A stretch of DNA of 20,000 nt. It comes from an uncultured virus (IMG/VR IMGVR_UViG_3300042356_001097) (lineage: Duplodnaviria; Heunggongvirae; Uroviricota; Caudoviricetes). A program made the position numbers and the translations under genes. How positions within the stretch are numbered: the first letter of the stretch is position 1; each line of letters begins with the position of its first letter. The stretch lies in IMG/VR virus record IMGVR_UViG_3300042356_001097. One strand, 5' to 3'. This document shows, piece after piece, positions 1 through 20,000 of this stretch. The notes beneath the pieces were generated by a model, which did not search any database, was not told the DNA's origin, and saw only the letters and a list, made by a program, of their open reading frames with translations.

Positions 1-1704
1 GCTTGGTCCACGATATGCTGGGGCAATGTTAAGTACAGTATCAGAGCTAATCTGGATAACTCTATAGGATTGTCCTCTAATTACAATTAGGTCTCCTACA
101 AGAAGCTGCTTTCTAAATCTAGTGTCTATACCTGTTACTACATTTGAAAACTGTGTTACTGAAACTTTACCGAACAGTTCTTTATTTGAGAATCTTCTTA
201 CTGCATATAATGTTCGTCCATCATACTCGAAATAGAATCCATTTTGATCATCATATAGTCCTGCTCTTGTTGCTGAGCCTTTCCATTGATACGCTGTTAC
301 GAAAGAGTTAACTCCACCTGGCAATTGATCAATTGCTGTAATTGCAGATGTAAATGTTTTTTGTAATAAAATTGTATTTGAATCTGGTACTGAGCTGATA
401 GTAAATAAACCATTAAATGGATTGTATGCTCCTACCGTTTCAATTCCTTCAACTTTAACTGTTGCTCCCGCTTGTAAATTGTGATCTTGCAAAACACGAA
501 TTGTAATTGTATTTGATCCGATTGCTGTGCTTGATGATGCAATATATGATATATCAAATGAAGGCGTAAACTTTGTTCCTGTTGAAAAAGTAATTGACTT
601 ACCTGACTGATATCTAAAGTATCTACGTGTTTGTCTAAGTGTTTGTGTTCCGCACACGTTGTTTCCTGTTGTAAGAATCACTCCACCGTCAAAAGGTCTA
701 TGCTCTACATAGCCTTCAGGCTTACAATACAAACCAATTCCTGTGGTAACAATTGTTCCTACTGGAATTAATCCTTGTGTCATAAAAGAGAAAGAATTTG
801 GGGTTGTAACTCTGTCAATCAAAAAGCTTCCGTTAATAGCACTTCCTGATGGAGCTGAAACCAAAATAGGTGTTCCTGGATATAATCCGTGTGGATTTGT
901 AGTTACTACGTTTATTCTAGAAAGGGCTGCACCGTCTGATGTAGCTGACCATGAATTTAGGTTACCTGTGTTTCCTCCAGGAATGTGAGCATTATCAAAA
1001 ATTCCTCCACCATAAAGATTTGTCAAAACTCCATCTTGTACGCTTGTGCCATTTGCCACAAAACCTTTAGCAATATATGAAAAAATAGTTGAGCTTAGCA
1101 CTGTAACCAGGAATGTTCCATCAGTTAATGGACTTAAAGACTCGTTAACGCTTACTACGTCTCCATTAGTTAATCCGTGTGGGGTTGCTGTGTTTACAAC
1201 AATTGTAGATCTAGGAGAACCTCCTGATGAAATAATGCTAACTACATCTAGGGAGTTTCCTCCTGTATTTCTTGAGAAGAATGTTGGGTAATTGTTTTGA
1301 AGAGAAAGTGATTCCCACTTGGAGCCCTGAACACCGTATTCAAAGTCTGTATCAATTAAAGATTCTGGATCTGATATCTTGAACTTTCCAACTGCATCCA
1401 GCTGATCTGGGGCTGGCATAAATGACTCAAATGGCTCATCAACCATAATCTGAAGTTTATCTGTTGACTGCATTGCTGATGTGTTGTATTCAAGAACTAA
1501 TACTGTTGATGGGTCATTTTGGCTACTGGTTAAAGAGTGGCTTACTAGACCTACCGCTGGGTCTGAAAAATTATAAATGATTTTATTCTGGGTGACGTTG
1601 GTGATCAAAAGAAGATTTTGTCTTAAGACTACTCTTGGAATTGTAATTGTGGATGTTGCAGGTGAAAATATAATTCCCTGGTCGTTAATTGCTCTTCTTG
1701 CCAT
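1..1704 (-). CDS. Large virion structural protein, runs off the window's left edge; absent from the ORF track
   Basis: ATG at 1704 after a GGGAG RBS; frame open to base 1: MARRAINDQGIIFSPATSTITIPR...LIDTDFEYG...QTRRYFRYQSGK. Repeated T-x-x-x-H-G/N-L beta motifs; resembles large virion proteins of aquatic myoviruses. Confidence 0.85.
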   Translation of the reverse strand, partial: MARRAINDQGIIFSPATSTITIPRVVLRQNLLLITNVTQNKIIYNFSDPAVGLVSHSLTSSQNDPSTVLVLEYNTSAMQSTDKLQIMVDEPFESFMPAPDQLDAVGKFKISDPESLIDTDFEYGVQGSKWESLSLQNNYPTFFSRNTGGNSLDVVSIISSGGSPRSTIVVNTATPHGLTNGDVVSVNESLSPLTDGTFLVTVLSSTIFSYIAKGFVANGTSVQDGVLTNLYGGGIFDNAHIPGGNTGNLNSWSATSDGAALSRINVVTTNPHGLYPGTPILVSAPSGSAINGSFLIDRVTTPNSFSFMTQGLIPVGTIVTTGIGLYCKPEGYVEHRPFDGGVILTTGNNVCGTQTLRQTRRYFRYQSGKSITFSTGTKFTPSFDISYIASSSTAIGSNTITIRVLQDHNLQAGATVKVEGIETVGAYNPFNGLFTISSVPDSNTILLQKTFTSAITAIDQLPGGVNSFVTAYQWKGSATRAGLYDDQNGFYFEYDGRTLYAVRRFSNKELFGKVSVTQFSNVVTGIDTRFRKQLLVGDLIVIRGQSYRVIQISSDTVLNIAPAYRGPS

Positions 1705-1719
1705 ATTAGTTAGTCTCCC

Positions 1720-2337
1720 TTAGAAAATAAAACTTGTTGCCATAATTGTACCATTTATCTGTGCCAAAGATGATGTTAGTGCATATTTTGGATAATAAAT
1801 ACCTAGATTAAGTAATGAATCTAATTCATAGGCTGAAACTCTTCTTTCAATGTCCGCCACAACTACATCTCCAATTGGACCAATAGGTCCTTGTGGTCCC
1901 GCTGGTCCTGCATTTCCCTGAATACCTTGAGGTCCTCGTACGTTACCTTGTAATACCCAAGTAGTTGTTGATGCGCTATAAACGTAATACTCTCCAGTAT
2001 TTAAATTTATAAAGTTATCGCCTTCAATTAAATTTGTTAATCCCGCATTTTGTGGAATAGATTGGGCTGTGTATGTCTTTGTTCCTCTTGTACCTGGAAC
2101 ACCCGCTGGGCCTGTAACTGATGCGCCTTGTGGAATTGAAAAGTTAAAAACAGCATTTGTTGCTGTGCCTGAATTTGTTACTGTTGCGTTTGCACCTGCT
2201 GCAACTGTTGTTACTGTTCCTACAGATACGGCTGCGGCAGTTCCTGCTGGTCCTTGAGGGCCAGTGGCTCCCGTTGGGCCAGGTCGTGATCCTGCAACGA
2301 CTACCCACTCAGTTCCGTTATAGCGTTTTAATGACAT
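1720..2337 (-). CDS. Collagen-like (Gly-X-Y) minor tail/fibre protein
   Basis: [13 protein letters not shown] and [22 protein letters not shown] repeats; NAVFNFSIPQG motif typical of phage collagen fibres; GGAGAGG RBS. Confidence 0.85.
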   Translation of the reverse strand: MSLKRYNGTEWVVVAGSRPGPTGATGPQGPAGTAAAVSVGTVTTVAAGANATVTNSGTATNAVFNFSIPQGASVTGPAGVPGTRGTKTYTAQSIPQNAGLTNLIEGDNFINLNTGEYYVYSASTTTWVLQGNVRGPQGIQGNAGPAGPQGPIGPIGDVVVADIERRVSAYELDSLLNLGIYYPKYALTSSLAQINGTIMATSFIF

Positions 2338-2356
2338 ATTTGATTACCTCTCCACT

Positions 2357-2362
2357 ATTATA
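2357..2362 (-). promoter_or_regulatory. Putative -10 element TATAAT
   Basis: TGTTGTATAAT in the short intergenic gap, just upstream of the RBS of the 2337 gene. Confidence 0.5.
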
Positions 2363-2376
2363 CAACATATCTTTTA

Positions 2377-4647
2377 TTAAACCCCAGCCCAAATTAACGT
2401 TTCCGAATCGAAGGTTGGGAATATCTTTATCCATTGTCCCGCAGCTGCCACATATAAAGAAGCCTCTGATGACACGTATGCTATCATTCCGCCATGCAAA
2501 GATGCTGCTGGCAAACTAGCAAAGTTTGTTATTTGTGCAGCATTGTTTTTAAACAAATCAGAATAAGTTATTTCACCCTCTTCTGTTGTTAAGTCTAACC
2601 AAAACTCTGTTTGCTGTGGATTTGGAGGAGTTGTTGAAGACAAAATAGATTGACCACTTGTGTCATCTAAATCAACCCAGAAATCTCCTTCAACCGTAGT
2701 ATATGCAGGAGGCTCTTCATCTGCGTATATTAAAGGAAGATCTGGTTCATCTGTGTCAATCCACAGAGTATCCATTCCATAAGTTCCTTCAGCTGGAGGA
2801 TTAGGTCCAGCAAAAACAAATTCAGTAGATCCTGCGTCATCGTCAACATCTATCCAAAGATCTCCTGCTGTTGTTGCTCCAGATGGTGGTGCAATTAATC
2901 CGACAAAGAATGTGCTTGGAGGAAGAGAGGTATCTGTTGGGATTAATGTTAATCCTTCACCTCCACCGCCGCCTCCTTGAATATCTTGCCATAGCAATCC
3001 GTCATACACCTTTAGTTTATTTAAGGCTTTATTGTAATAAATTTGTCCATGTACTGGTGTCAATGGGGCGGCATCAAGACCAATAATAATTCCGTTAGTA
3101 AAAGTATTCTTTGATGTCCATGTATTAGTAGTAGATAAAGATAAGTCTGTAGATACATATTCCCATGTGGAGCTTAATGCATTCCAAACCTTTAAGGACC
3201 TTGTATTGCCGCTTCTATACTCATCGGTATCAAACCAGAACTGGCCATCTATAGGGCTTAAAGGTGCAGTAGGAGACATTTTAGCAGTAGATGGAGGAAT
3301 GTACGCTTCCAGGATCATCTTGTTTGCTTCGTCATCATAAGTTACAGAAATATTAGGATTAGTTCCATGTGCAAATAGTGGTCCTATTGCGTCTTGAACT
3401 TGTTCTTGTGTTAATTGAGCTACTGCTACAAAGTTAATCTTTCCCGTTACATCATCATAAGTTGCAGTTAAATTTGTGTGTGTTCCAGATGTTATTAGTC
3501 CTGCCGCTACATCTTGAATTTTCTCGTCTATATCTAATTGAGTTAATGGAACCTTTCCATTTTCATCAAGTGTTGCAATTCCGTCTGCTACCCCTACTTC
3601 TGATAAAGGGACATATGTTGTAGCAGTATTACTTCCAAGTGCTGTGATGGCGGCATCTGTATATGTCTTTGCATTTTGTGTAGCGCCAGCTTTTGCTGTT
3701 TGAACAAAGGCGGTTGTGGCAATTGTTGTCGAATTGTCATCTGAAGATTGAGTTGGAGCTGTTGGCAGTCCAGTAAATACTGGAGAAGCTAGAGGGGCTT
3801 TAAGAGAAAGAGCGTTGGTTATGGTTGTTACAAAATTTGCATCATCCCCAATTGCGGCAGCAATTTCATTTAGAGTATCTAGAACTGCTGGGGCTGAGTC
3901 AATAAGATTGGATATTGCTGTATTTACATATGTCCGATCTGCAATAACGGTAGTATCTACTGCCAGGGTTATTGTATTAGCGACATCGTCATAAGTCTTT
4001 GTTATTCCATTACCCGCCGTTAAAGATGTAGCAATTGCGTCCATGACCTCTTCGTCGTCATAATTTGCGCTTAAGCTTAGCTTTGCGGTTGTATCATCAT
4101 ATGAGACGGTTATATTATAGTGGGTTCCATCTGTAATTAATTTTGCGGCTACGTCTTGAATTCTCTCATCGATATCAAGCTGGGATTGAGGAACAAACCC
4201 ATTTACCAATGTGGCAATAACTGATGTATCTACTGCTAAGGTAATTGTGTTAGCAACGTCATTATAAGTTTTTGTGATTCCTGTGCCTGCTGTTAAAGAT
4301 GTTGCAATTGCATCCATGACTTCTTCGTCATCATATGTAGCGGTTAAGCTTAGTGAGTTTGCAACATCATCATAAGCAACGGTTATATTGCCGTGGGTTC
4401 CTGCGGCCAATGCGGCAGCGATTGTGTCTTGCGCCATTTCATTGGTATATATTTTAGATATTAAGTCCCGAACCTTATAGTCTATGGTTGAGGTATCTGT
4501 AGAATTATCAACACCAAGTTTGGCCTCTAAGGCCTCAATTGCATCGTTGGCATTTGAATGCTGGGCAGAATGGGATACAAACTCAACAGAATCAGTAGCT
4601 GCTGGATTTAACAGTTGATCTAGTGTTGTAGGGAATGTAGTTGCCAT
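2377..4647 (-). CDS. Long repeat-rich tail fibre-like protein (756 aa)
   Basis: Internal repeats (YDDEEVMDAIATSLTAG.GITKTY.DVANTITLAVDT x2; IDE.IQDVAA.LIT.GTH x2); DSAPAVLDTLNEIAAAI and LASPVFTGLPTAPT..IATTAFV fibre motifs; repeated W-x-D motifs in the C-terminal part. Confidence 0.85.
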   Translation of the reverse strand: MATTFPTTLDQLLNPAATDSVEFVSHSAQHSNANDAIEALEAKLGVDNSTDTSTIDYKVRDLISKIYTNEMAQDTIAAALAAGTHGNITVAYDDVANSLSLTATYDDEEVMDAIATSLTAGTGITKTYNDVANTITLAVDTSVIATLVNGFVPQSQLDIDERIQDVAAKLITDGTHYNITVSYDDTTAKLSLSANYDDEEVMDAIATSLTAGNGITKTYDDVANTITLAVDTTVIADRTYVNTAISNLIDSAPAVLDTLNEIAAAIGDDANFVTTITNALSLKAPLASPVFTGLPTAPTQSSDDNSTTIATTAFVQTAKAGATQNAKTYTDAAITALGSNTATTYVPLSEVGVADGIATLDENGKVPLTQLDIDEKIQDVAAGLITSGTHTNLTATYDDVTGKINFVAVAQLTQEQVQDAIGPLFAHGTNPNISVTYDDEANKMILEAYIPPSTAKMSPTAPLSPIDGQFWFDTDEYRSGNTRSLKVWNALSSTWEYVSTDLSLSTTNTWTSKNTFTNGIIIGLDAAPLTPVHGQIYYNKALNKLKVYDGLLWQDIQGGGGGGEGLTLIPTDTSLPPSTFFVGLIAPPSGATTAGDLWIDVDDDAGSTEFVFAGPNPPAEGTYGMDTLWIDTDEPDLPLIYADEEPPAYTTVEGDFWVDLDDTSGQSILSSTTPPNPQQTEFWLDLTTEEGEITYSDLFKNNAAQITNFASLPAASLHGGMIAYVSSEASLYVAAAGQWIKIFPTFDSETLIWAGV

Positions 4648-4654
4648 ATCTTAT

Positions 4655-4660
4655 ATTATA
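4655..4660 (-). promoter_or_regulatory. Putative -10 element giving a leaderless transcript
   Basis: TATAAT 7 nt upstream of the ATG at 4647; no Shine-Dalgarno in between. Confidence 0.55.
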
Positions 4661-4668
4661 CCCCTTGC

Positions 4669-5409
4669 TTAGTTATAGTTCTTGCGGTTCCAATACTTCT
4701 TTTTGTAATACCCATCGGAACCCTTTGAGTGGCTTTTAATGTCAACTGTATAACGAGCTTCAAGTATTTTACTAATCTTCATGACCCAAGAATCTCTTTT
4801 GTATGGGAGTAGTTGAGCTATTGGAGTTCCTTTTGGAATAACACCTTCAAAATCTTCTTTTAAAAAAAACGGGATATTGCCAGATGGAACCCAACCATCG
4901 CTGTCAATAACTCCCGACAGCGTTGTAAATGGCAAATCAAGTCTATTAAAGGGATGTGTTACAAGTACAGAATATCCTCTCGGAACTTTCCATCCCCACT
5001 TTCCGCTCCAAACAAAATGATTTTGCATATGCCCTGGTGGTCTTGGTATAGTAGATCCACTTGAACCTTTTCTTTCATTTACTAGTCTGCTAAAAATTTG
5101 ATTATCTTTAAGAGCATGGTTATGCGAAGTTCTTTTTTTATTAGGCTCAAATGATCCATCTTGTTTTATTTTGCCATCTTCAATAACAACAAAGCCATCT
5201 TCTCTTGATATCTTTAAATCATCGATAGTCGTTAAGGCGTAGCCAGTCAGCATTACATCCAGAAATGGTACACATGTTTTTAATCCTGCAGACTTTTTAT
5301 CATCATAGGTTTCTCCATCTTTATACCATTGAGGTATGTGATTTTTCATAGGAGAAGGCTCAAGCATGTCTACCATGTCTGGATAGGCCACAAACTTAAT
5401 TTTTTTCAT
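4669..5409 (-). CDS. Phage protein with dUTPase-like C-terminal motifs (possibly DUF6065-like)
   Basis: TCVPFLD, W.W..P.GYS.L.THP.NR; GVIDSD resembles dUTPase motif III and IPKGTPIAQL resembles motif IV; the other catalytic motifs are not evident. Confidence 0.65.
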   Translation of the reverse strand: MKKIKFVAYPDMVDMLEPSPMKNHIPQWYKDGETYDDKKSAGLKTCVPFLDVMLTGYALTTIDDLKISREDGFVVIEDGKIKQDGSFEPNKKRTSHNHALKDNQIFSRLVNERKGSSGSTIPRPPGHMQNHFVWSGKWGWKVPRGYSVLVTHPFNRLDLPFTTLSGVIDSDGWVPSGNIPFFLKEDFEGVIPKGTPIAQLLPYKRDSWVMKISKILEARYTVDIKSHSKGSDGYYKKKYWNRKNYN

Positions 5410-5417
5410 TTATGCCC

Positions 5418-5690
5418 CTAAGCTGGTGGTGTAAATGTTGTTCCGTCGTATGCCCAGTCTTGGCCTATTGCAACTTGTGAAATAAGCTCGCCTTCTACAC
5501 GATCTGGAAATGTTATATCTGTAATGTCAACAATTGTTGGATTGCTCAAGATAATAGCCCACATTCTTTCGTCTGTAGCCAGGGTCTGAACAACTTTGCC
5601 ATCAATAACATATGCTAACTTTTTAATATTCTCTGCTGGCACTGCAACAGGAACATCTTGTGTGGCTAACCACTCTTCATATACTGTCAT
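5418..5690 (-). CDS. Small tail-fibre assembly/chaperone-like protein (90 aa)
   Basis: Likely true start MTVYEEW at 5690 (GAGGAGG RBS; ATGA overlap with the upstream stop). LAYVIDGKVV...IGQDWAYDGTTFTPP pattern is typical of small genes after fibre/adhesin genes. Confidence 0.7.
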   Translation of the reverse strand: MTVYEEWLATQDVPVAVPAENIKKLAYVIDGKVVQTLATDERMWAIILSNPTIVDITDITFPDRVEGELISQVAIGQDWAYDGTTFTPPA

Positions 5691-5929
5691 ATTTTTTCCT
5701 CCTCTATTTTTGTTTGTCCCCATTTTCCAATAGGGCATTCTGCATTTGGTAGCTTTGTTTTTGCCGTCATAAGGCAACCACATTTTTTGCATTGGCTAGT
5801 AGTTTTTATAAAAAAGGTACAACCTTTACAAATCTCAAGTCTTTGATCTGCCGTTAAAGTATCTACACGGCCTATTTTTTTATTATACAGATCCCAGGGC
5901 CTAGCTGGTCTTTCAAACGGATCAGCCAT
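5687..5929 (-). CDS. Small Cys-motif protein (DUF6171-like), putative metal-binding or redox protein
   Basis: RLEICKGC..QCKKCGC..K......CPIGKW with 6 Cys; overlaps both neighbours. Confidence 0.75.
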   Translation of the reverse strand: MADPFERPARPWDLYNKKIGRVDTLTADQRLEICKGCTFFIKTTSQCKKCGCLMTAKTKLPNAECPIGKWGQTKIEEEKI

Positions 5930-6320
5930 TTTTGTTCCATTCTTCTAGTGGTATTGGATCTATTTCTTTGATTTCAAAAAAATCTTTTTCGTCTTCGTTG
6001 TATATCCAATTTTTTGAATTTAAGTCTAATTTATTTTTTTGCTCATGATTAATTTCAATAAAAATTGGTCCCATTTTAAGCAAATTACCAAACTTTGGGT
6101 TTGTTGTCATAATGTCTTCCACTATCATGGATGTTGGGTCTAATATGGCAAGGTGCATTCCGAGCTTGGACTGATCTGGAATAAACTCATGATCTTTTGG
6201 AACCTTGTATCCTATTTTTAAATTGTTCCTTAAATACTTATTGGCATGTGTTTTTATATATACACGAATATCTCTTAAATAGTCTTTAAGGCTTTGAGTA
6301 AAACTAAGTTTAGTATTCAT
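5922..6320 (-). CDS. Hypothetical protein, probable paralog of 5418-5690
   Basis: Starts immediately after the stop of the Cys-rich gene. LAILDP..IVEDIMTT...LL..GPIFIEI...WIYN aligns by eye with LAYVIDG.VVQTLAT...IL.NPTIVDI...WAYD. Confidence 0.7.
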   Translation of the reverse strand: MNTKLSFTQSLKDYLRDIRVYIKTHANKYLRNNLKIGYKVPKDHEFIPDQSKLGMHLAILDPTSMIVEDIMTTNPKFGNLLKMGPIFIEINHEQKNKLDLNSKNWIYNEDEKDFFEIKEIDPIPLEEWNKNG

Positions 6321-7667
6321 TTAATTTACCCTAAATTCATCTATTGTGTATCCTTGGCTTGCGTTTGAAGCTCTTGAAATTATACCATGATCTTTTGACT
6401 TTTGTCCAGTATTTGTTGTAGTTAGGTCTGATCCAACTTGGGAAGAATAATTTACATCTGAATAAGCTTGAGCTGTAACACTATTGCCATCTGTGGTCAC
6501 CTTAATGCCAGCAATTGCTGTAGTTGAATTGCTTGTTGAGGATATAACTGTTTCTGAACCGCCTTCTTTTTTAATTAAATCTATTTTATGATGGTCTGCA
6601 CAGTTGCAATTATAAGTGTAGGATGAAGCACATCCGCAAGATGCATTTGGTCCATAGGAATATCCGTCGCAGTATTGGCACTGATTATATGCTCCACAAA
6701 CTGTGCATGAAGTATATCCTGTACAATATTGACATGAATTATTTGCAGCACAAACTGTACAGCTTGTGTAAGATGTACAGCATGACTGTTGTGAATATCC
6801 TGTACAAACTGTACAACTTCCATATGCAACACATTGTTGGCAGCTACCGTACACTGCACAATATGATCCCGAGCATTCGCTGTATGAAGAGCATGTTGTG
6901 CATGTTCCATAACTAAAGCATAATGTTACTGCACAAAATGTTGGCTGGCCACAAACAACTCCGCCTTTGTATGAATTATAAACATATGCGGCACAGCAAA
7001 AATTACCATAGTATGTATAGTACTCTGTACAACAACTACTTGTCGTATAGCCAGTGCAGCATGTATAGTAAAATGGAACACTTGCTATGCAGCACTCATA
7101 ATTTGAATAAGCAACACAGCATGTTTGTGTTCCATATGAGGAGCATACGGTACATGTTCCATATCCATTGCAGCAACTTGTTGTAGTATATGAAGCACAT
7201 CCGCAACTTCCGTCTGGTCCATAATTGTATTGGTTGCAGCATGTAGTCTGAGTATATGAAGCACAACCACAAGATGCATTAGACCCATAGGCGTATGAGC
7301 TACAATAAGAACAGCTATTGTACTGTCCGCATGCTGAACAAGTTTGACAAATATTTGTTGTATTTTTTACTACCGCCCAATAGTTCCCAGAGTCTGTTAC
7401 CCAAAAAGCTGGGCCTACACCCGATGCTGGATTTTTTGCTTTAATACTTGCATTTGTAGATGAAAATGTTGTTGAAATTAATGAACCTAATGCAACAGAT
7501 GTTCCTTTTCCTGCAGCAATTGTCCAACCAGCAACTACATGCTTCCATTTTGCGGAAGTCAATCCTGCATTTACTAGCGTCAGTCTACCAAAATCTTCTA
7601 CAAGAGAAAGCAATGCTTTTAGCCTTGAGACGGATGCGCTATGTCTTCTTCTGGGTCCTCTTGGCAT
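6321..7667 (-). CDS. Putative adhesin: ConA/lectin-like beta-sandwich interrupted by a 250-aa, 50-Cys insert (448 aa)
   Basis: Likely start MPRGPRR at 7667 (TAATG overlap with the upstream fibre stop). Flanks contain no Cys and read like a beta-sandwich (DFGR..W..GW.I; GPAFWVTDSGNYWAVV | KIDLIKKEGG; IKVTTDGNSVTAQAY; HGII; TIDEFRV). Confidence 0.8.
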   Translation of the reverse strand: MPRGPRRRHSASVSRLKALLSLVEDFGRLTLVNAGLTSAKWKHVVAGWTIAAGKGTSVALGSLISTTFSSTNASIKAKNPASGVGPAFWVTDSGNYWAVVKNTTNICQTCSACGQYNSCSYCSSYAYGSNASCGCASYTQTTCCNQYNYGPDGSCGCASYTTTSCCNGYGTCTVCSSYGTQTCCVAYSNYECCIASVPFYYTCCTGYTTSSCCTEYYTYYGNFCCAAYVYNSYKGGVVCGQPTFCAVTLCFSYGTCTTCSSYSECSGSYCAVYGSCQQCVAYGSCTVCTGYSQQSCCTSYTSCTVCAANNSCQYCTGYTSCTVCGAYNQCQYCDGYSYGPNASCGCASSYTYNCNCADHHKIDLIKKEGGSETVISSTSNSTTAIAGIKVTTDGNSVTAQAYSDVNYSSQVGSDLTTTNTGQKSKDHGIISRASNASQGYTIDEFRVN

Positions 7668-8980
7668 TATGCAGTTGTATCTCCTGTAACCAACCAGGAG
7701 TTTGCTGCTCTTTTTTCTAACATAATCGTGCTCCACTGAACTCTTGATTTAAATTGAGAATCTGTTCCCTGCATTGTTACCGCTGCATCTTTTGTTATAG
7801 TGACTTGCCCAGTTCCGATTTGTCTGACTTCAACCATTGATCCAATTGGCCATCCTGCATCTTGGGTATCATTTGGAATTGTAATTGTGCAAGCAACGCT
7901 GCATTCAAGAAGGGTGTTTTTATCTGTTGCAGAACTAATTGTCCGTGTTGCAGATGATACTGGAATATAAGTAATCAAGGCTTTTGTATTATCAGAGGTA
8001 TTGTCTACATTTGAAAGACCAACCATGTCTTTTGTGATTCCGCCTACCGTTCCAGTAAAGGTTGGTGAAGCAATTGGGGCTTTATTACCTAGAGCGGTAG
8101 TAATAGTTGCTGCGTATGAAGCATCATCATTTATTGCTGCCGCAAGTTCATTTAAAGTGTTTAATGTTTCTGGGGCAGAATCTAAAAGATTTGATACTGC
8201 TGTAGTAACATAAGACTGTGTAGCAAAATCTCCATCTGTTAATGCTGCATTAAATTCAGCCAGGGTTCCACTAAGAGTATTTCCTCCTACTGATATAATA
8301 AGTCTCGTTCCGCCACTAGTTGTTACTATTCCTGATACATATCCTATTCCAGAATTTACTACAGAAATAACTCCTTCTGCGCTAATGCTTATTCTACCGC
8401 CCCGATCAAGACCTGCCTGATAAATTGCTATATCGCTTTGCCCAAAAAATCCAGATATGTTATCGTATTGAGCAATTGATGTAATCCCAGTTCCAAGACC
8501 AATTGTTTTGTTTGTTAGAGTTTGAGCTAAAGTATTTCTTGTAATTTCTGCTGGTATTTCAGAATCTGGGATTTTACCCGTTTCATCAAGTGAGGCAACT
8601 CCGTCTGCATTTCCAACAATACTAAGAGGTACATAGCTTGCTGCTGACGTGCTACCTAAACCAGAAACGGCGGTATCGACATAAGTCTTATTAGCAATAG
8701 TGCTATCAACTGCAAGGGTAATTGTATTTGCAGTATCGTTATAACTTTTTGTTATTCCTGTTCCAGCTGTGATTGCAGATTCAACTGCATCTTGAGCAAG
8801 CTCTGAAAGTTCGCTTGGCAAAATATTAATATATGGAAGAGATGTCCACAAGCTTGTGCCATTGCCAACTTTTAATTTATTTAATGTTAAATCTAGTCCT
8901 AGTTCACCAGATTCTAAAATTTTAGTAGATGAATTCCATTGGGTAGTTGTGCCTCTTCTTATTCTTATTCTAGATGCCAT
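7667..8980 (-). CDS. Tail fibre protein with Mtd_N-like N-terminal domain
   Basis: [11 protein letters not shown]....ILESGELG.....KLKVGNG...W..LPY N-terminus; DSAPETLNTLNELAAAI; GLSNVDNTSD; C-terminal TITIP..WPIG...RQIGTGQVTI...WLVTGD domain. Confidence 0.85.
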   Translation of the reverse strand: MASRIRIRRGTTTQWNSSTKILESGELGLDLTLNKLKVGNGTSLWTSLPYINILPSELSELAQDAVESAITAGTGITKSYNDTANTITLAVDSTIANKTYVDTAVSGLGSTSAASYVPLSIVGNADGVASLDETGKIPDSEIPAEITRNTLAQTLTNKTIGLGTGITSIAQYDNISGFFGQSDIAIYQAGLDRGGRISISAEGVISVVNSGIGYVSGIVTTSGGTRLIISVGGNTLSGTLAEFNAALTDGDFATQSYVTTAVSNLLDSAPETLNTLNELAAAINDDASYAATITTALGNKAPIASPTFTGTVGGITKDMVGLSNVDNTSDNTKALITYIPVSSATRTISSATDKNTLLECSVACTITIPNDTQDAGWPIGSMVEVRQIGTGQVTITKDAAVTMQGTDSQFKSRVQWSTIMLEKRAANSWLVTGDTTA

Positions 8981-9212
8981 TTTCTATCATCACAACCTTT
9001 CCCTCAAGACAACAATTGTCTCCTCCGCTAAGAGTTTCAATTGCCATGTTGTAAGAATGCTCAAGAAAATCTTCTCTTCCAGTAGCCCAATTAATATTAA
9101 GTAGTTTTACTGTTTTATTTTCAGAAATGTTTTTAATAGTAAGATTTAGTAAAGGAGATGTTTCACTATCCTCTACTTCCCATTCCCAATTCCCTGTAGT
9201 TTCTATTGTCAT
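8970..9212 (-). CDS. Small acidic hypothetical protein (80 aa)
   Basis: Overlaps both flanking fibre genes, suggesting translational coupling; no recognised motif. Confidence 0.7.
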
Positions 9213-10495
9213 AATGTTGCTATATCCTTAACAGTTATTGTTCCAGCCATTCCGCTATGGAAAGAGCATAAATATCCATAATTTCCACTTATGCTATATG
9301 GCACCTGCCAGTATAGAGTTCCGCTAGTTTTTCCTTGGGCCATAGATCCAGTAGATATAGTTCCTGTTGTTGAAACGTGAATTAGTCCAGTGTCATAGTT
9401 AGCTCCAGAGAATCTAATTAAAAATGGGTGTCCCGCTACGTTTAAATTAAATGCAATAGTAGTTCCTGAAATTGCATAGATAGTTGGGTTTCCTCCGCCA
9501 TACTGATTTGTAAATAAATACGCTGAAGCACCACTGTTTGTTACATTTAACATAGTTATTGCAGGATAAGCAATTTTATCAATAGTAAGTCCAGCTGTAG
9601 TTGCGTCGCTTGTTCCGCTAAAACTTGCAGATCCCGCTGGTCCTTGAGGCCCAGTGTCACCTGTATCGCCTTTTAATCCTTGTGGACCTGTTGGTCCCGT
9701 TGGTCCAGGAACTGAGCTTGCTGCGCCTGTTGCGCCTGTATCACCCTTAAGTCCTTGTATTCCTTGCGGTCCTTGTGGACCTGTTGGTCCCGTTGGTCCT
9801 GTTAAACCTGTATCGCCTTTGAGTCCTTGTGGACCCTGTGGCCCAGTTGGTCCTGTTGGCCCTGTTAATCCTGTTGGACCTGTTGGTCCAGCAACTGTGC
9901 TTGCGTCACCTGTGTCACCTTTAGGTCCTTGTGGACCTTGCGGTCCTGTTGGACCTGTTGGTCCAGCAACTGTGCTTGCGTCACCTGTGTCACCTTTAGG
10001 TCCTTGTGGACCTTGCGGTCCTTGTGGACCTGTTGGTCCAGCAACTGTGCTTGCGTTGCCAGTGTCACCTTTAGGACCTTGAATCCCTTGTGGACCTTGT
10101 GGACCTTGAGGTCCTACAATTTGTCCTGCGCTATACCAAGACAATCCATTCCAAACATATAAGTCACCGTCTTCATCAACAATGTATGCATCGTTTACAG
10201 AGTTTCCTGTAGTTGGCAAACTTGCAACCAAAGCAACGCTTCCTTGCAAATCAACGGCAACACCTTGTGGACCTTGCGGTCCTTGCGGTCCTATTGGTCC
10301 TTGCGGTCCAGGGACGGTGCTTGCTGCGCCTGTGTCACCTTTTACAATAAAAGGAAGGTCTACCCAAAGGCTTGTACCATTACCAATTTTTAATTTATTT
10401 AATGTTAAATCTACACCAAGCTCTCCTACTTTTAAAATTTTAGTAGATTGAGCCCATTGAGTTGTAGTTCCACGCCTTATTTGTACAATAGCCAT
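9209..10495 (-). CDS. Collagen-like fibre with Mtd_N-like N-terminus and C-terminal cupredoxin-like domain
   Basis: [20 protein letters not shown]-terminus; long Gly-Pro-X tract; C-terminal GHPF...[15 protein letters not shown]. Confidence 0.85.
9876..10082 (-). repeat. 75-bp tandem repeat (about 2.7 copies) in the collagen coding region
   Basis: ggacctgttggtccagcaactgtgcttgcgt starts at 9876, 9951 and 10026; the first two units are almost identical. Confidence 0.9.
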
Positions 10496-10797
10496 TATGC
10501 TTCACCTGCATCAAGATTTCCTGGCAGATTACCGTACTCTGAGAATGGAGTTCCTCCATCTAATGTGCCAGTTGAGCCAACAGTGTTTGCAGAAACAGAA
10601 AATATTTGTCCGTCATATGTGTGAACGTGATCTAAAAGTCCAGTTATGGCTCCTGCGCCGACTGAATGCCATTCGGTACCATCATGAAATTTTAATTCTT
10701 GGTCTTGCGTATTGTAGTAGAGATCTCCCATGCGAGCTTCAGAAGGGTGGGCGGGTAATGCTACTGCGTGTAAGGGAACTAATCTTTTAACTGACAT
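10495..10797 (-). CDS. Small virion-associated protein (100 aa)
   Basis: GDLYYNT....LKFHDGTEW fibre-type motif; GGAG RBS; TAATG coupling to the next gene. Confidence 0.75.
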
Positions 10798-10808
10798 TTA
10801 AAACTCCC

Positions 10809-12215
10809 TTAACCAGTAATTACGACTCTATATGCTCCACTTGCAGGTGCTTCGGCAAACTTTAATGTAATTGTATTTGCTGATGTACGCTCTACGTCAG
10901 TTTCAACAAGAGCCTTAGATCCTGATGTTTCAAAAACATTAACAGTTACATCATCTGTGCCCAGGTTGTGTGTTACGATTATTGAAGTTAGGCCTGATCC
11001 ATTTGCAAGGTCTGCTGAATACTTTCTTGCAATTGCATGATAGTTTGTTCCATCATTTGTTAATGTCCACTTGTCTGAAGCTTCATTCCATAGAACTTCT
11101 ACGTCTGCTTCTGTTCCACGCTCTACACGAATTCCAGCATCTGCTACTGGGGCTCCTGTGGCGTTAGAATTAAGGTTTACCTTATTATCAACAATATTAA
11201 TTTCTGTAGTATTTACAGAGTTAATTGTTCCTGTAACGTTTAAGTTTCCGCCTACGTTTAAGTTGTTGGTAATTGTTACATCATCTGGAAGGCCGATTGT
11301 TACTGTTGTGCCTTCACCTGATGTAGGAGAAACTGTTACTTCATTAGCGGTTCCTTGAATATTTTGTACATAATCACCAGTTGTGTCTGTGCCAAGTGCT
11401 ACAGAATTTGGCTGAATTGTTGCTGTGATTTCAACATTGCCAAGGTTTGTCATTGTTGCAGAACCAGTTACATCTCCTGAAAGAGTAATTGTAGGATCTG
11501 CTACGTTAAAGTCTAGTTTTCCATTTACATCATCGTACGTTACTGAAATTCCTGACTCTGTATTAGAATCAATCATTCCTCCAACAATGTCTTGTACACG
11601 CTCAGCGTTTAATGTTATATTTCCTGCTGTAGCTGTAAAATCTGTTGAATCAAAACTTGCAACACCCTTATTGGATGAGGTTGCATCTTCTGCTGATACT
11701 GTAATTGTATTATTTGTTACAGCTACGTCAATACCTTCTCCACCTACAACTGTTAGAGTGTCAGTTAATAGGTTAACTGTGTCTGTTCCAGTATCTCCAG
11801 CTATAGAAAGGTTTGTTGCTACATCTACTTCTCCAGCCGCTGTTAGGCGTCCTTGTGCATCTACTGTAAATGTTGGGATCTTTGTTTGTGATCCATAAGA
11901 ACCTGCTGTTACTGTTGTATTATTTAAACTTAATGTTGTTGTTCCTGCGGCATCGTTGTATGTAGAAGTTAATGCTGTTCCGCCAAGTACTGAAGAACCA
12001 ATAATGTCTTGAACAACTTCTGTTGAACCAGACATCGGCATCCATGGGCCGTCTGGAGCAGTTTTTCCATTGTAGTAATACATGGTGTTGTTTGCTGTGT
12101 CATAGTAAATCTGACCAGTGACTGGACTTGATGGGGCAGAACCTAAGTTCTGGATTCTAGCATTTAAGAGCTCATTCTTGTTGAGGTCTACGCTAACTAA
12201 AAATTTTCTTGCCAT
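10809..12215 (-). CDS. Virion structural / tail fibre-like protein (468 aa)
   Basis: GQIYYDT, VTAGSYG....IPTFTVDAQGRLTAA, ITLSGDVTGS, DAGIRVERG, W.E..D.W and THNLG motifs typical of phage fibres. Confidence 0.85.
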   Translation of the reverse strand: MARKFLVSVDLNKNELLNARIQNLGSAPSSPVTGQIYYDTANNTMYYYNGKTAPDGPWMPMSGSTEVVQDIIGSSVLGGTALTSTYNDAAGTTTLSLNNTTVTAGSYGSQTKIPTFTVDAQGRLTAAGEVDVATNLSIAGDTGTDTVNLLTDTLTVVGGEGIDVAVTNNTITVSAEDATSSNKGVASFDSTDFTATAGNITLNAERVQDIVGGMIDSNTESGISVTYDDVNGKLDFNVADPTITLSGDVTGSATMTNLGNVEITATIQPNSVALGTDTTGDYVQNIQGTANEVTVSPTSGEGTTVTIGLPDDVTITNNLNVGGNLNVTGTINSVNTTEINIVDNKVNLNSNATGAPVADAGIRVERGTEADVEVLWNEASDKWTLTNDGTNYHAIARKYSADLANGSGLTSIIVTHNLGTDDVTVNVFETSGSKALVETDVERTSANTITLKFAEAPASGAYRVVITG

Positions 12216-12227
12216 TTTGTTTCTCCC

Positions 12228-12680
12228 TTACGACAGATGCGCTGTCCCTGAAAACGGTTGGGCCATTGTCAGTGTTAAAGTGTTAAGACTATTATAATCT
12301 ATTCCTGTTTCCAATACGTCGCCTGCGCTAGATTTGACGGTCACATTTGGGCTAAATCCTAAATTGTGATTTACTGTTACAGAATATGTGCCATTTACTG
12401 GACCTTGTACTTGAGACATCTCCCAAGAGTAGACAAATGCTATATCTTCTTTGGTAACAAGGTCAATTACATTAGCTCCGCTCCAGGTTGAATTGGAAAG
12501 CTTTGGTCCGTAAAATTCATTTGTTACTGTATTGAAGTAAAAGTCTCCTTCTACTCCTAGGCTGTTATCTGGAGCTGTAGATCCATTAAGGATGCCTTTT
12601 CCTCTTGGGCCCTGGGGTCCTGTTGTTGAAATAACAACTTTATTTACCTGTTCGGTAACCTTTACAATATTATCAACCAT
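12228..12680 (-). CDS. Virion-associated protein with a short collagen motif
   Basis: GPQGPRG, GDFYFNT...FYGPK and NHNLG motifs; coupled to the upstream gene. Confidence 0.8.
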   Translation of the reverse strand: MVDNIVKVTEQVNKVVISTTGPQGPRGKGILNGSTAPDNSLGVEGDFYFNTVTNEFYGPKLSNSTWSGANVIDLVTKEDIAFVYSWEMSQVQGPVNGTYSVTVNHNLGFSPNVTVKSSAGDVLETGIDYNSLNTLTLTMAQPFSGTAHLS

Positions 12681-13027
12681 TATACTGTTACCGATCTACT
12701 TAGAGTTAAAAAACCCTCTAGAAGTTTTATTTTTGTATTGTTGGTGTCTGTCACCATTATGTCATAAGAAGACTTTGGGTGAAATAATTTGCTAGTTTGA
12801 GCTGGAGTCATTGTGCAAGTAACTTTGCCTGCTGGACCATCTATAACTATTCCTTCAAAAGGAGATGTTAATGTAAATGATAACTTGGATCCGCCTTTTG
12901 TATCTCTAACCTGCATTTTTGCTGTGGCTCCAGAAAGGTTTACTGGCAAGTCATTGTTGTCTGTATACTCAACAACAAATGAAAAAGTAGTATTTTGATC
13001 AACTTCAAAGTTTTTTTGCGCTGCCAC
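12680..13027 (-). CDS. Tail/baseplate adaptor-like protein (Ig-like; LtfC/BppU-N-type)
   Basis: GTG start; NLSGATAKMQVR...T.AQT..L....YDI......KLLEG...L...VT pattern, common at the head of fibre clusters. Confidence 0.7.
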   Translation of the reverse strand: MAAQKNFEVDQNTTFSFVVEYTDNNDLPVNLSGATAKMQVRDTKGGSKLSFTLTSPFEGIVIDGPAGKVTCTMTPAQTSKLFHPKSSYDIMVTDTNNTKIKLLEGFLTLSRSVTV

Positions 13028-13041
13028 GGTTACCCCTAATT

Positions 13042-13075
13042 AGAAAAGCCCTTATGGATATTTTACCATAAGGGC
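13042..13075 (-). terminator. Intrinsic terminator after the holin-like gene, with a -10-like TGGTAAAAT overlapping its loop
   Basis: Perfect 10-bp stem GCCCTTATGG/CCATAAGGGC (13048-57/13066-75) followed by TTTTCT on the - strand. Confidence 0.7.
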
Positions 13076-13094
13076 GCTTCTAATCTAATAATAA

Positions 13095-13337
13095 TTACTT
13101 GCTTGTGAAGCCAAACTCTTTGTTGCTTGGGCTCAAAGCCTTTAGAATAACTGGAGCAATTGCTGCTACTCCTGCTGCAATCAAATCTTTTGGATTTGTG
13201 TTGCCAGTCATATATAGAGCTGTGGCTGCTGCCAAAAATGCTCTTCCGTAAGTTCCAATTGCTGCTAAAATTTGTTCTTGCATTGTTACTTTCCCATCTT
13301 TATTTAAATCAGCTTTATCAAATTTTTTGATAGCCAT
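13095..13337 (-). CDS. Holin-like small membrane protein with an N-terminal EF-hand-like loop
   Basis: Two hydrophobic Ala-rich helices and a basic C-terminus; DLNKDGKVTMQE fits DxDxDG-type spacing. Confidence 0.6.
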   Translation of the reverse strand: MAIKKFDKADLNKDGKVTMQEQILAAIGTYGRAFLAAATALYMTGNTNPKDLIAAGVAAIAPVILKALSPSNKEFGFTSK

Positions 13338-13397
13338 ATTATCATCTCCATTTTGAGCGGGGTGCTCAGAATTTTGGGGTATTCCCCCAATACTATA

Positions 13398-13406
13398 ATT
13401 CTACCA
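13398..13406 (-). promoter_or_regulatory. Extended -10 promoter TGGTAGAAT
   Basis: Identical 9-mer also lies upstream of nrdJ (15401-15409). Confidence 0.55.
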
Positions 13407-13408
13407 CA

Positions 13409-15343
13409 TTAAGAAGAAATGTCTACTAGCTCACAATTTCCGTCTGAACTACATGCAAGCGTAGCATTAGTAGATGTGCCATCTTCTGTCTCGTAGAAAG
13501 ACAAGTCTTCCCAGCGAATATCCTTTGGCATCTTTAAAACAAGAGCATCGTATTCTTCCTTTGATACTTCTTGGTACGGAGCCTGCTTGTATGAGTGATC
13601 TGAATGCGGTAGGAATGAAATTCCAGATACCTCATCGAAATGCTTATACACCCAAGCACCGACTTCCATCCATTCATCTTCTTTTACAGAAACTGTAATT
13701 GAAGGCTTGTGCTCACACCATGCACGTTGGTAAACTAACCAAATGTTTAAGTGCTCAATAGCAGTAAGATCGTTTCTAACAATTGCACCTTCTGGTGCTT
13801 TAATTGGGAATGAAAATACGTATGTATCGTTTGGCTTCATAACATCATCTTCTACTGGAATTCCGACTTCCTTTAAAAATGTAGAGATTGGATCTCCTTT
13901 TGCTCCACGAACTGTACGAATATAATATGGAGAATGCCAAGCATGCATTCCTGAAGATACCCCAACCAATTGAGATACTGTTCCTGATGGCTTTACGCAT
14001 GTAATAGCGGCAGACTCAGGAATCCCAATCTTTTCAGCTTCATCTTTATTCTTTGCTCTTGCTGATTCTCTAAGAGTCATCAAGAAAGATTCTAGTGAAA
14101 CAAGATCTTCTTTGCCTGACATAAACTTGTGTCCAAATTGTCCAGTTAAAGAAACACCTAGCAGGCGTTCTTCTTCTGTATTGTCTTTCCAGATCTTGCG
14201 AAGATATTTAAAGTCTGTAAGCGTTGACTGCCACGTTCCAAGAATAGTTGCAAGCTCAACCTTACGTTCAATATCTTTCTTTGTATCATTTTCACGTAGT
14301 ACGACTTCTGAAAGGTTACAAAACTGGTAAGGACGTAAGATAATCTCTGAGCACGGGTTAGTTCCATAGTGTATATCTGGATCTCTTCTTCCATACTTGG
14401 CTGCTTGGGCTTGAGCTGCGGCCACATTGTATATACCTCGTTCTCCTGACTTTGAATCATATAGAGATTTCCATTCTGCAATAAATTGCTCCATGTCTGG
14501 CTTGCGTGAGTACGCAACAGAGTTATTAGACAAAGCACGTTGTGTATTGGCTTCCCACCAGTTACCTGATTTAGCCTGTGCCATCTCAATATCGTTAATG
14601 TTAGAAAGTGAAATCATTGCTGATCGACGAACTCCGCCTACAACAACTACTTCACCGATCTTGCACATAATATCGTGACATTCAATTGGCTTAAGGTTTC
14701 TTCCTGTGGCACTCTTGAACTTTGCAATTGTAAAATCAAATAGATTAATAAGTGGTTGTGGACCCGATGATCTTCCGCCCATTGTCTTAAGTCTTGCTCC
14801 TGCTGGTCTTACCTTAGAAACATCAATTGCTGGAATCTGTCCAGACCAAAGTAGCGCTAGCAACTCACGGTACGCCTTAGCCCAACCTTGCTTTGAGTCC
14901 TCCACTGTAATTACTGTAGTTGACTTTTCCAATGACTCTGGGACGGCAGGAAGTTTATTAATATACTTATACTCAACAGAGAATCCTACACCTGTACCGC
15001 ACATAAGGATATACATTGTTTCATCAAATGAACGTGGTGAATCAACTGGTAGGAAAGCACAGTTATATCCTGCTACATTGTCTCTTTCCAATGCTACTCC
15101 TGAAGTCATAACAGAACGCATTGATGGCATTACATTTCGTTCAAAGACAAACTCTTTTAATTCCGCAACAAGCTTCTCATTTGGAATATAATTATAATTC
15201 TTTTCTAAGTGGCCAAGCATGAAGTTAAAATATCTATCTACTGTTTCACCCCAAGTCTCACGACGATTATCTTCTGATATCCATCTTGCATATCTTGATA
15301 ACGCAATGAAATTTTCGTATGGGTTTGCAATAGTCTTAGACAT
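13409..15343 (-). CDS. nrdJ: Class II adenosylcobalamin-dependent ribonucleotide reductase (monomeric RTPR type)
   Basis: GYNCAF, GTGVGFS, GGVRRSA, TNPCSEI, FCNLSE, VKPSGT motifs and a C-terminal Cys pair CSSDGNC; no beta subunit gene in the window. Confidence 0.93.
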   Translation of the reverse strand: MSKTIANPYENFIALSRYARWISEDNRRETWGETVDRYFNFMLGHLEKNYNYIPNEKLVAELKEFVFERNVMPSMRSVMTSGVALERDNVAGYNCAFLPVDSPRSFDETMYILMCGTGVGFSVEYKYINKLPAVPESLEKSTTVITVEDSKQGWAKAYRELLALLWSGQIPAIDVSKVRPAGARLKTMGGRSSGPQPLINLFDFTIAKFKSATGRNLKPIECHDIMCKIGEVVVVGGVRRSAMISLSNINDIEMAQAKSGNWWEANTQRALSNNSVAYSRKPDMEQFIAEWKSLYDSKSGERGIYNVAAAQAQAAKYGRRDPDIHYGTNPCSEIILRPYQFCNLSEVVLRENDTKKDIERKVELATILGTWQSTLTDFKYLRKIWKDNTEEERLLGVSLTGQFGHKFMSGKEDLVSLESFLMTLRESARAKNKDEAEKIGIPESAAITCVKPSGTVSQLVGVSSGMHAWHSPYYIRTVRGAKGDPISTFLKEVGIPVEDDVMKPNDTYVFSFPIKAPEGAIVRNDLTAIEHLNIWLVYQRAWCEHKPSITVSVKEDEWMEVGAWVYKHFDEVSGISFLPHSDHSYKQAPYQEVSKEEYDALVLKMPKDIRWEDLSFYETEDGTSTNATLACSSDGNCELVDISS

Positions 15344-15400
15344 TTTATAGTACCTTTTTTCTCCGCCTGGCGGTTAATGTAAATTTAGTGTGAAGATCCT

Positions 15401-15409
15401 ATTCTACCA
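15401..15409 (-). promoter_or_regulatory. Extended -10 promoter TGGTAGAAT for nrdJ
   Basis: About 60 nt upstream of the nrdJ ATG; same motif at 13398-13406. Confidence 0.55.
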
Positions 15410-15514
15410 AACAACTATTCATATGGGAAGCAAAAATATATTTTTTATGCTCAAATCTAATATATTATTACTAAACCTTACATTTATACTTGACATTTAT
15501 TCTAGTTGACTGGC

Positions 15515-15544
15515 TTGACAGGATTATGCAATTAATGTTATGCT
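15515..15544 (+). promoter_or_regulatory. Sigma70/SigA-type promoter
   Basis: TTGACA-18 nt (ending TGt)-TATGCT, upstream of a GAGGAG RBS and the 15572 start. Confidence 0.7.
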
Positions 15545-15571
15545 TAGAGTTCGTTATCTCTAGAGGAGGAA

Positions 15572-16129
15572 ATGCCAATGGAGAAAATAAAACAACAGGT
15601 GAGTGATCTGGCTCACAACATGGTTACAATAGTAATGATAACATTATTTATGTTTCCTGTACAGCCAGTGAATGCACTAGAAGTAAAACCTTTAGTGAAA
15701 ACTGAAGCCCAACTAAAGCAAGAAGTCTTAGATAAGTTCAGTAAAGAAATTTACAAGCCATCTGAGATGCTTACAGACGAAGAGCTAGTATTACTACTTA
15801 AGACTGTAGGATTCGAAGGAGTAGGCCTTAAGAAAGCTTGGTCCATAGCAAAGCGTGAATCTAACGGAAGACCGCTTGCATATAACGGGGATAGGAATAC
15901 TGGAGACGATTCTTATGGAATGTTCCAGATAAACATGATTGGAAATCTCGGTCCAGAAAGACTGGAGAAATTCAACCTAAAGAGTAACAAAGAGTTATTC
16001 GACCCAGTAACAAACGCAGAGATAACGTACTATATGACCAATGGCGGTCAAGATTGGTCCAGCTGGAAGGGTATGACCCCAAAAGCGCAGGAATGGCTAT
16101 TGCGATTCCCGACAACTAAAGAGAAGTAG
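15572..16129 (+). CDS. Lysozyme-like lytic transglycosylase (SLT type) with N-terminal hydrophobic/signal segment
   Basis: IAKRES (catalytic Glu), SYGMFQIN, LFDPVTNA, GQDWSSW motifs; hydrophobic MVTIVMITLFMFP..VNA. Confidence 0.85.
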   Translation: MPMEKIKQQVSDLAHNMVTIVMITLFMFPVQPVNALEVKPLVKTEAQLKQEVLDKFSKEIYKPSEMLTDEELVLLLKTVGFEGVGLKKAWSIAKRESNGRPLAYNGDRNTGDDSYGMFQINMIGNLGPERLEKFNLKSNKELFDPVTNAEITYYMTNGGQDWSSWKGMTPKAQEWLLRFPTTKEK

Positions 16130-16134
16130 GATAA

Positions 16135-16350
16135 ATGAAGATACAGTATGTATCGAAGTATCTCTCTTTATCAAAAGAGGGCCTTGTTCCAGAGCTTTTA
16201 TGCCCCATGGATCAGGGCTCTCTTTATCCTAATCAGGATATTGAAGAGAAAATATTTTTATATTGCCTAACTTGCTCATACAAGAATACAATTGGAATTG
16301 TCGACTATAAGAATCTTGTAAACTTAGTAGATAGAGTAATTAATGAATAA
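16135..16350 (+). CDS. Small putative zinc-ribbon protein
   Basis: CPMD...CLTC motif; AGGA RBS. Confidence 0.7.
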   Translation: MKIQYVSKYLSLSKEGLVPELLCPMDQGSLYPNQDIEEKIFLYCLTCSYKNTIGIVDYKNLVNLVDRVINE

Positions 16351-16483
16351 TGAACGGCAGGAAAGTGCGCCGAAAATAGAACAGACATTCTCAACATATG
16401 AATTTGAGTCAACTGCATTATTAGAAACTGACGCTATGGGGCGTGAGAAGTTTTGGGAAGACCTTGGGAGACAAGATGACTGA
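16343..16483 (+). CDS. Hypothetical protein (46 aa), not in the ORF track
   Basis: MNNERQESAPKIEQ...DAMGREKFWEDLGRQDD*; fills the gap exactly and overlaps both neighbours by 8 nt. Confidence 0.6.
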   Translation: MNNERQESAPKIEQTFSTYEFESTALLETDAMGREKFWEDLGRQDD

Positions 16484-16676
16484 AGAAAAAGAACAACCTC
16501 AAAATATAGAAGATAACCTACCTATGGTGAATTATATAATGCTTCACCGAATTTATGACATGATGACTATCCTGGCAAATAAAGCTGATCCTGATAAAAC
16601 AGCAAAGATGATTGAGTATCATGAACAAGGATATCTACTTGGACCTACTCCTTCATTTACAGCACCTGAAGAATAA
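16476..16676 (+). CDS. Hypothetical protein (66 aa)
   Basis: Likely start MTEEKEQ after GGGAG; NLPMVNYIMLHRIYD...H..GYLLGP.P. Confidence 0.75.
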   Translation: MTEEKEQPQNIEDNLPMVNYIMLHRIYDMMTILANKADPDKTAKMIEYHEQGYLLGPTPSFTAPEE

Positions 16677-16690
16677 GTCGACTAGAATGC

Positions 16691-16719
16691 TTGACATAGA
16701 AAATAATCCATATTACAAT
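16691..16719 (+). promoter_or_regulatory. Near-consensus sigma70/SigA promoter
   Basis: TTGACA-17 nt-TACAAT. Confidence 0.8.
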
Positions 16720-16724
16720 TAAGA

Positions 16725-16820
16725 TGTGTAGGTGATGGCAGCAATGTCTCCCTATATAATGTGTAGTAATACACTAGAAAGTCCCATTCGGATCCGCCTC
16801 TGAATGGGATTTTTTCTTTT
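16725..16820 (+). ncRNA. Candidate small RNA (about 95 nt): two GNRA-capped hairpins plus terminator
   Basis: Between a strong promoter and a terminator with no credible ORF; stems 16725-16758 (GCAA loop) and 16761-16774 (GUAA loop). Confidence 0.65.
16781..16820 (+). terminator. Intrinsic terminator
   Basis: 12-bp stem GTCCCATTCGGA/TCTGAATGGGAT (including G-U pairs) followed by TTTTTCTTTT. Confidence 0.85.
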
Positions 16821-17022
16821 ATATGAAAGATATATATAATATGGGCAATATGGACATATAGTGCAAAAAGTGCGAAAAAAGTGCGCCGTCGAAAGAAGAG
16901 CCATATTCCCATCTGTGATCATTTTTAGAATATGCTTTATAAGCCCTCTATGAGGGTTCTCAAGCCCTAACGGGTCATATTTGGTATCTCCGATACTAAG
17001 ACCCCAGAAAAGGGCGGGAGAA

Positions 17023-17136
17023 CTAAGATTTGAAACTTTTTATATATACAACAATAGAGGATAATATAACCAGAGACATTACTGGAAGAATTAAATGATA
17101 TACACCAAGATAGATTGTATTTAATATTGTATTCAT
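17023..17136 (-). CDS. Small membrane peptide (37 aa)
   Basis: MNTILNTIYLGVYHLILPVMSLVILSSIVVYIKSFKS*; ATGA overlap with the upstream gene. Confidence 0.55.
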   Translation of the reverse strand: MNTILNTIYLGVYHLILPVMSLVILSSIVVYIKSFKS

Positions 17137-17213
17137 TTAGCTATAATCACCAATGAGTAATATGCACCAAGGATGATTAATAATGACCAAAGGAATGATT
17201 TAGAACTGTTCAT
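17133..17213 (-). CDS. Small membrane peptide (26 aa)
   Basis: MNSSKSFLWSLLIILGAYYSLVIIAK*; overlaps both neighbours. Confidence 0.5.
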   Translation of the reverse strand: MNSSKSFLWSLLIILGAYYSLVIIAK

Positions 17214-17346
17214 TGTCTATATCTTCATTTAGGTCAAAATCAAAGATATCTTCTTGCTTTCCCGCCCAATTTAAAAATTTAGACATAGCAAGACCTGAGA
17301 AGACTGCTGTCGCAGTTAACGCAATTAAAGCATAGATTTTCTTCAT
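17200..17346 (-). CDS. Small protein with N-terminal hydrophobic helix and acidic tail (48 aa)
   Basis: MKKIYALIALTATAVFSGLAMSKFLNWAGKQEDIFDFDLNEDIDNEQF*; ATGA overlap with the upstream gene. Confidence 0.65.
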   Translation of the reverse strand: MKKIYALIALTATAVFSGLAMSKFLNWAGKQEDIFDFDLNEDIDNEQF

Positions 17347-17492
17347 CGTCTTTTACAAGTACATTTCTTTTGTTTCATTTTACGCCACATCCATACGTGA
17401 TGAATAGCCATTAAACCCATAAGTATCCACATGACTTGCATTTCAGTTATTCCTGAACCTGTGGCTAATACTATATTCTCGTGATCGTGCAT
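17343..17492 (-). CDS. Small His/Met/Cys-rich membrane peptide (49 aa)
   Basis: MHDHENIVLATGSGITEMQVMWILMGLMAIHHVWMWRKMKQKKCTCKRR*; TGGTATATAAT lies just upstream. Confidence 0.65.
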   Translation of the reverse strand: MHDHENIVLATGSGITEMQVMWILMGLMAIHHVWMWRKMKQKKCTCKRR

Positions 17493-17512
17493 AATATTAT
17501 TATACCATAATC

Positions 17513-17623
17513 CTAGTCAACTGTAATATTTAATGCATGATCTGAACAGTAATAGATCATCTTACCTTCTAGAGTTAACTTAGATGTATAAGGGATCTTT
17601 TCGCAATATGTACAATAGTTCAT
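17513..17623 (-). CDS. Tiny zinc-finger protein (36 aa)
   Basis: MNYCTYCEK...YYCSDHALNITVD* (CxxC...CxxH); ATGA overlap with the HNH gene stop. Confidence 0.65.
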   Translation of the reverse strand: MNYCTYCEKIPYTSKLTLEGKMIYYCSDHALNITVD

Positions 17624-17904
17624 TTTGTCTTCTTCCCGTTTTTTCTTATATATGTTCTAGCTCTGTGGCAATTTGAACATACTATCTCACACTTGGCTAT
17701 TTCTTCATCCAAGCGTTTCTTGGATAACGTATTGATTAGTTCCGCCACATTTGAATGCTTAGTTCCACGGACATGATCAAAGTCCATCATATAATAGGGA
17801 TACCAAACCTTACAATCCATACAAGGATTCTTTTCTTTAATATCTTTTAAATAACGTGCCAGAGTTTCTTTTTGTTTCTTGATCGATATCTTCTCTGGAG
17901 ACAT
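17620..17904 (-). CDS. HNH endonuclease family protein
   Basis: CMDC...FDH...CEIVCSNCHRART; TATAAT 6 nt before the ATG. Confidence 0.85.
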   Translation of the reverse strand: MSPEKISIKKQKETLARYLKDIKEKNPCMDCKVWYPYYMMDFDHVRGTKHSNVAELINTLSKKRLDEEIAKCEIVCSNCHRARTYIRKNGKKTK

Positions 17905-17930
17905 ACCCCTATTATATTACAGATTACTTA

Positions 17931-18080
17931 TTAAACAATCTCAGTTGTGCTTACGAGAGTTTGCTCCATTGAGATTTGCTGAGCTTGTCCTTGTTCTAAC
18001 TTCGTTAAAGCTTCATCTTCTGAAGATGCCATAACTACTACTGTTAGTGCTAAGTCGTATTTGTATACGTTTAATGTCAT
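17931..18080 (-). CDS. Hypothetical protein (49 aa), not in the ORF track
   Basis: MTLNVYKYDLALTVVVMASSEDEALTKLEQG...EIV*; AGGA RBS and upstream TAGAAT. Confidence 0.7.
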   Translation of the reverse strand: MTLNVYKYDLALTVVVMASSEDEALTKLEQGQAQQISMEQTLVSTTEIV

Positions 18081-18088
18081 TGTTTATC

Positions 18089-18100
18089 CTAGTCGACTAG
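18089..18100. promoter_or_regulatory. Palindromic operator-like site CTAGTCGACTAG
   Basis: Perfect 12-bp palindrome between the -10 and the RBS; variants at 15502, 16674 and 17513. Confidence 0.5.
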
Positions 18101-18229
18101 TTTATACATTCTACTAAATGTTAGTAAAATATTTTTTTAGAGCTATAGATTCTATATTAGCTTTTATCTTTTTAATGATAACTTCCAGAATTTAAGCATA
18201 CAACCCCTATACCCCTTTTTGTATTTAAC

Positions 18230-18257
18230 AAAAAAAGAACCCCGAAATAGTCGGAGT
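18230..18257 (-). terminator. Intrinsic terminator
   Basis: ACTCCGA-CTATT-TCGGGGT followed by TCTTTTTTT on the - strand. Confidence 0.7.
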
Positions 18258-18390
18258 ATAAATCCGCCATTCATCGGTTGAACCTATAGTAGGCCTAGCT
18301 ATTATCTGAAAGATATTGTAGAATACAACTTCCGTCATCATCGCACTTGGAGTTTAACCCCTTGATATTATCTCCGAAAACTGTCCAAGG
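18230..18390 (-). ncRNA. Candidate structured small RNA (about 160 nt)
   Basis: Downstream of the promoter at 18396-18425; several short hairpins; ends in a terminator. Confidence 0.55.
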
Positions 18391-18395
18391 TTTAC

Positions 18396-18425
18396 AGTAT
18401 AGCATTGCGTATTTTCGTAAGTCAA
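18396..18425 (-). promoter_or_regulatory. Sigma70/SigA-type promoter
   Basis: TTGACT-18 nt (ending TGc)-TATACT. Confidence 0.7.
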
Positions 18426-18568
18426 TGGATCCAGGAAATATTTTTTCCCGCCCCCCTTTTTGAAATTTGAGAAAATGTTAATATTATTTTAATTTGTATG
18501 ATACACACCTTTAGCAATGTCCGTTTTGTCCGATAGTGCGCCCATAGGCTTATCGGGCTGAGCGTGAG

Positions 18569-18644
18569 TGTGATGCGACTCACAAAAGTTTTTTACCGAC
18601 ACGCCCGAGAAACGGGCATAAATGTCAGTCCCCTAGTGTAGAGT
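18569..18644 (+). promoter_or_regulatory. Composite early-type promoter 1 (CRP-like box, GACAC, ATGTCAG, -10)
   Basis: TGTGA-tgcgac-TCACA 18569-84; GACAC 18598; ATGTCAG-N10-TAGAGT 18622-44. Confidence 0.65.
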
Positions 18645-18678
18645 TATTACTATAAGAACAAACGAAAGGAGCAAATAA

Positions 18679-18888
18679 ATGCTCACTCAAAATACACTAG
18701 ACAAAATTGTCTATGAATACCAACACGGGGGCGTGAAGTCTAACCACCCCGAATTGACTACCTATGAGCGAAAGGCGTTGCTAAAACACTTATTCTCTCT
18801 CCCTACCTATTGCTCAAATTGCCACGGCAAGGGCGAGGTCTATGTCGGAAATGACGAGGACTTTACCATTGAGCCTTGTGTGGTATAA
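18679..18888 (+). CDS. Small early-type protein with CxxCxGxG motif
   Basis: GAAAGGAG RBS; CSNCHGKG. Confidence 0.75.
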   Translation: MLTQNTLDKIVYEYQHGGVKSNHPELTTYERKALLKHLFSLPTYCSNCHGKGEVYVGNDEDFTIEPCVV

Positions 18889-18944
18889 ATCACACACGAC
18901 ACTAGCCCCAAATGGGTCTAGATGTCAGTAGGTCGTGATAGTCT
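18879..18944 (+). promoter_or_regulatory. Composite early-type promoter 2
   Basis: TGTGG-tataaa-TCACA 18879-94; GACAC 18898; ATGTCAG-N10-TAGTCT 18922-44. Confidence 0.6.
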
Positions 18945-18970
18945 TACGACATACAAATAAATAAAGAATT

Positions 18971-19024
18971 AGAGCGTGAGCCTAGCAAATAATCCGAAAG
19001 GTGAGCCTAGCAAATAATCGCTCT
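18971..19024 (+). repeat. 19-bp direct repeat x2 inside a stem-loop (candidate 5'-UTR RNA motif)
   Basis: GTGAGCCTAGCAAATAATC at 18976 and 19001, closed by AGAGCG/CGCTCT outside and CC-GAAA-GG inside. Confidence 0.85.
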
Positions 19025-19063
19025 CAACAAAATAACCAACTAACGAAAAGGATAGAAAATAAA

Positions 19064-19213
19064 ATGACAATAACATACTCACTATGGGACGGGGCACAAT
19101 TCCTCGGTTTCTTCACCGCTACTAGCGCAGATGAAATGAATAAGACACTAACAGAACTACAAAAGGTTTCTAAAAATGTTGTAGCACATATGAGAAAGGT
19201 AGAACAAAACTAA
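19064..19213 (+). CDS. Hypothetical protein (49 aa)
   Basis: Likely true start MTITYSLW after GAAAAGGA; the GTG at 19001 lies inside the repeat. Confidence 0.75.
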   Translation: MTITYSLWDGAQFLGFFTATSADEMNKTLTELQKVSKNVVAHMRKVEQN

Positions 19214-19395
19214 TGACATACGCATACTCTTACAATACTAACTCAATAAATAAATATGAGTCAATACAATCCGATATATCGGACGCATACGCTTACCTTG
19301 ATGAGGTAGATGAGGAACAACCTCCCGTTGATGACTTTGATGATGTTGATGATGAAGAATTAGCAAAAGTATTCGCACTAAGTTGGGATAACTAA
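19213..19395 (+). CDS. Acidic hypothetical protein (60 aa)
   Basis: TAATG coupling to the upstream gene; D/E-rich C-terminal half. Confidence 0.75.
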   Translation: MTYAYSYNTNSINKYESIQSDISDAYAYLDEVDEEQPPVDDFDDVDDEELAKVFALSWDN

Positions 19396-19397
19396 TA

Positions 19398-19553
19398 ATG
19401 ACAATAAGCGGAATACTACTAGAACTAAACGACTACGGATTAGAGTTAGATAGTTTCTTAGGGGCTATCTATCTACCTTGGCACACTATTATTCTTACCG
19501 CTCTAGCGGTAGTAGCGTATAAGGCTTATAAGAAATGGAGTAATCGTAAATGA
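19398..19553 (+). CDS. Small membrane protein (51 aa)
   Basis: MTISGILLELNDYGLELDSFLGAIYLPWHTIILTALAVVAYKAYKKWSNRK*. Confidence 0.7.
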   Translation: MTISGILLELNDYGLELDSFLGAIYLPWHTIILTALAVVAYKAYKKWSNRK

Positions 19554-19660
19554 CTACTAATCGCATACTAACTACGCTAGTCCAATTAGGTATCGGTATC
19601 CCCGCCCTAATTATGCTACGCCTAGTAATTCGTGATCTAATTCACAATAAATTACGCTAA
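19550..19660 (+). CDS. Small membrane peptide (36 aa)
   Basis: MTTNRILTTLVQLGIGIPALIMLRLVIRDLIHNKLR*; ATGA overlap. Confidence 0.65.
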   Translation: MTTNRILTTLVQLGIGIPALIMLRLVIRDLIHNKLR

Positions 19661-19755
19661 CGCTACGGCGTGTCGGCTTGACAATGTCAAGCTGGCCCGC
19701 AAAGGCACGGGGTCGGGCGTGTCGTTACGGATACGTTATAGAGCCCCTGGAATTT

Positions 19756-19832
19756 TGTGAGATTTATCACATAAAAAGATTTCTTGAAATACGGCGTGTC
19801 GTGTTGATAATGTCGGGGTGCTCGTGTATAAT
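19756..19832 (+). promoter_or_regulatory. Composite early-type promoter 3
   Basis: TGTGA-gattta-TCACA 19756-71; GTGTC (inverted GACAC) 19796; ATGTCGG-N10-TATAAT 19810-32. Confidence 0.7.
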
Positions 19833-19864
19833 ACCATTATAACCAACAACGAAAGGTCGATAAA

Positions 19865-19993
19865 ATGACACTTGATGAATACAAGGCTTATGTAGAAGCC
19901 ACACGCAAGGAAAGCCTATTGAAGGCTATCGCAACAATGTCAGAGGCTAATGATAAGATGTCCTCTCTATTCAATACTAAGGAGGCAGACTAA
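19865..19993 (+). CDS. Hypothetical protein (42 aa)
   Basis: GAAAGG RBS; MTLDEYKAYVEATRKESLLKAIATMSEANDKMSSLFNTKEAD*; the next ATG at 19994 runs off the window. Confidence 0.7.
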   Translation: MTLDEYKAYVEATRKESLLKAIATMSEANDKMSSLFNTKEAD

Positions 19994-20000
19994 ATGGGTT

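Follow-up and report, generated by a model that had tools for sequence, protein, structure and literature searches.

A lectin-like protein with a putative disulfide-laddered hairpin in the tail-fibre module of uncultured phages

Here we report the analysis of a 448-residue protein encoded in a 20,000-nucleotide stretch of DNA (hereafter the window) from an uncultured virus, IMG/VR record IMGVR_UViG_3300042356_001097, in which a long cysteine-rich hairpin appears to be inserted into a lectin-like domain. We regard it as fairly probable that this protein is an accessory component of a siphophage tail-fibre module, that it combines a lectin-like sandwich with a disulfide-laddered hairpin, and that it has a role in host recognition. 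Its anatomy, the family-wide matching of its two arms, the fold of its flanks and its gene context were established by computation. The features discussed, in window positions, are listed below.

4669..5409, minus strand: downstream gene for phrog_7084, a protein of 246 aa; 11 of 12 loci have a homolog in the downstream position
6321..7667, minus strand: gene for the Cys-ladder lectin-like protein, 448 aa (open reading frame and translation; stop codon at 6321-6323)
6324..6599, minus strand: predicted ConA-like beta-sandwich, C-terminal half, residues 357-448 (pLDDT 81-95; VIA-align; 78% identity)
6600..6953, minus strand: hairpin C arm (residues 239-356), built mainly of C-x2-C-x5 units and holding 25 Cys (sequence and AF2)
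6954..6992, minus strand: tip loop AAYVYNSYKGGVV, residues 226-238 (sequence; AF2 turn at 232-235)
6993..7349, minus strand: hairpin N arm (residues 107-225), built mainly of CC-x7..10 units and holding 25 Cys (sequence and AF2 strand)
7350..7592, minus strand: predicted ConA-like beta-sandwich, N-terminal half, residues 26-106 (pLDDT 81-95; VIA-align; 77% identity, 31 close relatives)
7593..7667, minus strand: basic peptide at the N terminus (residues 1-25); its family-wide motif, S14-R15-L16-K17-A18, is near-invariant in the 42 sequences of alignment A1
7667..8980, minus strand: upstream tail-fibre gene, 437 aa, with Mtd_N at the N terminus (Pfam Mtd_N, 1.6e-11; PHROG tail-fibre families)

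The gene for the Cys-ladder protein starts at an ATG (7667-7665) that overlaps the TAA of the upstream gene (7669-7667) as TAATG, and an AGGAG element lies at 7685-7681, 13 nt upstream of this ATG. The same methionine is the start in 52 homologs of the protein; a longer open reading frame beginning with GTG contains one extra cysteine, located upstream of the ATG at 7667. All 50 cysteines of the 448-residue product fall within residues 107-356, a 250-residue insert, and there are none elsewhere. They are split 25 and 25 around a 13-residue tyrosine-rich loop that is the largest spacer of the insert (with its flanking cysteines, C-AAYVYNSYKGGVV-C). The insert holds 37 tyrosines and just six charged residues (two Asp, three Glu and one Lys, with no Arg and no His). 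CxxC and CC motifs are frequent in it, and at the base of the hairpin C-x2-C-x2-C stands opposite C-x-C. The original prediction, made from the DNA letters, had placed 50 cysteines at 6600-7349, in equal halves about a loop at 6954-6992, and had listed 24 pairs of N-arm and C-arm spacer lengths; the former layout was reproduced exactly, and the spacer pairs proved identical on recount.

The AF2 model of the protein has a mean pLDDT of 82.4, with 74-85 in the hairpin, and shows two continuous strands, residues 96-231 and 236-368, joined by a single turn at 232-235; four of the five models reached a pLDDT of only 66-72. The two flanks are predicted to share one concanavalin A-like lectin/glucanase fold of the CBM66 type. 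In VIA-align they matched CBM66 (4b1m) with Z 16.7 and an rmsd of 2.8 Å over 151 of 165 residues, as well as the receptor-binding domain of TM4 gp23 (9n6a, Z 14.8), the Douge baseplate (8zdo, Z 14.7) and the J-1 Dit CBM2 domain (5ly8, Z 12.5), these ConA-like and phage-domain alignments spanning 151-168 residues at rmsd 2.8-3.8 and Z 16.7 to 12.5. Dozens more ConA-like entries scored Z >10, and the alignments cover both flanks, over a model range from 17 or 27 to 448. The earlier proposal that the flanks make up a single sandwich is borne out by these matches, and in the model the needle extends two of the sandwich strands unbroken. Together, the 13-residue loop and the flanks, which form one domain, force the chain along an out-and-back path, and the antiparallel needle that had been proposed is seen in AF2 as one hairpin.

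Searches of Pfam (E up to 5) and PHROGs (E up to 0.001) returned no family for the Cys-ladder protein, and Foldseek of its model against the PDB gave no match at E up to 0.001. The pore hairpins of aerolysin and lysenin, which headed the Foldseek output as weak matches, were taken as a likeness of shape only. The sequence is present in the ESM Atlas, and its nearest clusters there are ConA-like families or unnamed proteins labelled as viral or Actinomycetota.

The case for cross-strand pairing had been built on the mirror symmetry of the two arms within this one sequence. Taken alone, that argument does not reach significance (shuffle p of about 0.05-0.11): among 100,000 shuffles of the N-arm spacers, an equally tight mirror register arose in 5% as judged by SD and in 11% as judged by the maximum. 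The direct, non-mirrored register of the query arms is in fact tighter than the mirror register (SD 2.7 vs 3.5), because both arms are built of 9-residue repeats with two cysteines each. When 50 cysteines were placed at random, the largest gap was also the central gap in 2% of trials. From the query by itself a mirror pattern beyond chance is only weakly supported, and its significance is supplied by the relatives. No inverted repeats were found in the DNA; the repeats are all direct, a DNA palindrome was rejected, and a DNA repeat comparison found modules common to both arms in the same orientation.

The better fit of the direct register, and direct, never inverted, repeats shared between the arms in one orientation, would suit an insert composed of a series of small Cys-rich modules, each folded locally in the manner of granulin, TNFR-CRD or insect antifreeze protein, with disulfides kept inside each arm and the symmetry coming merely from two tandem arrays whose periods happen to be alike. 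We also counted on that side the CC-x7-CC spacing, which we take to be reminiscent of granulin, and the TCT/CTVC motifs, which we take to recall beetle antifreeze protein. Local modules are nevertheless barely credible here, since odd numbers of cysteines per arm (25, 21, 17 and 15) rule out purely within-arm pairing, single cysteines are lost or inserted at the same rank on each arm, and arm lengths remain correlated (r=0.95) over a 12-fold range. The single AF2 hairpin and the path imposed by the short loop and the one-domain flanks point the same way, namely to one long hairpin.

It is the family that reveals how closely the two arms of this hairpin match. The family profile matched 544 clusters (at 50% identity), and 61 family loci were found in IMG/VR. 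In every one of 40 close homologs the two arms carry equal numbers of cysteines, the totals being 50, 48, 42, 40, 36, 34, 32, 30 and 28, and the range of totals across the family is 4-50. For family-wide cysteine and arm counts the flanks were located by flank HMMs, and the total is even in 185 of 186 complete members, a set that leaves out P0001 (a GTG-extended duplicate of the query), four sequences without both flank matches and eight with incomplete flanks. In the 177 members used for arm length and register, from which those with fewer than 8 cysteines or an odd count were left out, the N and C arms correlate in length with r=0.954 over arms of 16-196 residues. Of the two registers, mirror and direct, the mirror one is the tighter in 131 of these members and the direct one in 39, with 7 ties; within-arm shuffles are beaten at p<0.05 by only 82 of the 177.

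Changes at single positions are paired as well. The cysteine at rank 10 changes on both arms (P0010 and P0026 vs P0004), as does that at rank 6 (P0037 and P0039 vs P0036, P0040, P0041 and P0033), and further paired changes fall at the mirrored ranks 22, 20 and 11+13. Modules of 11 residues with one cysteine are inserted at N13 and C13, and also at N15 and C16, and a four-Cys module together with one substitution distinguishes ranks 10-14 on both arms, with 22 residues on the N arm vs 18 on the C arm. These comparisons share ancestry, so that the independent covariation events are fewer than the comparisons. Covariation of this kind points to nested pairing of Cys i with Cys n+1-i across the family. 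It agrees, at ranks 6, 10, 20 and 22, with the pairing of Cys i to Cys 51-i put forward in the original prediction, whose further suggestion, that length would change by paired modules, is supported by the module insertions.

Two kinds of cross-link had been considered, disulfide rungs and Cys4 metal sites, and the evidence favours the first and speaks against the second. Of 180 members, 93 have a number of cysteines divisible by 4 and 87 leave a remainder of 2; the changes involve one cysteine per arm, not gains or losses in fours as for a Cys4 metal repeat; and many members have a single cysteine every 10-12 residues on each arm. Steps of two, the lack of any preference for multiples of 4 and single-Cys rungs together favour disulfide rungs over Cys4 sites, and on these counts, an indirect argument, we infer that the cysteines are oxidised to disulfides. 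Binding of Zn or Fe at about 12 Cys4 sites, or in metallothionein-like clusters, would account for the frequent CxxC and CC motifs and for the C-x2-C-x2-C facing C-x-C at the base. The cytoplasm in which phage proteins are made is reducing, which favours thiolate-metal sites, and the needle of T4 gp37 offers a metal-stitched precedent. Metal binding is very improbable all the same, given that 50 is not a multiple of 4, that the insert has no His, that cysteines come and go in twos, and that members with one cysteine per arm every 10-12 residues are unable to form Cys4 sites. Against disulfides stand this reducing cytoplasm and a search of the 62-kb contig that turned up no thiol oxidase. The 246-aa neighbour was considered as a disulfide-making enzyme and dropped in view of its dUTPase-like predicted fold. 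For disulfides there is a precedent in aquatic phages, the tail of cyanophage Pam3, where virion disulfides were shown by cryo-EM, MS and DTT (PMC9942802).

The ladder of disulfides has a geometric complication, as the residue-number sums of the ladder pairs in the query alternate between 463 and 468. The rungs are not all directly opposed on a regular ribbon, half of them being offset by 5 residues; a regular ribbon as drawn by AF2 would therefore bond only half of the rungs, and all 25 would need either alternating 5-residue bulges, which are absent from the AF2 model, or partners from another chain. The second solution would make the functional unit an oligomer of the same hairpin, for instance three hairpins as a six-stranded tube resembling the T4 gp37 needle, in which the sum-463 cysteines bond within the chain and the sum-468 cysteines bond the opposite arm of a neighbouring chain. 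It would explain why one fixed register serves only half of the rungs, tail fibres are usually trimers, and equal arm counts and mirrored covariation are also expected when N arms pair with C arms between chains. The covarying pairs 212/256, 203/265 and 172/296 (query numbering) all belong to exactly the offset class (sum 468) and are compatible with either model. Yet relatives with single in-register rungs require no partner chain, and the ConA-like domains that the flanks resemble, CBM66 and the J-1 Dit CBM2 decoration, are typically single-chain. A complex prediction with three copies of residues 100-365 gave no answer (score 0.00) and weighs on neither side. We consider an oligomer improbable and prefer a hairpin laddered within one, presumably monomeric, chain.

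The gene belongs to a tail-fibre module whose synteny holds in 10-11 of the 12 diverse viral loci compared, and tail-fibre genes are found on both sides of it (Pfam, PHROGs). The last ~110 residues of the upstream fibre (about 7670-7993) form a C-terminal domain; in 10 of these 12 loci, BLAST located it in the gene that comes just before the family gene. On the downstream side, a small ORF and the gene for the 246-aa phrog_7084 protein are co-conserved with the ladder gene. The AF2 model of this protein (pLDDT 73) had dUTPases as its top 12 VIA rows, with a best Z of 9.2, and a Foldseek value of 3.8e-4; it is predicted to be dUTPase-like and to belong to a conserved cassette. At the other end of the Cys-ladder protein itself, the N-terminal peptide is modelled with pLDDT <50 at residues 1-4 and 6-15, and residues 1-25 may serve as a virion-docking peptide.

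Among the 31 close relatives, conservation at the non-Cys arm positions falls from 63% at the base to ~30% in the mid and distal arm, whereas the tip residues Y228, Y230, Y233, K234 and G236 show conservation of at least 90%. Variation lies in the arms and the tip motif is conserved, contrary to the hypervariable tip for which the original prediction had allowed. This pattern, in which the arms retain only their Cys/Tyr arrangement while tip and flanks are held, is the reverse of what a hypervariable binding tip would give and could mean that the protein is a strut, spacer or fibre assembly factor, with the needle as a ruler or brace and arm variability reflecting weak constraint rather than host-range selection; the co-conserved small ORF and dUTPase-fold gene would then suggest an assembly cassette. 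Such a role seems rather unlikely, however, as the flanks look like domains with which phage tails bind receptors or carbohydrates (9n6a, 8zdo, 5ly8, 4qnl, 9vyh), the position right after a fibre gene would be typical of distal adhesins, and the family is very diverse, with its 544 clusters.

In the host-recognition reading that we prefer, residues 26-106 and 357-448 would fold into a single CBM66-like sandwich, two adjacent strands of which would run outward as one 250-residue antiparallel hairpin. The hairpin, uncharged but for the six residues given above and rich in Tyr, Ser and Thr, would form a ribbon without cross-links; five Cys-free members retain Y/T/S/G-rich inserts of 119-253 residues, and their shared composition suggests that the ribbon folds on its own. 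The k-th cysteine from the base on one arm would be stapled to the k-th on the other, giving up to 25 rungs here, with oxidation probably following release into oxic water. The needle, ~17-40 nm long as estimated from residue counts, the lower value for a bulged and the upper for a flat ribbon, would be stiff and protease-resistant, and matched changes on both arms would drive the evolution of its length and surface. Its most likely role would be recognition of, or reach to, the host surface: the upstream fibre would carry the protein on its conserved C-terminal domain, perhaps held by the conserved N-terminal peptide, and contact with the cell envelope would be made by the lectin-like domain and by the needle, whose aromatic tip is conserved.

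The search for relatives among cultured phages (50,697 records), by tblastn with the whole protein and with the N flank, returned no match; the low-complexity filter of tblastn could mask the insert, and the N flank alone was also without a match. With megablast, the window matched only a 155-nt RNR stretch of a Streptomyces phage. Across 185,579 cellular species genomes, a pattern scan gave 61 hits, none of which was a relative.

More tentatively, and with rather less than even confidence, we suggest that a large group of uncultured aquatic long-tailed phages carries a single-chain, covalently laddered 'nanoneedle' emerging from a lectin domain, a design not seen among solved structures. Its length would be set genetically (4-50 cysteines, 16-196 residues per arm) by matched gains of modules; it would fold uncross-linked in the reducing cell, staple itself by oxidation on release and act as a rigid reach-and-bind probe through the outer layers of the host. 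Were this so, it would be a new architecture for host recognition and would also serve as a natural template for protease-resistant protein rods of programmable length. The family, with at least 544 sequence clusters, is without annotation. If the ladder is real, it would be the longest nested-disulfide hairpin known, about 10 times the size of cystine-ladder peptides, and a new phage host-recognition appendage beside trimeric fibres, beta-helices and Ig chains. It would also be a natural experiment in coupled evolution, in which no change of length is possible without two separate, matching events in the DNA and the arms are still paired in 185 of 186 members, and a rod of interest for protein design: simple and modular, without charge, covalently braced and of a length that follows from the sequence.

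No description of a Cys-laddered hairpin design was found in full-text searches of the literature outside subscription journals. The tentaclins are described as combining Ig domains with a C-type lectin and with a short hairpin mutated by a DGR, and we set them aside as unrelated (PMC10743442). The phage ConA-like and CBM domains 9n6a, 8zdo and 5ly8, together with CBM66 (4b1m), have the beta-sandwich fold in common with the flanks, and the gene studied here likewise stands in a tail-fibre module; none of the four, however, has a long Cys-rich hairpin insert, and the Cys-ladder protein belongs to no Pfam or PHROG family.

The rung pattern has its nearest counterpart in the cystine-ladder hairpin peptides (theta-defensins with their 'cyclic cystine ladder', tachyplesin and protegrin), which are likewise antiparallel two-stranded hairpins with parallel cross-strand rungs nested as Cys i with Cys n+1-i. 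Those peptides are free and have 2-3 rungs in ~18 residues, whereas the Cys-ladder protein would have up to 25 in 250, inside a folded domain, and it differs from them further in its two alternating rung registers and its variable length. In the distal needle of T4 gp37, an intertwined trimer stitched along its axis by His-coordinated iron, the chain similarly runs out to the tip and back; the present insert has no His, and its cross-links would be pairs of cysteines.

Pam3 is comparable as an aquatic phage whose tail depends on disulfides formed in the virion, but its few disulfides attach the fibres to the baseplate wedge and do not make up an intrachain ladder (PMC9942802). In the bovine ultralong CDR-H3, a long two-stranded beta-ribbon likewise holds a binding element far from a beta-sandwich; its disulfides are reported to lie in the knob and not in the stalk, which is ~10 times shorter (PMC8602281, PMC10523490). 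By comparison with that account, the ladder of the phage protein would run along the whole length of the ribbon, and its tip is a simple conserved Y-x-Y-x-x-Y-K-G-G turn.

The ladder protein (the query in the comparisons below) and its insert occupy the following positions in the window.

6321-7667, minus strand: gene of the ladder protein, 448 residues from the ATG at 7667
6600-7349, minus strand: Cys-rich insert, residues 107-356, containing exactly 50 Cys

The longest open reading frame begins with a GTG at 7736, and the likely start codon is the ATG at 7667, since it shares bases with the TAA that ends the upstream gene (TAATG), has an AGGAG 13 nt upstream and agrees with the homologs, the same start being found in all close ones. 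Within the insert, 25 + 25 Cys flank its largest spacer, C-AAYVYNSYKGGVV-C (6954-6992), and the rest of the 448-aa protein contains none. The insert consists of 20% Cys, 15% Tyr, 14% Ser and 12% Thr, with only six charged residues and neither His nor Arg. Our recount reproduced each number of the original prediction (50 Cys, 25 per side, the loop and 24 spacer pairs), confirming its observation on the insert.

The symmetry argument drawn from this single sequence does not go beyond chance. The query repeats are nine residues long with two Cys on both arms (CC-x7 in the N arm, C-x2-C-x5 in the C arm), and the spacer pattern in which 0 faces 5 and 7 faces 2 arises because both arms share this periodicity. 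In 100,000 shuffles of the N-arm spacers, the mirror register (Cys i against Cys n+1-i) was equally tight in 5% of cases by SD and in 11% by maximum deviation, and the direct, non-mirrored register of the query is tighter than the mirror one. Only direct DNA repeats were found and no inverted ones; they include same-orientation modules copied between the N and C arms. A 77-nt direct repeat (66-71% identity; 6623-6699, 7190-7266 and 7256-7332) joins the C-arm base module (YGPNASCGCAS...) to two N-arm base modules, so that arm modules are copied in the same DNA orientation, yet run antiparallel to each other in the protein.

A homology search identified 52 homologs of the ladder protein, every one unnamed or "hypothetical", and searching 1.84 billion representatives with a profile returned 544 clusters at E<=0.001 (404 at E<=1e-10). 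Cys numbers are equal on both sides of the conserved loop in all 40 close homologs (P0002-P0041), whose totals take nine values (50, 48, 42, 40, 36, 34, 32, 30 and 28); among the other 12 homolog rows, three are equal around the largest spacer, eight have an off-centre largest spacer and one is a fragment. With insert bounds set across the family by HMMs of the two flanks, 194 of 198 screened proteins had both flanks and 186 had them complete; the Cys count is even in 185 of these 186, including five that are Cys-free. The sole odd-count member, P0056 (362 aa, 17 Cys), resembles P0046 (596 aa) stripped of the tip and of the distal portion of each arm; a true deletion or an assembly error may account for this. 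For the 177 members having 8 or more Cys, N- and C-arm lengths are correlated (r=0.954) over a range of 16-196 residues. The mirror register fits more tightly than the direct register in 131 of these members, as tightly in 7 and less tightly in 39; for the 130 cluster representatives the corresponding numbers are 106, 7 and 17. Within-arm shuffles are beaten at p<0.05 by only 82 of the 177, since a uniform repeat holds no information. Repeat units vary among subfamilies, yet the two arms of each protein match: the N- and C-arm units comprise 9 and 9 residues in the query, ~11 and 12 in P0032-P0041, 15 and 15 in P0044, and 10-12 on both arms, with a single Cys, in P0050, P0101 and P0179.

Comparisons of close relatives revealed joint changes of Cys that hold equal ranks on the two arms, ranks being numbered from the hairpin base. 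At rank 10 an N-arm Cys->Val accompanies a C-arm Cys->Thr (P0010 and P0026 against P0004), and at rank 6 the changes are Cys->Ile and Cys->Gly (P0037 and P0039 against P0036, P0040, P0041 and P0033); further paired changes occur at rank 22 (P0018 against P0022), rank 20 (P0017 against P0021) and ranks 11 and 13 (P0033 against P0029), and rung 18 is shifted coordinately on the two arms. Whole modules behave likewise: a one-Cys 11-residue module is inserted at both N13 and C13 (P0037 against P0032), another at N15 and C16, and the 40-Cys form differs from the 50-Cys form at ranks 10-14 of each arm, lacking 22 residues with four Cys in the N arm and 18 residues with four Cys in the C arm, besides one substitution per arm. 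No Cys-number change limited to one arm was seen in the compared close relatives; one-residue Cys shifts inside a single arm do occur. The pairwise comparisons share ancestry, and the independent Cys events are fewer than their number. These observations support the suggested length change by paired modules and the proposed long-range pairing of Cys i with Cys 51-i; bonds within each arm could not satisfy all Cys, since arm counts can be odd (25, 21, 17 and 15).

The structure was predicted by AlphaFold2 from a 42-sequence alignment; the best model reached a mean pLDDT of 82.4 (74-85 in the insert, 81-95 in the flanks), the other four 66-72; the pTM is 0.49. Residues 96-231 and 236-368 are modelled as the two strands of one hairpin that turns at 232-235 (S-Y-K-G), and the strands run unbroken across the flank/insert borders, which, together with the arm-length correlation, agrees with the anticipated out-and-back hairpin. 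Foldseek against the PDB gave no match at E<=0.001. In a VIA-align search of 48,161 chains, both flanks jointly superposed on ConA-like sandwiches.

VIA-align matches of the ladder protein model
4b1m, CBM66: Z 16.7 (rmsd 2.8 Å, 151 residues)
3zr5, galactocerebrosidase lectin domain: Z 15.5
6ms3, GH43 C-terminal domain: Z 14.9
9n6a, mycobacteriophage TM4 gp23 receptor-binding domain: Z 14.8
8zdo, mycobacteriophage Douge baseplate: Z 14.7
5ly8, phage J-1 Dit CBM2: Z 12.5
4qnl, phage G7C gp63.1: Z 10.9
9vyh, cyanopodophage Pan3 tailspike: Z 9.9

Since these matches span both flanks, the two are predicted to form one lectin-like domain, as had been proposed, and the structural core of the original prediction, a hairpin on such a domain, is supported. 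The residue-number sums of ladder-paired Cys alternate between 463 and 468; a regular ribbon has one register, so only every second rung could bond. Either the ribbon contains alternating 5-residue bulges in each 9-residue unit, or half of the Cys are bonded to another chain. The x5 loop of the C arm lies opposite CC, five N-arm x7 spacers lie opposite C-x2-C, and the covarying Cys pairs in the query's subfamily belong to the offset (468) class. With such bulges, the hairpin would be a beaded rod of ~17 nm, versus ~40 nm otherwise.

Two chemistries had been offered for the cross-links, disulfide rungs or Cys4 metal sites. Family Cys counts change by two, multiples of four are not preferred (93 versus 87 others among the 180 members whose count is even and above zero), single Cys recur on each arm at intervals of 10-12 residues in many members, and the insert lacks His; these features favour two-Cys, presumably disulfide, rungs and speak against the metal sites. 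Functional disulfides in an aquatic phage tail have a precedent in cyanophage Pam3 (PMC9942802). The five Cys-free members (P0167, P0172, P0184, P0191 and P0193) are full-length, with inserts of 119-253 aa rich in Tyr, Thr, Ser, Gly, Asn and Ala, and look like unstapled versions of the needle. Their retention of such inserts suggests that the ribbon folds without staples, Cys having been added as braces.

Conservation was scored as identity to the query among 31 close relatives. The flanks are 77-78% identical, non-Cys positions at the bases of both arms ~63%, the mid and distal arms ~30% and the tip loop (residues 226-238) 56%, with Y228, Y230, Y233, K234 and G236 at least 90% conserved. Thus the tip is a conserved aromatic turn, diversity lies in the arms, and a hypervariable knob, tip hypervariability having been put up for testing in the original prediction, is not supported.

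The source genome is a single 62,295-bp contig (GC 39.4%) encoding a portal, a head protease, a capsid-like protein, an adaptor and a 2,739-residue tape measure (outside the window, at 50880-59099 of the contig), which indicate a long-tailed siphovirus; the size of the tape measure implies a non-contractile tail of great length. Streptomyces siphophages of ~131 kb have head proteases sharing 43% identity with the one on this contig. Some distant family members lie in MAGs labelled Actinobacteria, which hints at aquatic actinobacteria as hosts. The family is present at 61 IMG/VR loci, on contigs of at most 125 kb; no member was found in 185,579 cellular species genomes, and cultured phage records gave no match. 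A class II (B12-type) ribonucleotide reductase (13409-15343, minus strand; phrog_367, 1e-188) adjoins the fibre block, with a 155-nt stretch 77.6% identical to Streptomyces phage Stigma; beside it, an 80-aa ORF (13095-13337, minus strand) has a sub-threshold EF-hand match (5.5e-5).

The ladder gene is surrounded by fibre genes, in which Mtd_N, collagen repeats and matches to PHROG tail-fibre families occur. Fibre proteins with collagen-like G-x-y repeats are encoded at 9209-10495 and 1720-2337 (both minus strand); the first has Mtd_N as its N-terminal domain, and its C-terminal part matches a baseplate-wedge tail-fibre connector PHROG. Two neighbouring features recur across loci.

7670-7993, minus strand: shared fibre C-terminal domain, ending in ...W-x-L-x-G-D-x-x-A
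4669-5409, minus strand: 246-aa protein, phrog_7084 "unknown function", with a dUTPase-like model

In 12 diverse loci the ladder-family gene directly follows a fibre gene. These fibres differ in their N-terminal and central parts (Mtd_N type or collagen-like, 238-711 aa), and in 10 of the 12 loci they have in common the C-terminal domain (~100-110 residues) of the window's 437-aa fibre, a candidate docking platform for the ladder protein. The N-terminal motif S-R-L-K-A is family-wide in ladder proteins and disordered in the monomer model; we infer that this segment docks on the shared domain. In 11 of the 12 loci the ladder gene is followed, two or three genes on, by a homolog of the 246-aa protein; the AlphaFold2 model of this protein (pLDDT 73) is a trimeric-dUTPase-like jelly-roll, with dUTPases in all top 12 VIA rows (best Z 9.2) and a Foldseek match at 3.8e-4. 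Within this tail-fibre cassette, a predicted dUTPase-fold gene is a fixed component. Between these genes lies an 80-aa ORF (5687-5929, minus strand) with CxxC...CxxC motifs, whose DUF6171 match is sub-threshold (3.1e-5; 24.7 bits where 27 are required). ORFs in loci L007 and L042 share 80% and 66% identity with it. It overlaps the 5' part of a 124-aa ORF (5418-5792); in distant loci, the C-terminal half of this longer ORF is conserved behind the ladder gene as an ORF of ~80 aa.

The flank fold is of a known kind and the gene position is that of a fibre-associated adhesin; the significance of the ladder family lies in the scale of the design, in paired evolution by modules and in how large this unannotated family is. 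Our full-text literature search found no description of a ladder of up to 25 rungs on a 250-residue, variable-length, single-chain hairpin. Nested disulfide "ladders" are known in peptides of ~18 residues, such as theta-defensins and tachyplesin, whereas the query would have up to 25 rungs in a 250-residue insert. The needle of T4 gp37, like the proposed ladder hairpin, runs out and back and is stitched. The bovine ultralong CDR-H3 shares with the predicted query hairpin a long beta-ribbon stalk (PMC8602281, PMC10523490). We class the ladder protein as a phage lectin-like tail protein and a probable cystine-ladder hairpin in one.

Follow-up and report, generated by a model that had tools for sequence, protein, structure and literature searches.

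What does the intergenic DNA behind the first + strand operon of this uncultured phage encode, and what might its product do? The question arises at positions 16691-16819 of the window, by which we mean the whole 20,000-nucleotide stretch that was analysed, where a preliminary description made from the letters alone had proposed an autonomous small RNA read from the + strand. The IMG/VR virus record that contains the window is 62,295 bp long, is estimated to be 58% complete and has 39.4% G+C. Structural and tail-fibre genes fill a long block on the minus strand, the last gene of which encodes a class II ribonucleotide reductase (13409-15343); small ORFs of early type begin on the + strand at 15572. 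The operon directly upstream of the RNA on the same strand (15572-16676) comprises genes for an SLT_3 lysozyme-like protein (15572-16129), a 71-aa Cys-pair protein (16135-16350) and a 66-aa phrog_12271 protein (16476-16676), with a 46-aa ORF between the last two. This arrangement is conserved, the three larger proteins preceding the RNA in 70-73 of 114 loci, and we treat it as genomic context rather than as a demonstrated functional partner. The RNA element starts 15 nt past the stop codon at 16676. We considered a put-like antiterminator and a leader of a downstream gene, and rejected them: no + strand ORF follows the RNA for approximately 1.8 kb, and the downstream flanks differ between loci. 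The window contains no tRNA or tmRNA.

Two other features of the gap after the RNA were recorded. A 94-aa ORF on the minus strand (17620-17904) resembles HNH endonuclease families in their C-terminal part only (positions 144-229 of 252 in phrog_3106), and is possibly the remnant of a truncated homing endonuclease. Just 3' of the RNA, the motif ATAGTGCAAAAAGTGCGAAAAAAGTGCG (16858-16885) contains three copies of AGTGC at intervals of about 10 nt. Exact repeats of this motif occur in 17 of 533 loci, several of these 17 being copies of one record, and we found no ORF or RNA family that accounts for it.

The likely host can be approached through relatives. Near-complete relatives (105-120 kb) encode WhiB in three of three cases, as well as a GP88-family protein, and their reductase is 65% identical to Streptomyces phage reductases. 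No whiB was found on the present 58%-complete record. Because whiB has served as an actinophage marker in freshwater work (PMC6802176) and is present in these relatives, the host is probably an actinobacterium.

That a gene for a non-coding RNA of about 92 nt lies at 16691-16819 on the + strand we consider almost certain. Its promoter (16691-16719) joins a -35 box, TTGACA (16691-16696), to a -10 box, TACAAT (16714-16719), across a 17-nt spacer; it scores 11 of 12 against the sigma-70-type consensus and, with one other site, is the best between window positions 15000 and 20000. Transcription is predicted to start near 16724-16726. Hairpin 1 (16725-16758; 34 nt) has 14 bp in the minimum-free-energy fold, three of them G-U pairs, arranged as an outer stem of 8 bp, a bulged U, 2 bp, another bulged U, 4 bp and a GCAA loop. 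Hairpin 2 (16761-16774), GUGUA-GUAA-UACAC, consists of 5 bp and a tetraloop. Hairpin 3 (16776-16819) is an intrinsic terminator, the strongest of eight detected between 15000 and 20000, with a core stem of 11 bp (16782-16792 with 16799-16809), or 17 pairs when pairing of the A-run with the U-run is counted, and a U tract at 16810-16815. It is capped by the apex GGAUCCGCCUC (16790-16800), within which the partition function gives the hexaloop UCCGCC (16793-16798), our proposed seed, a probability of 1.0 of being unpaired. The preliminary description had placed the promoter and the first two hairpins exactly here, with the same spacing, bulges, G-U pairs and loops, and had correctly seen the UCCGCC loop and U tract of the terminator.

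The + strand of the element folds at -40.3 kcal/mol, compared with -19.1 +/- 3.0 for 200 dinucleotide shuffles (z -7.06, with none of the 200 as good), whereas the minus strand reaches only -24.5 kcal/mol (z -3.05). Two antisense ORFs overlap the element on the minus strand, one of 76 aa (16682-16912) and one of 56 aa (16752-16922); neither has a PHROG or Pfam match, in agreement with the earlier judgement that no credible ORF is present. The element thus has its own promoter, an intrinsic terminator and no conserved ORF, as expected of a self-contained sRNA gene.

Homologues, whose collection and examination for covariation the preliminary description had proposed, proved to be abundant. Among 89 distinct sequences, in an alignment that was fitted to the covariance model and is thereby biased in favour of its structure, 98.1% of cells pair, against 29-47% with the partners slid; 15 of 23 pairs change on both sides (294 cells), and none of 500 shuffles matched the observed pairing and covariation values. 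An alignment of 30 sequences made with MAFFT only gave 89.6% paired against 32-51% slid, with 8 pairs changed on both sides. All seven modelled outer pairs of hairpin 1 and all five pairs of hairpin 2 covary, and so does the lower terminator stem, in which one pair shows an AU/UA swap and divergent members have wholly different sequences. The inner part and loop of hairpin 1 vary by subfamily (GCAA in the window; CCCAC, CCACCA or UUUA elsewhere), hairpin 2 carries GNRA, UUCG, UUAG and other loops, and a few divergent members lack hairpin 2 altogether. The alignment contains 203 G-U cells, and pairing drops from 98.1% on the + strand to 88.0% when the sequences are read as the other strand; G-U pairs and strand asymmetry therefore indicate that selection acts on the RNA of the + strand. 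The earlier case for a + strand RNA had invoked both G-U pairs and GNRA loops; the GNRA loops are not what the family conserves, since they vary between members. Together with the conserved promoter described below, the covariation and the strand asymmetry support the autonomous + strand phage small RNA that had been proposed.

The same strand asymmetry makes it very improbable that selection acts instead on the DNA, either through TCCGCC/GGCGGA as an operator word or through the 76-aa antisense ORF as a coding sequence. The hairpin in the leader of the reductase gene (see below) does form a perfect inverted repeat on the DNA, CCGCCAGGCGG, and 35 of 114 loci have an antisense ORF of 45 aa or more that overlaps the element. 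Against this, such an ORF is absent from the other 79 and the one in the window belongs to no family that we could match, and the corresponding site at the polymerase gene, to which we return, is a single word with no repeat.

A further alternative is that the element is no more than the terminator and 3' untranslated end of the operon 15572-16676, and that the promoter hexamers arose by chance in AT-rich DNA. The short distance of 15 nt from the stop codon would suit such an arrangement, as would a variant form of the locus that has no obvious -35 box (typified by L479, below). Two terminator modules lie approximately 1 kb from each other on a 5.9-kb contig, L202. The second one (minus strand of the locus, 1367-1453) consists of the UCCGCC hairpin alone and directly follows a coding gene's stop codon, and the module can therefore serve as the 3' end of an mRNA. 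The promoter pattern TTGACN-17-TANNNT, however, is kept in 76 of 102 distinct upstream regions, always at a spacing of exactly 17 nt, compared with 8 of 331 control windows. Hairpins 1 and 2, moreover, covary, a plain terminator would have no need of an invariant loop, and an RNA-free relative (G006) has an ordinary terminator at the same place. We consequently regard the operon-end explanation as improbable.

The family is widespread among uncultured phages. Searching for exact matches to the terminator gave 8 loci, and a search anchored on hairpin 2 found 119, of which 42 have GGATCCGCCTC just downstream; these 42, the 8 terminator-search loci and the window make a family total of 51 by this route, and the remaining 77 hairpin-2 matches are, among the matches listed, unrelated coding DNA. 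Anchoring on the apex yielded at least 121 loci (100 distinct sequences) in uncultured phage contigs, and more than 590 relatives were found for the neighbouring protein. A covariance model built from 30 sequences recovers every diverse member at 36-108 bits and finds one copy in this record. The preliminary description did not recognise the family, and indeed Rfam 15 gave no match at gathering score anywhere in the 20-kb window. The best sub-threshold match on the element was His_leader (23.6 bits against a gathering score of 49; E 0.067), and 17 diverse members produced two chance-level matches to unrelated families. The RNA belongs to no curated Rfam family, 6C and C4 included. Among cultured phages (50,697 records), blastn with 801 nt and with the 94-nt RNA detected no homologue, the one match being a chance match of 25 nt. 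The apex pattern was also absent from 185,579 prokaryote species genomes except for three MAG contigs assigned to unrelated phyla. These contigs (L354, L355 and L356), one of them 99 kb long, were binned as Saccharibacteria, Silvanigrellaceae and Bacteroidia, and look like phage contigs that were mis-binned; they offer no clue to the host.

Which part of the RNA does the work? The apex GGAUCCGCCUC is identical in all 89 distinct rows of the alignment, and when the commonest stem alone was specified in a scan, with NNNNNN in place of the loop, 119 of 119 matches read TCCGCC; the exposed loop singled out in the preliminary description is the feature under the strongest selection. Loci anchored on the neighbouring protein, found without reference to the RNA, gave the same picture: the RNA was present in 73 of 80, with the same apex in 73 of 73, and of the other seven loci one is cut by the contig end, three have a different hairpin and three have none or too little flank. 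Members with unrelated lower stems, found by the model in other genomes, retain this apex as well. The three loci with a different hairpin (L479, L484 and L490, at about positions 900-1000) have AGAG-UCCGCC-CUCU, with the same loop, after a phrog_12271-like gene, in the same syntenic place; these hairpins, which have no obvious -35 box, are missed by the covariance model at E<=1e-4. No second hairpin with a UCCGCC loop was found in the present record (G000), G002 or G005, so that each of these genomes has one. A conserved, single-stranded loop is what a seed requires, and we think it fairly probable that the RNA acts by base-pairing through UCCGCC.

As a separate observation, one lineage has no RNA at this place. 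Where the cassette would otherwise lie (L357 2680-2895, belonging to G006, and L449, belonging to G042), there is instead a 61-aa ORF with an ordinary terminator, CCCCAGAAAUGGGG followed by a U run.

One property of the apex counts against base-pairing. In 89 of 89 rows the G-C and A-U pairs that close the loop are unchanged, just as the loop is, and pairing of the loop alone does not require this of them. It could be, then, that a protein recognises the whole invariant apex, loop and two closing pairs together, that the RNA is a protein-binding or decoy RNA and that its complementarity to GGCGGA is incidental. The conserved small proteins without known function that adjoin the RNA would lend themselves to such a role, and the association between the RNA and the polymerase site, presented below, is not significant and has an exception in G001. 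On the other hand, the AGAG-UCCGCC-CUCU hairpin at the same place keeps the loop and alters the closing pairs, the exact complement of the loop, rare at other ribosome-binding positions, is conserved at one of them, the small operon proteins are acidic and match no RNA-binding family, and the operon persists in the RNA-free G006. We judge recognition by a protein to be unlikely, and return to base-pairing and its possible targets.

Because this 58%-complete record carries no polymerase gene, the most promising target was studied in two relatives, G002 (complete, 109 kb) and G005 (87 kb, with the window-like type of RNA). In each of them a gene of 1089-1093 aa has GGCGGA 7-8 nt ahead of its start; this gene encodes a polymerase of the DNA polymerase III alpha type (PF07733, PHP and finger domain) and is flanked by primase, SSB and RecA-like genes. 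A family A polymerase was also considered as the replicase; none was found in five large relatives, and the replicase proved to be of DnaE type. GGCGGA lies 3-9 nt before the polymerase start in 37 of 43 distinct upstream sequences (79 loci), and these 37 sites span at least four unrelated upstream contexts and precede ATG, GTG or TTG starts; one form of the polymerase leader is AGAGGCGGAG-N5-AUG. A second sample, which overlaps the first and came from a polymerase-anchored scan that mostly returned the same clade, has GGCGGA in 34 of 43 distinct upstream sequences. Some of the exceptions keep the wobble-compatible words GGCGGG and GGUGGU. The polymerase start region of the relatives therefore holds a conserved complement of the loop, and it is an unusual ribosome-binding word: among 303 gene starts from a naive longest-ORF caller, AGGAG occurs 56 times, GGAGA 47 times, GGAGG 29 times and GGCGGA 6 times.

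Two observations concern the surroundings and the background frequency of this word. In L321, L672 and L695 the ribosome-binding word of the polymerase directly follows an apparent tRNA 3' end (GTTCGAATCCC...), so the upstream neighbour of the polymerase is not fixed. In the present record (G000), GGCGGA is the commonest arrangement of its six letters, and its 48 copies are all on one strand, mostly as in-frame Gly-Gly codons of structural genes; that the word is common inside genes counts against the proposed pairing.

When start regions were ranked for predicted pairing with the apex, that of the polymerase came first of 103 in G005, at -18.2 kcal/mol with nine consecutive pairs, and only 0.4% of background windows are as good. 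The 9-bp match in relatives with the most window-like RNA is of AGAGGCGGA with UCCGCCUCU. The polymerase site of G002 does less well: its duplex energy places it 8th of 160, and the local mRNA fold pairs part of it. Pairing of the apex with polymerase sites is calculated at -14 to -17.8 kcal/mol, compared with -5.8 to -8.8 for a 16S 3'-end consensus. Other genes of G002 that are preceded by GGCGGA (141, 121, 87 and 65 aa) have no homologue in this record or in G005, and a shared regulon beyond the polymerase is therefore not shown. We infer from these comparisons that the RNA pairs with the polymerase mRNA, and regard the polymerase start region as the best candidate target, with about even odds of being the right one.

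Does the RNA occur together with this site? Both are present in 21 records in which both loci could be assessed (G002-G005, G011-G013, G015-G018, G020, G043-G050 and G052). The complete genome G006, which has terminal repeats, has no RNA at E<=1 and carries GGUCGGGG at its polymerase site, and no complete genome lacks the RNA while having GGCGGA at the polymerase. Among records at least 90% complete, nine have the RNA and GGCGGA, one has the RNA and another site, none has the site without the RNA and one has neither; with G006 as the single RNA-free genome, this is not significant (one-sided Fisher p ~0.18, calculated by hand), and the association of RNA and site is suggestive only. All 17 polymerase-bearing fragments examined (47-70% complete) lack the RNA, and the fragments G007-G010, G014, G019, G051, G053 and G054 likewise show no RNA; because the two loci are approximately 50-58 kb apart in G002, we consider these absences uninformative rather than contrary. 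Covariation between seed and target is not seen because both partners are invariant.

The one counter-example is G001 (92% complete), which has the RNA and a canonical polymerase site, GGGAGGA, and for which other targets must therefore exist. They might be sought in the host: the loop could pair with host mRNAs during takeover, phage genes being secondary targets or no targets at all. An early-type gene with a consensus promoter beside the region of small early ORFs would fit such a role, and pairing of the 6C type, through G-C-rich loops, does work in Actinobacteria (PMC6486639). The 185,579 species genomes, however, hold no copy outside the three apparently mis-binned contigs. A regulator directed primarily at the host seems to us rather unlikely, somewhat more so than recognition by a protein, and it would in any case be compatible with control of the polymerase.

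A second GGCGGA lies within the window itself, in the 5' leader of the reductase gene (15362-15367, minus strand), 19-24 nt before the ATG at 15343, and is a possible target site. The word forms the 3' arm of a leader hairpin, CCGC-CAG-GCGG (15363-15373), downstream of a conserved extended -10 promoter of the reductase gene, TGGTAGAAT (15401-15409), both on the minus strand. This promoter and the hairpin recur in 59 distinct reductase leaders, of which 54 keep GGCGG(A/G) downstream of the promoter, and the hairpin (CCGC-NAG-GCGG) is kept by compensating variants such as UCCG-UAAAU-CGGA. Because its own hairpin explains the word, because the RNA-free G006 keeps GGCGGA in the reductase leader and because G038-G040 have lost it and yet keep the RNA unchanged, we have downgraded this site; the reductase leader is possibly a target of the RNA, and the link is ambiguous.

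Taken together, these results lead us to a model in which the RNA is a trans-acting base-pairing sRNA that would control translation of the DnaE-type polymerase, a reading to which we assign a probability of roughly 0.5. Host RNA polymerase would transcribe the RNA of about 92 nt from its own strong sigma-70-type promoter as far as its own intrinsic terminator. Compensatory changes preserve hairpins 1 and 2 and the lower part of the terminator stem, which would form a scaffold, and the working part would be the UCCGCC hexaloop atop the terminator hairpin. Phage mRNAs with GGCGGA in their translation-initiation regions would be the partners of the loop. Foremost among the candidates is that of the polymerase gene, where the loop would pair at the Shine-Dalgarno position, mask the ribosome-binding site and set the level or the timing of polymerase synthesis. 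As to the direction of the effect, we consider it more likely, purely by reasoning, that the RNA would repress translation by blocking access of the ribosome to this site. Since the loop mirrors an unusual ribosome-binding word at the polymerase gene, the RNA probably tunes phage replication.

A bolder version of the model begins from the 3' end of 16S rRNA, which we take to be GGAUCACCUCC. The apex GGAUC-CGCC-UC resembles it with CCUCC changed to CCGCC, and the polymerase GGCGG is the canonical GGAGG altered at the matching central base. The phage might then possess a private ribosome-binding code, an 'anti-Shine-Dalgarno in trans' that would act as an orthogonal replicase switch: the polymerase mRNA would be poorly read by ribosomes and specifically recognised by the phage RNA, which would ignore ordinary host and phage messages. 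Such a switch could even be activating, or a hand-over step, and not simple repression. We offer this version as a speculation that we ourselves find improbable.

The family is widespread and compact and its structure is strongly supported, and we believe that it deserves an entry in an RNA family database. Such an entry would allow the intergenic DNA of these phages to be annotated, and the spurious antisense ORF would no longer be called. To our knowledge, the phages of abundant freshwater Actinobacteria have essentially no known regulatory RNAs, and in listings and abstracts of open papers and preprints we found no account of this RNA or of freshwater-actinophage sRNAs. The proposed rule is a simple one, with one invariant hexaloop set against one unusual ribosome-binding word on a replicase gene. 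If it is true, it would provide an example of RNA-level control of phage DNA replication in a phylum whose sRNA mechanisms are poorly known, as well as a natural seed-target pair separate from the normal Shine-Dalgarno code.

Several known systems invite comparison. The c4 antisense RNA of phages P1 and P7 is cut from a longer transcript and has two seed loops. Like c4, the present RNA is phage-encoded and would act in trans through a loop that masks the ribosome-binding region of one of the phage's own genes. It differs in being a self-contained unit from promoter to terminator with one invariant loop and a target of different function, and the Rfam C4 model matches neither the window nor the 17 diverse members. 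In Staphylococcus aureus, RNAIII and the RsaE-type sRNAs pair with Shine-Dalgarno sequences by means of UCCC loops, one of them on a terminator hairpin, and thereby block initiation. The likeness to the pairing proposed here lies in a C-rich loop, on a terminator hairpin among other places, that is directed against a Shine-Dalgarno sequence. Those RNAs, however, are encoded by the host, belong to another phylum, have other sizes and sequences and carry seeds against canonical GGAG-type sites, whereas the present loop matches the non-canonical GGCGGA. Phage T4 represses the translation of its replication genes through autoregulation by gp43 and gp32 and through RegA; there, as in our model, the synthesis of replication proteins is limited at the ribosome-binding site, the T4 repressors being proteins and the one proposed here an RNA.

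The nearest parallel may be the 6C sRNA (B11) of Actinobacteria, which we take to be Rfam RF01066. Its C-rich loops act without chaperones and its targets include a replication gene, as set out in PMC6486639. On that account the two RNAs would share a short multi-hairpin form, a C-rich loop directed at G-rich mRNA sites and a replication-gene target, and they likely share a host phylum, given WhiB in three of three near-complete relatives. They differ in that 6C is chromosomal and the present RNA is encoded by a phage, with no match of the 6C model to the window or to the 17 members; and its seed is not a run of C but UCCGCC, carried on the terminator hairpin.

What the first reader, a model, noticed from the sequence alone, without database searches (positions are those of the whole stretch)
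18971..19024. Two-fold symmetric RNA element: identical 17-mers facing each other in one hairpin
Seen: AGAGCG-[UGAGCCUAGCAAAUAAU]-CC-GAAA-GG-[UGAGCCUAGCAAAUAAU]-CGCUCU in an unusually long (~110 nt) leader. The 6-bp outer stem and GNRA-capped inner stem place the two copies antiparallel as a symmetric internal loop, which a simple duplication would not produce. Inference: binding site for a homodimeric protein or ligand, a self-dimerising RNA module, or a decoy against a host defence or regulatory protein.
Basis: partly seen in the sequence, partly recalled or inferred. Interest (0 to 1): 0.7.

Follow-up and report, generated by a model that had tools for sequence, protein, structure and literature searches.

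The report
Repeated-loop early RNA of lake phages
Many uncultured lake phages of actinobacteria make, at the very start of infection, a small folded RNA that carries two to ten copies of one identical internal loop, most likely to soak up or recruit a host factor that is still unknown.

Summary
Window 18971-19024 is AGAGCG, a 17-mer, CC-GAAA-GG, the same 17-mer, CGCTCT.

It is one instance of a widespread RNA family that has no match in Rfam.

Across 145 distinct elements:
- The outer stem takes 54 complementary forms.
- The inner stem takes 28 forms.
- The two copies pair with each other through their central CUAG. G9-C6' is GC in 84, CG in 58 and UA in 3. A8-U7' is AU in 140 and CG in 5. No cell is unpaired.

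So the fold is not one open symmetric loop. It is a rod with two identical asymmetric loops, UGA facing AAAUAA plus one variable base, in opposite polarity. Nested forms carry three loops and tandem forms four. One 0.5-kb stretch holds ten units in three promoter-driven stretches with no credible gene.

The element sits about 15-20 nt after an early promoter. The downstream gene varies, no expression platform was found, and close relatives lack the element.

Best reading (0.45): a multi-site decoy or sponge RNA for an unknown host factor. A cis-acting leader element is the main rival. Function is inferred, not shown. This scan had not noted the element before.

The parts
18923..18944 (+). Promoter-like site TGTCAG-N10-TAGTCT. 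It matches the PafBC-type consensus in sequence and spacing. The inferred transcription start is near 18951.
   Evidence: Regex scan of the contig. The consensus tGTCgg(N10)tA(N3)T comes from a passage of PMC8635444. 98 of 105 distinct element contexts have a promoter-like site on the same strand within 110 nt upstream. No expression data.
18955..18970 (+). A-rich 5' box (AAAUAAAUAAAGAAUU, containing UAAAUAA) that travels with the element.
   Evidence: UAAAUAR lies within 40 nt upstream in 148 of 185 distinct contexts, against 3 of 185 in the downstream control. It is absent from the short leaders of element-free relatives.
18971..18976 (+). P1, 5' strand (AGAGCG).
   Evidence: Pairs with 19019-19024. 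There are 54 distinct complementary P1 stems among 145 distinct elements. The four innermost P1 pairs are 31-36 of 36 paired, with changes on both sides.
18977..18979 (+). Short strand (U1 G2 A3) of the outer internal loop.
   Evidence: Faces 19012-19018. Nested variants place UGAGCC opposite GCAAAUAA across an inserted helix of 2-7 bp.
18982..18985 (+). Central helix, copy-1 strand (C6 U7 A8 G9). G4 (18980) may also pair with C10' (19011), with C5 bulged; this is untested because those bases never vary.
   Evidence: RNAalifold prediction. Covariation: G9-C6' is GC 84, CG 58, UA 3; A8-U7' is AU 140, CG 5; C6-G9' is CG 144, GC 1; none of 145 is unpaired.
18987..18993 (+). Long strand (A11 A12 A13 U14 A15 A16 + U17) of the inner internal loop.
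   Evidence: Faces 19002-19004. Only A11 and A13 vary in the unconstrained partner copy.
18994..19001 (+). P2 cap: CC-GAAA-GG.
   Evidence: 28 distinct P2 stems of 2-8 bp among 64 distinct inner segments. GNRA loops are mostly on the short stems.
19002..19004 (+). Short strand (U1' G2' A3') of the inner internal loop.
   Evidence: Same module as 18977-18979, in opposite polarity.
19007..19010 (+). Central helix, copy-2 strand (C6' U7' A8' G9').
19012..19018 (+). Long strand (A11'-A16' + U17') of the outer internal loop.
19019..19024 (+). P1, 3' strand (CGCTCT).
19025..19063 (+). C/A-rich unstructured spacer with a Shine-Dalgarno-like AAGGA at 19048-19052. The same kind of short leader is found at element-free early promoters.
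   Evidence: No pairing with the element was found, and no terminator-like site was called between the element and the ATG at 19064; the nearest call on this strand, 19090-19106, lies inside the downstream ORF.
19064..19213 (+). First downstream ORF (49 aa, MTITYSLW...). It is not specific to the element.
   Evidence: This family follows the element in 47 of 80 loci, and many other small genes follow it elsewhere. Homologues in relatives lack the element. Pfam gave only one below-cut-off match, Nup49_C (E 0.0015, 19.5 bits against a cut-off of 28.5); PHROGs gave none.

Best explanation
The element is a transcribed, structured RNA module of a previously uncatalogued family.

Shown by comparison: an irregular rod made of P1, an internal loop, a 4-bp central helix (CUAG pairing with CUAG between the two copies), a second internal loop and a capped P2. 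Each loop has UGA on one strand and AAAUAA plus one variable base on the other, next to invariant G/C bases. The two loops are identical and of opposite polarity.

Inferred: each loop is a high-affinity site for one and the same trans-acting factor, more likely a host protein than a small molecule. The phage makes the RNA in the first moments of infection, from an early promoter, to titrate or capture that factor. It would be a decoy or sponge in the manner of multi-site sRNAs, working independently of whichever gene lies downstream.

In this window the module is embedded in the 5' leader of an early operon. In other phages the same module stands in stretches without a credible gene, with 2 to 4 loops per RNA and up to 10 units in half a kilobase.
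For: Structure:
- Covariation score 0.342 against 0.078 in shuffles (0 of 500 reach it) and at most 0.087 in slid controls.
- 54 P1 forms and 28 P2 forms.
- Central-helix compensatory changes with 0 of 145 unpaired.
- Independent RNAalifold prediction of that helix.
- Nested variants split a unit exactly at the helix.

Sequence-specific recognition:
- The unconstrained partner unit is identical in 110 of 118 loci.
- In a sample not seeded by the motif (covariance-model hits in RNR-anchored loci), all 22 full units of 11 elements are canonical.
- No G9 or C10 variant exists with the common cap in all of IMG/VR.

Trans action and titration:
- Module number is variable and can be high. 25 of 145 elements are nested, and 36 of 120 loci hold 4 or more units.
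- L464 has 10 units in three consecutive promoter-driven stretches in which only mechanical ORFs run, across promoters and units.
- In L072, L273 and L275 no start codon lies between the element and the next promoter, read by eye only (no ORF listing was run on them). The first L077 element ends in a U7 run.

Not tied to a gene:
- Many unrelated small ORFs follow it.
- The start codon found lies 26-68 nt beyond copy 2 in most loci, and 106-167 nt in five.

Accessory character:
- Found in 11 of 39 loci of phages with 84-97% identical RNR.
- Absent from a 98-kb relative that has about 15 early promoters.

Early and sense-oriented: 98 of 105 contexts have a promoter-like site upstream on the same strand.
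Against: - No partner is identified and no expression data were seen.
- In this window and most of subfamily 1 the element lies in a 5' leader, as a cis-regulator would.
- The stretches that look gene-free may read through into the next gene. Clear terminators are rare: only L077 has a U-run.
- The collection scans were seeded with exact words, so the breadth of variation is under-sampled.
- No copy was found in 185,579 species genomes except 4 small MAG contigs of mixed taxonomy. No host RNA that the element might mimic is known, and host genomes could not be searched with the model.
Confidence: 0.45

Rival explanations
1. Cis-acting leader element. A protein, or the transcribing RNA polymerase itself, binds the loops on the nascent early transcript and changes its fate: stability, translation of the operon, or read-through of terminators as with the put RNAs of phage HK022 (recalled).
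For: - The element starts about 15-20 nt after the inferred start. The -10 box to U1 distance is 29-34 nt in 69 of 98 contexts.
- In most subfamily-1 loci an ORF with a ribosome site follows 26-68 nt after the element.
- One to a few elements occur per genome, all in one locus.
Against: - No expression platform was found. No terminator-like site was called between the element and the ATG, and the cap sequence that could pair with the SD is not conserved.
- The downstream genes are unrelated.
- Several instances have no ORF before the next promoter.
- Neighbouring early promoters manage with short leaders, and close relatives lack the element.
- Copy number up to 10 is hard to explain for a cis signal.
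Confidence: 0.25
2. Array of small-molecule aptamers. Each loop binds a nucleotide-like ligand, either to sense it or to mop it up.
For: - Near-absolute conservation of about ten loop bases with freely varying stems is the pattern of aptamer cores.
- Identical sites are repeated.
- In 38 of 145 elements the junction has the sequence signature 5'-X-U/A-N-X-3' followed by G. The paper links this UA_handle with G-clamp to recognition of an intercalating nucleotide or ligand in T-loop-like motifs, including the AMP aptamer (passages of PMC2615604; junction counts).
Against: - No expression platform.
- No natural RNA is known to me that acts as a small-molecule sponge (recalled).
- The signature is a sequence resemblance only, and most elements have an A.G mismatch instead of the exact X-U step.
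- Nothing was tested.
Confidence: 0.12
3. Processing or stability signal. The irregular hairpin is cut by, or blocks, a host ribonuclease, as with the RNase III sites in T7 early RNA or 5' protective hairpins (recalled).
For: It lies at the 5' end of early transcripts as a long irregular helix. RNase III is a dimer that acts on two-fold symmetric substrates (recalled).
Against: - Such sites do not need ten invariant loop bases or repetition up to ten times.
- Element-free relatives express the same genes from short leaders.
Confidence: 0.08
4. DNA-level site: two direct repeats act as an operator or iteron for a DNA-binding protein downstream of the promoter.
For: Two identical 16-17-bp direct repeats sit 25 bp apart just after a promoter.
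Against: - Flanking and capping stems keep complementarity while changing sequence and length.
- Compensatory changes occur between the two copies.
- Units are split by inserted helices.
- Orientation is fixed relative to transcription.
- G.U outnumbers A.C in P1, 4 to 1, though the numbers are small.
Confidence: 0.02
5. A mini-ORF. With a preceding G or A the unit reads GUG or AUG, then AGC CUA GCA AAU AA..., giving MSLAN... peptides.
For: Mechanical ORFs with this reading appear.
Against: - The distance between copies varies and is not kept to multiples of three, so the frame is not conserved.
- There is no ribosome site.
- Covariation is of the RNA-pairing kind.
Confidence: 0.01

Closest known systems
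Multi-site sponge sRNAs (CsrB/RsmZ type) and phage RNA decoys (pseudo-ToxI of phage TE, RNA anti-CRISPRs).
   Same: One short motif is repeated in a small, highly expressed non-coding RNA, with variable copy number. Phage versions are accessory and made early.
   Different: Here the motif is an internal loop built from two strands, not a hairpin loop or a tandem-repeat unit. Copies are nested or mirror-imaged rather than head-to-tail. No partner is known, and no toxin or Cas gene lies nearby.
Kink-turn, and the two-fold C/D plus C'/D' layout of archaeal box C/D sRNAs.
   Same: A three-base bulge (AAA) lies next to a G/C helix on one side. On the other side an A.G opposition (A15 facing G2) is possible, and the short strand reads UGA like box D. 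Two such modules lie in opposite polarity in one hairpin.
   Different: The position after the bulge is U14 facing A3, not the G.A pair that defines a standard k-turn (abstract of PMC5061560). The spacer is a 4-bp helix, not guide sequence. Actinobacteria are not known to me to have L7Ae-type proteins (recalled).
UA_handle-based motifs (UAA/GAN, UGA/gAN, T-loop-like); PMC2615604.
   Same: In the window the junction reads 5'-G-U1-G2.../...A16-U17-C-3'. That is the signature 5'XU/AN(n)X3' with a G 3' of the U, a 'G-clamp' (passages read).
   Different: This is a sequence signature only. 67 of 145 elements have an A.G mismatch between the stem and U1. The long A-rich strand has no counterpart in the published motifs that I read. 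3D structure is not testable here.
Promoter-proximal phage RNA signals (lambda nut/boxB, HK022 put) and the thrS operator. Recalled.
   Same: Small structured RNAs just after early promoters. The thrS operator offers two like modules to a homodimer.
   Different: There is no sequence or Rfam similarity. This element also occurs without a downstream gene and in arrays.
Candidate structured RNAs predicted from IMG/VR (PMC10690425).
   Same: Same data source, and the same kind of object (uncharacterised phage RNA motifs).
   Different: I could not establish whether this motif is among them. The main text does not mention it in the terms I searched. The alignment archives and one table could not be read.

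Membership tests
Any Rfam 15 family | Covariance-model match at or near the gathering score | tested here: not met
   There were 0 matches at gathering in the 20-kb window. At E up to 10 in 18850-19120 there were only CRISPR-DR55 (22.3 bits against a threshold of 41, at 19011-19049, only its first bases inside copy 2 and P1) and STnc230 (15.4 against 50). Both models are structure-free.
Kink-turn | Three-nucleotide bulge | tested here: met
   A11-A13 remain unpaired between C10 (possibly paired with G4') and U14 in the supported fold. This is read from the sequence plus the helix register. The G4-C10' pair never varies, so the register is an inference.
Kink-turn | G.A pair directly after the bulge (1b.1n), then A.G (2b.2n) | tested here: not met
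   The position after the bulge is U14, invariant in 118 of 118 partner units, facing A3. Only the second opposition, A15 facing G2, fits. Definition taken from the abstract of PMC5061560.
UA_handle / UGA-gAN type internal loop | Signature 5'-X-U / A-N(n)-X-3' with X:X a Watson-Crick pair | tested here: inconclusive
   The signature is present in the window (G-U1 ... A16-U17-C) and in 38 of 145 elements that have no extra 5' base and one extra 3' base. The others have A.G (67), G.A (8), A.A (3), AA/GA (2) or no extra base on either strand (27).
UA_handle / UGA-gAN type internal loop | U:A trans Watson-Crick/Hoogsteen pair stacked on the closing pair | not testable with these tools
   Needs a 3D structure or chemical probing.
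Riboswitch | Conserved aptamer core with variable stems | tested here: met
Riboswitch | Expression platform (terminator/antiterminator or SD-sequestering alternative pairing) coupled to the aptamer | tested here: not met
   No terminator-like site was called between the element and the ATG; the nearest call, 19090-19106, lies inside the downstream ORF. The spacer to the SD is variable and C/A-rich. The cap sequence is not conserved. Only 1 instance (L077) has P1 followed by a U-run.
Type III antitoxin RNA (ToxI-like) | Head-to-tail tandem repeats followed by a toxin gene | tested here: not met
   The copies face each other and pair. Extra copies are nested. 19 neighbouring small proteins have no match above cut-off in Pfam or PHROGs; the only listing is one below-cut-off Pfam match, Nup49_C. 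The PADLOC library was not searched.
Multi-site sponge sRNA | Several copies of one binding motif in a non-coding transcript | tested here: met
   2, 3 or 4 loops per element or tandem pair. 10 units lie in three promoter-driven stretches of L464 that hold only mechanical ORFs.
Multi-site sponge sRNA | A known partner that is titrated | not testable with these tools
Intrinsic terminator | G+C-rich hairpin followed by a U-run | tested here: not met
   One search lists none at the element. P1 is followed by CAACAAAAUAACC.

The most novel reading that the evidence does not exclude
The RNA is an immediate-early, RNA-only counter-defence. It would be an array of identical aptamer pockets that soaks up a nucleotide-derived host alarm signal, or else a defence protein that reads such a loop, before any phage protein can be made. 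If the target is a small molecule, this would be the first natural RNA sponge for a metabolite or signal rather than a riboswitch.
Probability: 0.1. Interest if true: 0.95.

Novelty: new variant of a known kind. Interest (0 to 1): 0.72.

Why it matters
These roughly 105-115-kb phages infect what appear to be abundant freshwater actinobacteria, and their early genes are almost all of unknown function.

This is a compact RNA of 54 nt in the window, with a fold fixed by covariation and ten bases that essentially never change. It is repeated up to ten times, made first, and present or absent among near-identical phages. That is the profile of a weapon aimed at one host component.

Because the RNA is tiny and its critical bases are known, the partner can be fished directly with wild-type and loop-mutant RNA. 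This makes an otherwise inaccessible phage-host interaction of uncultured organisms testable in vitro.

For RNA biology it adds a self-pairing duplicated module (copy pairs with copy through CUAG) that can be nested and concatenated. It also adds a candidate new internal-loop motif.

Tried and rejected
- **Rfam:** nothing.
- **Cultured phages:** no blastn match in 50,697 records. The covariance model found nothing in Streptomyces phage PinkiePie, the nearest cultured relative by RNR at 65.7%.
- **Bacterial genomes:** a two-unit pattern gave only 4 hits, all on small MAG contigs (1.1-9.7 kb) of mixed taxonomy. I read these as mis-binned phage DNA, so there is no host copy and no host clue.
- **Open 17 x 17 loop and 2-bp mini-hairpins (GC-CUA-GC):** rejected by the inter-copy compensatory changes.
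- **My first 6-bp register with C6 bulged:** replaced by the CUAG/CUAG register after and the CUAC/GUAG subfamily.
- **GAAA-loop/receptor self-dimer:** rejected because cap length varies from 2 to 8 bp and long caps carry non-GNRA loops.
- **RNA activator of PafBC through its WYL domains:** weakened, because a 12-nt ssRNA did not activate PafBC in vitro (passage of PMC11804915).
- **Autoregulation by the downstream protein:** rejected, because the gene varies and occurs without the element.
- **Antisense sponge:** unlikely, because half of each unit is buried in helices.
- **Variants at G9 or C10 with the common cap:** none found.
- **Weak model hits in element-free relatives (14.6 bits):** noise.
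- **Literature:** string searches for the motif returned only unrelated papers in the 15 listed of 954. A search on freshwater/actinophage/structured RNA listed nothing describing it. The supplements of PMC10690425 that hold alignments could not be read.
- **Not run:** a comparison of the whole gene content of element-positive and element-negative phages, judged too noisy with fragments; and the metagenome scan.

Full report
**Observation.** One search shows the sequence exactly as described. P1 is AGAGCG (18971-18976) with CGCTCT (19019-19024). The two identical 17-mers are at 18977-18993 and 19002-19018. The cap CC-GAAA-GG is at 18994-19001. The 17-mer occurs twice in the window even with 3 mismatches allowed, against 0.12 expected; 1 of 200 shuffles gave two. 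It occurs only there in the 62,295-base viral contig. Folding energy alone is unremarkable: -10 kcal/mol, z -0.54, and 51 of 200 shuffles fold as well. The case rests on comparison.

**Setting.**
- The window holds tail-fibre-like genes, a class II ribonucleotide reductase (13409-15343, minus strand) and a lysozyme-like gene.
- After about 0.6 kb without an ORF of 60 codons or more, a block of small plus-strand genes follows.
- The RNR is most like those of Streptomyces and Mycobacterium phages. The best match is 65.7%, and 709 Mycobacterium and 299 Streptomyces records are among 1,218 matching records. An actinobacterial host is therefore likely.
- The small-gene block is driven by sites of the form TGTCAG-N10-TAnnnT at window 18623, 18923 and 19938, and further along the contig.
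- This form equals the PafBC consensus tGTCgg(N10)tA(N3)T in sequence and spacing (passage of PMC8635444). Two earlier notes of this scan on other lake phages read such sites the same way.
- Only the 18923 site is followed by the element. Its inferred leader is about 113 nt, while the others are about 25-40 nt.

**A large family.**
118 of them hold two or more units.
- The second unit was not part of the search word and was allowed up to 4 substitutions. It is identical in 110 of 118 loci and differs only at A11 (to G, 7 loci) or A13 (to G, 1 locus).
- A second subfamily was found from a variant seen in locus L275.
- Rfam 15 has nothing. Neither do 50,697 cultured-phage records or the nearest cultured relative.
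- Among 185,579 species genomes, only 4 small MAG contigs of discordant taxonomy carry it.

**Fold.** The figures come from 145 distinct elements drawn from 129 loci, after dropping 6 artefactual unit pairs that spanned two tandem elements.
- P1 takes 54 different complementary forms of 3-9 bp.
- P2 takes 28 forms of 2-8 bp among 64 inner segments.
- On a 36-sequence alignment, 86.8% of cells pair, against 71.2% in shuffles. The covariation score is 0.342 against 0.078 (0 of 500 shuffles reach it) and at most 0.087 when partners are slid.
- The two copies are not an open loop. RNAalifold pairs C6-U7-A8-G9 of copy 1 with the same bases of copy 2.
- The collections bear this out. G9-C6' is GC in 84, CG in 58 and UA in 3. 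A8-U7' is AU in 140 and CG in 5. C6-G9' is CG in 144 and GC in 1. U7-A8' never varies. No cell is unpaired.
- Nested variants (25 of 145) carry an extra UGAGCC on the 5' side and an extra GCAAAUAA on the 3' side. These are joined to the core by a covarying helix of 2-7 bp such as UC/GA, UCU/AGA, UAU/AUA or UCUUA/UAAGA. This shows that UGAGC and GCAAAUAA face each other across a helix.
- The recurring module is thus an asymmetric internal loop, U1-G2-A3 against A11-A16 plus one variable base, beside invariant G4, C5 and C10.
- The junction with the outer helix carries no extra 5' base plus one bulged 3' base in 38 elements. It is A.G in 67, G.A in 8, A.A in 3 and AA/GA in 2, and carries no extra base on either strand in 27.
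- G4-C10' pairing with C5 bulged is plausible but untested, since these bases never vary. No G9 or C10 variant exists with the common cap.
- Caveat: the scans were seeded by exact words, so conservation there is partly by construction. The unseeded samples are the partner units and the 11 elements that model R1 found in RNR-anchored loci. All 22 full units of those 11 elements are canonical, while their P1 differs.

**RNA, sense strand, early.** 98 of 105 distinct contexts have a promoter-like site on the same strand within 110 nt upstream, most often 29-34 nt from the -10 box to U1. 12 of 105 have one in the opposite-strand control. In P1, G.U outnumbers A.C by 4 to 1, though the numbers are small. 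An A-rich box with UAAAUAR precedes the element in 148 of 185 contexts, against 3 of 185 in a downstream control. Where the same downstream gene occurs without the element, the leader is short and lacks that box. The module is therefore an insert of about 75-80 nt.

**Not a gene-specific regulator.** The first ORF after the element belongs to many unrelated small families. The commonest, MTITYSLW, is present in 47 of 80 loci. 19 such proteins have no match above cut-off in Pfam or PHROGs; the only listing is one below-cut-off Pfam match. No terminator-like site was called between the element and the ATG, and the cap is not conserved, so I see no expression platform. Reading frames through the unit are not kept, because the cap length varies.

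**Accessory.** 80 loci of phages with 84-97% identical RNR were fetched, and 39 had enough flank to be searched with the model. 11 hold the element and 28 do not, and there are no divergent hits. A 98-kb relative that is 78% complete has about 15 promoters of the same type on the early strand, all with short leaders and no element.

**Arrays.** Subfamily 2 mostly uses sigma-70-like promoters, TTGAY-N16-18-TAnnnT, in 81 of 102 loci.
- It often has two elements in a row. The first is a plain one, with no start codon seen before the next promoter; this was read by eye for L275, with no ORF listing run. The second is a nested one before the first gene.
- Seven loci have two plain elements in one transcript.
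- L464 has ten units in about 490 bases across three promoter-driven stretches, which hold only mechanical ORFs running across promoters and units.
- A complete 115-kb genome has one element. A 96%-complete genome has a tandem pair. In both, all units lie in one locus.
- 36 of 120 loci hold four or more units.

**Interpretation.**
- Shown: a real, transcribed-strand, covarying RNA fold with identical, nearly invariant internal loops; modular multiplication; early, promoter-proximal position; independence from the downstream gene; and patchy presence.
- Inferred: each loop is a binding site, and the RNA acts as a decoy or sponge for a host factor (0.45).
- Main rival: a cis-acting leader signal (0.25).
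- A small-molecule-binding array is possible (0.12). The junction in 38 of 145 elements has the UA_handle-plus-G signature, which PMC2615604 links to nucleotide or ligand recognition. This is a sequence resemblance only.
- The module looks like a kink-turn (three-base bulge, UGA strand) but fails its defining G.A pair, because U14 faces A3.
- An RNA that switches on PafBC is made unlikely by the report that ssRNA does not activate PafBC.

**Novelty.** I found the motif in no database or paper that I could search. The 2023 catalogue of more than 10,000 candidate RNAs from IMG/VR (PMC10690425) may contain it. Its alignment files could not be read, so priority as a mere candidate is open. As a kind, it is closest to multi-site sponge or decoy sRNAs, with a new motif and a new self-pairing, nestable architecture.

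Noticed in passing
window 18877-18921: Two small hairpins lie between the stop of ORF 18679-18888 and the promoter: UGUGUG...CACACA at 18877-18896 and CUAGCCCC-AAAU-GGGUCUAG at 18902-18921. A 'TCACAC...GACAC' stretch plus a hairpin precedes the early promoters of relatives too, like promoter/stem-loop cassettes that could mediate gene shuffling.
   Followed up: partly
window 18081-18622: About 0.55 kb without a convincing ORF lies between the minus-strand genes and the first early promoter at 18623. It contains several sigma-70-like and terminator-like matches on both strands.
   Followed up: no
window 19213-19395: The second gene after the element encodes a 60-aa, very acidic (D/E-rich) protein. 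Its family is present within 0.8 kb downstream in 54 of 80 element loci. No family match was found. Its composition is reminiscent of DNA-mimic anti-restriction proteins (recalled, untested).
   Followed up: partly
window 18679-18888; L007:1577-1693: Small early proteins next to the element carry CxxCxGxG-type cysteine motifs (CSNCHGKG in the window, CDECNGVG in L007). Neither has a Pfam or PHROGs hit.
   Followed up: partly
L077:1479-1563: One element has P1 (CUCCAA/UUGGAG) followed directly by GUUAUUUUUUUG. There the whole element doubles as a terminator-like hairpin of a short RNA. A second, nested element lies 250 nt downstream.
   Followed up: partly
L464 (whole, minus strand); L368, L371, L374, L400, L412, L419: In tandem pairs, the first element uses CUAG/CUAG and the second uses CUAC/GUAG in the central helix. 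This would keep the two elements from mispairing with each other.
   Followed up: partly
window 19001-19213: The mechanical GTG ORF of 70 aa starts inside copy 2 and runs in frame into the 49-aa gene. It is probably spurious, since the ATG at 19064 has the ribosome site.
   Followed up: yes
G001:C1:2587-13844 (L359): An element-free relative has about 15 TGTCAG-N10-TAnnnT sites in 11 kb, all on one strand and each 20-35 nt before a start codon. This agrees with earlier notes of this scan on PafBC-type early promoters.
   Followed up: partly
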